A stretch of 64,000 nucleotides of DNA from an uncultured Verrucomicrobiae bacterium (GCA_963788655.1 CAWBHS010000076.1:32001-96000), one strand, 5' to 3'. Shown: positions 1 to 64,000, numbered from the stretch's first letter. Notes: generated by a model from the letters alone, not told the origin. Numbers and translations: made by a program.

Positions 1-508
1 GCAATAACGAGCGAGCGGGCGGCAAAAGTGCCCGCGGTGGTGGAAAGTTGATACTGGCTGGCAGGCGCGTCGGTAATCCGTTCCACCGCCCATGAACCTC
101 CGTTGGCTCCCCTCAAGACGCGGCAGTTCAACCGCACTTCCACGCCCGCGTCCGCGCATTCGTCTTCGAGCAGTTGCAGAATCTGTTTGGAGCTATGGTT
201 GCAGAAGAGTTGCCCGTGTTTCCGCTCGTGCCATGCGATGCGGTGTTGTTCGACCAGCGCGAGAAATCGTGCGGCGAGCAACGAGCGAGGGCGGACTTCA
301 GGAAATGGGGACTGCCGCTGGTGACGTAATTGGCCGCGGTGGCGCCGAGGTTGGTGAAATTGCAGCGGCCACCACCGGAGATGAGAATCTTGTTTCCGAG
401 CCGCGCCTGGTGTTCAAGCACGAGCACGCGCCGGCCGCGTCGGGCAGCCACCCGGGCACAGAAAAGGCCGGCGGCGCCCCCGCCAATAATGATGACATCG
501 TAGTTCAA
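1..508 (-). CDS. HI0933/BaiN-family FAD-dependent oxidoreductase (5' part; frameshifted near 260; runs off the window start)
   Basis: TTG start; YDVIIIGGGAAG Rossmann motif and GNKILISGGGRCNFTN signature. Confidence 0.85.
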
Positions 509-616
509 CCAGCACGTCCTCTTCTTTCGTGAATCCGGCAATCCAGCGAGCGAAGCCGAAGGAAAATGCCAGCGCGTGGAGCGGCACAACTCTAACCTGA
601 ACATTTCACAATCGCG

Positions 617-690
617 CTGTAGCCGCCGACGTGAGGAGGCGGACCTGCTGCCTCTTCCCGTGCTCCGCCTCCTCACGTCAGCGGCTACAG
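617..690. repeat. GTAG-type REP-like hairpin, family A
   Basis: CTGTAGCCGCCGACGTGAGGAGGCGGA ... TCCGCCTCCTCACGTCAGCGGCTACAG inverted arms; related copies at 11568 and inside the 132-bp elements. Confidence 0.9.
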
Positions 691-786
691 GCTGTCGGAG
701 TTTTATCGGGCAAAATATCCAGGCAAATGCGGCGCCATCCCGATTGCCACGGACGCGCATCGCCGCTAATATCATCGACCTCAAGC

Positions 787-1617
787 ATGACAACTCGGGC
801 TTTTAAACTGGCCATGGTGCAAATGCGCGTCAAAGGCGGCGCGCCGGCGGCCAACCTGGAACACGCCTCAGAGCGCATCGCCGAAGCGGCCCATCACGGC
901 GCCCAGGTGGTGTTGTTACCGGAGACGCTGGACTTGGGGTGGACGCATCCTTCCGCCAAAACCGGTGCGGGCAGTATTCCCGATGGCAACGCCTGCCGGG
1001 CGTTGTGCGCTGCCGCCAGAGCAAATCACGTGTATGTCTGCGCTGGGCTCACCGAGCGCGCCGACCAGGAAGTGTTCAATGCTGCCGTCCTGATTGATCC
1101 GGCCGGACACGTGTGCCTTCATCAGCGTAAGCTGAACGAATTGGAGATTGGCCACGAGTTCTATGCGCAAGGCGACCGGTTGGGAGTTGCTCACACTCCA
1201 TTCGGAACCATCGGCGTGATGATTTGCGCCGACGCGTTTGCCCGCGGCCAGGTGGTCAGCCGCACGTTGGGCCTGATGGGCGCGGAGATTATTCTCTCCC
1301 CGTCCGCCTGGGCCGTGCCGGCGGATCACGACAACACCCGCGATCCGTATGGGCAGCTTTGGCGTGACAACTATTGCCCCGTGGCGCGTGACTTCCGTCT
1401 CTGGATTGCCGGAGTGAGCAACGTAGGTCCGGTGACTTCGGGACCGTGGGAAGGCCGCAAGTGCATCGGCTGTTCCCTGTTAATTGATCCTCACGGCGAG
1501 GTGGTGTTACAGGGACCGTACGGGGAAACTGCGGAAACGGTTCTTTACGCGGATATTTCCCTGGCACCCCGCCCCGCCCGTGGCGACGGATGGAATCGGT
1601 TCTGGAATATCCTTTAG
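787..1617 (+). CDS. Carbon-nitrogen hydrolase (nitrilase superfamily)
   Basis: Catalytic triad motifs LLPE, RK, ICAD. Confidence 0.9.
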   Translation: MTTRAFKLAMVQMRVKGGAPAANLEHASERIAEAAHHGAQVVLLPETLDLGWTHPSAKTGAGSIPDGNACRALCAAARANHVYVCAGLTERADQEVFNAAVLIDPAGHVCLHQRKLNELEIGHEFYAQGDRLGVAHTPFGTIGVMICADAFARGQVVSRTLGLMGAEIILSPSAWAVPADHDNTRDPYGQLWRDNYCPVARDFRLWIAGVSNVGPVTSGPWEGRKCIGCSLLIDPHGEVVLQGPYGETAETVLYADISLAPRPARGDGWNRFWNIL

Positions 1618-1633
1618 GCCAAGGAATCCATGA

Positions 1634-4477
1634 TTGACGTTGAATTCCGGCTTAACCATGGTGAGTCCAATGCCCATGCCAATTAAATCTGTGAAAGCAC
1701 GTATCGTGTGGAACTGCGTAACGGCCATTGTCACCATGACCACCACCCTGGCCGCCGCGCCGTGGTCGGCTTTGGTTTCGCCGGATAATACGCTGGAGTT
1801 CAAGTTTCTTAAAGCTGACGCGGCGGTCTTTCATCTCACACTTGCCGGTTGGGGGCCGAATTGGCAATGGGTGGGGCTGAGCGCCAAGCAGAAGGCGAGC
1901 GGCGATAAGCTGGATGTCTCCGTGCCGTTTGTCGTCCGCAAGGCCGACGGTGAAGTCATCAACATCCGGTTCCAGTCCTGGAAAAGCGGGCCGCGCGAAG
2001 TGACGTTCCGTTACGATCTCACGGCCGCAAAAGATGTACCGGTGACGATGGTCATCGCGAGCCTCAGCGTGGAACGCGCTTTTTCCACAGGCGAATGGGT
2101 GCTGACCCACACCGACGGCAAGGCCAGCACGCTGAAGCTTCCCGTTGGCATCACCTCGCGACCGGCGGCGACGAAAGCCACGTTGCATCTGGCCAAGGCG
2201 GGTGACATCGCGATCGGCTTCGATCCGCCGTGCGGCATGGCTTTTGACCAAGACCTGCGGGTGATTCTCGCGCAGGACGTTTTCAAAGCCGGCTCGCGCG
2301 CTGTCACGCTCACCGTGACGTTGCCGGATGAAGTGGCGTTCCTGGCCCGGCAAGAAGACCTTGACCAGCTCACCAAGACGCTGGCCGGACCGGACTGGTT
2401 TCCCTTCGCGCCCACGGATGATCTCGGGCCCAGCGTCATCGGCATGGAAGATTGGTTGGAGAAACCCGCGGGCAAACACGGCAGTGTGCGTCACGCCGGC
2501 GACCGGTTCCAATTCGCCGACGGCACGCCAGTGAAGTTTTGGGGTGTCAACCTCTCCTACGGCCGCGGTTGCGCGCCGGCCCGGAAAGAAGCCGAGTTCA
2601 CCGCCGCCCGCTACGCCAAATACGGCATCAACGCCGTTCGCCTGCACAAATTCTCCTATCCCACCGATCACAGCGGCATCGCGGACAAAAACGATTCCAC
2701 GCGCATGACGCCCGAGGGTTTGGACCGTCTCGACTACTTCAGTGCCCAACTCAAGCAGCACGGCATCTATTACGCCTGGTCGCACACGTTCGGCTTCCAG
2801 GTCACACCAGGCCAGCGGGACCGGTTGCTGGCATACGACGAGATCGAGAAGCATCTGCAAGGGAAGACCTACGCCTTCATCAATCTCGCCGAGGACGTGC
2901 AGGATTTGATGATCGACATGGTGGTGCGGCTTTTGAAGCACAAGAATCCGCACACGGGCCTGACCTACGCTGAAGACCCCGCACTCGCCTATATCGAATT
3001 GCAGAACGAGGACGACATCTTTTTTTATACCAACGAAAAGGTGTTCAACGCTTGCCCCACTTACCGGAAACATTTTGTGGAGCGATTCAGCGAGTGGCTC
3101 AAGGCCAAGTACGGTTCCGAAGCCGCCTTAAAGCAGGCCTGGGGCGACGCGCTCAAGTCTGGCGAATCATTCGCGGCCAGGAACATTGTTCCGCAGGCCA
3201 ATCCGTGGTTCTTCGGTGAAGACAATCTGCCCAAGCAAACGGGCGGCGCGCGCCGGCGTCTGCTCGATACCGCCCAACACTTTCACGAGTTACAAAACAA
3301 GTTCTACGCCCGGTTCGTGAAAGCCATCCGCGACGCCGGTTACCAGGGCGCCCTGTGCGGTTCGCCCTGGCAGGCCCCGTCGATGTTGCCGCATTACCTC
3401 AATCTCCAGTCTGACGCGCTGGTGGGTTTCATCGACCGGCATAACTATTTCGGCGGCGGTTTGTTTGACACGATGCTCACCCGGCCCGGCAGCGGCTACT
3501 TCGGGACCGGCCTCCAGCAAGTGGCCGACCGGCCCTTTGGATTGAGCGAGTGGATTCATGTCTATCCGTCGCTCTACAGTGCGGAAGGTCCGGCGCTCAT
3601 CGCAGCCTATGGCCTGGGATTGCAGGGTTGGGACGCCAGTTTCGAATTCCAGTCGCAGATCAATCCCCACACCTTCAACGACCGCGTGGGCTGGCCGCCG
3701 TGGGGCGTCTGGGAAGCGGATGTGCCCACGCAACTGGGCCAGTATCCGGTGCTGGCGCGAATGATTTACCGGGGCGACGTGCAGGAGGCGGAAGTCATCT
3801 CGACGCGCCGCGTGAGCCGGAACGATCTCGCCACCGGCCAATTCAACTTCTCCGACCGCGTGCGGCAACAAGGCGACATCAAAACGTTCAGTGGCAGCGT
3901 GCCCGCCGAGGCGCTCACGGCGGGCCGGGTGGTGGTGGAGTTCACGGACCAGCCGCAACCCAGTACGTTCCCGGACCTGACGAAATATCGCCAGGACAGC
4001 ACCATCGTCAGCGCTACCAAGCAGCTTGCGTGGGACACCGCTGGCCAAGGATTCTTCACCGTGAACACCCCCGGTACCAAAGCGGTCGTGGGCTTCGCCA
4101 AGAACAAACCGCAACATCTCGGTGATGTGACCATCGAAGTGCAGTGCCCGTACGCCAGTGTGTTCCTTACGGCGACGCAACCGGGCGCCCCGCTCACCAC
4201 GGCGAAAACCGCTCTCCTTTCTGCCGTAGCCCGCAATTGCAACAGCGGCTTCAAGTATTTCGCCGTGGACGGCAAGACCCTGGACAACGGCAAGGCGCCA
4301 ATTCTGCTCGAACCTGTGAAGGCCACCGTTACCCTAACCGACCGGCCGGTGGCGGCGGTGAACGTCCTGGACCATTCCGGCCGCCGCAGCGGCAAGACCC
4401 TTCCCGTAACCAATGGACACTTCACAATCGACGGCGCGAAAGACCAGGCCCTCTACTACGAAGTCGTGTTTCGTTGA
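1634..4477 (+). CDS. Secreted clan GH-A-like glycoside hydrolase (GH5-like); true start may be slightly downstream
   Basis: N-terminal signal-like segment; FWGVN, GINAVRLH, ELQNE (acid/base) and LSEW (nucleophile) motifs. Confidence 0.7.
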   Translation: MTLNSGLTMVSPMPMPIKSVKARIVWNCVTAIVTMTTTLAAAPWSALVSPDNTLEFKFLKADAAVFHLTLAGWGPNWQWVGLSAKQKASGDKLDVSVPFVVRKADGEVINIRFQSWKSGPREVTFRYDLTAAKDVPVTMVIASLSVERAFSTGEWVLTHTDGKASTLKLPVGITSRPAATKATLHLAKAGDIAIGFDPPCGMAFDQDLRVILAQDVFKAGSRAVTLTVTLPDEVAFLARQEDLDQLTKTLAGPDWFPFAPTDDLGPSVIGMEDWLEKPAGKHGSVRHAGDRFQFADGTPVKFWGVNLSYGRGCAPARKEAEFTAARYAKYGINAVRLHKFSYPTDHSGIADKNDSTRMTPEGLDRLDYFSAQLKQHGIYYAWSHTFGFQVTPGQRDRLLAYDEIEKHLQGKTYAFINLAEDVQDLMIDMVVRLLKHKNPHTGLTYAEDPALAYIELQNEDDIFFYTNEKVFNACPTYRKHFVERFSEWLKAKYGSEAALKQAWGDALKSGESFAARNIVPQANPWFFGEDNLPKQTGGARRRLLDTAQHFHELQNKFYARFVKAIRDAGYQGALCGSPWQAPSMLPHYLNLQSDALVGFIDRHNYFGGGLFDTMLTRPGSGYFGTGLQQVADRPFGLSEWIHVYPSLYSAEGPALIAAYGLGLQGWDASFEFQSQINPHTFNDRVGWPPWGVWEADVPTQLGQYPVLARMIYRGDVQEAEVISTRRVSRNDLATGQFNFSDRVRQQGDIKTFSGSVPAEALTAGRVVVEFTDQPQPSTFPDLTKYRQDSTIVSATKQLAWDTAGQGFFTVNTPGTKAVVGFAKNKPQHLGDVTIEVQCPYASVFLTATQPGAPLTTAKTALLSAVARNCNSGFKYFAVDGKTLDNGKAPILLEPVKATVTLTDRPVAAVNVLDHSGRRSGKTLPVTNGHFTIDGAKDQALYYEVVFR

Positions 4478-4485
4478 TCAAGCGT

Positions 4486-4755
4486 GTTGCCGGCATCTTG
4501 CCGGCAGTTTGGAACGGCGGCGCCGCCGAAACGATGACGTGATGCTTGTGAACGACGCGCCAGAAGTCGCGCGCCAGCGTTTGGAGTACGCGCGGTGCGC
4601 CGCCGCTTTTGACGGAGGCACGCGTTTGGTTGCTTGCGATCGTACTCGACTGTTTTGGGGCGGTGGTCTGGGTTCGAAAGCGGTGCTTCACGCCGCACTC
4701 CAGGACGCTGGCGCGTCGCGGTATCCATTTCTGTCAACGGGACGCCGGCAGCATG
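4486..4755. repeat. Cluster of REP-like palindromes between convergent genes
   Basis: TGCCGGCATCTTGCCGGCAGTTTGGAACGG recurs near 27130; CGCGCCAGCGT ... ACGCTGGCGCG inverted pair. Confidence 0.65.
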
Positions 4756-6210
4756 CTAATGCAGGCTGGAATACCGTTTGCCATCCACCACCAAGTCCAA
4801 CCGGGTGACCAGCGTGCCGCCATGCGAACCATCCCAAACCTCGTTACCAAACCAAACCCCGACGATGCGGGCATCAGCCGGCAGGCCGCGCCGCGCGGCG
4901 TCAGCTACAAAAGCTTGCAGGCTAACCTTGGGCGGCGCGCCCCGAAACCCCCGAATTCGATATTGGAATTGGGCTACCCGTTGCTGGCGGTCCGGCCGGG
5001 TCTCGACATACTCGTAGTCACGGTAGCCATCGTTGACGGACTGTCCGGTGGCCTGTTTGCCATACCAGTCAAAGAGGATGCTGATCCGGTGGGTCAGCGG
5101 CCAGCCCGTTTCAGCGGCAGTCAGCCATACGTGGATCGACAAGTCATGATTGCCGGCGTCGTTATCCAGCCGGGTCACCGCGTCCAGTTCCATCGCAAAT
5201 GATTTTTCCTTGGACTCCTTGTCCAAGCGGATCATGGGAAACCACGAGTCGGTTCGATTGTGCGGGTTGAAATTGCCCGCGCCGATGCCCAAGAGAATCG
5301 GCTCCTTGCTGGCTGAAGCGCGTCGGTCCCAGGTCCAGCCACAACTGCCGTCCTCGTGCCGGAAAATGCGCTGCTCACAATTGACTTGGGCATCGCCCAC
5401 CAGGCCTTCCGGATCACTGACCAGCGTAAACAGCTTTCCATCGTCCAAGCTGAGGACGGCCCGATCACCTTCGCCCAAACCACCGCCAGTGATTCGATAG
5501 GTGTTCTCACTGACCCGCACCCGTGGCCAATTGGTGGCTTTCGATTTGAGCCGGCGGACCGCAAACCGGTTCACGTGGATCCAATGCTCCTTGTCGGGCG
5601 GGCCATTGTAGAACTGCAGGCTGGCCTTGGGCTCGCCCTTAACCGGCAGATCGCATTCACCCACGTCGCGCCACTCGCTCCAGGGGCGCGTGCGGAACTG
5701 GCCCCGTATCTGGTTGTTCACCGCTTGCAGGCGTAACTCCACGGTGTGGTCGTCCAGCGGAACGATGGCCACGGTGCGGGCGCGATCATTTTCCTCGCGA
5801 CCCATGACAATGGACAACCGGCCGCTCACCAGTTCCTTTCCCAGCTTGACCATGTTGCTGTCATCGTAGAACCAGGCCAAATCGGCCTGCTCCCACTGAG
5901 CGGTGGGCGCGTTGCTGAAGGTGACGGAAATCTCCACCGGCGTGTCCGCGGGCGCCGGGATGGGGCGCACCAAAACATTTTTCGCGTTGTTGGCGGAGCC
6001 CCACATATTGCCGGGCTGCACGCGCACCTCCAATCCCGGTGGTCCGACCCGCCAGGCGGTCCGGTCCTCGCGCTCCCACGACCAACCCTCAGCCAACTTG
6101 CCATTGAACTCATCCTGGAAAACCAGTTCGCCCGGCTCGGCACTCCACACCGCTGCGGTGGAAGCCAAGAGGAGGGCCAGAAGGACGTACGCATGGTGTT
6201 GCTTTGACAT
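4756..6210 (-). CDS. Secreted protein with N-terminal ConA-like (DUF1349-type) beta-sandwich and an unknown second domain
   Basis: Signal peptide MSKQHHAYVLLALLLAS; FQDEFNGKLAEGWSWERE...WEQADL...DDSNMVKL pattern. Confidence 0.65.
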   Translation of the reverse strand: MSKQHHAYVLLALLLASTAAVWSAEPGELVFQDEFNGKLAEGWSWEREDRTAWRVGPPGLEVRVQPGNMWGSANNAKNVLVRPIPAPADTPVEISVTFSNAPTAQWEQADLAWFYDDSNMVKLGKELVSGRLSIVMGREENDRARTVAIVPLDDHTVELRLQAVNNQIRGQFRTRPWSEWRDVGECDLPVKGEPKASLQFYNGPPDKEHWIHVNRFAVRRLKSKATNWPRVRVSENTYRITGGGLGEGDRAVLSLDDGKLFTLVSDPEGLVGDAQVNCEQRIFRHEDGSCGWTWDRRASASKEPILLGIGAGNFNPHNRTDSWFPMIRLDKESKEKSFAMELDAVTRLDNDAGNHDLSIHVWLTAAETGWPLTHRISILFDWYGKQATGQSVNDGYRDYEYVETRPDRQQRVAQFQYRIRGFRGAPPKVSLQAFVADAARRGLPADARIVGVWFGNEVWDGSHGGTLVTRLDLVVDGKRYSSLH

Positions 6211-6576
6211 AACTCGCAGATGTGATTTGTTGCGCGGTAGGATCGGCAATCGCTCTCCCCTCGTCAACACCAACGATTGAGCTTGCGCCTTGGGGTGAGT
6301 ATTAATTCCACAATAGCCGCGACTGACCCGTTTACGGCCATCTGCTGACTCATCCCGGACTTTCGTTACCGAGGGGTCCGCTGGATTCACTTCAATAATC
6401 GGCCAATCGCCTGGCGCTCCTCCCTCTCCCCTCAACGGAAGAGGGGCCGTGCGAAGCCAATTTTCATAATGAAGTATTGGGCCAAAGTGCGCGCACGGTC
6501 AAGGGCGTTGGCGTCAATTTGCCGCCGCGATGTTTTGGAGCTTATTCCACTTCGCGTTCAAGCTGAGACTTCAAGC

Positions 6577-6640
6577 GGAGCGCGGACATTCCTGTCCGCT
6601 GGTGCGGCCCATACCCGCCGAGCGGACTGTATGTCCGCGA
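6577..6640. repeat. GGAG-type REP-like hairpin, family B (degenerate right arm)
   Basis: GGAGCGCGGACATTCCTGTCCGC, near-identical to copies at 9873 and 12325. Confidence 0.8.
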
Positions 6641-6665
6641 TGCAACAAATTGAGACAAACTGTCT

Positions 6666-9600
6666 TCATGGCACCAGCAACACCCGATAGAATCGATGGC
6701 CGGTTGCGGGCGCCGCCAAATCAACAGCAGCTCCGGTGGAACTTGAGGCGGTGACGACTTCGCCCCAATCGGTCCATTGCGCCTCGGTCACCTCATCTTT
6801 GAACTGCACCCGGTAACTGCGACCCGGGACAGCGCTCCATAGCACCGTCGTGCTGCCGCTGCCTGGCGAAGTGATGGTCATTACGCGCAAGACGGAGCCA
6901 TCATTCCGCGGATCGGTGCCCGCGCGAAACTCGTCGCCATCCGTGGCGCCATCGTGATCGAAATCGCCGGAGCCATCCCGATCCAGCGTTTCGAAGTAGG
7001 CCAGTTCCCAATCATCATCCAGGCCGTCGCCATCGGTGTCGGCGCCGCCCAGTTGCAGGACAAAGACATCCCGCATCCCGTTGTAATCATTGGGCACCAG
7101 GTCGCTGGCGAAGCTTTGGAAAACCACCGTGCGCCCATTGGCGGCCATGACTGGCTTGGTGGACGGGCCGTTGCCCGAGCCGGTGCCAGTTTGGTTCAGG
7201 CTCACGAGCAGCGTGGTCCCCAGCCAGCGGTCATGCACGAAAATGTCGCTGACGTGGTTGGTGTCATTCGCCACCAGGTCACTGGCCCGGCTGGTGAAGA
7301 CCACGTAACGTCCGTCGCCACTGATCAAGGGCGTGGTGGAATCGCCGTTACCACCGTTACCCGTATGACTGCGGCTCACCAGCTCCGTGGTGTCCTGCGC
7401 CAGGTTTCGGACGAAAATGTTGGTCGGTCCAGTGCCATTGGCGGGGGCTTCGAACGCCACCAGAGTGCCATCACGGTTCAGGTTCGGAGCGCTCCCATTC
7501 GTGCTCGCAACGAGTGTGGTTTGCGCCTCCAAATCGCGGACCGTCACGCTGAAATTCGTGCTCACGAACGCCACACGGCGCGAGTTAGCGCTGAACGTGC
7601 CGCCCTCAGCGCAGCCCCAATTCGGCTCGCCATTGGGACCGACGCTGAGCAGCACGGTGGTCCGATTGAGCAGATCGCGGCCGAACAAGCTGGGCACGTG
7701 GTTGACATTGTTCGTGGTCAGGTTGGCTTCCGAGGCGGAGAACAACACCCAACGTCCATCCGGGCTAAAGGTCGAATTGGTGGTGCCCGGAGTGTATAAT
7801 CCCGAGCCGGCAAGATTGACACTGATCAAGTCGTTGGTTCCCGTCAACAGGTCGTGAAGGAAGACATTGTACCGGTAGCCTCCCCCGCCGACTCCGGGCA
7901 CCAGTTCACTCACGTCAGCGTCACAACTGAACGCCACTGCGCGTCCATCCGGGCTCATTCGAGGCGAAAAACAATTTCCCACCAGTTCGCCAGCAGAATT
8001 CACGTTGACCGGAACGGGTGCGCCGTTGGTTAGACTCCGCCAATACACGTTGCCGGGAGTGGTTGCCACGGCGTAAGTGATGAAATTCTCCGGCTTCTCC
8101 CACAAGAATGCAGCCTCGTTGCCGTCACCGCTCAACGCCACCTCCCGCGCAAATATACGCAGCGGGCTGAAGCTGCCGTCGGCCTCCACGCTCAGGGGTA
8201 AGGTCAGACCTGAATTGAGGTCGCGCACAAAGGCGTCCTGCCAACCGTTGGTATCGCCCGGAGCCAGCGTATTGTCCCAACTGGTGAAGGCGATTTTGGA
8301 TCCGTCGGCGCTGAGGGCTTTGATCTCGGTCGCGCACAGCGCGGCGCCCAGCGTTGATTCGCGACCGGGAATGACTTCCGTAATCAAGCGGGTGGTCCCG
8401 GCTTCCACATCGCGCACAAAGATATCGCTCGAGCGATTGAGGTCGCCGGACACCAACGAACCGTCCAGGGACTCGAACACCACGAAACGGCCATCCGGGC
8501 TGATGGCTGGCGGCGCATAATCCAGGTGCAAGATGCCCGGTTGCCCATTCGCGTTGGCGCTCACCAGGCTCGCGGTGCCGTTCGTTAGGTTGCGCTGAAC
8601 GACCTGCCAAATTCCGTTCGTCTCGCCGTTGTCCAGCACAATGCCCTCGCTCAGAAAAGCCGCATGATGACCATCGGGCGTCATCACCGCATGACTGGCC
8701 CAAAAACCGGGGTCCTGGCTGGGAGGGCCGCCGGGCAGATTCAGCGCCGTGTTGGTGCCGGATTCCCGATCCCAAATCATTGAGATCGTTTCCTCGCCGT
8801 ACAATACGAACTGGCCATCATCACTCAATTCCAGGGTGGACTCGATGTCGGTGCGGTTGGTGCCGACCACCTGGCTTTGGCCAGCCAACACGTCGTGGCA
8901 AACCACCAGGATATTGGAGGTCGCCTCGGCAACCGCAAAGAACGCCACATACCGTCCATTGGCGCTGACCTTCGGGGCATAGCAGCGGTAAGTGGTGTTG
9001 GTCTCAAACAAGCTTCCCACATTGGTGACTCACGCAAAGAGGTCTGACCGGCCTGCACGTCCCGCAGGTAAATCTCGCCCAAACGATTCGTCACACCAGG
9101 TACCAAATCCGTGGCCGTGCTCAGGAAGGCCACGTAACGCCCGTCCGGCGTCAGGGCGGCTTCGGAGGACTGGCCATTGCCCGTACTGGTGGTGGCGTTC
9201 ACGCTCACCAGTCGCGTGAGACCGGACTGCGTGTCGCGCAGGAACACGTCCATTTCTTGATTGGTATCCAACTCGGTCACCAGATTGGTGGCCAGGCTTT
9301 CAAACACCACCCAACGCCCGTCCGCCGAGATGAGCGGATGATCGGAAAGCGGGCGGTTGATTCTTGGCGTGGATTCGCGGACTGCCTCCCGCTAGATCGG
9401 CACTGACCAAGGTGGTCGTGCTGGCCTCCAGGTCGCGCAGGAAAATGTCGCTGGTGTCGTTCGTGTCGTCCGGCACCAGGTTGCTGGCGGCCGTCGCGAA
9501 GACCACGAATTGCCCGTTCGAGGAAATGGCCATGCTGCCGACGTTGGCGTTGCCGCCGCCGGTTCCGGAAGTGTTCACGCTGGCTAGCACCGTCTCGTGG

Positions 9601-9867
9601 GTTTCCAAGCGATGCACGAACAGATCCAGACTACGGTGCTTGATCGTCGTTGGTGACTAATGTTGGCGCGTAACTGAGAAATGCCACCGAGCGTCCATCC
9701 GCGCTCATTGTCGGCAGGAACGAACCGCCGGCCGCACGATTCAGGCCGGGAGTGACGGAGAGCGGTTGCACCGGTTCGGCGGCACACGGATTTGCCGTTG
9801 GCAACATTGCCGCGAGCAGCGCCAATAGGGCGACGGCAACAAAGCGTCGTAACGGCGGCAGCGGCAT
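6666..9867 (-). CDS. Secreted TolB-like/PD40 beta-propeller protein with Ca-binding DxDxDG repeats; split over four ORFs
   Basis: Signal peptide from MPLPPLRR; many 'SxDGRxVxFxSxAxNLV..DTN..DIF' repeats across ORFs 9631-10005, 9300-9617, 8825-9310, 6666-9020; DTDGDGLDDDWE. Confidence 0.85.
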
Positions 9868-9872
9868 ACGAA

Positions 9873-9944
9873 CCGGAGCGCGGACATTCGTGTCCGCTTC
9901 CGGCGCCCAGCCCTCCGAAGCGGACACGAATGTCCGCGCTCCGG
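9873..9944. repeat. GGAG-type REP-like hairpin, family B
   Basis: CCGGAGCGCGGACATTCGTGTCCGCTTC ... GAAGCGGACACGAATGTCCGCGCTCCGG, perfect inverted arms. Confidence 0.9.
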
Positions 9945-10025
9945 CCAACGAGGTTTCGGAATTGTTCTGTCGTGGTAGCAGAGAACAGCACGTTAAAGAT
10001 TTCATGCGCGTGAAAGGGGTTGAGG

Positions 10026-10979
10026 TTAAAGCCGGGGCAACAAGACGTGATAAACGCCGTTATCGCCTTGCTGTTCCAGCGTCTCGTCCGCATAACGTTT
10101 TAGAGTGAGGCTGGTGGTTTGCAGCACTTGGCCGTCGTACAGCAACAGATTGCCCGATTGATTGTGCAAGCCGGTGAGCCATTTGAAAAAGTTTGGAGAG
10201 TTATGGTAGTTAATGCCCGCAGCCGTCGTGACTCCACTCGAGCAACCAACGTTGTACCCGTTGACAAACATGTTGCGATCGGCGCCAATGAACGACCGGG
10301 TTGATCCCGAAAACACATCCAGGGCAATCAAATAGCTGACCGCTTGGTTGCGATACCCCGGATTCAGGAAGCCTCCATCCAGGGAACCGGAAAAGTCCCG
10401 CGCGACTTTGGTTTGTTCATCGGCGGGGCAGGCCAGGATGCGGGGCGTGGTGATCTCGTTGGACATCCAGGCGTAGTGGAACCAGGCATTGTTGATGTAG
10501 ATGCTCCAACTCGGGCGCGGCACGTCGGTACAGAACGTCGGGTAAAACCAGAGGCCCCCTTCGCAAAACGGCGTCCGAATGGGCATCGCGTCCCCGTGAT
10601 CATTGCCCCACAGATGATACGCCTCGCCGAGTTGGCGCAGGTTGTTCACGCAATCCACCCGGTCGGCGTATCCCCGACTACTGGCCAAAACCGGCAAGGT
10701 TACCGTAGCCAGCAGCGCCAGCGCGGCGATGATGGCCACCAGTTCAATCCGCGTGAAGGCGGCCGTGTCTGCCGTCCGCGGGATGCGGGTGGGGATGGGG
10801 CGCGCGCCCGCCCCGGGCGCCGTGGTTGGCGCCTCGCCAACCACCGTGCCTATCCCGAGTGGCTTGCGATTCAGTGGCTGCTCAGTTGCTGGGTCAACCG
10901 GCGAGGGCGCCGGTTGGCGGCGCCCGAGGCGGGCGCGCTCCCCGTCATCAATTCGAGAGATAGGGTTTGGAGTGTACAT
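10026..10979 (-). CDS. Prepilin-type N-terminal cleavage/methylation protein with H-X9-DG motif
   Basis: AFTRIELVAIIAALALLA; CVNNLRQLG; H-NQSGNLLLY-DG. Confidence 0.9.
   Translation of the reverse strand: MYTPNPISRIDDGERARLGRRQPAPSPVDPATEQPLNRKPLGIGTVVGEAPTTAPGAGARPIPTRIPRTADTAAFTRIELVAIIAALALLATVTLPVLASSRGYADRVDCVNNLRQLGEAYHLWGNDHGDAMPIRTPFCEGGLWFYPTFCTDVPRPSWSIYINNAWFHYAWMSNEITTPRILACPADEQTKVARDFSGSLDGGFLNPGYRNQAVSYLIALDVFSGSTRSFIGADRNMFVNGYNVGCSSGVTTAAGINYHNSPNFFKWLTGLHNQSGNLLLYDGQVLQTTSLTLKRYADETLEQQGDNGVYHVLLPRL
10797..10943. repeat. REP-like inverted pair (family C) inside the prepilin leader
   Basis: GGGGCGCGCGCCCGCCCCGGGCGCC ... GGCGCCCGAGGCGGGCGCGCTCCCC; a single arm recurs at 58565-58611. 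Confidence 0.8.
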
Positions 10980-10987
10980 GGCATGGT

Positions 10988-11305
10988 TCAATACTGTTTT
11001 TGTTTCAACCGCCAGAACCGGCTGGCCGGCTCTGACAAGCTGGTGAGGTAGGCGGTGGCGAAGGAAACGTTCTCGGAAAAGCGGACCACAATGTAGAACG
11101 GCGGGAAGTCGGGATCGGTGATGGCGGAAATGAGGGACGGACCGGTCTGATCGGGCGATTCCTGCGCGGCGAGCGTTGATTTCCCGGCAAGTCCGACCAG
11201 GGGCAAGGGACCGACCTGGGCGTTAGCCAGCGTGACAAGGGCGGCAAAGCCGATCCACGTTGATGTCAGTATCCAATAACCCGTTTTCCAAACTCCACAT
11301 CGCAT
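10988..11305 (-). CDS. Small secreted protein or internally deleted remnant of an Ig-like surface protein
   Basis: Signal-like N-terminus; DQTGPSLISA...VVRFSENV Ig-like start; ends RFWRLKQ. Confidence 0.5.
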   Translation of the reverse strand: MRCGVWKTGYWILTSTWIGFAALVTLANAQVGPLPLVGLAGKSTLAAQESPDQTGPSLISAITDPDFPPFYIVVRFSENVSFATAYLTSLSEPASRFWRLKQKQY

Positions 11306-11567
11306 AGGCTCCTCACAATCACACCAAGCTTCAGGCGCTCCCCTCGCTGGCTCTTCATACGCTCACCTAAAAAACCATGGCCTTGACGGTAAACTGCCTC
11401 AAAGCCGGGAACGTTCTGGCGGTGATTAGAACAGCATTTTTGTTGCTTGAATGCAATCAAAAAAACAGGCGCATGGCTTGGCTGCTTGGCCGTCAGGCAG
11501 AACAAGACGGCGCAACGGCTGGCTTCGGCCTAGACAGGAGCTTGGCTCATACTTGTTCATACCCGTG

Positions 11568-11637
11568 GTAGCCATCGACGTATTGAGGCGGACTTGACGC
11601 AACCGCCCATGCTCCGCCTCCTCACGTCGGCGGCTAC
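11568..11637. repeat. GTAG-type REP-like hairpin, family A
   Basis: GTAGCCATCGACGTATTGAGGCGGA ... TCCGCCTCCTCACGTCGGCGGCTAC. Confidence 0.85.
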
Positions 11638-11651
11638 AGCCGGTCAACGGT

Positions 11652-11885
11652 TTAAGCGGAGTGTGAACTGTCTATTGTTTCGCAGTTCACCGTTCCAGCA
11701 CTCGATAAAAGCGTGCCCGGCCCCTGCACGGTCGTTTGGACGATGGACTGTTGCCCGTCGCCAATCGGTCCGGATTGCAGCGCGCTTTTGCCGTCGTGAC
11801 TGAGATTTGTTTGCCCGAACCAAGGGGCATCTCCCGCCGAGTCCCAGTTTAGATCCATCGTATCCAGTGCTTTGGGCAACGGCAT
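11652..11885 (-). pseudogene. Fragment of an extracellular beta-sandwich domain
   Basis: ALDT..LNW...GDAPWFGQTNLSHDG..ALQSGPIGDGQQS..QTTVQGPGTL resembles a recurrent module of verrucomicrobial secreted proteins; no signal peptide, truncated. Confidence 0.55.
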
Positions 11886-11906
11886 GAGAATGCTCAGGGC
11901 GGCTCA

Positions 11907-12038
11907 GAGCCTGTTTTAAAACTCTAGCCGGCCTGTAGCAGCCGACGTGAGGAGGCTCATTATTCCTCGAAAAACCGCGACGCGTCCGACATGAATGAGC
12001 CTCCTTACGTCGGCTGCTACCATTTTTCAAACAGCCGC
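11907..12038 (+). mobile_element. 132-bp MITE with internal REP hairpin, copy 1
   Basis: Ends GAGCCTGTTTTAAAA / TTTTCAAACAGCCGC; flanks TCA / TAA. Confidence 0.85.
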
Positions 12039-12324
12039 TAAGGCGCTTCGAACGCAAAGCCCCAGGCAAATTGCTTCGGCTCCGATGAATCATTGCGCAA
12101 CCGAATATCGTCCAGACCCGTGCCTTGCTGATTGAGCACGACCTTTGCAACAGTAAGTCCGGCCGGGCCCGGACGGCCGGAATATCCACCACGATGGTTT
12201 CAATGATGGTCTGGAGAGCGCGCGGTCCGAACTGAGCCGCGAACTTGTGGGTCCGGCCGTGCTTCAAACTCAACCAGTTATATCCGCCATAGAGTGTCAC
12301 AACATTGGTGGCAACTCTCGAACT

Positions 12325-12395
12325 GGAGCGCGGACATTCTTGTCCGCCTCGGAGGGCGGTGGCACCCGGGAAGCGGACAAGAATGTCCGCGCTCC
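12325..12395. repeat. GGAG-type REP-like hairpin, family B
   Basis: GGAGCGCGGACATTCTTGTCCGC ... GCGGACAAGAATGTCCGCGCTCC. Confidence 0.9.
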
Positions 12396-12611
12396 GGGCC
12401 ACAAGCTTGCGTCGCTTCTTTGCCATCGGCACTGCGCTACTCCAATCCGCGCCCCCCCCGGAGGGCTGCGAACGCCCAGCCGAATACAATTCGGCGATAC
12501 AGCAGATTGAAACCCTGCGTGACAAGCGGGACAGACGATGCTGGCTGCCCCGAACGGAGGGAAGATGGGCCATCGCTTTTTGAGTGATTCGAAACCCCAT
12601 CGGTCGGGTAC

Positions 12612-12641
12612 AAAAAAGAGGCCGGACTTGCGTCCGGCCTC
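12612..12641 (-). terminator. Rho-independent terminator of the large surface-protein gene
   Basis: 10-bp stem GAGGCCGGAC-ttgc-GTCCGGCCTC followed by U6 on the minus strand, about 30 nt past the stop at 12669. Confidence 0.85.
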
Positions 12642-12668
12642 GTGTGATTGGCTTAAGCGGAGACTCGC

Positions 12669-15600
12669 TTATTGTCGCAGACTGTAGAACTTCATGGGTT
12701 GCGTCGTCGTGAGCGTCATCGGATTGGTGGCACCACTCACGACGGTCCACGGACCGATCGGACTATCAGCTTCATAGAGGACACCATCATCCGGATTCCA
12801 GGAGATGGTGATCTGACCGGCCACCGAGCCATCGATGGTCAACTCAGGCGCCGTCACGCCCACCGGATACTCAGCCACAATTTCGAGGCCGAAGACCGCG
12901 TCGGAGCTGGCCGTTCCCGAGGTGTGCAGGTCGCACGCGATCGTGTTGTTGGCCAGCACCGAGCTGGCGACCAGATTGGTCGTGTCCACGATCGCTTCGC
13001 CACCGGCACTCGCTTCGTTCGTGAACGTGATGTCTCCGGTCGGCATCTTGTACCGGAAGGCTTCACTCCCGTTTAGGAAGCAGCGGACGCCGTCATCAAT
13101 GAAATGATTGACAGTGAACTGGCCGTTGGCCGGCAGCGCGCCCAAGGTCCAATCGAACGTCGTCCGGAAGTAGATGGTGTGGGTCGTCTCCGTCAACGTG
13201 GTGTTGAACGGTGCCGGGGCAATGGCGATAACGCCGGCGCTGGTTTCCTCGGCCAGGATGCCCGGTCCCGTGGCCCAACTCGTGTCGTCGAAACCACTGG
13301 TGGCGTACCAGGCGACGGCATCATAGTTGTCGGTGTCCGTCTTGGTTTCATCATACTTCCAGTCTGCGGTGTAATCCAACGCCACGATCTGTTCGAGGAT
13401 CGTCGCGGTGTTCGGACTGACGGAGTTCGGAGTCTGTGCGGTATCCGTAACGGCCGAGCTGATCACCACTGTGTAGGTCACGCCCCAGGTCAGCGGGGTT
13501 ACCAGGTTCAACGTTACGTTGGTCCCGTTGAGGACGGCGGTATTCACGGTCACGGTGCCGCCGCCCGCCTGATTGATGGTGTAATTGCCAGGGGCTTGGG
13601 CGCCCGAGGCCGCCAGCGTTTCGTCGAAGGAGAGCACCACGCTGCTCAGCGCCGGAGAGGCGATGCTGGCGCGGGCAACCGCCGCCAGTAACTGCGGCGG
13701 CCGAACGTCCGCATTCACGTTCAGAACCGAGTTCTCAGTGGTAACCGAGTTCTGGGTGTTGTGAATAATGCATCGGTAAACTCCGGCATCACCCGGCACG
13801 GCATTGGCGATGGTATAGGAGCTCCCAGTCGCTCCCGAGATATCCACGCCGCCCTTCTGCCATTGGTATTGCGGATCGGTGCCGAAGACCACGACCGAGA
13901 TAGTGACCGGATCGCCTTCTTCAACGGTTTGCGAAGCCACCGGCTGCTGCTGGATGGTGATGGGGATGGGCGTCGTCCCCCCGTCCAATCGACAATCAAC
14001 TGCGGACGGTAGCTGACAGTGGCGCCTTCCGAAGAATCGAACTGGAATCCATCCGTCCCGAGGTTGATCATGCCCCAGCCGTAGTTCACTCCCCCGTTGG
14101 CCCAGGACTGGACGGCCACGGTCACGTCAATATCAATAAACATGCCGACCGTGGCGGCGGTGGGAGAGATGGTGGCGATGGCCGGTTCCACAATATCGTT
14201 GGTGATACCGTCAGCCCCCAGCGTATTCCACGTGTCATTCGGCGTCCACGCCCTGGCCATGTCATAAATGGAGACGTCGTCGCCATTGTTCTCGTTGCGT
14301 AACCGCAAGGTGGCGGAGTTGATGGTCGCGCCCGCTTCGATTTGCCCGGGGTTGCCGCCAAATATATTGTCAAAGCGCAGCAAACCATGGCTGATCGGGC
14401 TTTCGCCGTCCACCAGCACCACCGCATTGGCACCGAAGGCGGTATCCGGATCCGTGGCGCTGACGTAGGTATCCACCGTGCCCGCGTAGCCATTGACTCC
14501 TTGCTGGAAGCCCGTCGGAGTGAGGATGGTGATGCTGTTCGGACTCAGCGCGTTGCCCGCCGGATCAGCGACGTTGTTGATCGTCAACATGGTAGTCTGA
14601 ACGGAGCTGTCCGCGATCGGATTGGCCGTCTGGACGGTGGCCACCGTGTCGTTGGCGGAAAGCGTCACCGCGACGACCGCATTAGCCGGGTTGAGGACGT
14701 AGTTCACCGCGTTGGACGCTTGCTGCGCCCCCATGCTTTCGGAGAACGTCACCACCACGTTGGTTAGATCCAGTTGGCGCACGGCAGAGAGGATCGTGGG
14801 GGCGGTGTTATCGGCGATCACTTCGACAGTGATCACCGGGCTATTGGTCGAGCTGCCAAGGCTGTTGGTGACTTGCAGGTAGTATTCACCCCCGTCAGCC
14901 ACCGCAGCGTTCGCCACGCTGTAGGTGTCCGCATTGGCCCCCGCAATGCCCACGGTGTCATGGAACCATTGGTATTGAGGCTCAAACCCGGAAACGCCAA
15001 ACGAGATGCTGAACGCATACCCCTGGGTGACCACGATGTGATTCGTGGGGGGCACGCTGGTGATGGCCACCGGCTCCACCGGCGGCAGCACGGCCAGGAT
15101 GCGCGCGCCAAACAAGCAGTCCGAGCTGGTGTCGTTGATCGCGTGCAGGTCCGCGGCGATGGTGTTGTTGCCTTGCTGGAGCAGGCTGAGATTCACAATG
15201 TTCGTGGCCAGCACGGCTTCACCCGTGAACCCGGTCTCATCGGCGAAGGTAGAGTGCGCAATAACCGCTGGCTCGGCCGGCATTTTGAAGCGGAAGGCCT
15301 CGGCCCCATTCACATGGAACACGACGCCATCATCGACGAAATGAATAATGGCGAGTTCCACGTGCGAATCCACGGCCCCCGGCGCATACGGCCAGTTCAC
15401 GTCCGTCTTGCGGTAGTAAGACGTAAAATGGTTGGCCGTAACCGGAGTGTTGATCGCAGCCGGTAAGACATCCGGACCGGTATAATTATCTTCCAAGCCG
15501 AGCAGCCCGGCGCCCGAAAGCCACAGGGAATCGTCATAAGTCCGATCCGAGAACGGCGGCACCGGGGAAATCAGGTCGGTGTCCGACGCATCGTACTTCC

Positions 15601-18159
15601 ACGTGTCCGCCCAATCGGCCAGGAGCAAGGCGGTGGTCATTTCGAGCGAGTTGTTCGGTGGGGCCGAGGCATTGCCCGCCACATCGTGGATGTTGTTGCC
15701 CACGGTGACCGTGTAGCGTTGGCCGAAGGTGGCATTGATGGTCAAGACCACCGAGGTGGAATTGACCAGGGTGGCGCCACCAATGGAAACGAGCGGCGTG
15801 ATGGTGTAATTCCCCGGGGTGGAGGCGCCCGTCGGGCTGAGCGGCTCGTCAAAGGTGAGCGTCAAGTTCGTCAGGGTGGTGCGGCCGTACGCCAGCGCCG
15901 ACATCAAGTACGGCGGCTTGGTATCCGGAACGACCGTAACCTGGATGACCGGACTGTTGGTCGAGCTGGGCACGGAATTGGTAACCTGCAGGTAATAATT
16001 ACCGGAGTCGCCCAGCACTGCTGCCGTGCGGCTGAAGGTCGCCGCGGTTTCGCCGGGCAGCGCCACACTGTCCTTGAACCACAGCAAGTGTGGGTCATAG
16101 CCATAGACGCCGAACACAATTTCAAATGACTTTCCTTCGTCCACATAAATGTGGTTGGTGGGCGGGACCGCCGTGATCTCCACCGGGATGTCGGTGCTAC
16201 CGGTCGCCCAGTCGATGGTCAGCATGGGCCGGTTTGAGCGACGGTCGCGTTTTCAGAGGTCGGCCAATCGAAGCCACCGTCCGAACCAGTCGCCGTATTG
16301 ATCAACACCCACCCGAAGTTGGGCAGCCCATTGGCCCATTCCTGAACCGAACTGGTGACGTCCACATTCACGAAACTCCCAGTCGGGTGCGGGTCAAAGG
16401 TGGTTACGATTGCCGCTTCCGCCTCGGTGCCGTCAGTGGAAACTCCGCCGACCATCACGTTCCAAGTGGCCGTGTTGTTCCAATCCACCAGCATGTTATG
16501 CACCGCAATGTTGTTACCCGGGTTAACAATGTAAAACCGCAGGGTCGCCCCATTGATGATCGAACCGTAGGGAACCTGGGTGGCCCCCAAGCCGAAGATG
16601 TTGTTAAACCGGATCAGACCCTGGGAATGCGGACCAGAATCATCCGTTGTGACTGTGTCATCGGTGCCATGGTTGGTGTTGGGATTATCCTCTTCCAACT
16701 CGGTATCCGCCGTTCCGGCGTAGCTATCCACGCCTTGCTGGAACGTGAAGATCTTGGGAATGGTCACCGGCACAATGGACGGGTCAAAAACCGTGTTACC
16801 GGCCAGGTCGCTCATGTTGTAGGCGGCAACGATGTAGGATTGATTCACATCCAGCGGCATGCTGGTGCCCAGCACCACTTGCGCGATGCCGTTGGTGAAC
16901 ACGAGGCGGTTGGGATCGGTGGGATCTGTTCCTTCCTGGCTCAAACAATCAACGAACTGATCGTCGGTGCAAATCAGATAATTGTACTTGTCCAACGCAT
17001 TGTCGGCCATGTCTTCGGACCAGGTTACAATGATGTTGGTGATGTTCGGCTGGCGCACGGCGGACAGCACGAACGGCGTAATGTTATCCGGACTGACGTT
17101 CACCGTGGCGGCGGTGCTGGTCACAGTGTTCACCGAGTTGTGGACGACCACGTAGTAAGTGCCGGCGTCGGCCAGCGCCGCGTCGGCCACGTAGTAAGTA
17201 GGGCTGGTGGCGCCGGAGATCAGCGTTCCCGAGCCCGGAGTGCCTTTGTACCATTGGAATTGCGGCGCGGTGCCGGTAACCCCGACACTCAGGCTGAAGC
17301 CCGCATTTTGCACGGTGTTGGTGTTCTGCGGTTGCTGGGTGATCACGATCTCCTCCGGCGGACCGTACAATACATCAGACAGTTCAATGGCCGAGAAGGC
17401 ATAGCAATAGGTGTCCGCAATGGTTTCGGTTCCACCACTACCATCATGATTCGGCACCAAGGCGCCACTGGCCAAAAGCGTGTGGTAATTTGAGCAGATC
17501 ACCGAGAAGGAGGTGCCATTGGGCACGATCTGGTCCCATCCAATCACATCACCGGACGTGTTGTTCCCGCTGTTCCAGGCCGCCTGCAGGTTGGGAGCCA
17601 TCTGGTTGCCATAAGGCGCCCAACCATTGGTGACGATGCCGGGTGAACCCGTGCCGGTAATGTGGGCCGGCACAGCGCTGTTGACGCCTTGGATGGTGGC
17701 CAGGGTCCAGCGGGGATAATTGTTACCCCGAACCGCAACACCACGGAAGGAATACGTGGAACCTGGATTGAGGTTGGTGAACGTAAACGTGACCGACGCC
17801 GTGTAAGGATCGGTGCCGAAATAGAGTGCACTTCCCGTCCATTCCACTTTCCCGCCAAAGATCAAATCAGCGGGTGTGCCCGCGTTCGGTGCTTAAGAGG
17901 TACCGGTCGTGCCACTGACCTGGCCGGCTACGGTAATATCAACTCCAACATTGTTGGGGACCGCCCCGCCAGTGAGGAAATCGGTCAGAGGTCCGCCCAC
18001 CGTGCCGAGACCAGTTGGAGAGTATGTCGTGACATTCGCCGCTGTACCGGCGCCACTTACGTGCTCGTTGTAGGCCGTCCAGTTAGTTGCCGTCTGAGCC
18101 CACAGGCCGACCGGCAACAAGGCCAATCCTACCGCGAAAGAGAGTAGTTTTCTTCTCAT
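12669..18159 (-). CDS. About 1830-aa secreted modular surface protein (Ig-like, DNRLRE-like and galactose-binding-like domains); three frameshifts
   Basis: Signal peptide MRRKLLSFAVGLALLPVGLWAQ; four abutting ORFs with repeated ITQQP..YQW, DxxxP.LLSA...TFSE, FQQGV..YAGT.DT and WKYD...G.G.L modules. Confidence 0.85.
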
Positions 18160-18509
18160 AATTGGAATTGTTGTTTCTGAGTGTCTATGTTGTCCGTCGA
18201 TAGATAGATATTTTCCACGCATCGCCGCCTTAGCCCCCCATCGAACCAGCGTCCGTTACCCACGAAGCGGCCGGTTTGCCGTGGCTGGTGATTGCCTAGA
18301 ATGAGTGAAGGTAAACATAGGAATAGGTTGAATGCAAGCATATTCTTTGATGACCGGCAACCGGCGCCAGCGGCGCACCGGAAGCGCAAAAGATGGTTCC
18401 GCCGGGGTTGAAATCGTGCCCCGGAAGTCAGTTCGCGGCGTCCGGGGTCAATGTCCCAGGAATTTCCCCAGGCCCCAGCGACAGTCAACGGAACGACCGC
18501 ATGCATCCC

Positions 18510-18828
18510 GTAGGACAGCCGTCCCGGCTGTCCCGAACCACCAAACACCGTTCCTTTGGTCCCTGGACGCATCGGGCTAAGCTGTGACTATCCAGTAGGA
18601 CAGGCGTCCCGCCTGTCTTGAACGACTGCAAACCATCGACTTGTACCGCGACGCTGGGAGGCTCTCCAGGTCACTAAAAGGTGAGGATGCCTTTGGCTAT
18701 TCGAGACAGGCGAGACGCCTGTCCTACCACGCCGAATCGCCTCATCGCTGCTCCAGCTACTGAATAGTCACGGCTTGGAAGATGAACGGTCTTTGGCATT
18801 TCGGGACCGGCGGGACGCACGGTCCTAC
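18510..18828. repeat. Nested GTAGGAC-type REP pairs, family D
   Basis: Outer arms 18510-18534 and 18803-18828; inner arms 18595-18617 and 18705-18727; another arm at 23322. Confidence 0.8.
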
Positions 18829-18885
18829 CGATGGGCCCGCAAAAACTTCTTTGAACCGCGGGCGACTTGCCCAAGAATACGGTGC

Positions 18886-20610
18886 GTGACCCTACCGTCA
18901 CTGGTTCGTTATCTCCAGAAACTGCCAAAGCAGACCCGCTCGGTTCTGTTGACGTGCATCTATGGACTGGGGGCCGGGATCTCGACGGTGGCCTTTCTCC
19001 TGTGTACCAACGCCGTGTATGGAGCTGGTTTGCAAGAGCTTTCGCGGCACTCGAAGACCACGTTCGTCGTGGGCAGTTTCGCGGTCATCATGGCGTCGTC
19101 GCTGCTGGTGGGCTACCTGCTGAACTCGTTTTGCCGGGAAGCAGCCGGGAGCGGCATTCCGCAGCTCAAGCTGGCGTTCTGGAAGGAGTTCGGGACGGTG
19201 TCGTGGCGCGTGGCCTGGGTCAAATTTATCGCCGGGGTGGTCAGCATTGGCGGCGGAATCAGCCTCGGACGGGAAGGACCCAGCGTGCAAATGGCCGGCG
19301 CGGTCAGCTCGAACCTGGCCGGATTGGCGGGCGAGCCAAAACAACATCGTCGTGCCGCCGCCGCCGCCGGGGCCGCCGCGGGTTTGGCGGCGGCGTTCAA
19401 CACGCCCCTGGCGGCGATTACGTTCGTGTTGGAGGAAATCATCGGTGATTTGAACAGCCGTTTCCTGGGCAGTGTGCTGCTGGCGTCCATTTTGGGCGCA
19501 TTCGTCGTCCACGGCGTCATTGGCAAGCAGCCCGCGTTCACCCTGGTTGACACCGCCAATCCCACGCTGGTGGGATTTATTCTGACCCCGCTGGTCGCGG
19601 TATTGGCAAGTTTGGTGGGCGTGTATTTTCAGAAGTTTTCCGTGGGCCTGCTGGGCCGGATGAAACGCCAAAAAAAGGTGCCCTTGTGGCTGCTGCCCGC
19701 GGTCGGCGGGCTGATCACGTGGGCGCTGGGCGTCAGTGTTTTCCTGAGCACCGATCATCTGGGCGTGTTTGGTTTGGGTTACGGGGATCTCTCCAGTGCG
19801 CTGCAAGGCAATGTGGTTTGGAAATATGCCGCCCTTTTGCTCGTGGCGAAATTTGTGGCCACGTTCTGCTGTTACGGCTTTGCCGGGTGCGGTGGCATTT
19901 TTTCGCCGACGCTGTTCTTCGGCGGCATGGTGGGCGTGGTGGTGGCCGGCATCGCCGGGATGCAATGGCACATCCCCCAGGACGACATGGTCATGTTGGC
20001 GGTCGTGGGCATGAGCACCTGCCTCGGCGCGGTGGTCCGGGCGCCGATGACCGGCATCCTGATTGTCTTCGAGATGACGCACAATTGGAGTCTGGTTCCG
20101 GCGTTGATGTTCGGCGCTCTAATCAGTCAAGCCATCAGCCACCGAATGACGGGGAAGAACTTCTACGAGGCGCTCCTCGAACAAGACGGTCACGAAGTCG
20201 AGCATGTGCGTCCGCCGCGCGACCTGCACTCCTGGCAACAACTCCCGGTGTCGGCCATTGCCAATTTCAAACCGGTGCTGATCCAGGATTTGGCCGAGGG
20301 CGAAGTGCAAAACATGCTGAGCGCCCACCCTTACAAACGGTTTCCCGTGATCATTGAAAAATCGTTCCGCGGCATCCTGACCCGGACCGAGGCGCAGGAA
20401 GCCCTCCAGGAGAAACGCCCGCCGCAACTGGCCAAGCCGGCCGTCTGCCTGCCCCATCACACCATTCGCGATCTCCAGTTCATTTTGATGGAGTCACCGG
20501 TCGCGATGGCCGCCCTGCTGGACCGGGCGGATGGAAACATCCTGGGACTGGTCACGCTGCACGATTTGTTGCGCGCCCAGGTGTCGCTGAGTGAACAAGA
20601 GGAGCTGTGA
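18886..20610 (+). CDS. ClC-family Cl-/H+ antiporter with C-terminal CBS domains
   Basis: GSGIP, GREGP (gating Glu), FVLEE, GGIFSP motifs; CBS-like KRFPV...GILT and GLVTLHDLL. Confidence 0.93.
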   Translation: MTLPSLVRYLQKLPKQTRSVLLTCIYGLGAGISTVAFLLCTNAVYGAGLQELSRHSKTTFVVGSFAVIMASSLLVGYLLNSFCREAAGSGIPQLKLAFWKEFGTVSWRVAWVKFIAGVVSIGGGISLGREGPSVQMAGAVSSNLAGLAGEPKQHRRAAAAAGAAAGLAAAFNTPLAAITFVLEEIIGDLNSRFLGSVLLASILGAFVVHGVIGKQPAFTLVDTANPTLVGFILTPLVAVLASLVGVYFQKFSVGLLGRMKRQKKVPLWLLPAVGGLITWALGVSVFLSTDHLGVFGLGYGDLSSALQGNVVWKYAALLLVAKFVATFCCYGFAGCGGIFSPTLFFGGMVGVVVAGIAGMQWHIPQDDMVMLAVVGMSTCLGAVVRAPMTGILIVFEMTHNWSLVPALMFGALISQAISHRMTGKNFYEALLEQDGHEVEHVRPPRDLHSWQQLPVSAIANFKPVLIQDLAEGEVQNMLSAHPYKRFPVIIEKSFRGILTRTEAQEALQEKRPPQLAKPAVCLPHHTIRDLQFILMESPVAMAALLDRADGNILGLVTLHDLLRAQVSLSEQEEL

Positions 20611-20615
20611 GGGAG

Positions 20616-21002
20616 GGATGCTGGATGCTGGATGCTGGATGCCGGATGCCGGATGCTGGATGCTGGATGCCGGATGCCGGATGCCGGATGCCGGATGCCG
20701 GATGCTGGATGCCGGATGCTGGATGCTGGATGCTGGATGCTGGATGCTGGATCCATGCGGATGCTGGATGCTGGATGCTGGATGCTGGATGCTGGATGCT
20801 GGATGCTGGATGCTGGATGCTGGATGCGGATGCTGGATGCTGGATGCTGGATGCTGGATGCTGGATGCCTGGATGCTGGATGCTGGATGCTGGATGCTGG
20901 ATGCGGATGCGGATGCCGGATGCCGGATGCCGGATGCTGGATGCGGATGCGGATGCCGGATGCCGGATGCCGGATGCCGATGCCCGATGCCAGATGCTGG
21001 AT
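20616..21002. repeat. Heptamer microsatellite (GGATGCY)n, about 55 units
   Basis: Direct reading; occasional 6-nt GGATGC units. Confidence 0.97.
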
Positions 21003-21121
21003 TCGGGGTGGCTAGAGCGAATGAAGGCGCCGGGCGTTTGAATGACGGGCGACGATCAGTGGTTCACCGTTGAGGCGCGGCGATGGTTGAATCGCCGGGT
21101 TAACTTTGGCAACAATACACG

Positions 21122-21187
21122 ATGATGATATTGATGATTAAACTACTCCTGGCGGTGGCCTTCGGGTTGGTGCTGCTGGCGTTGTAA
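21122..21187 (+). CDS. Putative 21-aa hydrophobic peptide
   Basis: MMILMIKLLLAVAFGLVLLAL; its TAA overlaps the next ATG (TAATG). Confidence 0.4.
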   Translation: MMILMIKLLLAVAFGLVLLAL

Positions 21188-21573
21188 TGAAGCGGTTTGC
21201 TTATTGGCGGGACGGATTGTTTCTGGCCAGTTGCGCGGGCTACGCGCTCAACCGCTGGGGGCTGAAGCCGCTGTTGGCGACACCGTTTTTGCACTCGTAT
21301 TTCAACGATCTGCTGCTCATTCCCTGCGCGCTACCGCCCTTGCTTTGGCTGCACCGAAAGCTCGGACTGCGCCTCCACGACCTGCCGCCGACCCCGGCGG
21401 AAATCCTGGGACACCTCGGGCTGTGGTCCGTGATCTGCGAACTCCTGGGACCGCACATTTATTCGCGGGCCACCGGTGACTGGCACGACGTGCTGGCGTA
21501 CGCCACCGGGGCGGTGCTGGCCGCGCTGTGGTGGCACCGGCAACGTCCCGGCCTGCGCCTTTGCTCCGCATGA
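21187..21573 (+). CDS. Small membrane protein of unknown function
   Basis: Hydrophobic helices; HSYFNDLL and TGDWHDV motifs; ATGA overlap with next gene. Confidence 0.7.
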   Translation: MKRFAYWRDGLFLASCAGYALNRWGLKPLLATPFLHSYFNDLLLIPCALPPLLWLHRKLGLRLHDLPPTPAEILGHLGLWSVICELLGPHIYSRATGDWHDVLAYATGAVLAALWWHRQRPGLRLCSA

Positions 21574-22214
21574 GTTTTGATCGACTGGCCCCGCATTACC
21601 GGTGGATGGAGCAGGTCTTCGCCGGTCAGCAACTCCAGCGTTGTCGCACGGCATTCCTGAACCAGATCCCATCCTGCCGGCAAGTGCTGGTGGCCGGCGA
21701 AGGCAATGGCCGTTTTCTGGCCGCCTGCCGCCGCCGACTGCCGGAGGCCCGCATTACTTGCGTGGATGGCAGCCGGAAAATGCTGGCGCTGGCCCAGGAG
21801 CGGCTGCGCCGACAGGAATTGCCAATCGCGCACGTCGAGTTCATTCAGGCAGACATTCGACAGTGGCCGGCGCCGACGGCCACGTTCGATCTGGTGGTGA
21901 CGCATTTCTTCCTCGATTGCTTCCCCGCACAGCAGGTGGCCGAGATTGTGGTCCGCCTGGCGCGCGCCACCCAACCGGGCGCCCATTGGCTGGTGGCGGA
22001 TTTCTGCGTGCCCGAACAGGGTTGGAAACGGCTGCGCGCCCGGGCGGTGGTCGGAGGCCTATACGGCTTCTTCCGCTTAACCACCGGCCTGGCGGCCCGG
22101 CAATTGACGCCGCCGGATCCGTGGTTGGATCAGGCCGGCTTTCAGTTGCGCCAACGGAACCCTTACGACTGGGGGCTGCTGCAGTCGGATTGGTGGACCA
22201 GGCGGGAAAGATGA
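21570..22214 (+). CDS. Class I SAM-dependent methyltransferase
   Basis: VLVAGEGNGRF motif I, CVDGS, FDLVVTHFFLDCF. Confidence 0.9.
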   Translation: MSFDRLAPHYRWMEQVFAGQQLQRCRTAFLNQIPSCRQVLVAGEGNGRFLAACRRRLPEARITCVDGSRKMLALAQERLRRQELPIAHVEFIQADIRQWPAPTATFDLVVTHFFLDCFPAQQVAEIVVRLARATQPGAHWLVADFCVPEQGWKRLRARAVVGGLYGFFRLTTGLAARQLTPPDPWLDQAGFQLRQRNPYDWGLLQSDWWTRRER

Positions 22215-22296
22215 TAAAAGGGGATTTGCGGCGTCGGCATCTTCTAGCCAGAATGGGGCGCGACGCCGCGGGCGCGGCCGGACCACTGGTTACGAT

Positions 22297-23283
22297 ATGT
22301 TGCTCGAAGTAACGCTGCTCATCATGGGGCTTCTCCTGATCATCAAGGGAGGCGACCTCTTTGTTTCGTCCGCGGTGCGCATCGCCGAGTTCACCCGGAT
22401 GCCCCGGGTGGTCATCGGCTCCACGCTGGTGAGTCTGGCCACCACCACGCCGGAGTTGGTGGTGTCGGTGATGGCCGGGGCCAAAGGCGAGTCCGGCCTG
22501 GCGGTGGGCAACGCGGTCGGTTCCTGCATCTGCAACATCGGATTGATCCTCGGCATCACCGCCACGCTCAAGCACGTGGACGTGCATCTCCGGGTGCTGC
22601 GCCCGTCCTTGGTGGCCATGTTTGGCTTGGGAGGGTTGCTATTTTTGATGACGCTCAACCTCCAGTTGTCCCGGCTGCAAGGCACGATGTTGCTGGCGGG
22701 AGGATTGGGTTACTTTGCGTATGACTTCATGCAACATGCCCGGGATCGCAAGCCCCGCGACTTGGCCGAAGCGCGAGCCATCGAGCAGGACGTGGTGGTT
22801 CGATTTCCGTGGTTTCTGTCGCCGGCCGGTACGGCGGTGCAATTCGCCGCCGGGGCAGGCATCGTGGTGTTTGGCAGCCGGTTGCTGGTGGATTCGGCCG
22901 TGAGCCTGGCGGCTTTCCTCGGCATTCCCTCGATCATTCTCGGATTAACCGTCGTGGCCATGGGCACATCGTTGCCTGAATTGGTCACCGCGGTCACTTC
23001 CAGCCGCAAATCCGTTTCCGACCTGGCGGTCGGCAACATCTTGGGCGCCAATATCGCGAATCTGTCGATCGTCATTGGCACCGCCGCCGCCATGCACGAG
23101 GTCGGCCTGAACCGCCTGACGCAGGTGTTTAACTTTCCCGCGCTGCTTCTCATGATGGCAGTCTTTTTGTGGATGCTGATTACCGATCGACGGGTCACGC
23201 GGAAGGAAGGCATGGTCTTGTTGACGCTGTATGGCCTTTACCTGGGCACGTTGGTCACGCTGACGTTGATGGGGATTCGTTAG
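22297..23283 (+). CDS. Ca2+/Na+ antiporter (CaCA, YrbG-like)
   Basis: Two alpha repeats: ATTTPEL..GNAVGS and GTSLPEL..GNILGAN. Confidence 0.93.
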   Translation: MLLEVTLLIMGLLLIIKGGDLFVSSAVRIAEFTRMPRVVIGSTLVSLATTTPELVVSVMAGAKGESGLAVGNAVGSCICNIGLILGITATLKHVDVHLRVLRPSLVAMFGLGGLLFLMTLNLQLSRLQGTMLLAGGLGYFAYDFMQHARDRKPRDLAEARAIEQDVVVRFPWFLSPAGTAVQFAAGAGIVVFGSRLLVDSAVSLAAFLGIPSIILGLTVVAMGTSLPELVTAVTSSRKSVSDLAVGNILGANIANLSIVIGTAAAMHEVGLNRLTQVFNFPALLLMMAVFLWMLITDRRVTRKEGMVLLTLYGLYLGTLVTLTLMGIR

Positions 23284-23499
23284 GGGAGGCGGGATGCCAG
23301 ATGCCGGATACGGGATGGCCGGTAGGACAGTGCGTCTCGCCTGTCCCGAATTTCCAAAGCGCGTTCGTGTTACCGGGAAGACTCAATGGACGGTTAACTG
23401 TCCATGCGCTGGAAAGTCATGGCAATGCCCCCCCAACGAAGGCCCAAGTTCGCCCTCCATTCAGCGGGCCTTGGAGCTTGGGCCTTCTCTGGTCATTGG

Positions 23500-23838
23500 T
23501 CATTGATCCTTGGTCATTTTCTCGTCGTCTTCAGCAAAGGGCCGACGTTGGCATCGGCGGGCATACCAGCCAAGCACACAAAAAACCAAAATCGCCACCA
23601 CCGGCAACGTCAGCCGTAACGCTTCGTTGCCCACCGGAGCCACCGTGGGTTGCTCCATTGGGGAGGCGGGTTCGGTATTGGTGTTCATCGGCACGAAGGC
23701 CGCATCAGAAGTTGGAGTGCCCACCTGGGCTTGAGCCAACCAAGGCGGGGTCATTTTGGAGCGTGCGGCCATGCTGGTCATAGCGACCGTCTCCAGAAGA
23801 ACCACCAGCAAAATCAAGTTACGCCAGGTCAGTTGCAT
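23500..23838 (-). CDS. Small exported protein with C-terminal TM helix and basic tail
   Basis: Hydrophobic N-terminus, P/T/A-rich linker, LPVVAILVFCVLGWY-ARRCQRR. Confidence 0.5.
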   Translation of the reverse strand: MQLTWRNLILLVVLLETVAMTSMAARSKMTPPWLAQAQVGTPTSDAAFVPMNTNTEPASPMEQPTVAPVGNEALRLTLPVVAILVFCVLGWYARRCQRRPFAEDDEKMTKDQ

Positions 23839-24016
23839 CGTTGCTATCTCGCCGCCATTAAGGCTAGAACCCGTCCGTTTTGTAATCAAGGCAACTCTGT
23901 CACCCAATCGTAACCCAATCGACAACCAGCCGTTTCCGGCGACTGGCAGGTTTGGCTTGGATAAATTGAAAAGTAAGTAACCGAACCTCAGGCCAATCCG
24001 GGCCTGAACCAGTAAT

Positions 24017-24529
24017 ATGACGACAACAAAAATGGATCAAGCCAATGGACGGGCCGTTCCGATGCCGGACTTGACGCGATTCCTGAGCGAGCGGGAACTG
24101 CTCGAGCTCTGCCTGGAATCCGTTTCGGCACTGCACCTGACGACCGGGGAAATGGAACGGCTTAAGATGGGTGAATTTCGGCCGCAAATGCTGCTGACTC
24201 TGCTGGCTTTTGCCTACACCAAACGGCGGTATGCCTCGGAAGACATTGAATGGGCCGCGGTCCACGACCGCACCATTCGCTATATTTGCGCCCACACCCA
24301 ACCGGACTACAAAACGATTCGCCACTTCCGCAAACTGCATCGGGCCTTGATTGAACAGTGCCTCCGCTACGTCTTCGAACACGGATGGCGGCGGGCATTT
24401 GGTCCGGTGAAAACGGACTTCACGTTCTACCAATGGTGGGATTCCTGCCTCGAGCGGCAAGCCCGGGCGGTCGCCGGCGAACGACTTGAATTGGCAATCA
24501 TTGCGGACACCGCAGCCGCCGAATGGTGA
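24017..24529 (+). CDS. Stand-alone DUF772 (IS1182/IS5 transposase N-terminal domain) protein
   Basis: FRPQMLLTLLAFAY...YASEDIE...IRYICAHTQPDYKTIRHFR; no DDE domain. Confidence 0.75.
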   Translation: MTTTKMDQANGRAVPMPDLTRFLSERELLELCLESVSALHLTTGEMERLKMGEFRPQMLLTLLAFAYTKRRYASEDIEWAAVHDRTIRYICAHTQPDYKTIRHFRKLHRALIEQCLRYVFEHGWRRAFGPVKTDFTFYQWWDSCLERQARAVAGERLELAIIADTAAAEW

Positions 24530-24539
24530 ATGGCACGAT

Positions 24540-26150
24540 TCAATCCAGCCCATATTTTTCGAGCCAGCTTTGCGGCAAGGTTCCAAAACTGAGCAGCCAG
24601 TCATTGAACCGCTGCAAGCTCCAGCCGCGTCCAACCACCAATCGCTCGTGCAGGCGGGCATTTTCAAGTCGCCCCAACCAATAGCTCATGGGCACGCCGG
24701 GCTTGGCGGTGTACCAGTTCACGTCCGCTTCGGCGCGAGCCTGGGTGAAACCCAGCGCTCGCTGCAAATGCTGCACCGCCTGGGCGTGACTGTAGCGTCC
24801 GGTCTGGAGACGCAGATCCACGAGAATGCGATGACACCGCCACAGGGCATCGTGGAGTTGCTGCAAGCGCAACGCCGGGGAACGTTCCACCTTGAGGTCC
24901 ACCGTCATCTGCTCGCACCAAAGCGTCCAGCCTTCGTAAAACACCGCATGCGCAAATAACCGCCGCCAGCGGCGCGGATGCCGGTTGGCGGTGACGAATT
25001 GCAAATGGTGCCCCGGGTAAGCCTCGTGCGCGCAGGTGAGCGGCAGCCCGAAGTGTTGTTGTTGCTCGGCCAGTTTGTCGGCGGCTGACGTTTTGATGAG
25101 GCTCAAATCGTTCACCCAAAAAATGCCGCGCTGCTTCTTTTCGAAGGCCCCCGGCGAACTGTAAGCCGCCGTCGGAATGAGCGCGCGCAGGAAATCCGGC
25201 ACGGGCCGCACGTCCAGTTGGTCGCCACGGGGAAAGGTCACCGCGCGGGCCTTTCGAAACGCCGCGGCGATGTGCCTGGTTTGTTCCTGATACAGTTCCA
25301 ACAACGGTTTACCTGGACGCCATTGCGAACGCGCTTCAGCTATCACCTCTTCGGGGGTGCCGCGGCGGCCTTGCGCAGCACAAGCCCGCTGTAAGAGCGC
25401 GCCCACCCGCTGCGCTTCCGCCAACGCCAATGCTTCGACCTGGCCGAGTGTGTAATCCAGTCCCAATTCATCGCGGACCCTTCGCTGCAAAATCGCAGCG
25501 CCCACGGCGAAGGATTTGGCCGGCGCCACGCGACGTTGGCTGACGCGGTCACGGTAACGTTCCAGCGCCGTTCGGGTCGATTTCAGCGCGGAAGCATCGC
25601 TGGGTTGCGCTTGGATCCGCTTCAGCAGCACACCCACCGCTGCGAGCAAGGTTCCCGCACCGGCTACGGTTTGTTGCATCACTTTCCGCCAGACGGCTTC
25701 CGGCTGGTTGATGAGCCGGGCGGCGTCGCCCAGAAAACGCGGCGCCTCGCGTAGCAGCGACCGAAGATTGCGCGCGGCTCGCTTGGGCTCGTCGTCGGCT
25801 CGTTGAAGTTCATGCAGGAGGATGTTGAACAGTTGCTCCGGCGCATCGGGTTCGAGCGTGTAGCGACTGCGGGCAAAGTCTTCGCATTCCTGCAACAGCA
25901 GACTTCGCCACGCGAGGCGATCCAATTGTTGTTCGCGAGTCAATTCGCGCGGGTTCAGTCCGTCCAACGCGCGCAACGCCGCCTGGCGCTGGGATTCACG
26001 TTGCTTGACATAAGCCAACGTGGCTTGGCCGAGTTGGCCCTCGCCCGACTTGAGTCCGGCGAACGTGGCCATCGTAGGTTCCTCGGTCAGCAACGTTTCA
26101 AAGTACCGGTCCAGGAGACCTTCGAACTGCGTTGAGGCGTTCTTCTGCAT
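24540..26150 (-). CDS. DUF885 family protein
   Basis: PTMATFAG, HEAYPGHHLQ, EGW, P..PMSYWLG motifs. Confidence 0.9.
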   Translation of the reverse strand: MQKNASTQFEGLLDRYFETLLTEEPTMATFAGLKSGEGQLGQATLAYVKQRESQRQAALRALDGLNPRELTREQQLDRLAWRSLLLQECEDFARSRYTLEPDAPEQLFNILLHELQRADDEPKRAARNLRSLLREAPRFLGDAARLINQPEAVWRKVMQQTVAGAGTLLAAVGVLLKRIQAQPSDASALKSTRTALERYRDRVSQRRVAPAKSFAVGAAILQRRVRDELGLDYTLGQVEALALAEAQRVGALLQRACAAQGRRGTPEEVIAEARSQWRPGKPLLELYQEQTRHIAAAFRKARAVTFPRGDQLDVRPVPDFLRALIPTAAYSSPGAFEKKQRGIFWVNDLSLIKTSAADKLAEQQQHFGLPLTCAHEAYPGHHLQFVTANRHPRRWRRLFAHAVFYEGWTLWCEQMTVDLKVERSPALRLQQLHDALWRCHRILVDLRLQTGRYSHAQAVQHLQRALGFTQARAEADVNWYTAKPGVPMSYWLGRLENARLHERLVVGRGWSLQRFNDWLLSFGTLPQSWLEKYGLD

Positions 26151-26398
26151 GCGGCCATCCAGCCACAAATGACCGGGCGACGCACGCGCCAAGTGACGAG
26201 GGCCGCGGGGGCAACTCGCAAAAAACGGTCAACGTTAGCCAACGCAAGTTTTGCCGCATTGACGGGGCAACTTCTAATGAGTAAACGAGTTTTCGAGCAG
26301 GCCCGGCCGAAGGGCCGGTGGCCCGTACGCGGCCCGCAAGTCCAACGGCGGACAGCGCCTGCCGAGAACGGGCCGACAACCTTAACCGTGTTCGAATC

Positions 26399-27121
26399 AT
26401 GGCTGATACACAAAACGCAACCAACGCTCAAACCGCCGCCGGCACTGCGCCGGCGCAACGTCCTCTCGATTTGCTGCTGCTCGGCGCCCCCGGCTCCGGC
26501 AAAGGCACGCAAGCCTCCGTGCTGGTCAAAGCACTGGAGATCCCACACATCGCCACCGGCGACTTGTTCCGCGAGAATCTGAAGAACAACACTGAGCTGG
26601 GCAAACTGGCCAAGTCATACATGGACCAAGGTCAGTTGGTGCCGGATGAAGTGACCGCCCGGATGATGGAAGACCGGTTGTCCCGGCCCGACGTGGCCAA
26701 GGGATTCATTCTCGACGGTTTTCCCCGCAACTTGGCTCAGGCAGCGGATTTGGAGAAGATTCTGACCAAGTTGAACCGGAGCATTCTGGCGGTGTTTTAC
26801 ATCCAGGCATCCGACGACCTGATCATTTCCCGGCTGAGTTCCCGGCTGATTTGCCGCCAGTGCCAGACGCCCTACAATTTGAAGACCATGAAGCCCAAAC
26901 AGGAAGGCATCTGCGACAAGTGCGGCGGTGAATTGTATCAGCGCGACGACGACAAACCAGAAACCGTGTCGGCCCGGCTGAAGGTCTATCACACACAGAC
27001 CGCGCCGTTGATCGAGCATTACACCCAGGCCGGGTTGCTCCACGAGTTAAAGGCCGAGGCCGGCTTGGAAAACGCCAACCGCCAGGTCCTCGAAGTCATC
27101 AAGCAACGGACCGCGAAGTAA
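26399..27121 (+). CDS. adk: Adenylate kinase with zinc-binding lid
   Basis: GAPGSGKGTQA P-loop, LDGFPR, CRQC...CDKC, QRDDD. Confidence 0.97.
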   Translation: MADTQNATNAQTAAGTAPAQRPLDLLLLGAPGSGKGTQASVLVKALEIPHIATGDLFRENLKNNTELGKLAKSYMDQGQLVPDEVTARMMEDRLSRPDVAKGFILDGFPRNLAQAADLEKILTKLNRSILAVFYIQASDDLIISRLSSRLICRQCQTPYNLKTMKPKQEGICDKCGGELYQRDDDKPETVSARLKVYHTQTAPLIEHYTQAGLLHELKAEAGLENANRQVLEVIKQRTAK

Positions 27122-27494
27122 CGCAACGGGCTGCCGGCATCCTGCCGGAAGTTTGGAACGGGAGCCGCGATTAATGGCCAATGACCCATGCTCAATGGCA
27201 AGAGAATGAGCAACATCCAATGATCAGGCACCTATTGGCAGACTGCGAGCCGTCCAAGGCTTGACTACTGGGCATTCTTTGCGACTTGGCCATTGTCCGC
27301 TGGACGACTGGTCAATACCGAAGACGCAATCCGGGCAAACTCGAACGTCGCACATGCTCGGTTATCCATGCTGTATTCATTGCCCCAACCGTGAACTCCA
27401 CGGATATCTATAAGGCGAAAACGTTGCGCGCGATTATCCGATTAACATCCGCAACTGGCCTGCCAAGAGTCTTCCAGGGAAAATGTAAGGAATC

Positions 27495-27806
27495 TCAGTC
27501 GTATGCTTTGCGTCGTCGTGCCAGTTCCTTTTCCGTATCGCGCGCCCCGTGGATTACGCCCAACACCACGACGGTTTGCCCGCTGATGTAATAAAATATT
27601 CCGTAAGGAAACTTCGGCAAATTGACGCGTCGAATGTCGAGGAATCGCACGGAGTAAAAGGATGCATCATCACTCAGATGCCGGAACAAGCCGTTTGCTT
27701 CCAACTCAAGCTGTAAACCAACGCCCGGCTCTTGGCGTTCGTACCAAGCGGAGGCTTCAGCGAGATCAATTGGTACGAGCGGGTGAAAGTCGAGCCTGTA
27801 CCTCAC
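27495..27806 (-). CDS. RelE/ParE-family toxin
   Basis: DLAEASAWYE...GVG; RRVNLPKFPYGIFY; VIHGARD. Confidence 0.85.
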   Translation of the reverse strand: MRYRLDFHPLVPIDLAEASAWYERQEPGVGLQLELEANGLFRHLSDDASFYSVRFLDIRRVNLPKFPYGIFYYISGQTVVVLGVIHGARDTEKELARRRKAYD

Positions 27807-28041
27807 GACGGATGTCCTCAAAGAAATGGTCCAATTCCTCTTCGTTCGTGACCCGGATGAAGCGTTCCGGGTGCTCGAAATATTCCTGGCGGCGGCGCAA
27901 CAATTCGTCCTTCTGCGCCTCCATTATCTCCCCGCTTTCGGTAAACAACTCGTAGCGATGTTCATCCAGCCAGAGCAGCAGCCGGCGGCGTTCTTCCGGT
28001 GGCATTTCGCGGATGGCGGATTCAACTTGCTCGATGTTCAT
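27766..28041 (-). CDS. Putative addiction-module antitoxin
   Basis: Small acidic ORF overlapping the toxin; MPPEERRRL..., QKDELLRR. Confidence 0.75.
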   Translation of the reverse strand: MNIEQVESAIREMPPEERRRLLLWLDEHRYELFTESGEIMEAQKDELLRRRQEYFEHPERFIRVTNEEELDHFFEDIRREVQARLSPARTN

Positions 28042-28267
28042 GCGGGGAAGATTACGCAGGTGCTCCTTATTTGCGAATGAAAATATTGAAGCCGTTGCGC
28101 CGTTCACAGTGGATTCAGCCCGCGCGAGTCAGGCGGTACATTTTTAGGTTTTCAGCAGTTGCGGGATAACCACAGATTTACCGTTCAAATTCCGATCAGC
28201 GTTTTGCGCATACGCCGCCGGCATGATGAAGATTGTCACGACGCCGCAACGGCGGTAACACAACGCC

Positions 28268-29867
28268 ATGAAATCATCATTGTCCCTTTGCCTGCTGGCC
28301 GTCGCCTTGGGATGGAGCGCGTTCCCCAGTCGGGCTCAAAACGATTCCTCGCCGTCGCGTGCAAAGTCTGATTTGTGGGTGCTCGCGCAACGCTACCAGC
28401 CGACGCACCGGTATTCCACGCTGTTCACCGCCCAAAATGTGCGGGACCTGCTGGCGAACGAAGCGGGTATCGCCAAGGCCATCGACTGGTGCCAAAAGAC
28501 CGCCGTCACACACGTGTATCTCGAAGAGTTTCGGGATGGTTACCAGGCGGACAAGGAGACGTTGTTGCGGGCCAAGGAACGTTTTCAAAAGGCGGGCATC
28601 GACACCTCCGGCTGCATCACCACCACGCGGGTCGGCAAATCCTCGACGGGTTGGAAAAACACCATCTCCTGCTACACCGACCCAGCGACCCAACTCAAAC
28701 TCAAGGCGATCTTCGAATACGCCGCCGGCTTGTTCGACGAGATCATGATCGACGACTTCTGGTTTACCGACTGCACGTGCCCCGCGTGTGACGCCGCCCG
28801 TCGGGCCAGGAAGGTTACCATTGGCGACCACATCTATTCGGTGGTCGGCGACACCTGGGAGGACTACCGCTGCGAACTGATGGTGCGCCTGTCCCGCGAT
28901 TACTTGCTGGCCGCCGCCCAACGCGTCAATCCGCGCGTGAAGTTGATCATCAAATACCCGCAATGGTATGACCGCTTTCACGAACGCGGTTACGAAGTCG
29001 TGCGCGAAACTGCCGACTTCGACAAGATTTGGGTGGGCACCGAAACGCGCGATTACAACGATCCGCGCTGGGGCGGTACGGTGCAATACGAGGCCTATTT
29101 CATCATGCGTTGGCTTGGCGGATTGGGAGGCACCAAATGCGGCGGCGGATGGTTCGATCCTGTACGGCACCACGGAACAGACCTACGTCGAGCAAGCCCG
29201 GCAAACCATTCTGGGCGGCGCGCGCGAATCGCTGTTGTTTTGCTACGGCAGTCTGCAGACTCAAACCGGACCAAAAAACGTCGCGGCATTGCGCCAACAA
29301 ATTCCCGAACTCTTTCAGATCGCTGAGCAAGTCAAGCGGCGCGAAATCGTCGGCATTGCGGCCTGCAAACCGCCGAACAGCCATCCAGGGAAAGAAGCCC
29401 GCGTCTTTGATTTCGTCGGCATGTTGGGCCTTCCCCTGGTGCCCTGTCATGAATTTCCCGCGTCCGCACCGGCGGCCTTCTTCTCGATCCACATCGTGAA
29501 AACTCCAGGCTGGCAGGACAAGCTGTCCGCGTTCATTCAGTCGGGCAAACCCGTGCTGCTAACCGATGGATTGGTGGCGGCGTTGGCGGGTCGAATACCG
29601 CTGAACGCACCCAATGTTCACGTGCTGAAGGTCAACGGGGATCCCCAATCGTTGTTGCAGCTTTCCCAGGCCAAACTCGATGAACTCCGGGCGTCCATGT
29701 TGCAGCCCTTCAAGACTACGTTTCGCGCACCCAACCGCGTGGCGCCTTACTTGTTCAAAGACGGCAGTTGGGTGGTCGAGAACTTCAACGACCAACCGGT
29801 GCAGGTCGAACTCGCGGGCAAAACCTTCAGTGTGGACGGGCGCGGTTGGAAATACGATTGGCGCTAA
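28268..29867 (+). CDS. Secreted hypothetical protein, probable TIM-barrel hydrolase-like; frameshift near 29160
   Basis: Signal peptide; DEIMIDDFWFTDCTC; IIKYPQWY; two overlapping ORFs join at GGWFD/YGT. Confidence 0.65.
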
Positions 29868-29876
29868 CGCCGCTAA

Positions 29877-30008
29877 GAGCCTGTTTGAAAAATGGTAGCG
29901 GCCGACGTAAGGAGGCTCATGCTTGTCGAATGCAGCACGGTTTTCCGAAATAGATTGAGCCTCCTCACGTCGGCTGCTACAGATCGGATGGAGTTTTAAA
30001 ACAGGCTC
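29877..30008 (-). mobile_element. 132-bp MITE with internal REP hairpin, copy 2 (inverted)
   Basis: Ends GAGCCTGTTTGAAAA / TTTTAAAACAGGCTC; TAA on both flanks. Confidence 0.9.
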
Positions 30009-30979
30009 TAACCAATCCGTTCCGTCATAATGCGGGGCAGAATCGCTTCGAGGCGGTCCTGCTCCAGACGCGCGGGGAGCAACTGACTCAGGTTGTCCGC
30101 GGCGGCCGCCATGCCCCAACGAATGGCGTCCAGCGGTGCCGCTTCACGTTGCAGCGCCCAGGCGATGCCCGCCGCCATGCAATCACCGCAGCCGATGGGA
30201 TTCACCACCAATTTTACCGGCGGCGGCATCGAACGGTAGGTTTCCGTCCCATGGGTCGCCAGCACCGCCTGCTTACCCTGAGTGATGACCACCCATTCCG
30301 CGCCCCGCCGGTTCAGTTCGCGCATGGCTTCCAGCACGGCTGTGTCCTCATTCGAGGCGATGCCAAGCGTGCGCCGCAGTTCTTCGCGGTTCGGCTTTAC
30401 CAGGAACGGCTTGGTTGGAAGCGCCGCCAGCAACTCTTCACCCCGGACATCCAGAATCACCTGGGCCGGGCACTCCTGGATCAAATCGCGGTAGAACGTT
30501 GCCGGGGTTCCGGCCGGAAGCGAACCACTCAGCACGACGATCTTCGTCCCGGTTGCTTCGCGCGCGAAAGCGGACAGGAACAAATCGAGTTCTTCGCGCG
30601 TGGCCGGCGCCGAATTCTCAACCAGTTCGGTGGTCGTGTGCGCGGTGGCATCCAGAATGGTGGTGCAGACCCGGGTGGGTGTGGGCGAATCAAGGAGGCT
30701 TGCGTTCAGGGCCAGATGCTCGAATTCTTCTTTGATGGCCGCGCCGCTCTTGCCGCCCACCAGGGAAAGTGTTTTGGCGCTGGCGCCGAGAAAGTGCAAG
30801 GCCAGCCCCACGTTCAGCACTTTGCCCGAAGCGCACCAGCGGACTTCGCGGGCGCGGTTGACTTCGCCCACCTGCAATTCGTCCAACATCACGATTTGTT
30901 GCCACGCGGGCGTCAAACCGGCCGCCAGGATGGTGGGAGCCGGTCGGTCAGTTCGGTGATCAGACGCAGTCGCTTTCAT
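30008..30979 (-). CDS. PfkB-family hexose kinase (1-phosphofructokinase-like)
   Basis: SGKVLNV, LSGSLP, VKPNREEL, NPIGCGD. Confidence 0.9.
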   Translation of the reverse strand: MKATASDHRTDRPAPTILAAGLTPAWQQIVMLDELQVGEVNRAREVRWCASGKVLNVGLALHFLGASAKTLSLVGGKSGAAIKEEFEHLALNASLLDSPTPTRVCTTILDATAHTTTELVENSAPATREELDLFLSAFAREATGTKIVVLSGSLPAGTPATFYRDLIQECPAQVILDVRGEELLAALPTKPFLVKPNREELRRTLGIASNEDTAVLEAMRELNRRGAEWVVITQGKQAVLATHGTETYRSMPPPVKLVVNPIGCGDCMAAGIAWALQREAAPLDAIRWGMAAAADNLSQLLPARLEQDRLEAILPRIMTERIG

Positions 30980-31054
30980 GGGCCGCATTAGAACGCAACT
31001 GGGGTGGCATTCCAAATGCGAAAACTGTCGTGGTTTGGAGTCATCGCGTGTCCA

Positions 31055-32080
31055 CTACGAGGAAATCGGGCGCACTTCCAGACGCGTCGTGTCATTCGTA
31101 ACCGCCTCGGTTTTTATGTCCACCGCCAGGAACAGCTTGATGACTTCGAGGTTGGTCGCGGTATGCGACGACAATGGCCCGGTGACAAATGAACCGCCCC
31201 TGGCCAGGGCCATCGGCAGCAACAATTGGTCGGCCAGATATTCATCCACCGGGGCGCCGGTGTCCAAATAGCGCCGAACCTCTTTAGCCAGCCGGCTGGC
31301 GACGATTTCCGCCTTCACGCCCAATTCCCCGAAGCCGGTGAACACTTCGGTCAGATGCTGGCATTCCACTTCCACGAACACGGCGTTGCCCGGTCCGGAG
31401 GATTTGACCTTTTCGATACGCAGACAATCGCCGTCAAGGTCCAGTTCGCGTTTTAGAATCTTCAATTCCCGTTCGGCGACGTGCGCAGGCAAGTTGGCCA
31501 GTACCGCCGTGGCGCGAAGCTTCAGGAGATCGCCGCGTTCCGGCAAATCCAGCCGCGCCAATTGGGGAACCGGTTCAATGGTCACCCGCATTTTGCCACC
31601 CCCGGCGGGGTAAAAACCGTGCCGGTCCAGTTTGGCCCGGACTTGCGGTCCCATTCGCCGGAGCAATGGCAAAAACGTCCGCGCCAAAAACTCGAAGGGC
31701 GGTGCCAATGGATTATGGGTGCCGCCGGTCAACACCAAGGCGGAGGGCTGGGCGGCGGTGATCAGCGCCGGCAGAACGGTTTGCAATACGAGGGCGGCGC
31801 TCCCGGCGGTGCTTACGGCAAATGCATGTTCCCCAGCCACCACGGCCGCCGGACGAAATTCAAGTTGCTGCGATCCCAAACTGGCCCCTTCCACCTGGGC
31901 CTGGCCCACCGCGGCCGCCGCCTGGACGGCCGTTAAATGCTGGGCCCGCAGACCGGGATGGTTGCGGTGAGCGCGAATGTTGCTGATGCGAAACGCCCGA
32001 CCAGTCACCAGTGACAAGCCGAGGGACGTTCGCAATACCTGTCCGCCGCCTTCGCCCAGCGAGCCGTCAATGGTTAGCAT
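31055..32080 (-). CDS. rtcA: RNA 3'-terminal phosphate cyclase
   Basis: IDGSLGEGGGQVLR, GL..QHL, GFYPAGGG, DEYLADQL, SHTATN (catalytic His). Confidence 0.96.
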   Translation of the reverse strand: MLTIDGSLGEGGGQVLRTSLGLSLVTGRAFRISNIRAHRNHPGLRAQHLTAVQAAAAVGQAQVEGASLGSQQLEFRPAAVVAGEHAFAVSTAGSAALVLQTVLPALITAAQPSALVLTGGTHNPLAPPFEFLARTFLPLLRRMGPQVRAKLDRHGFYPAGGGKMRVTIEPVPQLARLDLPERGDLLKLRATAVLANLPAHVAERELKILKRELDLDGDCLRIEKVKSSGPGNAVFVEVECQHLTEVFTGFGELGVKAEIVASRLAKEVRRYLDTGAPVDEYLADQLLLPMALARGGSFVTGPLSSHTATNLEVIKLFLAVDIKTEAVTNDTTRLEVRPISS

Positions 32081-32311
32081 GTTCTCGCTCACAGATCCCG
32101 ACGCTAGCCACTGCGGCCCGTCTTGAACAGCCGGAACATTCCATTGGAAAATGCGCTTGCTTGCGCGGATTGGCAGGCCTTGTCGGCCCTTCCCATGATC
32201 CACCGGGCATTGCCATCGATGAATTCTAATGATGACCAAGATTGCCAAAACAGAAAATCCGGCTTGGAATTCTTTGCTGGTATGGCTCATTATAACCAGG
32301 GTTTGTACCTT

Positions 32312-32546
32312 ATGAAGCAGGTAACTCAAACGAAGGTCTTGTTCGCCCGGACTGGCGTTGCGACTTCAGCAGCGGAAACCGTATTGTGCCAGGACGATTT
32401 CAAGTCCGGCCGTCTGGCGGAGCACGGAACCGGGACTCGAAATGCGGGTGCTACCCGGCAATTGCCTGGGATCGCCCGAGGTCGAACATTGGGCGCGGTT
32501 CAGCCAGTTTCAGATGGTGCGAATCTGCAAGCGAAAATGGGGTTAA
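32312..32546 (+). pseudogene. Internally deleted remnant of a DUF1349-type secreted gene
   Basis: Blocks ETVLCQDDFKS, WRSTEPGLEMRVLPGN and EHWARFSQF match colinear blocks of the 4756-6210 protein. Confidence 0.6.
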
Positions 32547-32553
32547 TATAACT

Positions 32554-33315
32554 ATGGTAGCAGTGAAGATTGGATGTTGCGGATTCGCGGGTCGTCGAGA
32601 GAACTATTTCAAGAAGTATCCCGTAATTGAGGTGGAGCAGACTTTTTTCGATCCCCCGCGCGTGTTTACCGGTGAAAAGTGGCGGCGGGAAGCGCCGGAC
32701 GATTTTGAATTCACCGTGCGCGCCTGGCAGTTGATCACGCACGAACGCACCAGCCCCACGTACCGACGCATGCAGACGCGGATGAACCCCAAAGAATTGG
32801 AGGGCGCCGGCCATTTCCAATCGACTCCCGTCGTCTGGCAAGCTTGGCAGCGGACGCACGAAATTGCCACCGCGCTCCGGGCGCGCACCATTTTGTTTCA
32901 TTGCCCGGACACCTTCGCGCCCGACGCCGAGAACCAAGACCGCCTGCGCCGGTTTTTTGAACGGGTGCGCCAAGAGACTCAAGCCGGGGAATTCAATTAC
33001 GCCTGGGAACCGCCGGGGACGTGGCCGGACGAGGACGTGGCCGAGCTTTCTGGCGAACTGGGCCTGGTGCATGCCGTGGATCCGTTTGCGACGGACTGCT
33101 TGACGAGCGGCAAATGTTACTTCCGGCTGCACGGCATCAAAGGCTATCGCCACCACCACACCGAAGAGGAATTGCAGCGCCTGATCAAGCTGCTTGGCCG
33201 CTTCGAAGGGGGCTATTGCCTGTTCCACAACCTCCACATGCGGGAAGACGCCTCCCGCCTGACTTGGATGTTGCAGTCGTCCCAGGAAACAGCCGCAGAG
33301 CAAAGCGCCGCCTGA
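32554..33315 (+). CDS. DUF72 (UPF0759) family protein
   Basis: IGCCGF, IEVEQTFF, QLITH, YFRLHG, LFHN. Confidence 0.9.
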   Translation: MVAVKIGCCGFAGRRENYFKKYPVIEVEQTFFDPPRVFTGEKWRREAPDDFEFTVRAWQLITHERTSPTYRRMQTRMNPKELEGAGHFQSTPVVWQAWQRTHEIATALRARTILFHCPDTFAPDAENQDRLRRFFERVRQETQAGEFNYAWEPPGTWPDEDVAELSGELGLVHAVDPFATDCLTSGKCYFRLHGIKGYRHHHTEEELQRLIKLLGRFEGGYCLFHNLHMREDASRLTWMLQSSQETAAEQSAA

Positions 33316-33391
33316 CCGCACCGTGGTTCTACCCGCCTTGACGCACAATGCGGGGTTGCCAAATCTCCCTTCCCCATTTACATGTTCGCTT

Positions 33392-33832
33392 ATGAAACTG
33401 ATAACACTGGCTATCGCTGGAACCGCTGCAATCCTCTGGGCGGGCACCGGATTGGCGGCGGCTGGCACGGTAGTGACTACGAAATCCGCCACCAACGTCG
33501 CCGTTGAAAAGACGACGATCACCCACGCCGATGCCGCCGCCGCCGCCAAACTGGTGGCGGCGAAATCCCTCGTGGTGCTCGATCTTCGCACGCCGAAGGA
33601 ATTCGGCGGCGGACACGTGCCCGGAGCGGTCAACCTGGATTGCCTTTCACCCGATTTTGGCAAGCAGCTCGACGCATTGGACAAATCCGAAAAATACCTG
33701 GTTTATTGCGCGTCCGGCCGACGCAGCACCCATTCGCTGCCGCAGTTTCAAAAACGGCGATTCGAATCGCTCGTCCATTTGGATGGCGGGATTGCCGCCT
33801 GGAAACGGGCCGGGGAGCCGCTGGAAAAGTAA
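33392..33832 (+). CDS. Exported rhodanese-domain protein
   Basis: Signal peptide; LDLRTPKEF.GGHVPGA; YCASGRRS. Confidence 0.9.
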   Translation: MKLITLAIAGTAAILWAGTGLAAAGTVVTTKSATNVAVEKTTITHADAAAAAKLVAAKSLVVLDLRTPKEFGGGHVPGAVNLDCLSPDFGKQLDALDKSEKYLVYCASGRRSTHSLPQFQKRRFESLVHLDGGIAAWKRAGEPLEK

Positions 33833-33860
33833 CTTCCCAACGTTGGTCTAAAGTTCTCCT

Positions 33861-34313
33861 GTGCCCATTTTCTACGAATGTCAACGTTGCACCGCCTGTT
33901 GCCGCTGGCCCGGGCAAACTCGGGTGACCGACGCCGAAATCACCCGCCTGGCCAACTTCCTCGAGCTGGGTGAAGACGAGTTCATTCAACGCTACACCCG
34001 GCTCGCCCTGGACCGGCGCGGGCTCGCCCTGGCGGAGAAACTGACCGGGGAGTGCATCTTTCTCGAAGACCAGGCGTGCGCCGTGCATTCGGTCAAACCG
34101 CGAATGTGCCAGGGCTTCCCGAATTTGTGGAACCTCCCCGGTTGGCAGAAGGTCTGTCAGGCGGTGCCCCGATCGGTCACTGCGGAAGATTACGAACGGC
34201 TGACCGGCGGCCTTCGTGATCACCCCCACGCGGACGCCGGATTGCCTGAAGCAGAAAGAAAGGATTGCCACCTGCCGGACGAGCCCGGCAGTATGCTGGA
34301 ATCTGCTACATGA
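33861..34313 (+). CDS. YkgJ-family cysteine-cluster (CxxCxxCC) protein
   Basis: CQRCTACC; CIFL...CAVH..KP.MC..FP. Confidence 0.88.
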   Translation: MPIFYECQRCTACCRWPGQTRVTDAEITRLANFLELGEDEFIQRYTRLALDRRGLALAEKLTGECIFLEDQACAVHSVKPRMCQGFPNLWNLPGWQKVCQAVPRSVTAEDYERLTGGLRDHPHADAGLPEAERKDCHLPDEPGSMLESAT

Positions 34314-35491
34314 TGAATACCGCCATTTCAGATGCGCGCCCCATCGCGCCCGCAACCACCGCCGCGCCCCCGCCGGAAACACTACCGCCCGTGCGCCCAC
34401 CGCGCACGGGTTGGTTCAAGCTGCTTGGAGAAGTGCTGGAGCATGGCGGTCCGGGTTATCTCCAATTTGCTATTACCAATATCTGCAACGCCAAGTGCGA
34501 TTTCTGCGGCTTCGCGGTGGACAAGTTTGATCCCAAAAAGCGCCGCAGCGTTACGCTGCCGGAAGCGCGGGACGTGATCGATATTTGCGTGCGCAATCAC
34601 ATTGGGTACCTGCTGTTCGTCGGCGGCGAACCGTTGGCGCACCGCGAGTTGCCGGCCATGGTCCGCTACGCCGCCGAGCAGGGTATGCGCCCGATGATCT
34701 GCACCAACGGCTCGCTCTGGACGGAAGCCAACATGCGGGAACACGCTCGCAACGGCTTGACCAATGTCATCATGTCCATCGATGCCCACGACGTTGCCCG
34801 GCATGAAACGAACCGCGGCTTGCCGGAGGTCTGCCGCAAAATCAAGCGGGCCAACGAGGTGTTCACCGAACTCGGGGTGCAGACCACCGCCAGCATCACT
34901 GCCAGCCGGCTGATCGATGATTACGACAAGCTCCCGTCGTTCCTTCGCGAACTGGGTTTTACCAACTGCACGTTCAGTTACCCATTAACCACCCTGGGTT
35001 CGAGCTACCTCAGTTTCAGCGACTCCGACCTCGTCAACTATCGTCCGGAGGAACTGATCCAGGTGTTCGAGAAAATCAAAGCGATGAAACGCCGCAGCGG
35101 TTTTCCGGTGGTCAATCCGTCGGAATCACTCTCCGAAATGCAGCGGCATCTGCGCCAGGAACCCGAGCATTTCGGTTGCCTGGGCGGCCACAAATATTTC
35201 TACCTCGATTGGAACCTGGATTTGTACCGCTGCCACTTCTGGGAGACGCCGATGTGCAACATCTACGAGTTCGATCAGTCCAAGTTGATTCGCGACGGTT
35301 GCACGCGTTGCATGATCGACTGCTACCGCGATCCGAGCGTCCTCCAATTGGTGGCCGTCAACGCCAGCGACGCCTGGCACAATCTCAAACGGGGCAAATT
35401 GCTGGCGGCGGCCCGCCATATTTTTGACCGCCGCAACCTGACATCGCTCAAGGCGGTCTGGGAAGATCGCCAGTACATCGGCAAGGTGTGA
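34310..35491 (+). CDS. Radical SAM protein with Cys-rich SPASM/twitch-like C-terminus
   Basis: CNAKCDFC; GGEP; CLGG...RC...C...CTRCMIDC. Confidence 0.92.
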   Translation: MMNTAISDARPIAPATTAAPPPETLPPVRPPRTGWFKLLGEVLEHGGPGYLQFAITNICNAKCDFCGFAVDKFDPKKRRSVTLPEARDVIDICVRNHIGYLLFVGGEPLAHRELPAMVRYAAEQGMRPMICTNGSLWTEANMREHARNGLTNVIMSIDAHDVARHETNRGLPEVCRKIKRANEVFTELGVQTTASITASRLIDDYDKLPSFLRELGFTNCTFSYPLTTLGSSYLSFSDSDLVNYRPEELIQVFEKIKAMKRRSGFPVVNPSESLSEMQRHLRQEPEHFGCLGGHKYFYLDWNLDLYRCHFWETPMCNIYEFDQSKLIRDGCTRCMIDCYRDPSVLQLVAVNASDAWHNLKRGKLLAAARHIFDRRNLTSLKAVWEDRQYIGKV

Positions 35492-35814
35492 TCCTGGCAC
35501 AGCGCGGCACCCCCGCCGCCCGTGGCCAGCCCTGCCTTGTCCACCATCATTCGCCGGCCCAACGCCGTGACTAACACTACAGCGACACTTTCACAGATAG
35601 GCGCGCGGCCTTGAGGCCGCTTCAAGCACCCAAGGCCAACCAGCGGCTTGTGGGATAGGACGGTGAAGCGGCGTAAACGCCGCGCTCCTGCCGCGATTTG
35701 CCGGAACTGTCGCTGTAGTGCTAACTGCGCCGACAAGCAGGCTGCGCCCATTTCTGGCCGTTTTGGCCTTTCTTCGCTCTCGGATTTCGAACTGCGGATT
35801 TCCTCAAATCCCGC

Positions 35815-36933
35815 TTACTTGAGGTGCTCCGGATTCAACGGCTGCAAATCTTTCGGCAGGAACATGCCGTTCTTGCGGATCAGTTCGCCGTCGAACCAGA
35901 CTTCGCCGCCGCCCCATTCCTGGCGCTGGATCAGCACCATGTCCCAGTGCACCGCGGAGCGATTGCCGTTGTCGCAGTCCTCGTAGGCCTGGCCGGGCGT
36001 GAAGTGCAGCGAGCCGGCGATCTTCTCGTCGAACAGGATGTCGCACATCGGATTCAGGATGTAGGGATTGAACCCGAGCGAGAATTCGCCGACGTAACGC
36101 GCGCCCGGCGTCCGTGTCCAGAATCTCATTCAGCCGTTTCGTGTTGTTGCCCGTGGCTTTGACGACTTTGCCGTCTTTGAATTCCAGCCGGACGTTTTCA
36201 AACTTCGTCCCGGCATAAATGCGTCGGCGTGTTGAACTGGATCACGCCGTTCACGGAATTTTTCACCGGGCAGCGAGAACACCTCGCCGTCGGGAATGTT
36301 GCGGTCGCCCTGGCACATCTTGCGCGCCAATGCCCTTGATGCTGAAGGTGAGATCGGTGCCGGGCGCTTTGAGGTGGACGCGGTCGGCCTTCTTCATCCG
36401 TCGTTCCAGCGGCACCATCGCCCTGGCCATCTTCGCGGATAATCCATCGTGCAGACGTCGAAATAGAGATTCTCGAACGCCTCGGTGCTCATGCCGGCGC
36501 GCCTGGGCCATGCTGGGCGTGGGCCAGCGCAGCACGCACCAGCGGGTTTTGTTGACGCGATAGTTCAGCACCGGCCGCATGATGCGCGAGTACAGCGACA
36601 TCCGGTCGCTGGGCACATCGGAATTCTCGTTGGTGTTGGCGCTGCCGCGGATGGCGATGTAGGCCTGCACCTTCTTCATGCGCAACAGTTCCAGGTCGCG
36701 GACCAGCGCGGCGTGGCGTTCGTTGGTGCCGCGCAGCAGTTCCCGGGTGACGCGGGTGTGCCGGACTTCGACCAGCGGCGTGCCGCCGACGCGGCGCGCA
36801 CCGCGCGCATCAGTTCGATGGCGAACTCGTCCGGCACGTCAATCATGTCGAGCAGGGCGGGGTCGCCCTTCTTGATCTCGGTGGAATAATTGACGAGCAA
36901 CTTGGCCAGTTTGGTGTAACGCGGATCGGTCAT
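35815..36933 (-). CDS. M29 aminopeptidase (AmpS/AmpT-like); multiple frameshifts
   Basis: [56 protein letters not shown] spread over several frames. Confidence 0.88.
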
Positions 36934-37240
36934 AATTCAGGACCACGACCGTAACCACGGCCCTGGATTTGTCGAGTGGTTTTGTGGGACAACTCCGAGC
37001 CGCACCAGAATCGGCGCCACAGGGAAGAACGCCGAAAACCTCCGCGTTGCGGGTTTCCACAAACCGGACTTGCCGAGCTTTTTCCTGGCCGCCGGGTTTG
37101 CCCGCGGCTTGCCCGCAAACTTCGGGCTGAGTGAGCGTGGACCAACTTCTGGGGCGACAGGCTCAGCTTGCCGGCCGCCGGAGATCGTTGAAATCGCCTT
37201 CGCAGCCCAGGTTGCCCGCACCGTGGCACCGTCCAGTAAT

Positions 37241-37828
37241 TCAAATCGCCTCTGGTTTGCCTGGCGGATCGGAAGCCTGGGTTTGGATTTCGCACAGCAA
37301 CCAGGCGCGGGCATACGCCCACCACCGCTTGGCTGTCGCTTCGGAAATTTTGAGCACCTGGGCGGCCTCTTCAACTGATAAGCCCACGAAGAAACGCAGT
37401 TTGACCAGTTGCGCTTTTTCCGGATATTCGGCGGCAAACTGGCTCAAGGCTTCATCAATGGCGAGCAGTTGATCATCGGACGCGGGCGCGGCAATTTCGA
37501 GTTCCTGAACGTCCAGCCGCGGTTGGCCGGCGCCGTGACGCCGGGCTTGTTTGCGGCGGGCATGCTCGATGAGAATCCGGCGCATGGCTTCGGCCGCCGC
37601 CCCAAAGAAGTGGGCGCGGCTGTCCCATTGCTGGCACGGATTCTTCGCGACGCGCAGCCACGCCTCGTGCACCAGGGCGGTCGGCTGGAGGGTTTGCCCG
37701 GGCGACTCATGCGCCATCTTGCTGGCCGCCAGCTTGCGCAATTCCTCGTACACCAGCGGCAAGAGTTCATCGGCGGCCCGGGCATCGCCTTGCTCGATGG
37801 CTTGCAGGATTTGGGTGACGTCACTCAC
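37241..37828 (-). CDS. ECF sigma factor (TIGR02999/ECF43-like)
   Basis: LLPLVYEELRKLA, QTLQPTALVHEAWLR, AEAMRRIL, VKLRFF.GL, W.YARAWL. Confidence 0.93.
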   Translation of the reverse strand: MSDVTQILQAIEQGDARAADELLPLVYEELRKLAASKMAHESPGQTLQPTALVHEAWLRVAKNPCQQWDSRAHFFGAAAEAMRRILIEHARRKQARRHGAGQPRLDVQELEIAAPASDDQLLAIDEALSQFAAEYPEKAQLVKLRFFVGLSVEEAAQVLKISEATAKRWWAYARAWLLCEIQTQASDPPGKPEAI

Positions 37829-39968
37829 TTCGCTCCGGGGTTGGGGTCGGTCCCCAGGAGTGTCCGGGCTTCGTTCAGGAGCATTTCAGCGCTGCGCCGG
37901 TCGTTCCAGTTGGCACCGAAGCGGTCGGTGGCCTTGGCTTCGAAGGCGGTCGCTTGAGCCAAGGTCGTGCGAGCTGCCTCCGGTTGGTTGAGTTGATATT
38001 GAGTCATTGCCAGCACGGCATCCACCTGCAGCGTTAGTGCGGGATCGCCGGACTGACCGGCGGCCGCTTGCAACCAGTTGACGGCGCTGGCGAAATGGCC
38101 CTGGCGATATTCGGCAAAGCCCTTGACGAATTTCATCCAGCCGTTGGGGGTGGGATCCTTGACGGCGGTCTCCGCCATTTTAGCAAGGATTGGCAACTGG
38201 CTCGCCGCCGGAGCCAGGAGCAGACAATCCCGCCCAATCCGCTCGGCAGTGGTCGGATCGGACGTGCCGCCAAAGCAGCGCAGCATCTTCTCCCGATGTT
38301 GCTGATAGGCGCCCAAGTTTCCCATCGCCACCAGCACGGGCGACAGCAGGTGATAAGCATAGTGATTGGTGGGGTCCGCCTGGATGGCGCGCGTGTAGTT
38401 CGTAAGCGCCGGCGGCCACTCGCCGCGATAGGCGTGGAGATCGCCAATCATATTGAAAACGGCCGCTGCTTGACGGACCACCGGGGGCACGTGATCCATC
38501 AATTCTTCGGCTTGCGCAAACTCGCCCCGGCTCAGGAAGTAACCGGCAGCCGCGAGCTTGTCGGCCACGTCCGAAATGGTGCGCATCTCCTTTTCCAGGG
38601 CCCAACCCTTCTCGGCTTGCAGCCAGAGATGCAGCGAAACCACCAGTCCGAGCACCAGCGCGGCGACCACCGCGCCCGCCGCGATGAACACCGTCTTGTT
38701 CCGGCGCACCAGTTTGTGGAACCGGTAGAGATTGCTGGGTGGACGGGCTTCGACCGCGTCGTTCTGCAAGAACCGTTGCACATCCCGGGCCAGGGCGTTG
38801 GCGGTTTCATAACGGCGCGTGCGATCCTTTTCCAGCGACTTCATCACGATCCAATCCAAGTCCCCGCGGACGAAATGGACGAGTTTGGGGGCTTCGGCGC
38901 TGTGCCGCTTGGCGACCGAAGTCAGATCGGCGGCCAACATCGTGCTCAAGCGGGTCGAGGGACGCACGGGTTCCTGTTCGCGGATGGTGCGGCGCATCTG
39001 GTCGAGGCCGGACTGCATGCAGTTCCTGCGGATCAAACGGCGTGCGGCTCGTGAGCAACTCGTAGAGCATTACGCCCAAACTGTAGATGTCACTGCGCGT
39101 GTCCACGTCCAGTCCGCTCATCTCCGCCTGCTCGGGACTCATGTAAGCGGGCGTGCCAATGAACTGGTGCAGTTCGGTGTAAACCGTGAGTTCGGTCAGG
39201 CGGCCTTCCATGGATTTGGCAATCCCGAAGTCGATCACCTTCGGCACGGGCACGCCGTCGTGCAGGGTCACCAGAATGTTGGAGGGTTTGATGTCCCGAT
39301 GGATCACGCCTTTTTGATGCGCATGTTGAATGGCATGGCAGACCTGCATGAACAATTCCAGGCGTTCCTGGGTGCTCGAGATTGTTTTGGTCGCAATACT
39401 CGGTGATGCGAATGCCGCGCACCAATTCCATGACGAAATAGGGCCGGCCGGTCACCGTGGCGCCGGCATCCAGCACCTTGGCGATGTTCGGGTGGTCCAT
39501 CATGGCCAGCGCCTGGCGCTCGGCTTCGAAGCGGGCAATGACACTTTGGTGTCCATGCCCAGCTTGATGATCTTCAGGGCCACCCGCCGGCGCACCGGTT
39601 CGGTTCTGCTCGGCCATATACACCGTCCCGCAGCCGCCTTCCCCGAGTTTCTCCCGGATCTTGTAGCGGCCAATGATGTCGCCGGGTTTTTCGGTCACCG
39701 GCACGGACACGACCAGGGTTTCTTGAGCGGGACTGGGGGAAGCCGCCGGCAGGGGCGGCTCGAGGAATTCTCCGGCTCCGGCAAAAGCCTGGAGCAAGGC
39801 CGCCACCCGTTGGCGCAGCGGGCCATCGTGGCCGCAGGCTTGCGCGAGGTAATTGGCCCGTTGGTCGGGGGGCAACGCCAGGGCCGCCGCGAACAGGGCT
39901 TCCTCGCGACCCAACTCAGGTTGGATTGGCCCCGCGGTATTGGAGTTGCCCGTCATGGACCGGAACAT
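37825..39968 (-). CDS. Membrane Ser/Thr protein kinase with C-terminal TPR region; several frameshifts
   Basis: [33 protein letters not shown] helix; TPR-like helices. Confidence 0.92.
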
Positions 39969-40252
39969 AGTCAGAATTCTTTCGGGGGGAAGGTTTTTGT
40001 GGGGGCTGCGATTTCAGCGGAATCGCCCGCCGGAAATCCGGAATAAGCCCGAAGTCCGAAAGGCCGAAACCAAAGCGGCTCTCCCAAACCGCCCGCCGGC
40101 CCTCTCCGCGTCTGGCGGCTCGGCACCGCAGGCATGTCCACTACCTGCGCCCGATGGGCCGCCGCACGACGTGAAGCGCTTTTCGGATTTTGGATTTGGG
40201 CCATTCGGATTTCTTTCGGATTTCGGATTTCGAGCTTCGGATTTGCCGCCTG

Positions 40253-41095
40253 TTAACGTCCGTTGGTGTCCGATGCCACAGCCAGTTTTTGCTGCAAGCC
40301 GTCGTCGCTGGGGAATAGGCCCGCCCCCCGTTCCCACACCAGGTGCGCGTAGTCGGCGTAACCGGCCTTCAGATACTGGTCGCCCAGCAAGACGTAGCTG
40401 TCGGCAAAGTGCGGTTGCGGTGGCTGGACTTCCTGTTGCTCGATCAACGTCCGAAAATGTTCGATGACCTCCGGGCCTTTGTTCATGCTTTCGGGCCAAT
40501 AGGACAAGGCGACGGCTTTGGTAAACCTCGCTTCCCAGTTGGCGGGATCCAGGTTCAACGCCAGGTCCAGGACCTTGTCGGCTTGCATCGCGAGGATGGC
40601 CTGTTCCCGCATGTCCTGGAGGGTGGCGCACTTTTGGAAATACGCCTGGCCCAGGGCGGCAGGATAGACGGCGGCTTGGGGATCGGCGGCCATCCGCTGT
40701 TCGAGTTCGTGGATGGCCGGGTCGAGTCGGCCTTGATCCCGCAATTGTTTCCAGGCCCCTTGCTTCTGGCCGTAGCCGATTTGCGGCGAAACCAGAATCT
40801 CGATGGCTTGGTTGACCAAGGCCTCATCCACCCGGGCGTCGGTCGAAGCCGGGCTCGGTTCGCTCTCCTGCTCGACCGGCATTGGGGCTGGCAGGGATGG
40901 GCGTGGGGCGGACGGTGGCTCGGCCGCCATGATGGGTTCAGATTCCAAGGGATCTTCCCTGACTGGAGCCGGGGCGTTAACGGCTGCCGCCACGGGTGCA
41001 TCCGGAATATCCGTCAACGCTCGTGACCGGTTGAGGTAACAGAAAACGCCCACCAAGATGCTCAGGCCGGAAATTGCCAAGACTAAGTTTTTCAT
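40253..41095 (-). CDS. Membrane-anchored TPR protein
   Basis: N-terminal anchor, Pro-rich linker, helical repeats (ALNLDPANWEA; YVLLGDQY). Confidence 0.75.
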   Translation of the reverse strand: MKNLVLAISGLSILVGVFCYLNRSRALTDIPDAPVAAAVNAPAPVREDPLESEPIMAAEPPSAPRPSLPAPMPVEQESEPSPASTDARVDEALVNQAIEILVSPQIGYGQKQGAWKQLRDQGRLDPAIHELEQRMAADPQAAVYPAALGQAYFQKCATLQDMREQAILAMQADKVLDLALNLDPANWEARFTKAVALSYWPESMNKGPEVIEHFRTLIEQQEVQPPQPHFADSYVLLGDQYLKAGYADYAHLVWERGAGLFPSDDGLQQKLAVASDTNGR

Positions 41096-41154
41096 ATTGT
41101 CGTAATGTTGTGCCTCGCCGCTCGCACTATTCGGCGGCGTTCATATATCCGACA

Positions 41155-41797
41155 ATGCGAAATCCGGGAGCAAAAGGGCTCACCCGCCAGGTGGATGAAT
41201 TGAAGCAGCGCTTCAACGGCATTGATCCCGAGGAAGTCCGGAGGATCGTGGAGGAACAGCGCAAGCTGGAGGAAGAACAGCAACTAAAGGCCGGGGAATA
41301 CAGGAAGGTTCTGGAGACCCGGCTCAAAGCCGTGAAGCCCGACCCGGGAAAACAACTTGAAGAGGTTTCGAGGGAACGAGACTCCCTGAATGTTCGCCTG
41401 GCTTCCATCCAGATCGACCAGGCCGTGGTGACTGAAGCGACCAAGCGCGGGCTGCGGGCGTCCGCATTGCCCGACATCACGGCGCGAGCGCGAAACACTT
41501 TCCGCCTGGTGACCGGGGTGCTCCAGGCATTCGAAGGCGATGGCCAGACGGTCCGCATGGGCAAAGATGGCCTCACGCCTTTGACATTGGCGGAGTGGAT
41601 TGATCTTCAGGTCAGTGAGGCTCCGCATCTGTTCGAATCCAACGCTGGTGGCGGTACCGCCAACAACCCCTCCGGGTGGAGCTGGCCAACGGTCCGTGAA
41701 GAATCTCTGGAAACGCGATACCTGGAACCTCACGGAGCAAAGGCGGCGGATGAAGAGTGACCTGCCATTGGCGGCACGACTCAATGCAGCCGGCTAA
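41155..41797 (+). pseudogene. Truncated, frameshifted phage capsid scaffold-like gene
   Basis: Coiled coil (GIDPEEV...AGE), EWI...APHLF..NAGGG, and C-terminal KN.W....WNLTEQ...AARL..AG in another frame. Confidence 0.6.
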
Positions 41798-41929
41798 GAG
41801 CCTGTTTTAAAACTCCAACCGGTTTGTAGCAGCCGACGTGAGGAAGCTCATTGTTCTTCGGAAAACCGTACCACGCCCGAAATGAATGAGCCTCCTTACG
41901 TCGGCTGCTACCATTTTTCAAACAGGCGC
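41798..41929 (+). mobile_element. 132-bp MITE with internal REP hairpin, copy 3
   Basis: Ends GAGCCTGTTTTAAAA / TTTTCAAACAGGCGC; TAA on both flanks. Confidence 0.9.
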
Positions 41930-42166
41930 TAAGTATTGAACAACCCCGAATGGACGCCGACGACGACGGTCCGGTCGGGAATGAACCGGTGTCGTCGGGT
42001 GTCGTGTATGCATCGGCCATGCCGCCGGGCTTCGCCAACGAGCATGCCGCCAGCTTCAATGGCCGTTCCTCGCAAATCCGCTTGAAGGAAGCGAGTTACC
42101 CCTTCGGTCGGGAAGGTTCTTGGAACGGATTATTCGAAACGCTGAAGCGGCAACGAATGTTGACGA

Positions 42167-42292
42167 TTAGCGCCCTTTGCTGGGAACTCGTTTGGCGGCC
42201 AAGTCCTGCCTTTTCTTCTCGTTCGCGCTGGTGGCCTTGGCCTGCTTCTGCGATGACTTTTTCTGGTTGGCTTTCGGTGATTTGTCGCCCAT
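42167..42292 (-). CDS. 41-aa Lys-rich small protein
   Basis: MGDKSPKANQKKSSQKQAK...; strongly biased basic composition. Confidence 0.55.
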   Translation of the reverse strand: MGDKSPKANQKKSSQKQAKATSANEKKRQDLAAKRVPSKGR

Positions 42293-42613
42293 AAGTTTGA
42301 TCCTGTTCGGTACGTTTGCTTTCCGGCGGCATGTCAGTTTCTCCGCCAGGAGGCCCATCATGCCTCGCTGGAGCAGTCATTGTAAACTGTTTGTCGGAAT
42401 CCTTTCCTTCAATATGTTCCGCACGTCCGAATACGGTTTGGTTACGAATCCCGCCCAGGCGAAACGCCCCGGGTCCAGAGTCGTTCGGATTATGGCCTTC
42501 AATCTGAGGTTTTTTCGGGAGCGCCTGGGTGGTTTTTGGGGGGGAAATCGTTGGCTCGTTAATCCTTGCCGGAAGCACGGTCCTCGATTGTAATTGGTAT
42601 CACTGAAACAACC

Positions 42614-44206
42614 ATGTTCTTAAGTCACCGCAATTTCGTCTCAATGATTCTTCGCTTACTCCAGGCACACACGCTGCGGCTTGCCGCGCTGTGCGGAACA
42701 CTTCTGGCCAGCTCGGGCTTCCTGCTCACCGCCGCCGAGCGCCCCAACATCATCGTCTTCCTCGTGGATGACATGGGGGTGATGGACACGTCCGTGCCGT
42801 TTCTCACCGATGAAGCCGGCGCGCCGAAGCCTTATCCCCTTAATGATTTTTATCGCACGCCGAACATGGAGCGACTGGCGGTCCGGGGCATCCGGTTCAA
42901 TAACTTTTGTGCGATGAGCGTGTGTTCCCCGACGCGCATATCGATCATGACCGGGCAGAACGCGGCCCGGCACCGCACCACCAACTGGATCAATCCCGAC
43001 CGGGACAACGCCGGCCCCTACGGTCCGCCGCAATGGAACTGGAAGGGTTTGCAGCGCGGCGATGTCACCCTGGCCCGTCTCCTCCAGGCCAACGGCTATC
43101 GCACCATTCACATTGGCAAAGGCCACTTTGGACCACGGGCGTCCGCTGGCGCCGAGCCCCGGAATCTCGGCTTCGACCTCAATGTTGGTGGCGCCGCCAT
43201 CGGTGCCCCCGCGAGCTATTACGGCGAACGGAATTACGGCAACCTGGGCGGCAACGTCAAAAAGCAAGCGTCTCACGCTGTCCCGCACTTGGAGAAATAC
43301 CATGGCACCCACACGTTCCTGACGGAAGCGCTCACCCGCGAAGCCAACACGCGGATTGGCGAGGCGGTGAAGGCCAGCCAACCGTTCTTCCTTTATTTGG
43401 CGCACTACGCGGTCCACGCACCGTTCAATTCCGATCCGCGGTTTGCCGCCCATTATAAGAATTCCGGCAAGCCAGCCCCGGCCCAGGCGTTCGCCACGTT
43501 GATCGAAGGCATGGACAAATCGCTGGGCGACGTCCTCGACCATCTGGAGGCACTGGGCATCGCGGAGAATACGCTCATTTTTTTCCTGGGGGATAATGGT
43601 TCCGACGCGCCGCTGGGTGATCCCCACGAAGTGGCCTGCGCCGCGCCGCTGCGCGGCAAGAAAGGGGCGCATTACGAAGGTGGCATGCGGGTGCCGTTCA
43701 TCGCGGCCTGGGCCAAGGCGCGCGCGGACAATCCTTACCAACGGCGCCTCCCCATCACTGCCGGCGTCATCCAGAACCAAATGGCTTCCGTTTGTGATCT
43801 GTTCCCCACGATCCTGGGCTTGCTCGACCTCACCTCACCTGCGGATCACCGGGTGGATGGCCGGCGCCTTGATACCCTGCTCACGGGGCAGCGCGATCCC
43901 AATCGCCGTGAGACGTTCCTGATGCACTACCCACACTCCCCCCACCGCAGCGACTACTTCACGGTGTTTCGGGATGGTCCTTGGAAGGTCATTTATCACT
44001 ACTTTCCATCGAAAGCCTCCGCGGGTTCGCACTACCAGCTTTTCAACCTGGCCAACGACCCTTTCGAACAGCATAACCTTACGACATCGCAGCCCCAGGA
44101 ACTGCGTCGCATGATGCGGGAACTCGTGACTGCTTTGGAAGATCATCAGGCCGTTTATCCCGTGGACAAAGCCAGCCGGTTGCCGCTGAAGCCGCAGTTG
44201 CCCTGA
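42614..44206 (+). CDS. Secreted S1 sulfatase
   Basis: PNIIVFLVDDMG, CSPTR (formylglycine motif), GKGH, GDNG. Confidence 0.95.
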   Translation: MFLSHRNFVSMILRLLQAHTLRLAALCGTLLASSGFLLTAAERPNIIVFLVDDMGVMDTSVPFLTDEAGAPKPYPLNDFYRTPNMERLAVRGIRFNNFCAMSVCSPTRISIMTGQNAARHRTTNWINPDRDNAGPYGPPQWNWKGLQRGDVTLARLLQANGYRTIHIGKGHFGPRASAGAEPRNLGFDLNVGGAAIGAPASYYGERNYGNLGGNVKKQASHAVPHLEKYHGTHTFLTEALTREANTRIGEAVKASQPFFLYLAHYAVHAPFNSDPRFAAHYKNSGKPAPAQAFATLIEGMDKSLGDVLDHLEALGIAENTLIFFLGDNGSDAPLGDPHEVACAAPLRGKKGAHYEGGMRVPFIAAWAKARADNPYQRRLPITAGVIQNQMASVCDLFPTILGLLDLTSPADHRVDGRRLDTLLTGQRDPNRRETFLMHYPHSPHRSDYFTVFRDGPWKVIYHYFPSKASAGSHYQLFNLANDPFEQHNLTTSQPQELRRMMRELVTALEDHQAVYPVDKASRLPLKPQLP

Positions 44207-44409
44207 ATCGCTTCAAATCCGGAAGAATGCTGGGCGCGGCTATCACCTGATTGGGTCACAAACCCCAAGAACACTACGAAAGTTGCCGAAGGCCCTCAAC
44301 GGTAATGCATTTACCCGCTGTAGCAGGATTCGCCTGCTTGCGCTTCTGTTCGAAGTTCGGCAGCAAAAAGGAGAGCGACGAACCGGGCAGAAACCGCTAA
44401 TGTCAAAGC

Positions 44410-44634
44410 ATGAGCTACCAAAACCTCATCACGATAGAACCCGGAAAGCGGGGCGGACGTCCCTGCATACGGGGAATGCGGATTACCGTCTCCGATGTAC
44501 TGGGCTGGTTGGCCACTGGAATGTCGCACCAGGAAATCATCGACGACTTTCCAGAACTGACGGAAAAAGACATACGCGCCTGCCTGGAATACGCGGCCGA
44601 CCGTGAGCGGCGGCTGGTTACCGTGAGCTCATGA
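44410..44634 (+). CDS. DUF433 antitoxin
   Basis: GKRGGRPCIRGMRITV...DFPELT..DI.ACL.YA. Confidence 0.93.
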   Translation: MSYQNLITIEPGKRGGRPCIRGMRITVSDVLGWLATGMSHQEIIDDFPELTEKDIRACLEYAADRERRLVTVSS

Positions 44635-44963
44635 AGTTGCTGTTCGATCAGAACCTCAGCTTCAAGCTCGGCAAGAAACTGGATGACCTGTTTCCGGGAT
44701 CCAGTCAGGTGAAATTACTCGGCATGGAAGAAGCCGAGGACCACGAGATTTGGGAGTACGCTCGACTTCGTGGTTTCACTCTGGTGACGAAGGACGTGGA
44801 CTATTACGAACGGAGCACCTTGCTGGGGCATCCGCCGAAGGTGATTTGGCTGCGATGCGGCAATCAAGCGACCGCGTTCATTGAGAGTTTGCTGAGAAAT
44901 CATTACGCGAACATTGTTCAGTTCGAAAAGGACGCAACGGTAGGTTGTTTGGAAATCTATTAA
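44631..44963 (+). CDS. DUF5615 PIN-like toxin
   Basis: MKLLFDQNLS...D.EIW..A...VTKD.DY; ATGA overlap with antitoxin. Confidence 0.92.
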   Translation: MKLLFDQNLSFKLGKKLDDLFPGSSQVKLLGMEEAEDHEIWEYARLRGFTLVTKDVDYYERSTLLGHPPKVIWLRCGNQATAFIESLLRNHYANIVQFEKDATVGCLEIY

Positions 44964-45150
44964 AGCCCCGAACGACATGGGCTGGGCACTGACCGAGAAT
45001 TGGCATGGCGAAGAGGCCGAGCGGGTGTAGCAGAAGATCGTGGATTTGACGCCGCCGGAATTTGAACGTCCATTCAACAACTTGAGGGAATTACGGCGGC
45101 ACAATCAATGCAGTGGACATCAAGTAGCTTGATCAACAACAGGAAATTCT

Positions 45151-47604
45151 ATGCAAACAACGAACCGCCTTCTTAACATGCTCCAAGTGCTGCTCTTGTT
45201 CGCTGGCCTCGTGCCTGAAGTGGGCGCGGTGGAAGGGCTTCTGGCCACCCGTCCAGACCAATTCAAACCGGTCACCCTGGAGGGGGTCCAGCCAAAGTTT
45301 TCTATCCCGCCCGATTCCCGGCTGGCGCGGAATGAGCATCCCCGGTTCCTGGTCACTCGGGAGGACTTGGAGACGCTGCAAAGACGCCGGTCTGATCCGC
45401 GGTTGGCGGCGGAATTTGAAGCACTGAAGCGACAGGCTGACCGCGACCGGCCAACCGACTGCATCGGCTTGAAACGCGCGCTGCTCTGGAAATTCACCGG
45501 CGATCGGAAATACCTCGACGCCATCAAAAATTCCCCGGATTTCAAGCGGCCTGCATGGACGTTCAGTTGGCCGGCCATGATCGACCTGATCTGGGATGAC
45601 TTGACGGCAGCAGAACGCACCGAGCTGTCCGGCCTGGTGGTCAAAGCAGTGAGCAAGGATGGCGCTTTGTATTGGCGACCGACACTCCACCTCGTAAGTG
45701 TGTTCTACGAAGGTGGCCAGGGGCCGAATGACCCGGCTTTGCTGACGCGAATGAAACACGATTTTGACCAGACACTGATCCAATGGACCGACAAGTTGAA
45801 CCGTTGGGCCGCCGGACGCGGCGGTTCGGACATGAGCCACGGTTACAATGGCGAGCACGCTTACTGGGAGCCGTTCGTAGCCGCGATCGGTTGGTCGCAC
45901 GCCACGGGCGAGGATTACCTGAGCCGCGCTGACTTCACCAAATACCAAAGTGCCTTTTACTGGTATCACTTTGTGCCGGGACTGACTCCGCTCACAGTCG
46001 AGAAAATCGGCGTGACGCGCACCGCCGACGATCCCAGTGCGGTGACGCCGGCGCACAGCGGCGCGAATCACTTGCTCTTTCTAACGTTCACCCGCGAACA
46101 TGACGGCCTGGGGCTGGCCTGGATGGAAACGTTCCACGCCCAGGAACCCGCCTGGAACCGTGACCGCGAAGCGTTGGGCCGGTTCCTTTGGTGGGACCCG
46201 GATCAAAAGCAGCTCGATCCCACGACACTCCCAACCACGCGCCTTTTTCCCACATCCGGCCACGTGACCATGCGCTCGGACTGGGGTGAGGACGCGACTT
46301 TCGCCACGTTTCGCTGCGGGCGTTTCGGGGAGATCGATGGCACGTGGGGTCGAAACAATGCGGACAATCTCAGCTTCACGATTCGCAAGCGCGGACCGCT
46401 CGCCATTGATTCCGGGCCGGTGCATGGTCAGAACACGACGGTGCTCAAGTTCTACGGTGAAGGGAGCGACTCAGGCATTCCCGCCATCGGCAACTACGGG
46501 CGCCAGACCATCGCGCACAATTCCATCACCATCGGCGACGGCGAATACGTGCATCGCGATTGGCGGGGCCGCACGACGGGCAACGTGGTTCGGCGCGGCG
46601 GACAATCGGTTCCGCAGGCTCCGGATTGGTGGGCCCAATGGGGCTTCACCAACGCCCAGAACGATTTCATGGAGGGACGGATCACCGCCTACCGCACCCA
46701 TCCGCTTTATGATTACGCCTGCGGCGACGCCCGCTTCAGTTATCCGCCGGAATGGGGCGTCCAGGAAATCACGCGGCAGTTCATCTATCTCAAACCGGAC
46801 GTGTTTGTGATCTATGACCGGCTGGTGCTGGCCGATCCGGCGAAGAAGCCTTGCTGGATGCTGCACACTTTGCGCGAACCCAAAGCCAACGGCACGGAAA
46901 CGGCGCTGACACCGGAAGAGATCGGTCCCCAGTATTTCTGGAGCGGTCAGGGGAAAGTGCCGCATCCCAATCCCGGTGGGCAGGTGTGGATGGGGGGTGA
47001 TGGATTCACGGTGGAATCCGGTTCGCCAGGGAAGCCGGGCGGCGGATGGCTCCACGTCCGCACGCTGTACCCGACTGCCAATGATTGCGAACGCAAGAAG
47101 ATCGGCGGCAAAGGCCATGATTTCGAGGTGGGCGGCGTGCAATACGGTTTGAGCGACGAAGGCTATCAACAGGCCGAGAGCCCCTACGCCGTACGGAGCA
47201 CCATTGGGTTGCTGGGGTGGCGGGTGGAACTCCGGCCCCAAACGCCTTCCCGCAACGTGGAATTTCTGCACGTGCTTCAAGCTGGCTTGAACGGTCAGAC
47301 GCCCGACGCCGTTCTTAGCGCCACCCATGAAACCACCGCGGCGATGCAAGTCGTCACCGTGCAACAGGGCGCCCGGCGGTTCGTCCTTCACCTCAATCGC
47401 ACCGGCCCACGGGGCGGTTCCCTTTCCGCAAAGGATGAGACTATTTACATTGATGACTCGTTGCCAACGCAAGTGGAAGACCACTGGCGCTATTTCAAAA
47501 ACGACCCGCATTTCAAAGACTGGGTAACGGACCCGCGCTATCGAGTCGTCATTGAGCCGACCGCCCAAGACCGGCAGTGTCTGGAGCAGTTATTGCCTCG
47601 ATGA
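45151..47604 (+). CDS. Secreted heparinase II/III-like polysaccharide lyase
   Basis: Signal peptide; EHPRF; MRSDW; LAIDSG; TIAHNSI; Y..GDA; R.F.YL. Confidence 0.75.
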   Translation: MQTTNRLLNMLQVLLLFAGLVPEVGAVEGLLATRPDQFKPVTLEGVQPKFSIPPDSRLARNEHPRFLVTREDLETLQRRRSDPRLAAEFEALKRQADRDRPTDCIGLKRALLWKFTGDRKYLDAIKNSPDFKRPAWTFSWPAMIDLIWDDLTAAERTELSGLVVKAVSKDGALYWRPTLHLVSVFYEGGQGPNDPALLTRMKHDFDQTLIQWTDKLNRWAAGRGGSDMSHGYNGEHAYWEPFVAAIGWSHATGEDYLSRADFTKYQSAFYWYHFVPGLTPLTVEKIGVTRTADDPSAVTPAHSGANHLLFLTFTREHDGLGLAWMETFHAQEPAWNRDREALGRFLWWDPDQKQLDPTTLPTTRLFPTSGHVTMRSDWGEDATFATFRCGRFGEIDGTWGRNNADNLSFTIRKRGPLAIDSGPVHGQNTTVLKFYGEGSDSGIPAIGNYGRQTIAHNSITIGDGEYVHRDWRGRTTGNVVRRGGQSVPQAPDWWAQWGFTNAQNDFMEGRITAYRTHPLYDYACGDARFSYPPEWGVQEITRQFIYLKPDVFVIYDRLVLADPAKKPCWMLHTLREPKANGTETALTPEEIGPQYFWSGQGKVPHPNPGGQVWMGGDGFTVESGSPGKPGGGWLHVRTLYPTANDCERKKIGGKGHDFEVGGVQYGLSDEGYQQAESPYAVRSTIGLLGWRVELRPQTPSRNVEFLHVLQAGLNGQTPDAVLSATHETTAAMQVVTVQQGARRFVLHLNRTGPRGGSLSAKDETIYIDDSLPTQVEDHWRYFKNDPHFKDWVTDPRYRVVIEPTAQDRQCLEQLLPR

Positions 47605-47639
47605 AGTATTTATTTGCCAACAAACCATTCGTGCAGTAT

Positions 47640-47657
47640 TTTCTGTCTAAACAGAAA
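47640..47657. promoter_or_regulatory. Palindromic operator candidate 1
   Basis: TTTCTGT-ctaa-ACAGAAA, 11 nt upstream of the regulator ATG. Confidence 0.75.
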
Positions 47658-47668
47658 TAAACGAAACA

Positions 47669-48199
47669 ATGCCGAAGCTCAGTAAAGTTCAGCAGAAGTT
47701 CATCCTCCACTGGGGCGAGATGGGAACCCAGTGGGGCATCAACCGCACCGTGGCCCAGATTCACGCGCTGCTGTTCATTTCGCCCACGCCGCTCAACGCG
47801 GATGACCTGGTCGAGACGCTGGACGTGGCCCGCTCGAACGTGAGCGCCAGCCTCAAGGAATTGCAGGGCTGGGGTATCGTGAAGCGCGTCCACGTGATGG
47901 GCGACAAGCGCGACCATTTCGAGAGCAAGAAGGATGTCTGGGAAATGTTCCGGGTGGTTTTGGACGAGCGGAAGAAACGCGAGATTGACCCGACGCTGGC
48001 CCTCTTGCACGAGTGCGTGGCGGAGGCGGAAACGGACAAGGCGACCGACCAATACACCGAAAACAAACTCAAGGAACTGGTCGATTTCTTTGAGGTCACC
48101 GGCTCGTGGTATGCCCAGGTTCGCCAATGGCCCACGTCCGCCCTGACCCGATTCATCAAACTCGGCAGCAAAGTGCGTCAACTTTTGGGCTTGGATTAG
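47669..48199 (+). CDS. GbsR/MarR-family transcriptional regulator
   Basis: FILHWGEMG..WGINRTVAQIHALL; ARSNVS.SLKEL..WG. Confidence 0.93.
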   Translation: MPKLSKVQQKFILHWGEMGTQWGINRTVAQIHALLFISPTPLNADDLVETLDVARSNVSASLKELQGWGIVKRVHVMGDKRDHFESKKDVWEMFRVVLDERKKREIDPTLALLHECVAEAETDKATDQYTENKLKELVDFFEVTGSWYAQVRQWPTSALTRFIKLGSKVRQLLGLD

Positions 48200-48221
48200 A
48201 CCGCAGCTAGATTTTTTTTGA

Positions 48222-49505
48222 GTGATAATTTCAGTGCTTACAGAAAATACCATAAATGCCGAATTTAACGAGGCGCGCGGCTGGATCTTCTACGACGCGG
48301 ACTGCGTGCTCTGCGTGCGAATCATGCGACGCGTTCGACGGTTGTTTGAAACGCGCGGATTCCACTGGCTGCCATTGCAATCGCCTGGAGCGGCGGCGCG
48401 GCTGGGCGTGAACGAAATTGCGTTCGCCACTCGCATGCACGTGCTCACCCAACGGGGTGGCGTGTTCCACAATGCCGACGCGCTGGGAATTCTTTGCCGT
48501 TCGGTCTGGTGGCTGTGGCCGCTGGGCGTCCTGCTCCTGGTGCCGGGCTTTCGCGGGCTTGCTCGCCTTGGCTATGATTGGATTGCCCGCCATCGCTATT
48601 GCTTGGGCGGACAGTGCGCTCGCCGGCCCGTGAAGCAAAGGTCAGCCGGCGTGGTCACTTGGATTCCCGCCGTGCTGTTGCCGATCTTGGCGTGGTTATG
48701 CACCCGGCACCTTCCGGCATGGCTGGTTATGTGGGCGTTGGCCTTCGCCCTGTTCGCCGGATGCAAATGGGCGACCTGCTGGGAAGCTTTCCGCGCTGGC
48801 CTGAACCCAAGCGGCAAACGTATCCTGGGCTACATATTTGTCTGGCCGGGGATGAATGCGCAGACGTTTTTCGACGAAAGCAAGGCGTTCGTGGTGGCGA
48901 GCAACGCCTGGGCCTGGGGACTGGCCAACTTGATTGGAGGCGCGGCTCTCGTCTGGGGAATTGTTCCGCAACTCATCGACGCGAAGCCGATGTTGGCCGG
49001 ATGGCTGGGGATGTTCGGGTTGGCGCTGATGTTGCATTTTGGGCTGTTCGCCCTGTTGGCCTGGGCGTGGAGGCGTGTCGGTGTGAACGCCACGCCGATT
49101 ATGCAAACGCCCGTGGCCGCGACGTCGTTGTCGGAATTTTGGGGAACGCGTTGGAACACTGCCTTTCATCAACTGGCGAATCGTTACGTGTTTCGTCCGC
49201 TGGCGCGTCGTGTCGGCGTCCGTATGGCGGCGATGGTGGTCTTCTTAACCTCAGGCTTGATTCACGACCTCGTCATCTCCGTTCCTGCGCATGCGGGCTA
49301 TGGATTACCCACGCTCTACTTTGCGATCCAGGGCCTGGGCGTACGGTTTGAACGAACTGGCATTGCCCGGAAACTTGGACTGGGAAATGGGCTCGCTGGT
49401 TGGTTGTTCACCATGGCGGTTACGGTGGGGCCGGCGGCTTTGCTGTTTCACCCGAAATTTGTCCACCATGTCATCGTGCCATTTCTGCGTGCCTTGGGCG
49501 CTTAA
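48222..49505 (+). CDS. DUF393 (DCC-family thioredoxin-like) fused to an MBOAT wax-synthase-like acyltransferase
   Basis: FYDADCVLC ... YDWIARHRY; then TM helices with SLSEFWGTRWN and SGLIHD. Confidence 0.85.
   Translation: MIISVLTENTINAEFNEARGWIFYDADCVLCVRIMRRVRRLFETRGFHWLPLQSPGAAARLGVNEIAFATRMHVLTQRGGVFHNADALGILCRSVWWLWPLGVLLLVPGFRGLARLGYDWIARHRYCLGGQCARRPVKQRSAGVVTWIPAVLLPILAWLCTRHLPAWLVMWALAFALFAGCKWATCWEAFRAGLNPSGKRILGYIFVWPGMNAQTFFDESKAFVVASNAWAWGLANLIGGAALVWGIVPQLIDAKPMLAGWLGMFGLALMLHFGLFALLAWAWRRVGVNATPIMQTPVAATSLSEFWGTRWNTAFHQLANRYVFRPLARRVGVRMAAMVVFLTSGLIHDLVISVPAHAGYGLPTLYFAIQGLGVRFERTGIARKLGLGNGLAGWLFTMAVTVGPAALLFHPKFVHHVIVPFLRALGA
48229..48246. promoter_or_regulatory. Palindromic operator candidate 2
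   Basis: TTTCAGT-gctt-ACAGAAA; same arms and spacing as site 1. Confidence 0.7.
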
Positions 49506-49523
49506 ACAAAGAAAGGAATTAGC

Positions 49524-49940
49524 ATGAAACTCGTCACCTTACTCCAACTCGCCGGAATTATGCACGTGGGCTTGATTGGGGCCGGCGCACTGATGCCCGG
49601 CGTCGTCGGTCTGCGCGCGCATCTGGCAAAGCTGCCGCCGTTCATCCGCCGACTGGTGTGGGTCTATTACACCTTCATCGGTTTTTGCCTGATTGCGTTT
49701 GGTAGCATGACCTTCTTCTTCGCGGACGCGATGGCGTCGGGAACGCCACTGGCACGGGCGTTGTGCGCTTTCTTCTGCTTGTTCTGGATGCTGCGATTGG
49801 TGGTGGCGACCTTCGTGTTCGACCTCCGGCCGTATTTGACCAATCGGTGGCGCCGCCTCGGTTACCACGCCACCAATATCGTGTTTGGGCTGCTTCCCAT
49901 CATCTATGGCTGGGCAGCCTTGAAGGGAGGACTGACATGA
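49524..49940 (+). CDS. Four-helix membrane protein
   Basis: Hydrophobic segments; AAGGA RBS; ATGA overlap with next gene. Confidence 0.75.
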   Translation: MKLVTLLQLAGIMHVGLIGAGALMPGVVGLRAHLAKLPPFIRRLVWVYYTFIGFCLIAFGSMTFFFADAMASGTPLARALCAFFCLFWMLRLVVATFVFDLRPYLTNRWRRLGYHATNIVFGLLPIIYGWAALKGGLT

Positions 49941-50722
49941 AGTCACCTATCAAATACGTCCGTGCGGTGATGACGCGACGGATTCTGGTCAATTTCCGGG
50001 TGCGACCGGAGGCCTTGCAAGCGGTGCTACCCGCGCCCTTCCGGCCCAAACTCATCAATGGTTGGGGCCTCGGCGGAATATGTCTGATCAAACTCCAACA
50101 CCTGCGACCTTGGTTCCTGCCCGACTTTGTCGGGACTTCCTCCGAAAACGCTGCCCATCGCATCGCGGTGGAGTGGACGGAGGCCGGTGTCATCCAAAGT
50201 GGCGTCTTCATCCCGCGCCGGGACACGAATTCAGTCGTCAACCTGCTGGCCGGCGGACGACTGTTTCCCGGAGCGCATCACTTTGCGCGGTTCCAATGCG
50301 CCGAGACGGAACAACAGTTTCAAGTCGCGCTGCGCAGCCGCGATGGGGAAACGGTTGTCCGGATCGAAGCCCACCTTGCGAATGAATGGCCGACGGGTTC
50401 CGTTTTCGCGTCGCTCGAACAAGCTTCGGCCTTTCTGAAGGAGGGAAACTGCGGCTGGTCGCCGTGTGAAGGCGGCCGCCATTTTGAAGGAGTTGAACTG
50501 CGCACCGAGCGTTGGGAAATGCAATCCCTCGCGGTGACGCATGTCCAATCCAGCTTCTTTTCGGACAAGCCTCGGTTCGCTCCCGGTAGCGTTGAGTTTG
50601 ACTCCGCACTGCTCATGCGCGGTATTCCACACACTTGGAACGCGCTGGAGTCTGGAAATTCCATCGTCTCTGTTCAACCCAGCAATCGCCACCGAACACG
50701 GACATTTCTCGAAATGCCGTGA
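49937..50722 (+). CDS. DUF2071 (YqjF-like) protein
   Basis: RRILVNFRV, GICLI.L, SENAAHRIAV, GVFIPRRDT. Confidence 0.85.
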   Translation: MKSPIKYVRAVMTRRILVNFRVRPEALQAVLPAPFRPKLINGWGLGGICLIKLQHLRPWFLPDFVGTSSENAAHRIAVEWTEAGVIQSGVFIPRRDTNSVVNLLAGGRLFPGAHHFARFQCAETEQQFQVALRSRDGETVVRIEAHLANEWPTGSVFASLEQASAFLKEGNCGWSPCEGGRHFEGVELRTERWEMQSLAVTHVQSSFFSDKPRFAPGSVEFDSALLMRGIPHTWNALESGNSIVSVQPSNRHRTRTFLEMP

Positions 50723-50763
50723 CGGCGATTCATGTCCACGCTTGATGCGCGCCAAACCAGCTT

Positions 50764-51696
50764 ATGAAAACGCAAGCGAACTACCTCACTCAGGTTGCCT
50801 GGCGAGATCTCGTGCCGCTCTCCACCGCCGAAAAGATGTGGGAACTCACGTTGCGCCTGCCGTGGCTTGGATTGTCATTGTGGCTTTACCAAGTCGGGTG
50901 GTGGCGGCTGGGAGCGATGGCCTCGTTTTACTTCTTTTTGACTGGTCTGCGGCAGTCCCACAATGCCCAACACTATTCGCTCGGACTTTCGCACCGAATC
51001 CAGGACACGATTTTGTTCATCCTGAGCGGGCTGATGCTCGCCAGCATGCATGCGGTGCAAGTGACACATTTGCACCATCACCGCCACTGTCTTGCGGAGG
51101 CTGACGTGGAAGGCGCGACGGCGCGGAAAGCCTGGTGGCGGGCCTTGCTGGAAGGACCGCTGTTCATTGGGCGGCTGCACTGGTTTGCCTGGCAGTTGGC
51201 GGGCCGCGTCAAGCGCCGGTGGATCCTCGCTGAATTGGCGGTGATGGCCGCATGGCTTGGACTGGTTTTCGGGGTTTTCAAATGGCCGGCCTGGCGTTGG
51301 CACGCGGGAGCCATGCTGGTGGGCGAATGTTTCGCGGCGTTCTTTGCGGTATGGACGGTTCATCACGACTGCGATTCCGACGCGGCCATCGGGCGGACCC
51401 AACGCGGCCGATGGTGGACGGCTCTGACTTACAGCATGTTTCTCCACGCCGAACATCATCTTTTTCCCGCGGTGCCTACGATTCACCTCGCCCGGTTGGC
51501 GGAACGGCTCGACGCCGCCGGCTTGAATTACCAACCTCAGAGTGTGTTTAAAACGGGTAGCCGCCAACCTCAGAACGCGGATTCGCCAGAGTCAAGTGGC
51601 CAAAACGTCCACCTCCTTGCGTCGGTGGCTACAGGATTACGGAATGTCAAAACATGCCCAGAGGTCAACTTGGGCCGGAGCCGAGCAAGACTATGA
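50764..51696 (+). CDS. Membrane fatty-acid desaturase-family protein
   Basis: His boxes HNAQH, HLHHH, H.EHH; C-terminus extended by a REP-derived segment. Confidence 0.88.
   Translation: MKTQANYLTQVAWRDLVPLSTAEKMWELTLRLPWLGLSLWLYQVGWWRLGAMASFYFFLTGLRQSHNAQHYSLGLSHRIQDTILFILSGLMLASMHAVQVTHLHHHRHCLAEADVEGATARKAWWRALLEGPLFIGRLHWFAWQLAGRVKRRWILAELAVMAAWLGLVFGVFKWPAWRWHAGAMLVGECFAAFFAVWTVHHDCDSDAAIGRTQRGRWWTALTYSMFLHAEHHLFPAVPTIHLARLAERLDAAGLNYQPQSVFKTGSRQPQNADSPESSGQNVHLLASVATGLRNVKTCPEVNLGRSRARL
51540..51659. repeat. Degenerate family-A REP/MITE copy inside the desaturase 3' end
   Basis: GTAGCCGCCAAC ... CCTCCTTGCGTCGGTGGCTAC between TIR-like GAGTGTGTTTAAAA and AAAACATGCCC. Confidence 0.65.
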
Positions 51697-52649
51697 AACG
51701 TGAACGCATGATCATCGCCGGGGGCAGTGGTTTTCTCGGCCACGTTTTGCGGACCTACTTTCTCCAACGCGGATTTGAAGTGCTGGTGCTGACCCGCTCG
51801 GCGGGCAACGGGCCGGGCAATAATCGGAGCCGCGATTGCTACTGGGATGGTCGGACGTTGGGCGAATGGGCGCAGAAACTTAAAGGCGCTGACGTGCTCA
51901 TCAATCTCGCCGGGCGTTCCGTGAACTGCCGCTATCACGCGCGCAACCGCCAACTCATGATGGATTCGCGCGTCCATTCGACGCGGGTGCTCGGCGAAGC
52001 GATTGCCCGTTGCGAGTGTCCACCACGCGTGTGGCTCAACTCCAGCACCGCCACCATTTATCGGCACACCCTCGGTCCGGCCTGGGATGAGGCGGGCGAA
52101 ATCGGATCAACACCTGAGGCGAAGGACGCGTTTTCCGTTGAAGTAGCGACCGCGTGGGAACGGGTATTCCACGAAGCCGTCACGCCGGGCACCCGGAAGG
52201 TCCAGTTGCGTTCGGCCATGGTGCTGGGGCTCGGATTGAACAGCGTCTTTCCCATGCTGCAACGACTCGTGCGGTTCGGGCTGGGCGGAATGATGGGCAG
52301 CGGCCGGCAGTTCGTTTCGTGGATTCACCAAACAGATTTCTGCCGCGCGGTCGAATTTCTCATTCGGGGGGAGGAGTTCAGCGGGCCAGTGAATCTCGCG
52401 TCGCCTAATCCGCTGCCAAACGTGGAAATGATGCGCATTCTGCGTGAGGTGTGTGGAGTGCCGTTCGGCTTGCCGGCCCCAGAGTGGATGCTGGAGATCG
52501 GCGCCTTCCTGCTGCGCACCGAAACTGAACTGATCATCAAAAGCCGGCGCGTCGTGCCCGGAAAGTTGCTGGCGGCTGACTTCGAATTTCAATTCCCATA
52601 CCTTCGCGATGCCTTCGAGAATTTGTGCGCTCTTGAGAAGAAGCAGTAA
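51693..52649 (+). CDS. TIGR01777-family NAD-dependent epimerase (DUF1731 C-terminus)
   Basis: IAGGSGFLG, INLAGRSVNCRY, SWIH, KSRRVVP. Confidence 0.92.
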   Translation: MKRERMIIAGGSGFLGHVLRTYFLQRGFEVLVLTRSAGNGPGNNRSRDCYWDGRTLGEWAQKLKGADVLINLAGRSVNCRYHARNRQLMMDSRVHSTRVLGEAIARCECPPRVWLNSSTATIYRHTLGPAWDEAGEIGSTPEAKDAFSVEVATAWERVFHEAVTPGTRKVQLRSAMVLGLGLNSVFPMLQRLVRFGLGGMMGSGRQFVSWIHQTDFCRAVEFLIRGEEFSGPVNLASPNPLPNVEMMRILREVCGVPFGLPAPEWMLEIGAFLLRTETELIIKSRRVVPGKLLAADFEFQFPYLRDAFENLCALEKKQ

Positions 52650-52731
52650 GCCGTGAGCCGTGAACTTTGAAGCCGGTATTTGAATTGACCACGGATCGCG
52701 GATTACGTGGATAGCAAGCCATTCACATTAA

Positions 52732-53340
52732 TCACCATTGATTCTTTGGATCGTACGGCCCTTCGCATAGGCTTTCCCGCACCGGGCGACGACCGGTGGG
52801 CGTTTCGCGCTCCTGCAATTCCGGCGGCAGCTCGGCGGGATTGCCCGGTCGGCCGAGGGCGAACATGGCGGCCACGGCAAAATGGTCCGGCACGTGCAGG
52901 TCCGTTCGGGCCTTCTCGAAATCGAATCCAGCCATTCCGTGGGCCACAAGACCCATGGATGTCGCTTGCAAGGCCAGATTCTCCCAGGCCGAGCCAGCAT
53001 CGTACAAATGGACCGGATTCGGTTTGCCATTGCGCGTGAACACTTTGCGCGCCAGCACGACTACCAGCACCGCGGCACGCTGGCACCAGACCTGGTTGGC
53101 TTCCATGAGCAGACCGAAAAACAGCGGCCATTGCGGCGTGTCGCGCCGCGCGTAAAGAAAGCGCCACTCCTGTTCGTTGTAGGTCGAAGGCGCCCAGCGG
53201 GCCGCCTCGAACAAGGTCAGCAATTCCTCCTCGCTCAACGGTTCGCCGCTCATCGCCCTGGGGGACCAGCGCCGCAGGAAGATCGGCTCAATTGCATGAT
53301 CAGTCTTCCGTGCCGCTGGTTGATTGGTTGGATTGTTCAT
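52732..53340 (-). CDS. Nitroreductase-family protein
   Basis: RRWSPRA, AARWAPSTYNEQEW, HGMAGFD. Confidence 0.93.
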   Translation of the reverse strand: MNNPTNQPAARKTDHAIEPIFLRRWSPRAMSGEPLSEEELLTLFEAARWAPSTYNEQEWRFLYARRDTPQWPLFFGLLMEANQVWCQRAAVLVVVLARKVFTRNGKPNPVHLYDAGSAWENLALQATSMGLVAHGMAGFDFEKARTDLHVPDHFAVAAMFALGRPGNPAELPPELQERETPTGRRPVRESLCEGPYDPKNQW

Positions 53341-53515
53341 AGGTATGTGTATGTCGATTCTTCAATAACATCGTCGCGTTTGCTCCTTCGTTCCGGACCG
53401 TGAACGCGGCTGATTACTGTAACCTGTTTCTCGACTGTGGCCAAGGCGGCCAGTGTGGCGGCGGTTTGGGCGACGCGGGCCGGGAGGGCAGAGCGGGCAG
53501 CGGCTCGGCGCGGGC

Positions 53516-53729
53516 AGTCCCGTCAGGGACCAATGAGAATAGCCCAGCATTTCAATGCTGGGTTGGCGAATTGGAAATTTCGATGAGTCCCGGAGGGACG
53601 TTAGAGATGCCCGCGGCAGTGGTAACCGTGGCAAAGAATTTCTTTCGTCCCTCCGGGATTCGTTGCGTTTTGGGCGGAAGCTACCCTCCGTTCAAATGGT
53701 GGGCTATTAGCGGTCGTCCCGCTGGGACT
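53516..53729. repeat. Composite palindromic element, family E
   Basis: AGTCCCGTCAGGGAC..AATAGCCC ... GGGCTATT..GTCCCGCTGGGACT outer arms; inner TCCCGGAGGGACG / CGTCCCTCCGGGA. Confidence 0.75.
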
Positions 53730-53793
53730 CGAACTACCATCGCGCAAAGCAATTGGCGGTTGTTCCCATCGCGCGATATCTGCCTCGCAATCC

Positions 53794-56529
53794 TCAGTCT
53801 GTCTCCGCCAACAGCGTCAGCCAGAATGGATTCCCGGACGTGCCGTCAGGAGGCGGGTTAGCCAGGAAGATTTTGGAGCCGAGGTGTTCACCGAGCTGGC
53901 GGTAACTTTCCCATTGGGCCTCGTCGAAGAACTGGTCCGCCGTGCTCTGATGGGGGAAGTCAGGATTCTCCAGCATGTAGTTGCGGACGTTCGGCGGTTC
54001 ATCGCCCAGCAAGGTTGCCTTCACGTAGAGCAGCACCGAGCTCGTGTCTGTATCCGGGTAGTTGATGCGGAACAACGCGGCGCATTTCTTGGCCGGCTCA
54101 GTGATCCGACCGTCGGCGTCGCGGGTGGGCGTCATCTCATCAAACGTCCCGCCGTGCGGTCCCGGCACGGCCAATTGGTCGCGCACCGGACGGAAATACT
54201 CGCGCCATTGCTGTTTGGCATCCTTGCTTGCACCGGGGCGGGTGGTGGCCAGGCGGTCCACGGCGTCGTTCCATTCCTGGTCGGTGAACAGGTCCAGTTG
54301 CGCCTGGAAATCGATCCGCACTTTGCGCTGGAAGTTGGCGAAGTCGTCGAAGTCGTAATCACTGTCCGCGCCCGCATCGATGACGATCATGTACGGGACG
54401 CGGCGTCGCACCAGTTCGTAGGCGCCCAGGTTTTCGAAATGCCCGCCATCGGACAAATACCACAAGCGCGACCACGGCCCGGGAAAGCGCGCCAAGGCTT
54501 CGTCGAGCAGGCAACTTTGCGTGGGAAAAATGTGCGGCAGGAGCCACAGCAGCCGCCGCGAGAACGAGACGTGCGGCCGCATTCCGCGATCGGCGGCGCT
54601 CAGTCCGGTATCCCACCAGTAACCGGTGCGCAAGCCGCTCATAGTAAACAAAAAGGAGAGCGCCAGGCTGGTGTGCTGGCCCATGCCGGAACCGAAAGCC
54701 GCCCCCGAGATGGCCATCCACCGCCGCAGCGGCATGCTTTCGAGCCGCTCTTGCGTACCGCACCACGACGGGCGGACCGGCGGCGGATTGCCGCGGATGT
54801 CCAGCAACGGATGGGCAGTGCCGGGCACTTGGCCGACCGCGAATTGCGGCGCGTCCCACAGCCCGTGCCAATACCGTCCGATGCTCAGGCCGAGCGGACT
54901 GACGGCGAGGATGTTTCCCAAACGGTCGCGCGATTCGCGCAAGGTCAATTGGTCCACGGTCTCGTTTACGCAAGTTCCCAAAAGGTGCAACGGCCCGCCC
55001 GCCTTGAACGGTTGGTAGGCGGTCAGCGAATCGGTGTCGTCTCCGGGCATGACCTGGTCGATGTCGCGTCCCATGCGGTTGCGACTGGCCTGGCGCAACG
55101 GGTTCGACGCGCCGAGGTAAGCCCCCGCCAGGCGCGCCGCGTACGTTTGGTTAAGCGACGAACGATTGATGAACGGCAGCGACACGGGAAAGGCGAACAG
55201 GATCGAAAGAAACAAACCGCCGAGCACGAGCATCTCTCCGCGACGCGGCGTGTCGCCTCCGCCAAAGGTGGCATGACTCAGCAGGCACACCACGACGGTG
55301 GGTGGGGCAATCAACATCACCGCCACCAACGCGTTCACGGCCGGCAGGGAAAGCCAGCGCGTCAACGAGCTGGGATTTTTGTTTTTGGACTGCCATTGCG
55401 AAACCATCCTGGCGGTGAACTGCAACACGGGTAACAAACCCACCAGGACCGCACCCACCTGGGCCAGCGCGGCGAGGTAAGATTGGTTGTGGCGCAGGTA
55501 GGCTTCGTACACGGCGTGAGCCGCCGTGTCCACGAACGCAAATCCCAACAAGCTAAGGCCCAGGGCCAGCCACAATCCCAGGTCCAACGTTAGAATTGCC
55601 CGCGCGCGCAAGCGTTCGATCGAGTCGCCGCCGGTGCCGACGGCCGCATTCTGCAGCCGCACTTGCCACCAGGCGTGCTCGACAAAGAGGAACGATGCCA
55701 ACAACGGAACTGCCGCCAGCGCGGTGGTAGTGTTCCACCCGTTGCGCACCGTCAGCGAGAGCAGAACGGTGAGCACGAAAAAAGTGGCGCCCAGGATGGC
55801 GCAGTTGTAGCGCTCGGGCCAGCGCGGCGAAACGAGCCAATAGCCGATGCCGCGCGGAATAATGAACACCAGCAACACCAATTCGAACAGCATGAACCAC
55901 GGGCTCCAAAACGCTCCCAAGCCGCCGGCTTCCACCAAGTGCCCCAAGGGCATGTCTGCCCAATCGAGTCCGCCAATGTACGGAAACACCGCGGAGACTT
56001 TTTCCAACAGATCGTAACGAAGCGTGTTGGCCACCCCAAACGCCACGAACGCGATCAAGCCCACCACCAAGTGCAACGTCAAAAAATTCCGGAAGAAGAT
56101 CCCCAGGTTGGTGTGCAGGTCGCTCTTGCCGTTGGGGGCGATGTAGTTCCCGTGCCGCCGCAACCAGGTGATTTCCGGCGACTGCGGGTCCACTAATGCG
56201 CCTTCCACCAAGTCCGCCGGCGGAACCGGCGAGCCGCGGAGCCGGTCGAAGAATCGTCCCAGGAAGCAGCCGATGTAGCCGCCGCCGGAGATGGTCGAGA
56301 GCACGTCAACACGCCGAAGCAAGTGATGCTTCGCCAGCGCCTGCAACATCCCCAGGTTGAACGTCGCGCTGCGAATGCCTCCGCCGGATAGTCCCAGTCC
56401 CAGGGTGTCTTTCGGTAACTGACCATCGGCGGCATCTCCGACCGGCAGCCCACAAGTGGTCCGCCGCTCGTGAATGGCGGCGCTCTCCGCGCGGCGGAGT
56501 TCCGACGGGTAAATTTGGAAAGGTTCCAT
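53794..56529 (-). CDS. Multi-TM patatin/cPLA2-like phospholipase
   Basis: LSGGGIRSA oxyanion motif, STISGG (Ser), SDGGHFENLG (Asp); many TM helices between the two. Confidence 0.85.
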   Translation of the reverse strand: MEPFQIYPSELRRAESAAIHERRTTCGLPVGDAADGQLPKDTLGLGLSGGGIRSATFNLGMLQALAKHHLLRRVDVLSTISGGGYIGCFLGRFFDRLRGSPVPPADLVEGALVDPQSPEITWLRRHGNYIAPNGKSDLHTNLGIFFRNFLTLHLVVGLIAFVAFGVANTLRYDLLEKVSAVFPYIGGLDWADMPLGHLVEAGGLGAFWSPWFMLFELVLLVFIIPRGIGYWLVSPRWPERYNCAILGATFFVLTVLLSLTVRNGWNTTTALAAVPLLASFLFVEHAWWQVRLQNAAVGTGGDSIERLRARAILTLDLGLWLALGLSLLGFAFVDTAAHAVYEAYLRHNQSYLAALAQVGAVLVGLLPVLQFTARMVSQWQSKNKNPSSLTRWLSLPAVNALVAVMLIAPPTVVVCLLSHATFGGGDTPRRGEMLVLGGLFLSILFAFPVSLPFINRSSLNQTYAARLAGAYLGASNPLRQASRNRMGRDIDQVMPGDDTDSLTAYQPFKAGGPLHLLGTCVNETVDQLTLRESRDRLGNILAVSPLGLSIGRYWHGLWDAPQFAVGQVPGTAHPLLDIRGNPPPVRPSWCGTQERLESMPLRRWMAISGAAFGSGMGQHTSLALSFLFTMSGLRTGYWWDTGLSAADRGMRPHVSFSRRLLWLLPHIFPTQSCLLDEALARFPGPWSRLWYLSDGGHFENLGAYELVRRRVPYMIVIDAGADSDYDFDDFANFQRKVRIDFQAQLDLFTDQEWNDAVDRLATTRPGASKDAKQQWREYFRPVRDQLAVPGPHGGTFDEMTPTRDADGRITEPAKKCAALFRINYPDTDTSSVLLYVKATLLGDEPPNVRNYMLENPDFPHQSTADQFFDEAQWESYRQLGEHLGSKIFLANPPPDGTSGNPFWLTLLAETD

Positions 56530-56548
56530 AATCGAAGTGAATTGATTT

Positions 56549-58548
56549 TTACTGCCGCCAGGCCGCCTGGATCGTGTCCGCCGCTTTTTCGCTGGCCATG
56601 TAAATGTCCGTCACGATGAAGTAACCGGGAATGCGCCAGAAGATCGAAGCATCCACCACGCGCAAGCCCGCCACCGGTTTGCGGCGACCATTTTCGTCCG
56701 GTTGGTCCAGCACCCGGAACTGGCTGTCCAATACCGCGGACGGATCGCCCGCCCGGCCCATCCGGCAAGTGCCGCAAGCGTGATGCCCCCAGGCTTCACG
56801 CTTGATCCATGCTTTAACCTCGGCGTCGGATTGGCAACTGGCGCCGGGATGGTCTTCGTTTTTCAAGCCGGCGCAATGGGCGATCTTGCGGACGAATTTC
56901 ACCCCCTCGATCAGGGCCTCCAAATCCGGGTCGTCGTCGGTGCAATCCGGGCGCGACACTTCCTGAAAATAGTGAAAGTTGATTTCCGGGCGATCGCGGG
57001 GATCGGTCCGTTTTGAGTCGTCACTTGGCCGTCGCGATTGGCGGTGTGTGATTTCAAAATGGCCCAGGTGAACAGATCACGTTCCGGCACCCGGGAGTAG
57101 CCGCGGAAGTAGCCGTAGAACTTCAACGGAATGCCGAAGATGAAGAGGTTGGGCTGGGGCACATCCGGGCGCGAACGCTTGAGGATCGCCAGGACGGCGC
57201 CGTTGCTGGCGTACAGTCCACTGCCGTCCTGACGCCACCGGGTCATTGGTTCGTCGGGCTGACCGTTCGCGGTGGGCATCGCGAGCGTGGCGCCATGCAA
57301 TAACTCGAAGTTCTCCGGCATTTTGCTGACAACCGTGACTTCGTAGCGATCCTGGAGGTTCCGTCCCACGCCCGGCGAAGGCACCAGACATTGGATGCCG
57401 AGGTCTTCGAGGTGTTGCTTCGGCCCGATGCCGGAGAGCATCAGCAATTGCGGTGTGTTGAACGCGCCGCCGGACAGGACCACCTCGCGACGGGCGTGAA
57501 CGCGACCGGCGGTTCCGTCCTGCGTCGAAGGATTGGGCACCGCTCGGTAGAGCTTGTCCCCAAGGCGGTATTCGACACCCGTCGCCCGCCATCCGCCTTG
57601 GCCATCAGCGTCGAGCAAGACTTTCGTGACCAAACAATCAGAAACGATCGTCAGCCGTTCCGGGTAGGTGCGCTGCACCGCTTGCAACCGCTCACGCGGA
57701 CTCGAACGGTGACCGCGCCTCGCCGTGTCATCTGTCTTTGGGCCGCAAATAGCCGTTGGAATCAAAGCGACGCCTGCGGGACGTTGTGCCTGCCGGCGCG
57801 CGTGGTTTGGGTCCAGTTCCTCAAAACCTTCGCCGGCCAGAATTCGTTTGATCAAACGTTTGGGTGGAGCTTCCAGTCCGGTCAAAACCGCGGCAGCGAC
57901 CGCGCCAAACAACATCCCGAGAAGCTGCTTGTCTCCCAATCCAATGCTCAGGTCCACGGTGCTCGTGTGCAGCCATCCGCCAAAGCCGTGACGCCCGCGC
58001 GTGGGATCGACTTCCCGGCCGAAGAGCCAACGCACGTGTTCGAGAGCTTTCTTCCAGGGCGTGGTGGGGCGCGGTTCGGGCAACGGGAGGAATTCGCAGT
58101 GCTCGATCTTTTCGAAGTAAGTCCGCATCGTGTCCGCCCGCCACGAACCATCCCCGAGGAACCACGCCAGTTCGTCCCAATCCGAATCGGGCCCGGCGAT
58201 GGTGATCATGGCGTTGTGGACCGTGCAGCCGCCGATGCCCGTGGCGCGCGGGTAAAAAATCCCCTGCTCTTGCTGGTCCCATTTCGGGTCCGGCGATTTC
58301 GGCTGGTCGTAGTGTTTGACGAAGAATTGCCAGCTTATCTCCGGATTCTCCGAGGCCGGTCCGTGCAAGACGGGGACCTGGGTAATCTCCTCTTCCTTGA
58401 ATTGGCCCGGCCCCGCTTCAAGCACCAACACATGCCATCCGTTCTCGGCCAATCGCGCTGCCAGCGGAGCTCCGCCGGCGCCCGATCCCACGATGATGAT
58501 ATCATACGGGCTGTCCTCGGGAGAGGTGGTCTTGGCGATGGTAGCCAT
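56549..58548 (-). CDS. GMC-family FAD oxidoreductase; frameshift near 57010
   Basis: GSGAGG, YPRATGIGGCT.HN, GGAFNTPQLLMLSGIG, WGHHACGTC, LRVVDAS. Confidence 0.93.
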
Positions 58549-58638
58549 AATTGATTCGTTACCTGGGGAGCGCGCCCGCCTCGGGCGCAGTGGTTGGCGC
58601 CTCGCCAACCAGCTCTGCCCCGCGGGCACGAACTCGTT

Positions 58639-61569
58639 TTAGAACGTTTTCATTAATTCGATGAGCGCTTCCTTGTCGTCGTCGCTCAAGTCCCGGAACC
58701 AGGGAAAATAGTGTCCCTTGTCCATGACAAAATCAGGACACTTGCTGACGCGCAGGAGCGCGGGAGCGATCTCCGTCCGAAGCACCTCCAATTTATCCTG
58801 GTCCTGCAAATGCCGGGTCTCGATTTCTGCCAGGGCATTCAGGGTCGTTTTGAGCGTCCGCTTCAGATGTCTGGTGCCGGCATCGGGATTGATGTTGGCC
58901 AGCAAGTCCACCGGCGTGCCGGCCGGAATGGGGCCCAGCCGCAAGTCACCCAGACCGCCCGCGAGGAAATAGATGAACAGTCCGAGCACCAACGCCAGAG
59001 CCAGTGACGCGTAGCCCGCCAACCGCTCAAGCCGGCCCGCGCGATTGGCCCCGCGGCTGACCAACAACAGCACGAGCGCCGCTACCAGCAGGACAATGCT
59101 GGGCACGGCCTTCCATTTTCCCCAGCTTTCGAGGACATCGGCCAGTTTGTCGAGCGCCGACGGCCAGGGAAGCCGGCGCGCGAAAGCCGGCACGTGTTTG
59201 GCGGGAATGATGATGTAGGTTTCGCAAGGCGTTCGCCAAATCAGGCCGTGATCGCGCGCCAATTGTTCGGCCGATGCGTAATTCGTGTTCTGCGCGCGCT
59301 GATCCAGCCAGAGCAGTTTGTGAACGGCATCGTCGAACGCAGCCAATCGTCCTTTCACCGACGGATCGTTGTTGAACAAACCCAGACTGTTATTGTGCAG
59401 AAAGGGCGCCGTCGCCCAAATCGACATCAACGACGCCGGCCGGTAGAAACCGGGTCCGCCGCCGCCGGGTGGACCGCCGTTCAAAGTGCGGTGCCGGGGC
59501 GTGAAGAAGTCGTCTTCTCCGTTCGGGCCTTTGTAAGGATTGAAGAACGGGATGGAACCAATTGAGGCCATGCCCTTGTAACTTGCCGAGGAAAAGTCTT
59601 CCCATAGATGGCCGCTCGTCCCGTTGTTGGCCATCGCGCGTTTCGGATTGGTGCCGACGTAGTTCACCGGCACGCGAAAGTCCGTGGAGAGAAAGTTTAA
59701 GCGCCAGAACTCAGGCAGCTCGACGATTTGCGTTGCCCAAGCAGCGTAATCGTCGCGCCGCAGCCATTGGCCGGGATCGTGATCCCACAATTCGCCCCGT
59801 TGCTCGCACTCAACGATGCTCTTCTTGCGGTCGGCAATCAGCGCCGCGTTGGTCTGCAGGTAGGCCTCCAAGTCAGCCTCTTTTTGCACCAGAAGGCGGG
59901 GATTCGTTTCGGGTTGAACGCTCGAATGGCAAACGATGCAGTTCCGGGCAAACACCCGCCGTCCGCGCGCCAGTTTATCGATGTGAATTCGTTTCTCAAC
60001 GTCGTCCGGTCCCCGCGCATCGAGCAACGGCATGCTGGGCGTGATCTTCAGAAAGTAATCGCGCAAAGCGCCAACGCGCAGTTGCGTAGCCCGCCAATAA
60101 AGCGAGTGTTCCCGGCAATCCTTGATGGTGAAGGGCAACTGGGTCCGGACGCGTTGCTCGGCGTTGGTCGCAGCTTTGGGCGGCAGGAAACCAATCAGCG
60201 GTTCGTGCAGCCGAATCCATTGCTCCGAGTAAGTGCCGATGTTCAGATACACCCGCGCCAATGCTCCCCAAACGCCAATCGAATCCGCGCCATCCAAAAG
60301 CACCCGCGGCACCCAGCGCGGATTCTTGTTGGAATCTTTCAGTTCCGGAATCAGGTTTGTGTACATCGCCGGCGGATCATTTGTTGGATCCCACCACAAT
60401 GAAGGCAGGTTCGTACTGTCGCCGGCCAGTTGTTCGCGCGGATTTTGAAACGAGCGCAAGATACGTTGCGGCACGCCAAAGATGGCGTTCATCGTGTTCG
60501 GATTGTTGATATTGTCGCTGGCGATGAGGGAGGTGTCGATGGTTCCCGGTGGCTGGCTGTCGAGCACGTGATAGACAAAATTATTGGTCGGCAGCAGGTT
60601 GCCGAAGATCGCGCGGATACGGAGGTATTGGCTGCCAATCGAGCCGGATAAGTTTTCCCAGCGCGGATTGGCTGGGTCTTGCGGCGGATTGAGCGGATGC
60701 GCGCTGGCATGGCAAAAGGCGCAACTCATCCCCACGCGAAACGGCCGGACCAGCTTGGGATCGCTGTAATAGCTTGAGTCCCGATAATATTTGCGCGCAT
60801 CCCATTGCTGCTGGGCGCGGGCATCGAAGTTCGGATTGGGAAACAGCCGGAGTCCGATGACCCCGCTGGACAAACCGTAGATGCGCCATGGAGGAACATT
60901 CGAATAGGCGCCGGTTTCGCCGTAAGGATCGTTTTGGTATTGCGCTGTGGCGGGGTCACCCGAAAAGACCTCCTTTAGCACTTTCCGCCGGTATTCACGT
61001 TCAGTCTCACCGACCGGTTGATCCAGCCAGAGGCCAAACTCGCCATCGGCGGGCTTAACGGTCTCGCGCATTTCCGGTTCGTTGACCATCCCGGCATTGT
61101 GCCAGCGCTGGCCGCGTTTCCGGCTGTCCAACAGTTTGAGCAGGTCCATGAAACCCAGACTGTGATCCGCCAGCCAATCCCAAAAGGCCTCATTGCCCCC
61201 GCACCAAATCATCCAGGTATTCCGGCCCAGCACCTCGCTGGGAGTTGCCACCGGATCCATCAGCACGCGGGCGCCGCGCTGCGGATGCAGGTCGAGCAAT
61301 GGGTCCGGCCAGGTTTCAAGCAGGTTCGTCGAGGTGCTGCCCGCGGGCGCGCTGATCACATCCATGCCCCGGAAGTAATTGACGATGAGTTGGGGATAGA
61401 ATTCGCGAGCGGCTTGATCCGGGGTCTTACCGGCGGCCTTGGCGGCGGCCATGGCTTCGTCGTCGGGTACCCCGCTGGAAGAATAATCGGCGGCAGACAA
61501 CGTTGCGGCCCACGTCAGGACGCCGAATAAACCCAGGCGGCACAGGCTGGTCAAGTTCATAAGAATCAT
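58639..61569 (-). CDS. Exported di-heme c-type cytochrome, RoxA/CCP-MauG-like, with a TM hairpin
   Basis: Signal peptide; CAFCH and CIVCH; SIWATAPFLHNNS; GHYF...LSDDDKEALIE.MKTF. Confidence 0.8.
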   Translation of the reverse strand: MILMNLTSLCRLGLFGVLTWAATLSAADYSSSGVPDDEAMAAAKAAGKTPDQAAREFYPQLIVNYFRGMDVISAPAGSTSTNLLETWPDPLLDLHPQRGARVLMDPVATPSEVLGRNTWMIWCGGNEAFWDWLADHSLGFMDLLKLLDSRKRGQRWHNAGMVNEPEMRETVKPADGEFGLWLDQPVGETEREYRRKVLKEVFSGDPATAQYQNDPYGETGAYSNVPPWRIYGLSSGVIGLRLFPNPNFDARAQQQWDARKYYRDSSYYSDPKLVRPFRVGMSCAFCHASAHPLNPPQDPANPRWENLSGSIGSQYLRIRAIFGNLLPTNNFVYHVLDSQPPGTIDTSLIASDNINNPNTMNAIFGVPQRILRSFQNPREQLAGDSTNLPSLWWDPTNDPPAMYTNLIPELKDSNKNPRWVPRVLLDGADSIGVWGALARVYLNIGTYSEQWIRLHEPLIGFLPPKAATNAEQRVRTQLPFTIKDCREHSLYWRATQLRVGALRDYFLKITPSMPLLDARGPDDVEKRIHIDKLARGRRVFARNCIVCHSSVQPETNPRLLVQKEADLEAYLQTNAALIADRKKSIVECEQRGELWDHDPGQWLRRDDYAAWATQIVELPEFWRLNFLSTDFRVPVNYVGTNPKRAMANNGTSGHLWEDFSSASYKGMASIGSIPFFNPYKGPNGEDDFFTPRHRTLNGGPPGGGGPGFYRPASLMSIWATAPFLHNNSLGLFNNDPSVKGRLAAFDDAVHKLLWLDQRAQNTNYASAEQLARDHGLIWRTPCETYIIIPAKHVPAFARRLPWPSALDKLADVLESWGKWKAVPSIVLLVAALVLLLVSRGANRAGRLERLAGYASLALALVLGLFIYFLAGGLGDLRLGPIPAGTPVDLLANINPDAGTRHLKRTLKTTLNALAEIETRHLQDQDKLEVLRTEIAPALLRVSKCPDFVMDKGHYFPWFRDLSDDDKEALIELMKTF

Positions 61570-62000
61570 TCAACTTCACCGAACCGCCGCCGGCAATTCA
61601 CAATCAGGCCAGAGCGGTCCTTGCTACCTAGCTGATGCACTTCATAAACGAACGTGATCCTTGATACAGCCTGCCTGCCCGCTGGTCAAGCCCAGTCACA
61701 CTATTTCGTGCATTTCCAAACATTGAGTCCGGGAATGGGTTAAAACTCCGCTCAGGGTACTGGAACGGCTGAAAACGTGGACTGCTCCCACGGTCCGCCT
61801 CACGGACTGTCTTCGAACCAGCGTCGCGGCCGGAGCGCCCTCCCGCTTGCCGCACCGTCCCAGACCCGTGACGCTAACTGCGGCGCAATCTTTCATTGTG
61901 CTTACTCTGCGCTTTCCTATATCTTTTGGCTTGCAACCGCTCGTTCCGGTTTGACCGGGCTCCGCCAACACTCCTGAACGAGCTACCGCTATTGAACTAA

Positions 62001-63296
<1,296 letters not shown>

Positions 63297-63300
63297 GCAA

Positions 63301-64000
63301 ATGACCGACGCCTCCACAGGTCTGGCCCAGGGCGACCTCCAGGACCAGAAAGTCAAAGACTACCATTCGGACCTGGGTACGACGCAAACGCAAACGGTCA
63401 CTCTGCCCGGCTTCCGCACCCAGTCGGGCTACGTGTTCGAGTCGGTGGAAGTGGCGTACCAGACCCTCGGCACACTGTCGCCGGACAAAGACAACGCGAT
63501 CCTCGTATGCCACGCGCTTTCCGGCGATGCTCACGTGGCTGGCCTGAGTCCGGCCACCGGCCGCCCGGGTTGGTGGGATTACCACGTGGGTCCGGGCAAA
63601 GCCATCGACACGGACCGCTTCTTCGTGATCAGTTCCAATGTGCTGGGCGGGTGCAGCGGCACCACCGGGCCGTCGTCGATCAATCCGGCCACTGGCCAGC
63701 CCTACGCCATGAGTTTCCCGCCGGTCAACATTCGCGACATGGTGGCGGTGCAATCCCGTTTGATCGATCACCTGGGCATTTCCAAGTTGTTTGCCGTGAC
63801 GGGTGGTTCGATGGGCGGCATGCAGGCCTTGGTCTGGGCGGTGGACTATCCCAATCGCGTCCACACCTGCGTGCCCATTGCCACCTGCATGGCGCACACG
63901 GCGATGCAGATCGCGTTCAACGAAATCGGACGCCAGGCGATCATCACGGACACGAACTGGAAGGGCGGTCACTACGAGGCGGGACACCGTCCCGAACACG
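63301..64000 (+). CDS. metX: Homoserine O-acetyltransferase (runs off the window end)
   Basis: Own translation from ATG 63301: AYQTLG, VCHALSGD, GWWD, GPGKAIDT, GGSMGG; absent from the ORF track because no stop is in the window. Confidence 0.93.
   Translation, partial: MTDASTGLAQGDLQDQKVKDYHSDLGTTQTQTVTLPGFRTQSGYVFESVEVAYQTLGTLSPDKDNAILVCHALSGDAHVAGLSPATGRPGWWDYHVGPGKAIDTDRFFVISSNVLGGCSGTTGPSSINPATGQPYAMSFPPVNIRDMVAVQSRLIDHLGISKLFAVTGGSMGGMQALVWAVDYPNRVHTCVPIATCMAHTAMQIAFNEIGRQAIITDTNWKGGHYEAGHRPEH

Follow-up and report, generated by a model that had tools for sequence, protein, structure and literature searches.

A conserved di-haem cytochrome, GMC flavoenzyme and membrane lipase cassette in soil and water bacteria: a possible oxidised-lipid pathway

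Oxygenated lipids are major signals and markers of damage in eukaryotes; to our knowledge, few routes to them have been described in bacteria, namely the lipoxygenases and the di-haem diol synthase of Pseudomonas. According to the abstract of PMC4496055, PA2077 and PA2078 of Pseudomonas aeruginosa are di-haem, CCP-like enzymes of a 'FadCcp' subfamily that oxygenate oleate, PA2077 as a 10S-dioxygenase and PA2078 as a 7,10-diol synthase. They are the best functional precedent for a di-haem c-type protein acting on lipids, and we liken them to the protein described here by description only. In RoxA the C-terminal haem has two His ligands (H394 and H641), and the distal site of the N-terminal haem, in an environment of F317 and W302, is open or O2-bound. 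The available portion of PMC6311187 describes, for RoxA and RoxB, a 'MauG motif' (PYFH-NGS type), which follows the second haem motif.

The window analysed here is a stretch of 64,000 nucleotides from an uncultured Verrucomicrobiae bacterium. On its minus strand lie three neighbouring genes, encoding a di-haem c-type protein (P0001, 58639-61569), a GMC flavoenzyme (56549-58548) and a patatin-like lipase (P0003, 53794-56529). A preliminary description had reported three large co-oriented genes separated by about 90 and 20 nt, and both the arrangement and the spacing are borne out: the GMC ATG lies 90 nt past the stop of the cytochrome gene and the lipase ATG 19 nt past the GMC stop. Scans for promoters (2 found, 2.2 expected) and terminators (14 found, 10.8 expected) stayed at the level of shuffled sequence, and PADLOC gave no match for any of the four protein pieces. 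A full-text literature search, with most subscription journals outside its coverage, found no paper on a cassette of di-haem protein, GMC and patatin.

That the genes act together was a proposal that a neighbourhood survey could overturn by finding them unlinked elsewhere; across 80 related loci drawn from many phyla, the linkage holds. A GMC gene is present at 63/80 loci, immediately downstream of the cytochrome gene and on the same strand at 48; a patatin-like gene is present at 39/80, and all three genes at 36/80. At 15/80 loci the GMC and patatin parts form a single ORF of about 1600 aa, and the fusion is also seen in many database proteins of 1520-1595 aa. The order of the genes varies (the patatin gene lies upstream in L031 and L032) while linkage is kept. 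Because the same neighbours recur in so many phyla, the arrangement is far beyond chance, and we conclude that the three genes make up one functional unit that is conserved, staying linked, and at times fused, in other genomes. Seventeen of the 80 loci have no GMC gene, and at 12 of these the flank on either side of the cytochrome gene is 3 kb or longer, which counts against the reading that we prefer below. L015, among the closest relatives by identity, is one of the 12. The genes that flank the cassette in the window (a fatty-acid desaturase, MBOAT/DCC1, DUF2071, an epimerase, two small ORFs and a Met-biosynthesis gene) were considered as parts of the system and rejected, being absent from all 80 loci at E<=1e-8.

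Within its own phylum the cytochrome is found in 5/401 sampled genomes. All four of the other positive genomes carry the patatin gene as well, three of them on the cytochrome's contig, where some 2.5 to 4.5 kb separate it from the match to the cytochrome. A collection with one genome per species contains at least 595 matching stretches, and a library of 1.84 billion contains 1837 representative proteins that match the core of the di-haem protein at E<=0.001. The carriers are soil and water bacteria of many phyla, in which the genes are often fused.

P0001 is a protein of 976 aa, predicted to be exported and tethered to the membrane. As had been noted previously, it has a signal-like N-terminus, two CxxCH motifs and the sequence WATAPFLHN; a domain of about 190 aa occupies its N-terminal part. 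Its homologues (1278 at E<=0.001 among 8000 candidates) are all unnamed or labelled 'mono/diheme cytochrome c family', and a protein Atlas search returned unnamed or generic cytochrome c clusters only. The first haem motif, CAFCH (residues 283-287; 60709-60723), and the second, CIVCH (residues 544-548; 59926-59940), keep their cysteines and histidines (C283, C286 and H287; C544, C547 and H548) in 78/78 relatives. Haem 1, for which these relatives conserve neither a distal His nor a distal Met, is our candidate for the catalytic haem. In P0001 the MauG motif (P-[YF]-x-H-N-x-S type) reads WATAPFLHNN at residues 718-727 (59389-59418); W718, A721 and P722 are invariant in the wider family. The histidine of the motif, H725, is present in 27/27 close relatives but in only 47/78 of the wider family, which weighs against our main reading. 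A two-helix membrane hairpin with a positively charged connecting loop is predicted from hydropathy at residues ~820-874 (58948-59112). Among the 78 relatives this region has no hydrophobic segment in 46, two in 19 and three to six in 10, and, judged by these comparisons, the hairpin is a lineage-specific insertion. The C-terminal domain (residues 876-976; 58642-58944) contains CPDFVMDKGH and H953, which is kept in 77/78 relatives and is the sole near-invariant histidine outside the CxxCH motifs. By analogy with RoxA H641, as given in the available portion of PMC6311187, we propose H953 as a candidate sixth ligand of haem 2.

The preliminary description assigned all three proteins to families; at the level of superfamily the assignments stand, and the placement of P0001 with RoxA proves too narrow. 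We conclude that P0001 is a member of the bCCP/MauG/RoxA superfamily and not of the RoxA family. Two CxxCH motifs are found in one exported polypeptide, and the MauG motif (APFLH725NNS) follows the second. The haem arrangement had been taken as a mark of the RoxA / di-haem peroxidase fold; the motif is, according to the available portion of PMC6311187, the general MauG motif of bCCP/MauG/RoxA proteins and no signature of RoxA. The RoxA-like family PF21419 matches residues 709-728 at 23.6 bits, short of its cut-off of 26.7. A true PF21419 RoxA-like paralogue does occur among the relatives' loci (L054:9885-11480, 63.4 bits), and hhalign gives P0001 an alignment with it of just 26 columns, with a probability of 11.5%. 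For NF040606 (di-haem cytochrome c peroxidase) the match is confined to residues 521-728 and reaches 44 bits (E 1.7e-11), the cut-off being 150. When the PDB was searched with phmmer and profiles (P0001, A1 and A2), only the generic cytochrome c haem-binding helix came back, with no RoxA and no CCPs. This outcome and the shortfall against the RoxA-specific models both count against our main reading below.

When the core model (pLDDT 80.3) was compared with 48,161 chains by VIA-align, ranks 1-7 all fell to bCCP/MauG/RoxA proteins, with 195-263 residues aligned. MauG came first (Z 6.5, rmsd 4.9, 239 aligned), followed by YhjA (Z 5.6), the MbnH-like protein 6e1c (5.5), hydrazine synthase gamma (5.5), BccP (5.4), RoxA (Z 4.6, rmsd 4.5, 263 aligned) and BthA (4.5); rank 8 reached only Z 3.3. 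A likeness to the RoxA structure is present, with MauG rather than RoxA as the best neighbour. In absolute terms these Z-scores are low (4.5-6.5), which counts against the reading proposed below, and Foldseek found nothing in the PDB at E<=0.001 with either the full or the core model. The full model was set aside for VIA-align, where it retrieved just helical-hairpin look-alikes for residues 801-876. MauG, the closest structural neighbour, modifies a protein and not a lipid, a further point against that reading.

The second gene had been described as a GMC flavoenzyme, which is correct, although a break in its frame had been missed. Both domains are recognised by Pfam (GMC_oxred_N, PF00732, 77 bits; GMC_oxred_C, PF05199, 73.3 bits), in two different frames. 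The 5' piece (57011-58548) carries the FAD-binding GxGxxG motif, as GSGAGG, and a hydrophobic insertion at residues ~210-228; the 3' piece (56549-57010, stop at 56549-56551) carries the catalytic-His motif GHHACGTCRMG. The break falls at a run of four A (57011-57014), where the relatives have uninterrupted ORFs, and the subfamily motifs are kept on either side. An assembly error is the probable cause, since this assembly breaks rpoB and rpoC in the same way, the former into three pieces over two frames and the latter into at least five pieces with a TGA in frame. We also weighed programmed frameshifting at the A-run and rejected it: there is no usual slippery heptamer, the relatives are in frame and essential genes are also broken. 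Of the public read sets, one run contained 15% of the words sampled, and no RNA dataset was listed as containing the region. A public contig of 198 nt is identical over 56421-56618, from the GMC stop through the patatin start, and ends short of the break. Using the intact relative L017, we found the closest solved structures to be choline oxidase (E 1.3e-34) and fatty acid photodecarboxylase (E 2.5e-32). The GMC catalytic His aligns with the active-site His of choline oxidase, and hydrophobic residues take the place of that enzyme's Asn stretch.

The lipase, of 911 aa, has the Gly-rich, Ser and Asp motifs previously ascribed to it. The oxyanion-hole motif SGGGIRS (residues 48-54; 56368-56388) has S48, G49, G51, R53 and S54 invariant in 46/46; the nucleophile motif ISGGG (residues 80-84; 56278-56292) has S81, G82, G83 and G84 invariant in 46/46; and the motif of the catalytic Asp, SDGGH (residues 693-697; 54439-54453), has D694 and G696 invariant in 46/46. 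The GGGxR/K oxyanion motif, the Ser nucleophile and the Asp of DG[GA], which we take to be the defining residues of the patatin/cPLA2 family, are thus all found. Hydropathy and loop charges place a polytopic membrane block at residues ~149-451 (55177-56085), with seven clear hydrophobic helices and one weaker; we favour an even number because S81 and D694 must share one side of the membrane. By its sequence, then, P0003 is a cPLA2/patatin-type Ser-Asp hydrolase, predicted to be split by about eight membrane helices. The Pfam Patatin family (PF01734) gives 24.7 bits, below its cut-off of 27.7, which counts against our main reading; among 11 patatin-like proteins of related loci, eight match it at E<=0.01 and six of these lie above the cut-off (30.6-34.8 bits). 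P0003 has 3628 homologues at E<=0.001 among 8000 candidates. The best solved relative of the family profile is cPLA2-delta (PDB 5ixc, E 0.011), in an alignment that spans the helix preceding the GGGxR motif and continues through the nucleophile. A complex prediction of the patatin membrane block (120-480) with the hairpin and C-terminal domain of the cytochrome (790-976) scored 0.55, which rates as weak support, the best of three controls scoring 0.00, with runs agreeing in at least 92% of contacts and a partner pLDDT of at least 71. The mark was reached by 116/157 solved complexes and 2/215 mismatched pairs, and at 0.60 or below by just 18/157 solved complexes and both passing mismatches; we do not count this prediction as evidence.

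The haem protein must be exported because c-type haem has to be attached. In 41/54 linked GMCs the FAD motif begins no more than 25 residues from the earliest possible start codon, so that there is no room for a signal peptide and the GMC should stay in the cytoplasm; one GMC of the 54 (L087) has a Tat-type leader and the others have no recognisable leader. The charges of its loops predict that the patatin protein is N-in. The predicted topology is thus a periplasmic haem enzyme, with the GMC and the catalytic domain of the lipase in the cytoplasm. With enzymes on opposite sides, any shared substrate would have to be membrane-borne, a membrane lipid being the likeliest. The linear scheme of the preliminary description, in which the lipase feeds the haem enzyme and this in turn the GMC, ignores this arrangement. 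Opposite placement would also exclude a simple soluble pathway and makes the order of the steps a guess, which counts against the reading that follows.

We suggest, with a probability of roughly 0.4, that the three genes form a single module, centred on the membrane, in which an unsaturated membrane lipid is first oxygenated and then processed. In such a module the di-haem protein would be held at the outer face of the cytoplasmic membrane by its helical hairpin, and its N-terminal haem (H287, with no conserved distal ligand) would activate O2 or peroxide on an acyl or isoprenoid chain, in the mode of RoxA and PA2077/PA2078; the C-terminal haem (H548, probably with H953) would be a six-coordinate helper. 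The oxidised lipid would then get to the cytoplasmic face, perhaps by way of the eight-helix domain, where the Ser81-Asp694 dyad would release the acyl chain. Finally, the FAD-dependent GMC enzyme would oxidise a hydroxyl on the released product. Our results comprise the families, the catalytic residues, the predicted topology and the conserved linkage and fusions; the choice of substrate, the sequence of steps and any activity belong to the proposal. More tentative still is the idea of a cross-membrane, lipoxygenase-independent pathway in which a periplasm-facing di-haem oxygenase and a cytoplasm-facing lipase and flavoenzyme share one lipid through the eight-helix domain.

The larger cassettes of relatives fit this lipid-oxidation reading. 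A catalase-related protein is encoded at 24/80 related loci and is fused to the GMC in L048 and L068; among solved structures it matches coral allene oxide synthase best (AOS; E 0.05), and its protein Atlas label is 'catalase family' (score 0.99). A DyP-type peroxidase occurs at 19/80 loci and an old yellow enzyme (OYE) at 6/80. All three of these additions agree with oxidised fatty-acid chemistry. However, a search of this genome found none of the accessory genes, the catalase-related and DyP genes included, and turned up just distant OYE-like matches, which lie on other contigs; the context of lipid hydroperoxides thus comes from distant relatives, which counts against our reading.

The evidence from linkage and topology serves equally well a second explanation, in which the cassette repairs or detoxifies. 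The di-haem protein would be a peroxidase, as are the bCCPs and YhjA, acting at the outer face on lipid hydroperoxides or H2O2; the patatin would trim damaged acyl chains, as some eukaryotic PLA2s do, and the GMC would dispose of the hydroxy-acid. True peroxidases are indeed among the structural neighbours (YhjA, Z 5.6; BccP, Z 5.4), NF040606 matches the haem-2 domain (E 1.7e-11), and the larger cassettes hold DyP-type peroxidase and catalase-related genes. Yet the family does not conserve the Met that serves bCCPs as a ligand after the MauG motif, the cassette has no linked gene for an electron donor, the peroxidase family models remain far under their cut-offs (44 bits against 150), and the rarity of the cassette in its own phylum (5/401 genomes) would be odd for a general repair function. 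On balance we regard repair as unlikely.

MauG acts on methylamine dehydrogenase and MbnH on MbnP, and P0001 might likewise oxidatively modify a residue of a partner protein or peptide, perhaps a periplasmic loop of the lipase membrane domain, while the lipase and flavoenzyme run an unrelated membrane reaction. The MauG motif, the top structural rank of MauG (Z 6.5, 239 aligned) and the match to the MbnH-like 6e1c (Z 5.5) all favour such a role. We nevertheless consider it improbable: 46/78 family members are soluble, without the membrane insertion, and 28 of these 46 have no patatin gene in the locus; no conserved gene for a small periplasmic substrate lies beside the cassette in this window; and the accessory genes of the relatives point to small-molecule redox chemistry. 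A respiratory-type dehydrogenase, in which the GMC would oxidise an alcohol and pass electrons to the di-haem cytochrome as in membrane-bound flavoprotein-cytochrome c sugar/alcohol dehydrogenases, would account for the tight GMC-cytochrome adjacency (48/80 directly downstream, with stop/start overlap in L034 and L035) and for the Tat-type leader of L087, but is very improbable, since the other GMCs have no recognisable leader (41/54 no room for one) and should sit in the cytoplasm, across the membrane from the haems, the fold of the cytochrome is that of a bCCP/MauG enzyme, with two haems and large insertions, and not that of an electron-carrier subunit, no small-subunit gene is linked, and the exported Tat flavoprotein and multi-haem carrier subunit that we take to define such dehydrogenases are not found.

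If the cross-membrane pathway exists, oxygenated acyl chains would be made (or cleared) in Planctomycetota, Verrucomicrobiota, Acidobacteriota and Pseudomonadota, and the di-haem family would be a third functional branch beside RoxA and FadCcp. The cassette would add a putative route to oxygenated lipids in abundant soil and water phyla and might provide a new family of enzymes that oxygenate C-H or C=C bonds selectively. Culturable carriers (Rhodopirellula, Stieleria, Paludisphaera, Terriglobus and Chromobacterium) make it directly testable.

Each protein of the cassette can be set beside known systems. RoxA and RoxB (Steroidobacter cummioxidans 35Y; PDB 4b2n) are, like P0001, exported proteins with two CxxCH haems, the MauG motif and large loop-rich insertions on a bCCP core, and H953 could take the role that the available portion of PMC6311187 gives to RoxA H641. 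Unlike RoxA, with which it has no significant sequence similarity, P0001 has 261 rather than 199 residues between its haem motifs, an extra N-terminal domain of ~190 aa and a membrane hairpin; the genes beside it encode a lipase and a flavoenzyme rather than rubber degradation. PA2077 and PA2078 are periplasmic, CCP/RoxA-related and act on a free unsaturated fatty acid; per the abstract of PMC4496055, they are soluble paralogue pairs without linked GMC or patatin genes. MauG, MbnH and the bCCPs (PDB 3l4m, 6e1c, 3o5c and 9qdt; Z 6.5 to 5.4) share the di-haem arrangement and the MauG motif, but at 300-420 aa they are far smaller than P0001 (976 aa), with its extra domains and hairpin, and neither the Met-ligand position of bCCPs nor the Tyr-ligand position of MauG is recognisably conserved in its family. 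The GMC differs from choline oxidase, the photodecarboxylase and alcohol oxidases in its hydrophobic insertion and, in relatives, its C-terminal fusion to a lipase or catalase-related domain. P0003 has the GGGxR, the Ser in xSGx and the Asp in DGG of cPLA2 and the patatin-like proteins of the VipD and ExoU type; in contrast to these, it has no C2 or effector domains, many of its relatives are fused to a GMC, and its catalytic domain is split by ~300 residues that are predicted to form about eight membrane helices.

Linkage of the di-haem cytochrome, GMC flavoenzyme and patatin-like lipase genes extends well beyond the window. The cytochrome is encoded by a single-copy gene that few members of its phylum carry (5 of 401 genomes sampled, the window's own included), with relatives on at least 595 stretches of a species-representative genome collection. 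Among the 80 best of these stretches, which were the loci examined, a GMC homologue is present at 63 (directly downstream and on the same strand at 48), a patatin-like homologue at 39, and all three genes at 36, so the association that the preliminary description drew from one locus is a recurrent one, and the refuting outcome named there, absence of linkage elsewhere, did not arise. Record titles assign the 80 loci to Verrucomicrobiota, Planctomycetota, Acidobacteriota, Pseudomonadota, Eremiobacterota, Methylomirabilota and Binatia. Culturable carriers include Rhodopirellula baltica, Paludisphaera soli, a Terriglobus strain and Chromobacterium alkanivorans. At 15 of them, the GMC and patatin-like proteins form one ORF of about 1580-1630 aa, and another such case ends at a contig edge. 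Seventeen loci have no GMC homologue. In five of these the flank on one side is shorter than 3 kb; the other twelve, among them L015 (by identity one of the nearest relatives), have 3 kb or more of flank on each side. Gene order varies, the patatin gene lying upstream in L031 and L032. A Pfam scan of 11 patatin-like ORFs from related loci recovered Patatin at E ≤ 0.01 in 8, with 6 above the gathering score. In the phylum sample, all four other cytochrome-positive genomes, which are kin and do not count as independent, carry a patatin gene, in three of them on the same contig, some 2.5 to 4.5 kb away from where the cytochrome matched.

In the window, the minus strand carries the three genes in tandem: the gene for the 976-aa di-haem protein (58639-61569), the GMC gene (from an ATG at 58548 to an end at 56549 in another frame) and the gene for the 911-aa lipase (53794-56529). 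The intergenic distances are 90 and 19 nt, in agreement with the earlier estimates of about 90 and 20. The preliminary description spoke of three large genes; all three are present and co-oriented, but the GMC gene is split over two frames. GMC_oxred_N (Pfam, 77 bits) is matched in the frame beginning at 58548 and GMC_oxred_C (73.3 bits) in the other, the switch falling at a run of four A residues (57011-57014). The subfamily motifs are kept on either side of the break, and related GMC ORFs are uninterrupted. The source assembly (115 contigs, 86% complete) appears to contain many indel errors, because the essential genes rpoB (three pieces, two frames) and rpoC (at least five pieces, one in-frame TGA) are likewise broken; these lie outside the window, at 51013-58956 of contig C45. 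Public contigs matching the region leave the break site uncovered. We infer that the frame break is probably an assembly artefact; given the apparent frequency of indels, any frameshift in this genome calls for read-level confirmation. The boundary between the GMC and patatin genes reads TAA, 19 nt, ATG, and is spanned by one identical 198-nt public contig, which may derive from the same sample. Because of this contig, and because the nearest relatives of the patatin-like protein (46-62% identity) are stand-alone proteins of about 890-935 aa, the separation of the two genes is probably genuine in this lineage.

The genes on both sides of the cassette are on the plus strand. Upstream is a divergent methionine-biosynthesis pair. 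The convergent downstream neighbours (48222-52649, +) resemble a lipid-modifying group, comprising an MBOAT_2 domain fused to a DCC1-like thiol-disulfide oxidoreductase domain, a DUF2071 protein, a fatty-acid desaturase and an NAD-epimerase with DUF1731. The ORF at 45151-47604 (+), which encodes 817 aa and ends in a heparinase II/III-like domain, is not related to the cassette. The window's flanking genes recur in none of the 80 related loci, and the unit is therefore the three cassette genes.

The di-haem protein has a signal-like N-terminus, two haem-attachment motifs (CAFCH, residues 283-287, haem 1; CIVCH, residues 544-548, haem 2) and WATAPFLHNN at residues 718-727. The preliminary description read this haem arrangement as that of the RoxA / di-haem peroxidase fold; the last motif is the general MauG motif, common to RoxA, RoxB and MauG according to a review of rubber oxygenases (PMC6311187). 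PF21419 gives a partial match below cut-off on residues 709-728 (23.6 bits versus 26.7), and NF040606, "di-haem cytochrome c peroxidase", a partial one on residues 521-728 (E 1.7e-11, 44 bits versus 150). Sequence searches of solved structures returned a generic haem-binding helix and nothing more. The core (residues 225-800), modelled with AlphaFold2 from a 78-sequence alignment (pLDDT 80.3), gave no match in Foldseek. In VIA-align, ranks 1-7 of 48,161 chains all belong to one superfamily: MauG (Z 6.5, 239 residues aligned), YhjA (5.6, 195), an MbnH-like protein (5.5, 203), hydrazine synthase gamma (5.5, 196), BccP (5.4, 199), RoxA (4.6, 263) and BthA (4.5, 234); Z falls to 3.3 at rank 8. The values are modest, and the top of the list, as judged from the model, is coherent as a superfamily. 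Membership of the RoxA family was set aside, because a true PF21419 protein encoded at one of the related loci, when compared by profile, aligns over 26 columns only.

Outside the CxxCH motifs, the only histidines conserved among 78 relatives are H953 (77 of 78) and that of the MauG motif (47 of 78); for haem 1, this set shows no conserved distal His or Met. Hydropathy indicates two strongly hydrophobic helices (about 820-838 and 856-874) joined by an Arg-rich loop. Across the relatives, this region has no hydrophobic segment in 46 of 78, two in 19 and three to six in 10, the hairpin being an insertion; the C-terminal 100 residues, with H953, are therefore part of the enzyme core. Planctomycetota cytochromes (L020, L022, L025, L029, L033-L035) have a membrane insertion with four to six predicted helices, compared to two in the window. 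We predict that haem 2 is ligated by H548 and H953 and that haem 1 (H287) is the reactive site. For RoxA, the rubber-oxygenase review describes an N-terminal haem bound by H195 and O2, a bis-His C-terminal haem (H394/H641) and a MauG-motif His (H517) that is not a haem ligand; it also reports a failure to mature cytochromes of the MauG-motif kind in E. coli (PMC6311187).

The lipase carries SGGGIRS, ISGGG and SDGGH motifs, and S48-G-G-G-x-R53, S81-G-G-G (nucleophile S81) and D694-G-G (catalytic Asp) are invariant in 46 aligned relatives. The best solved relative of its family profile is cPLA2-delta (E 0.011), aligned from the helix before GGGxR through to the nucleophile. Hydropathy places seven clear hydrophobic helices and one weaker between about residues 149 and 451. 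Loop charges predict an N-in topology, which would make both catalytic halves cytoplasmic, together with the GMC that precedes them in fused relatives. Among solved structures, the GMC protein is closest to choline oxidase and fatty acid photodecarboxylase. Of 54 linked GMCs, 41 have no more than 25 residues between the first possible start codon and the FAD motif, leaving no room for a leader. The sole Tat-like leader among the 54 (RRTFLK) is in L087 (4130-6112, +), a Methylomirabilota MAG, and in that lineage the flavoenzyme may be periplasmic. Attachment of c-type haem requires that the haem protein be in the periplasm; it and its cytoplasmic partners would thus work on opposite membrane faces, which favours a substrate that is membrane-borne or membrane-permeant. 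We favour a lipid-oxygenation module, at a probability of roughly 0.4. Second, and less likely, is a closely allied repair or peroxidase function. MauG-like modification of a protein by the di-haem enzyme is improbable, for all that MauG heads the structural list, and a respiratory dehydrogenase complex is slightly more so.

In Acidobacteriota, Pseudomonadota and some Verrucomicrobiota, the cytochrome-GMC pair is accompanied by additional genes. At 24 of the 80 loci, one of these encodes a catalase-related protein of about 400 aa: among solved structures its profile matches coral allene oxide synthase best (E 0.05), it is "catalase family protein" in Atlas (score 0.99), and its alignment, as we read it, has T-H and RxxxY motifs like those of catalase-related enzymes. 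In L048 (792-3914, -) and L068 (3313-6498, +), the GMC is fused to a catalase-related domain and not to patatin (about 1040-1060 aa). Larger cassettes also include a DyP-type peroxidase (19 of 80; TIGR01413, E 4.9e-22, below cut-off), an old yellow enzyme (6 of 80), another paralogue of the cytochrome and genuine RoxA-like proteins (PF21419, 63.4 bits). Two further conserved genes follow the GMC-patatin fusion (for example L019:17889-20588, L022:17932-20411, L037:17940-20474), encoding about 464 aa (15 of 80) and 366 aa (14 of 80), with no Pfam or NCBIfam match and no counterpart found in the window's genome. Neither the catalase-related and DyP genes nor the other accessory genes were found there, apart from distant old yellow enzyme-like matches on other contigs; they inform on the family and not directly on the window's locus. 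A full-text literature search, with incomplete coverage of subscription journals, yielded no account of the cassette. Fatty-acid hydroperoxides are the substrates of catalase-related allene oxide synthases and lyases (PMC5617202), and PA2077 and PA2078 are di-haem CCP-like enzymes able to oxygenate oleate (PMC4496055). The family and architecture of the cassette are uncharacterised, and its parts come from known superfamilies.
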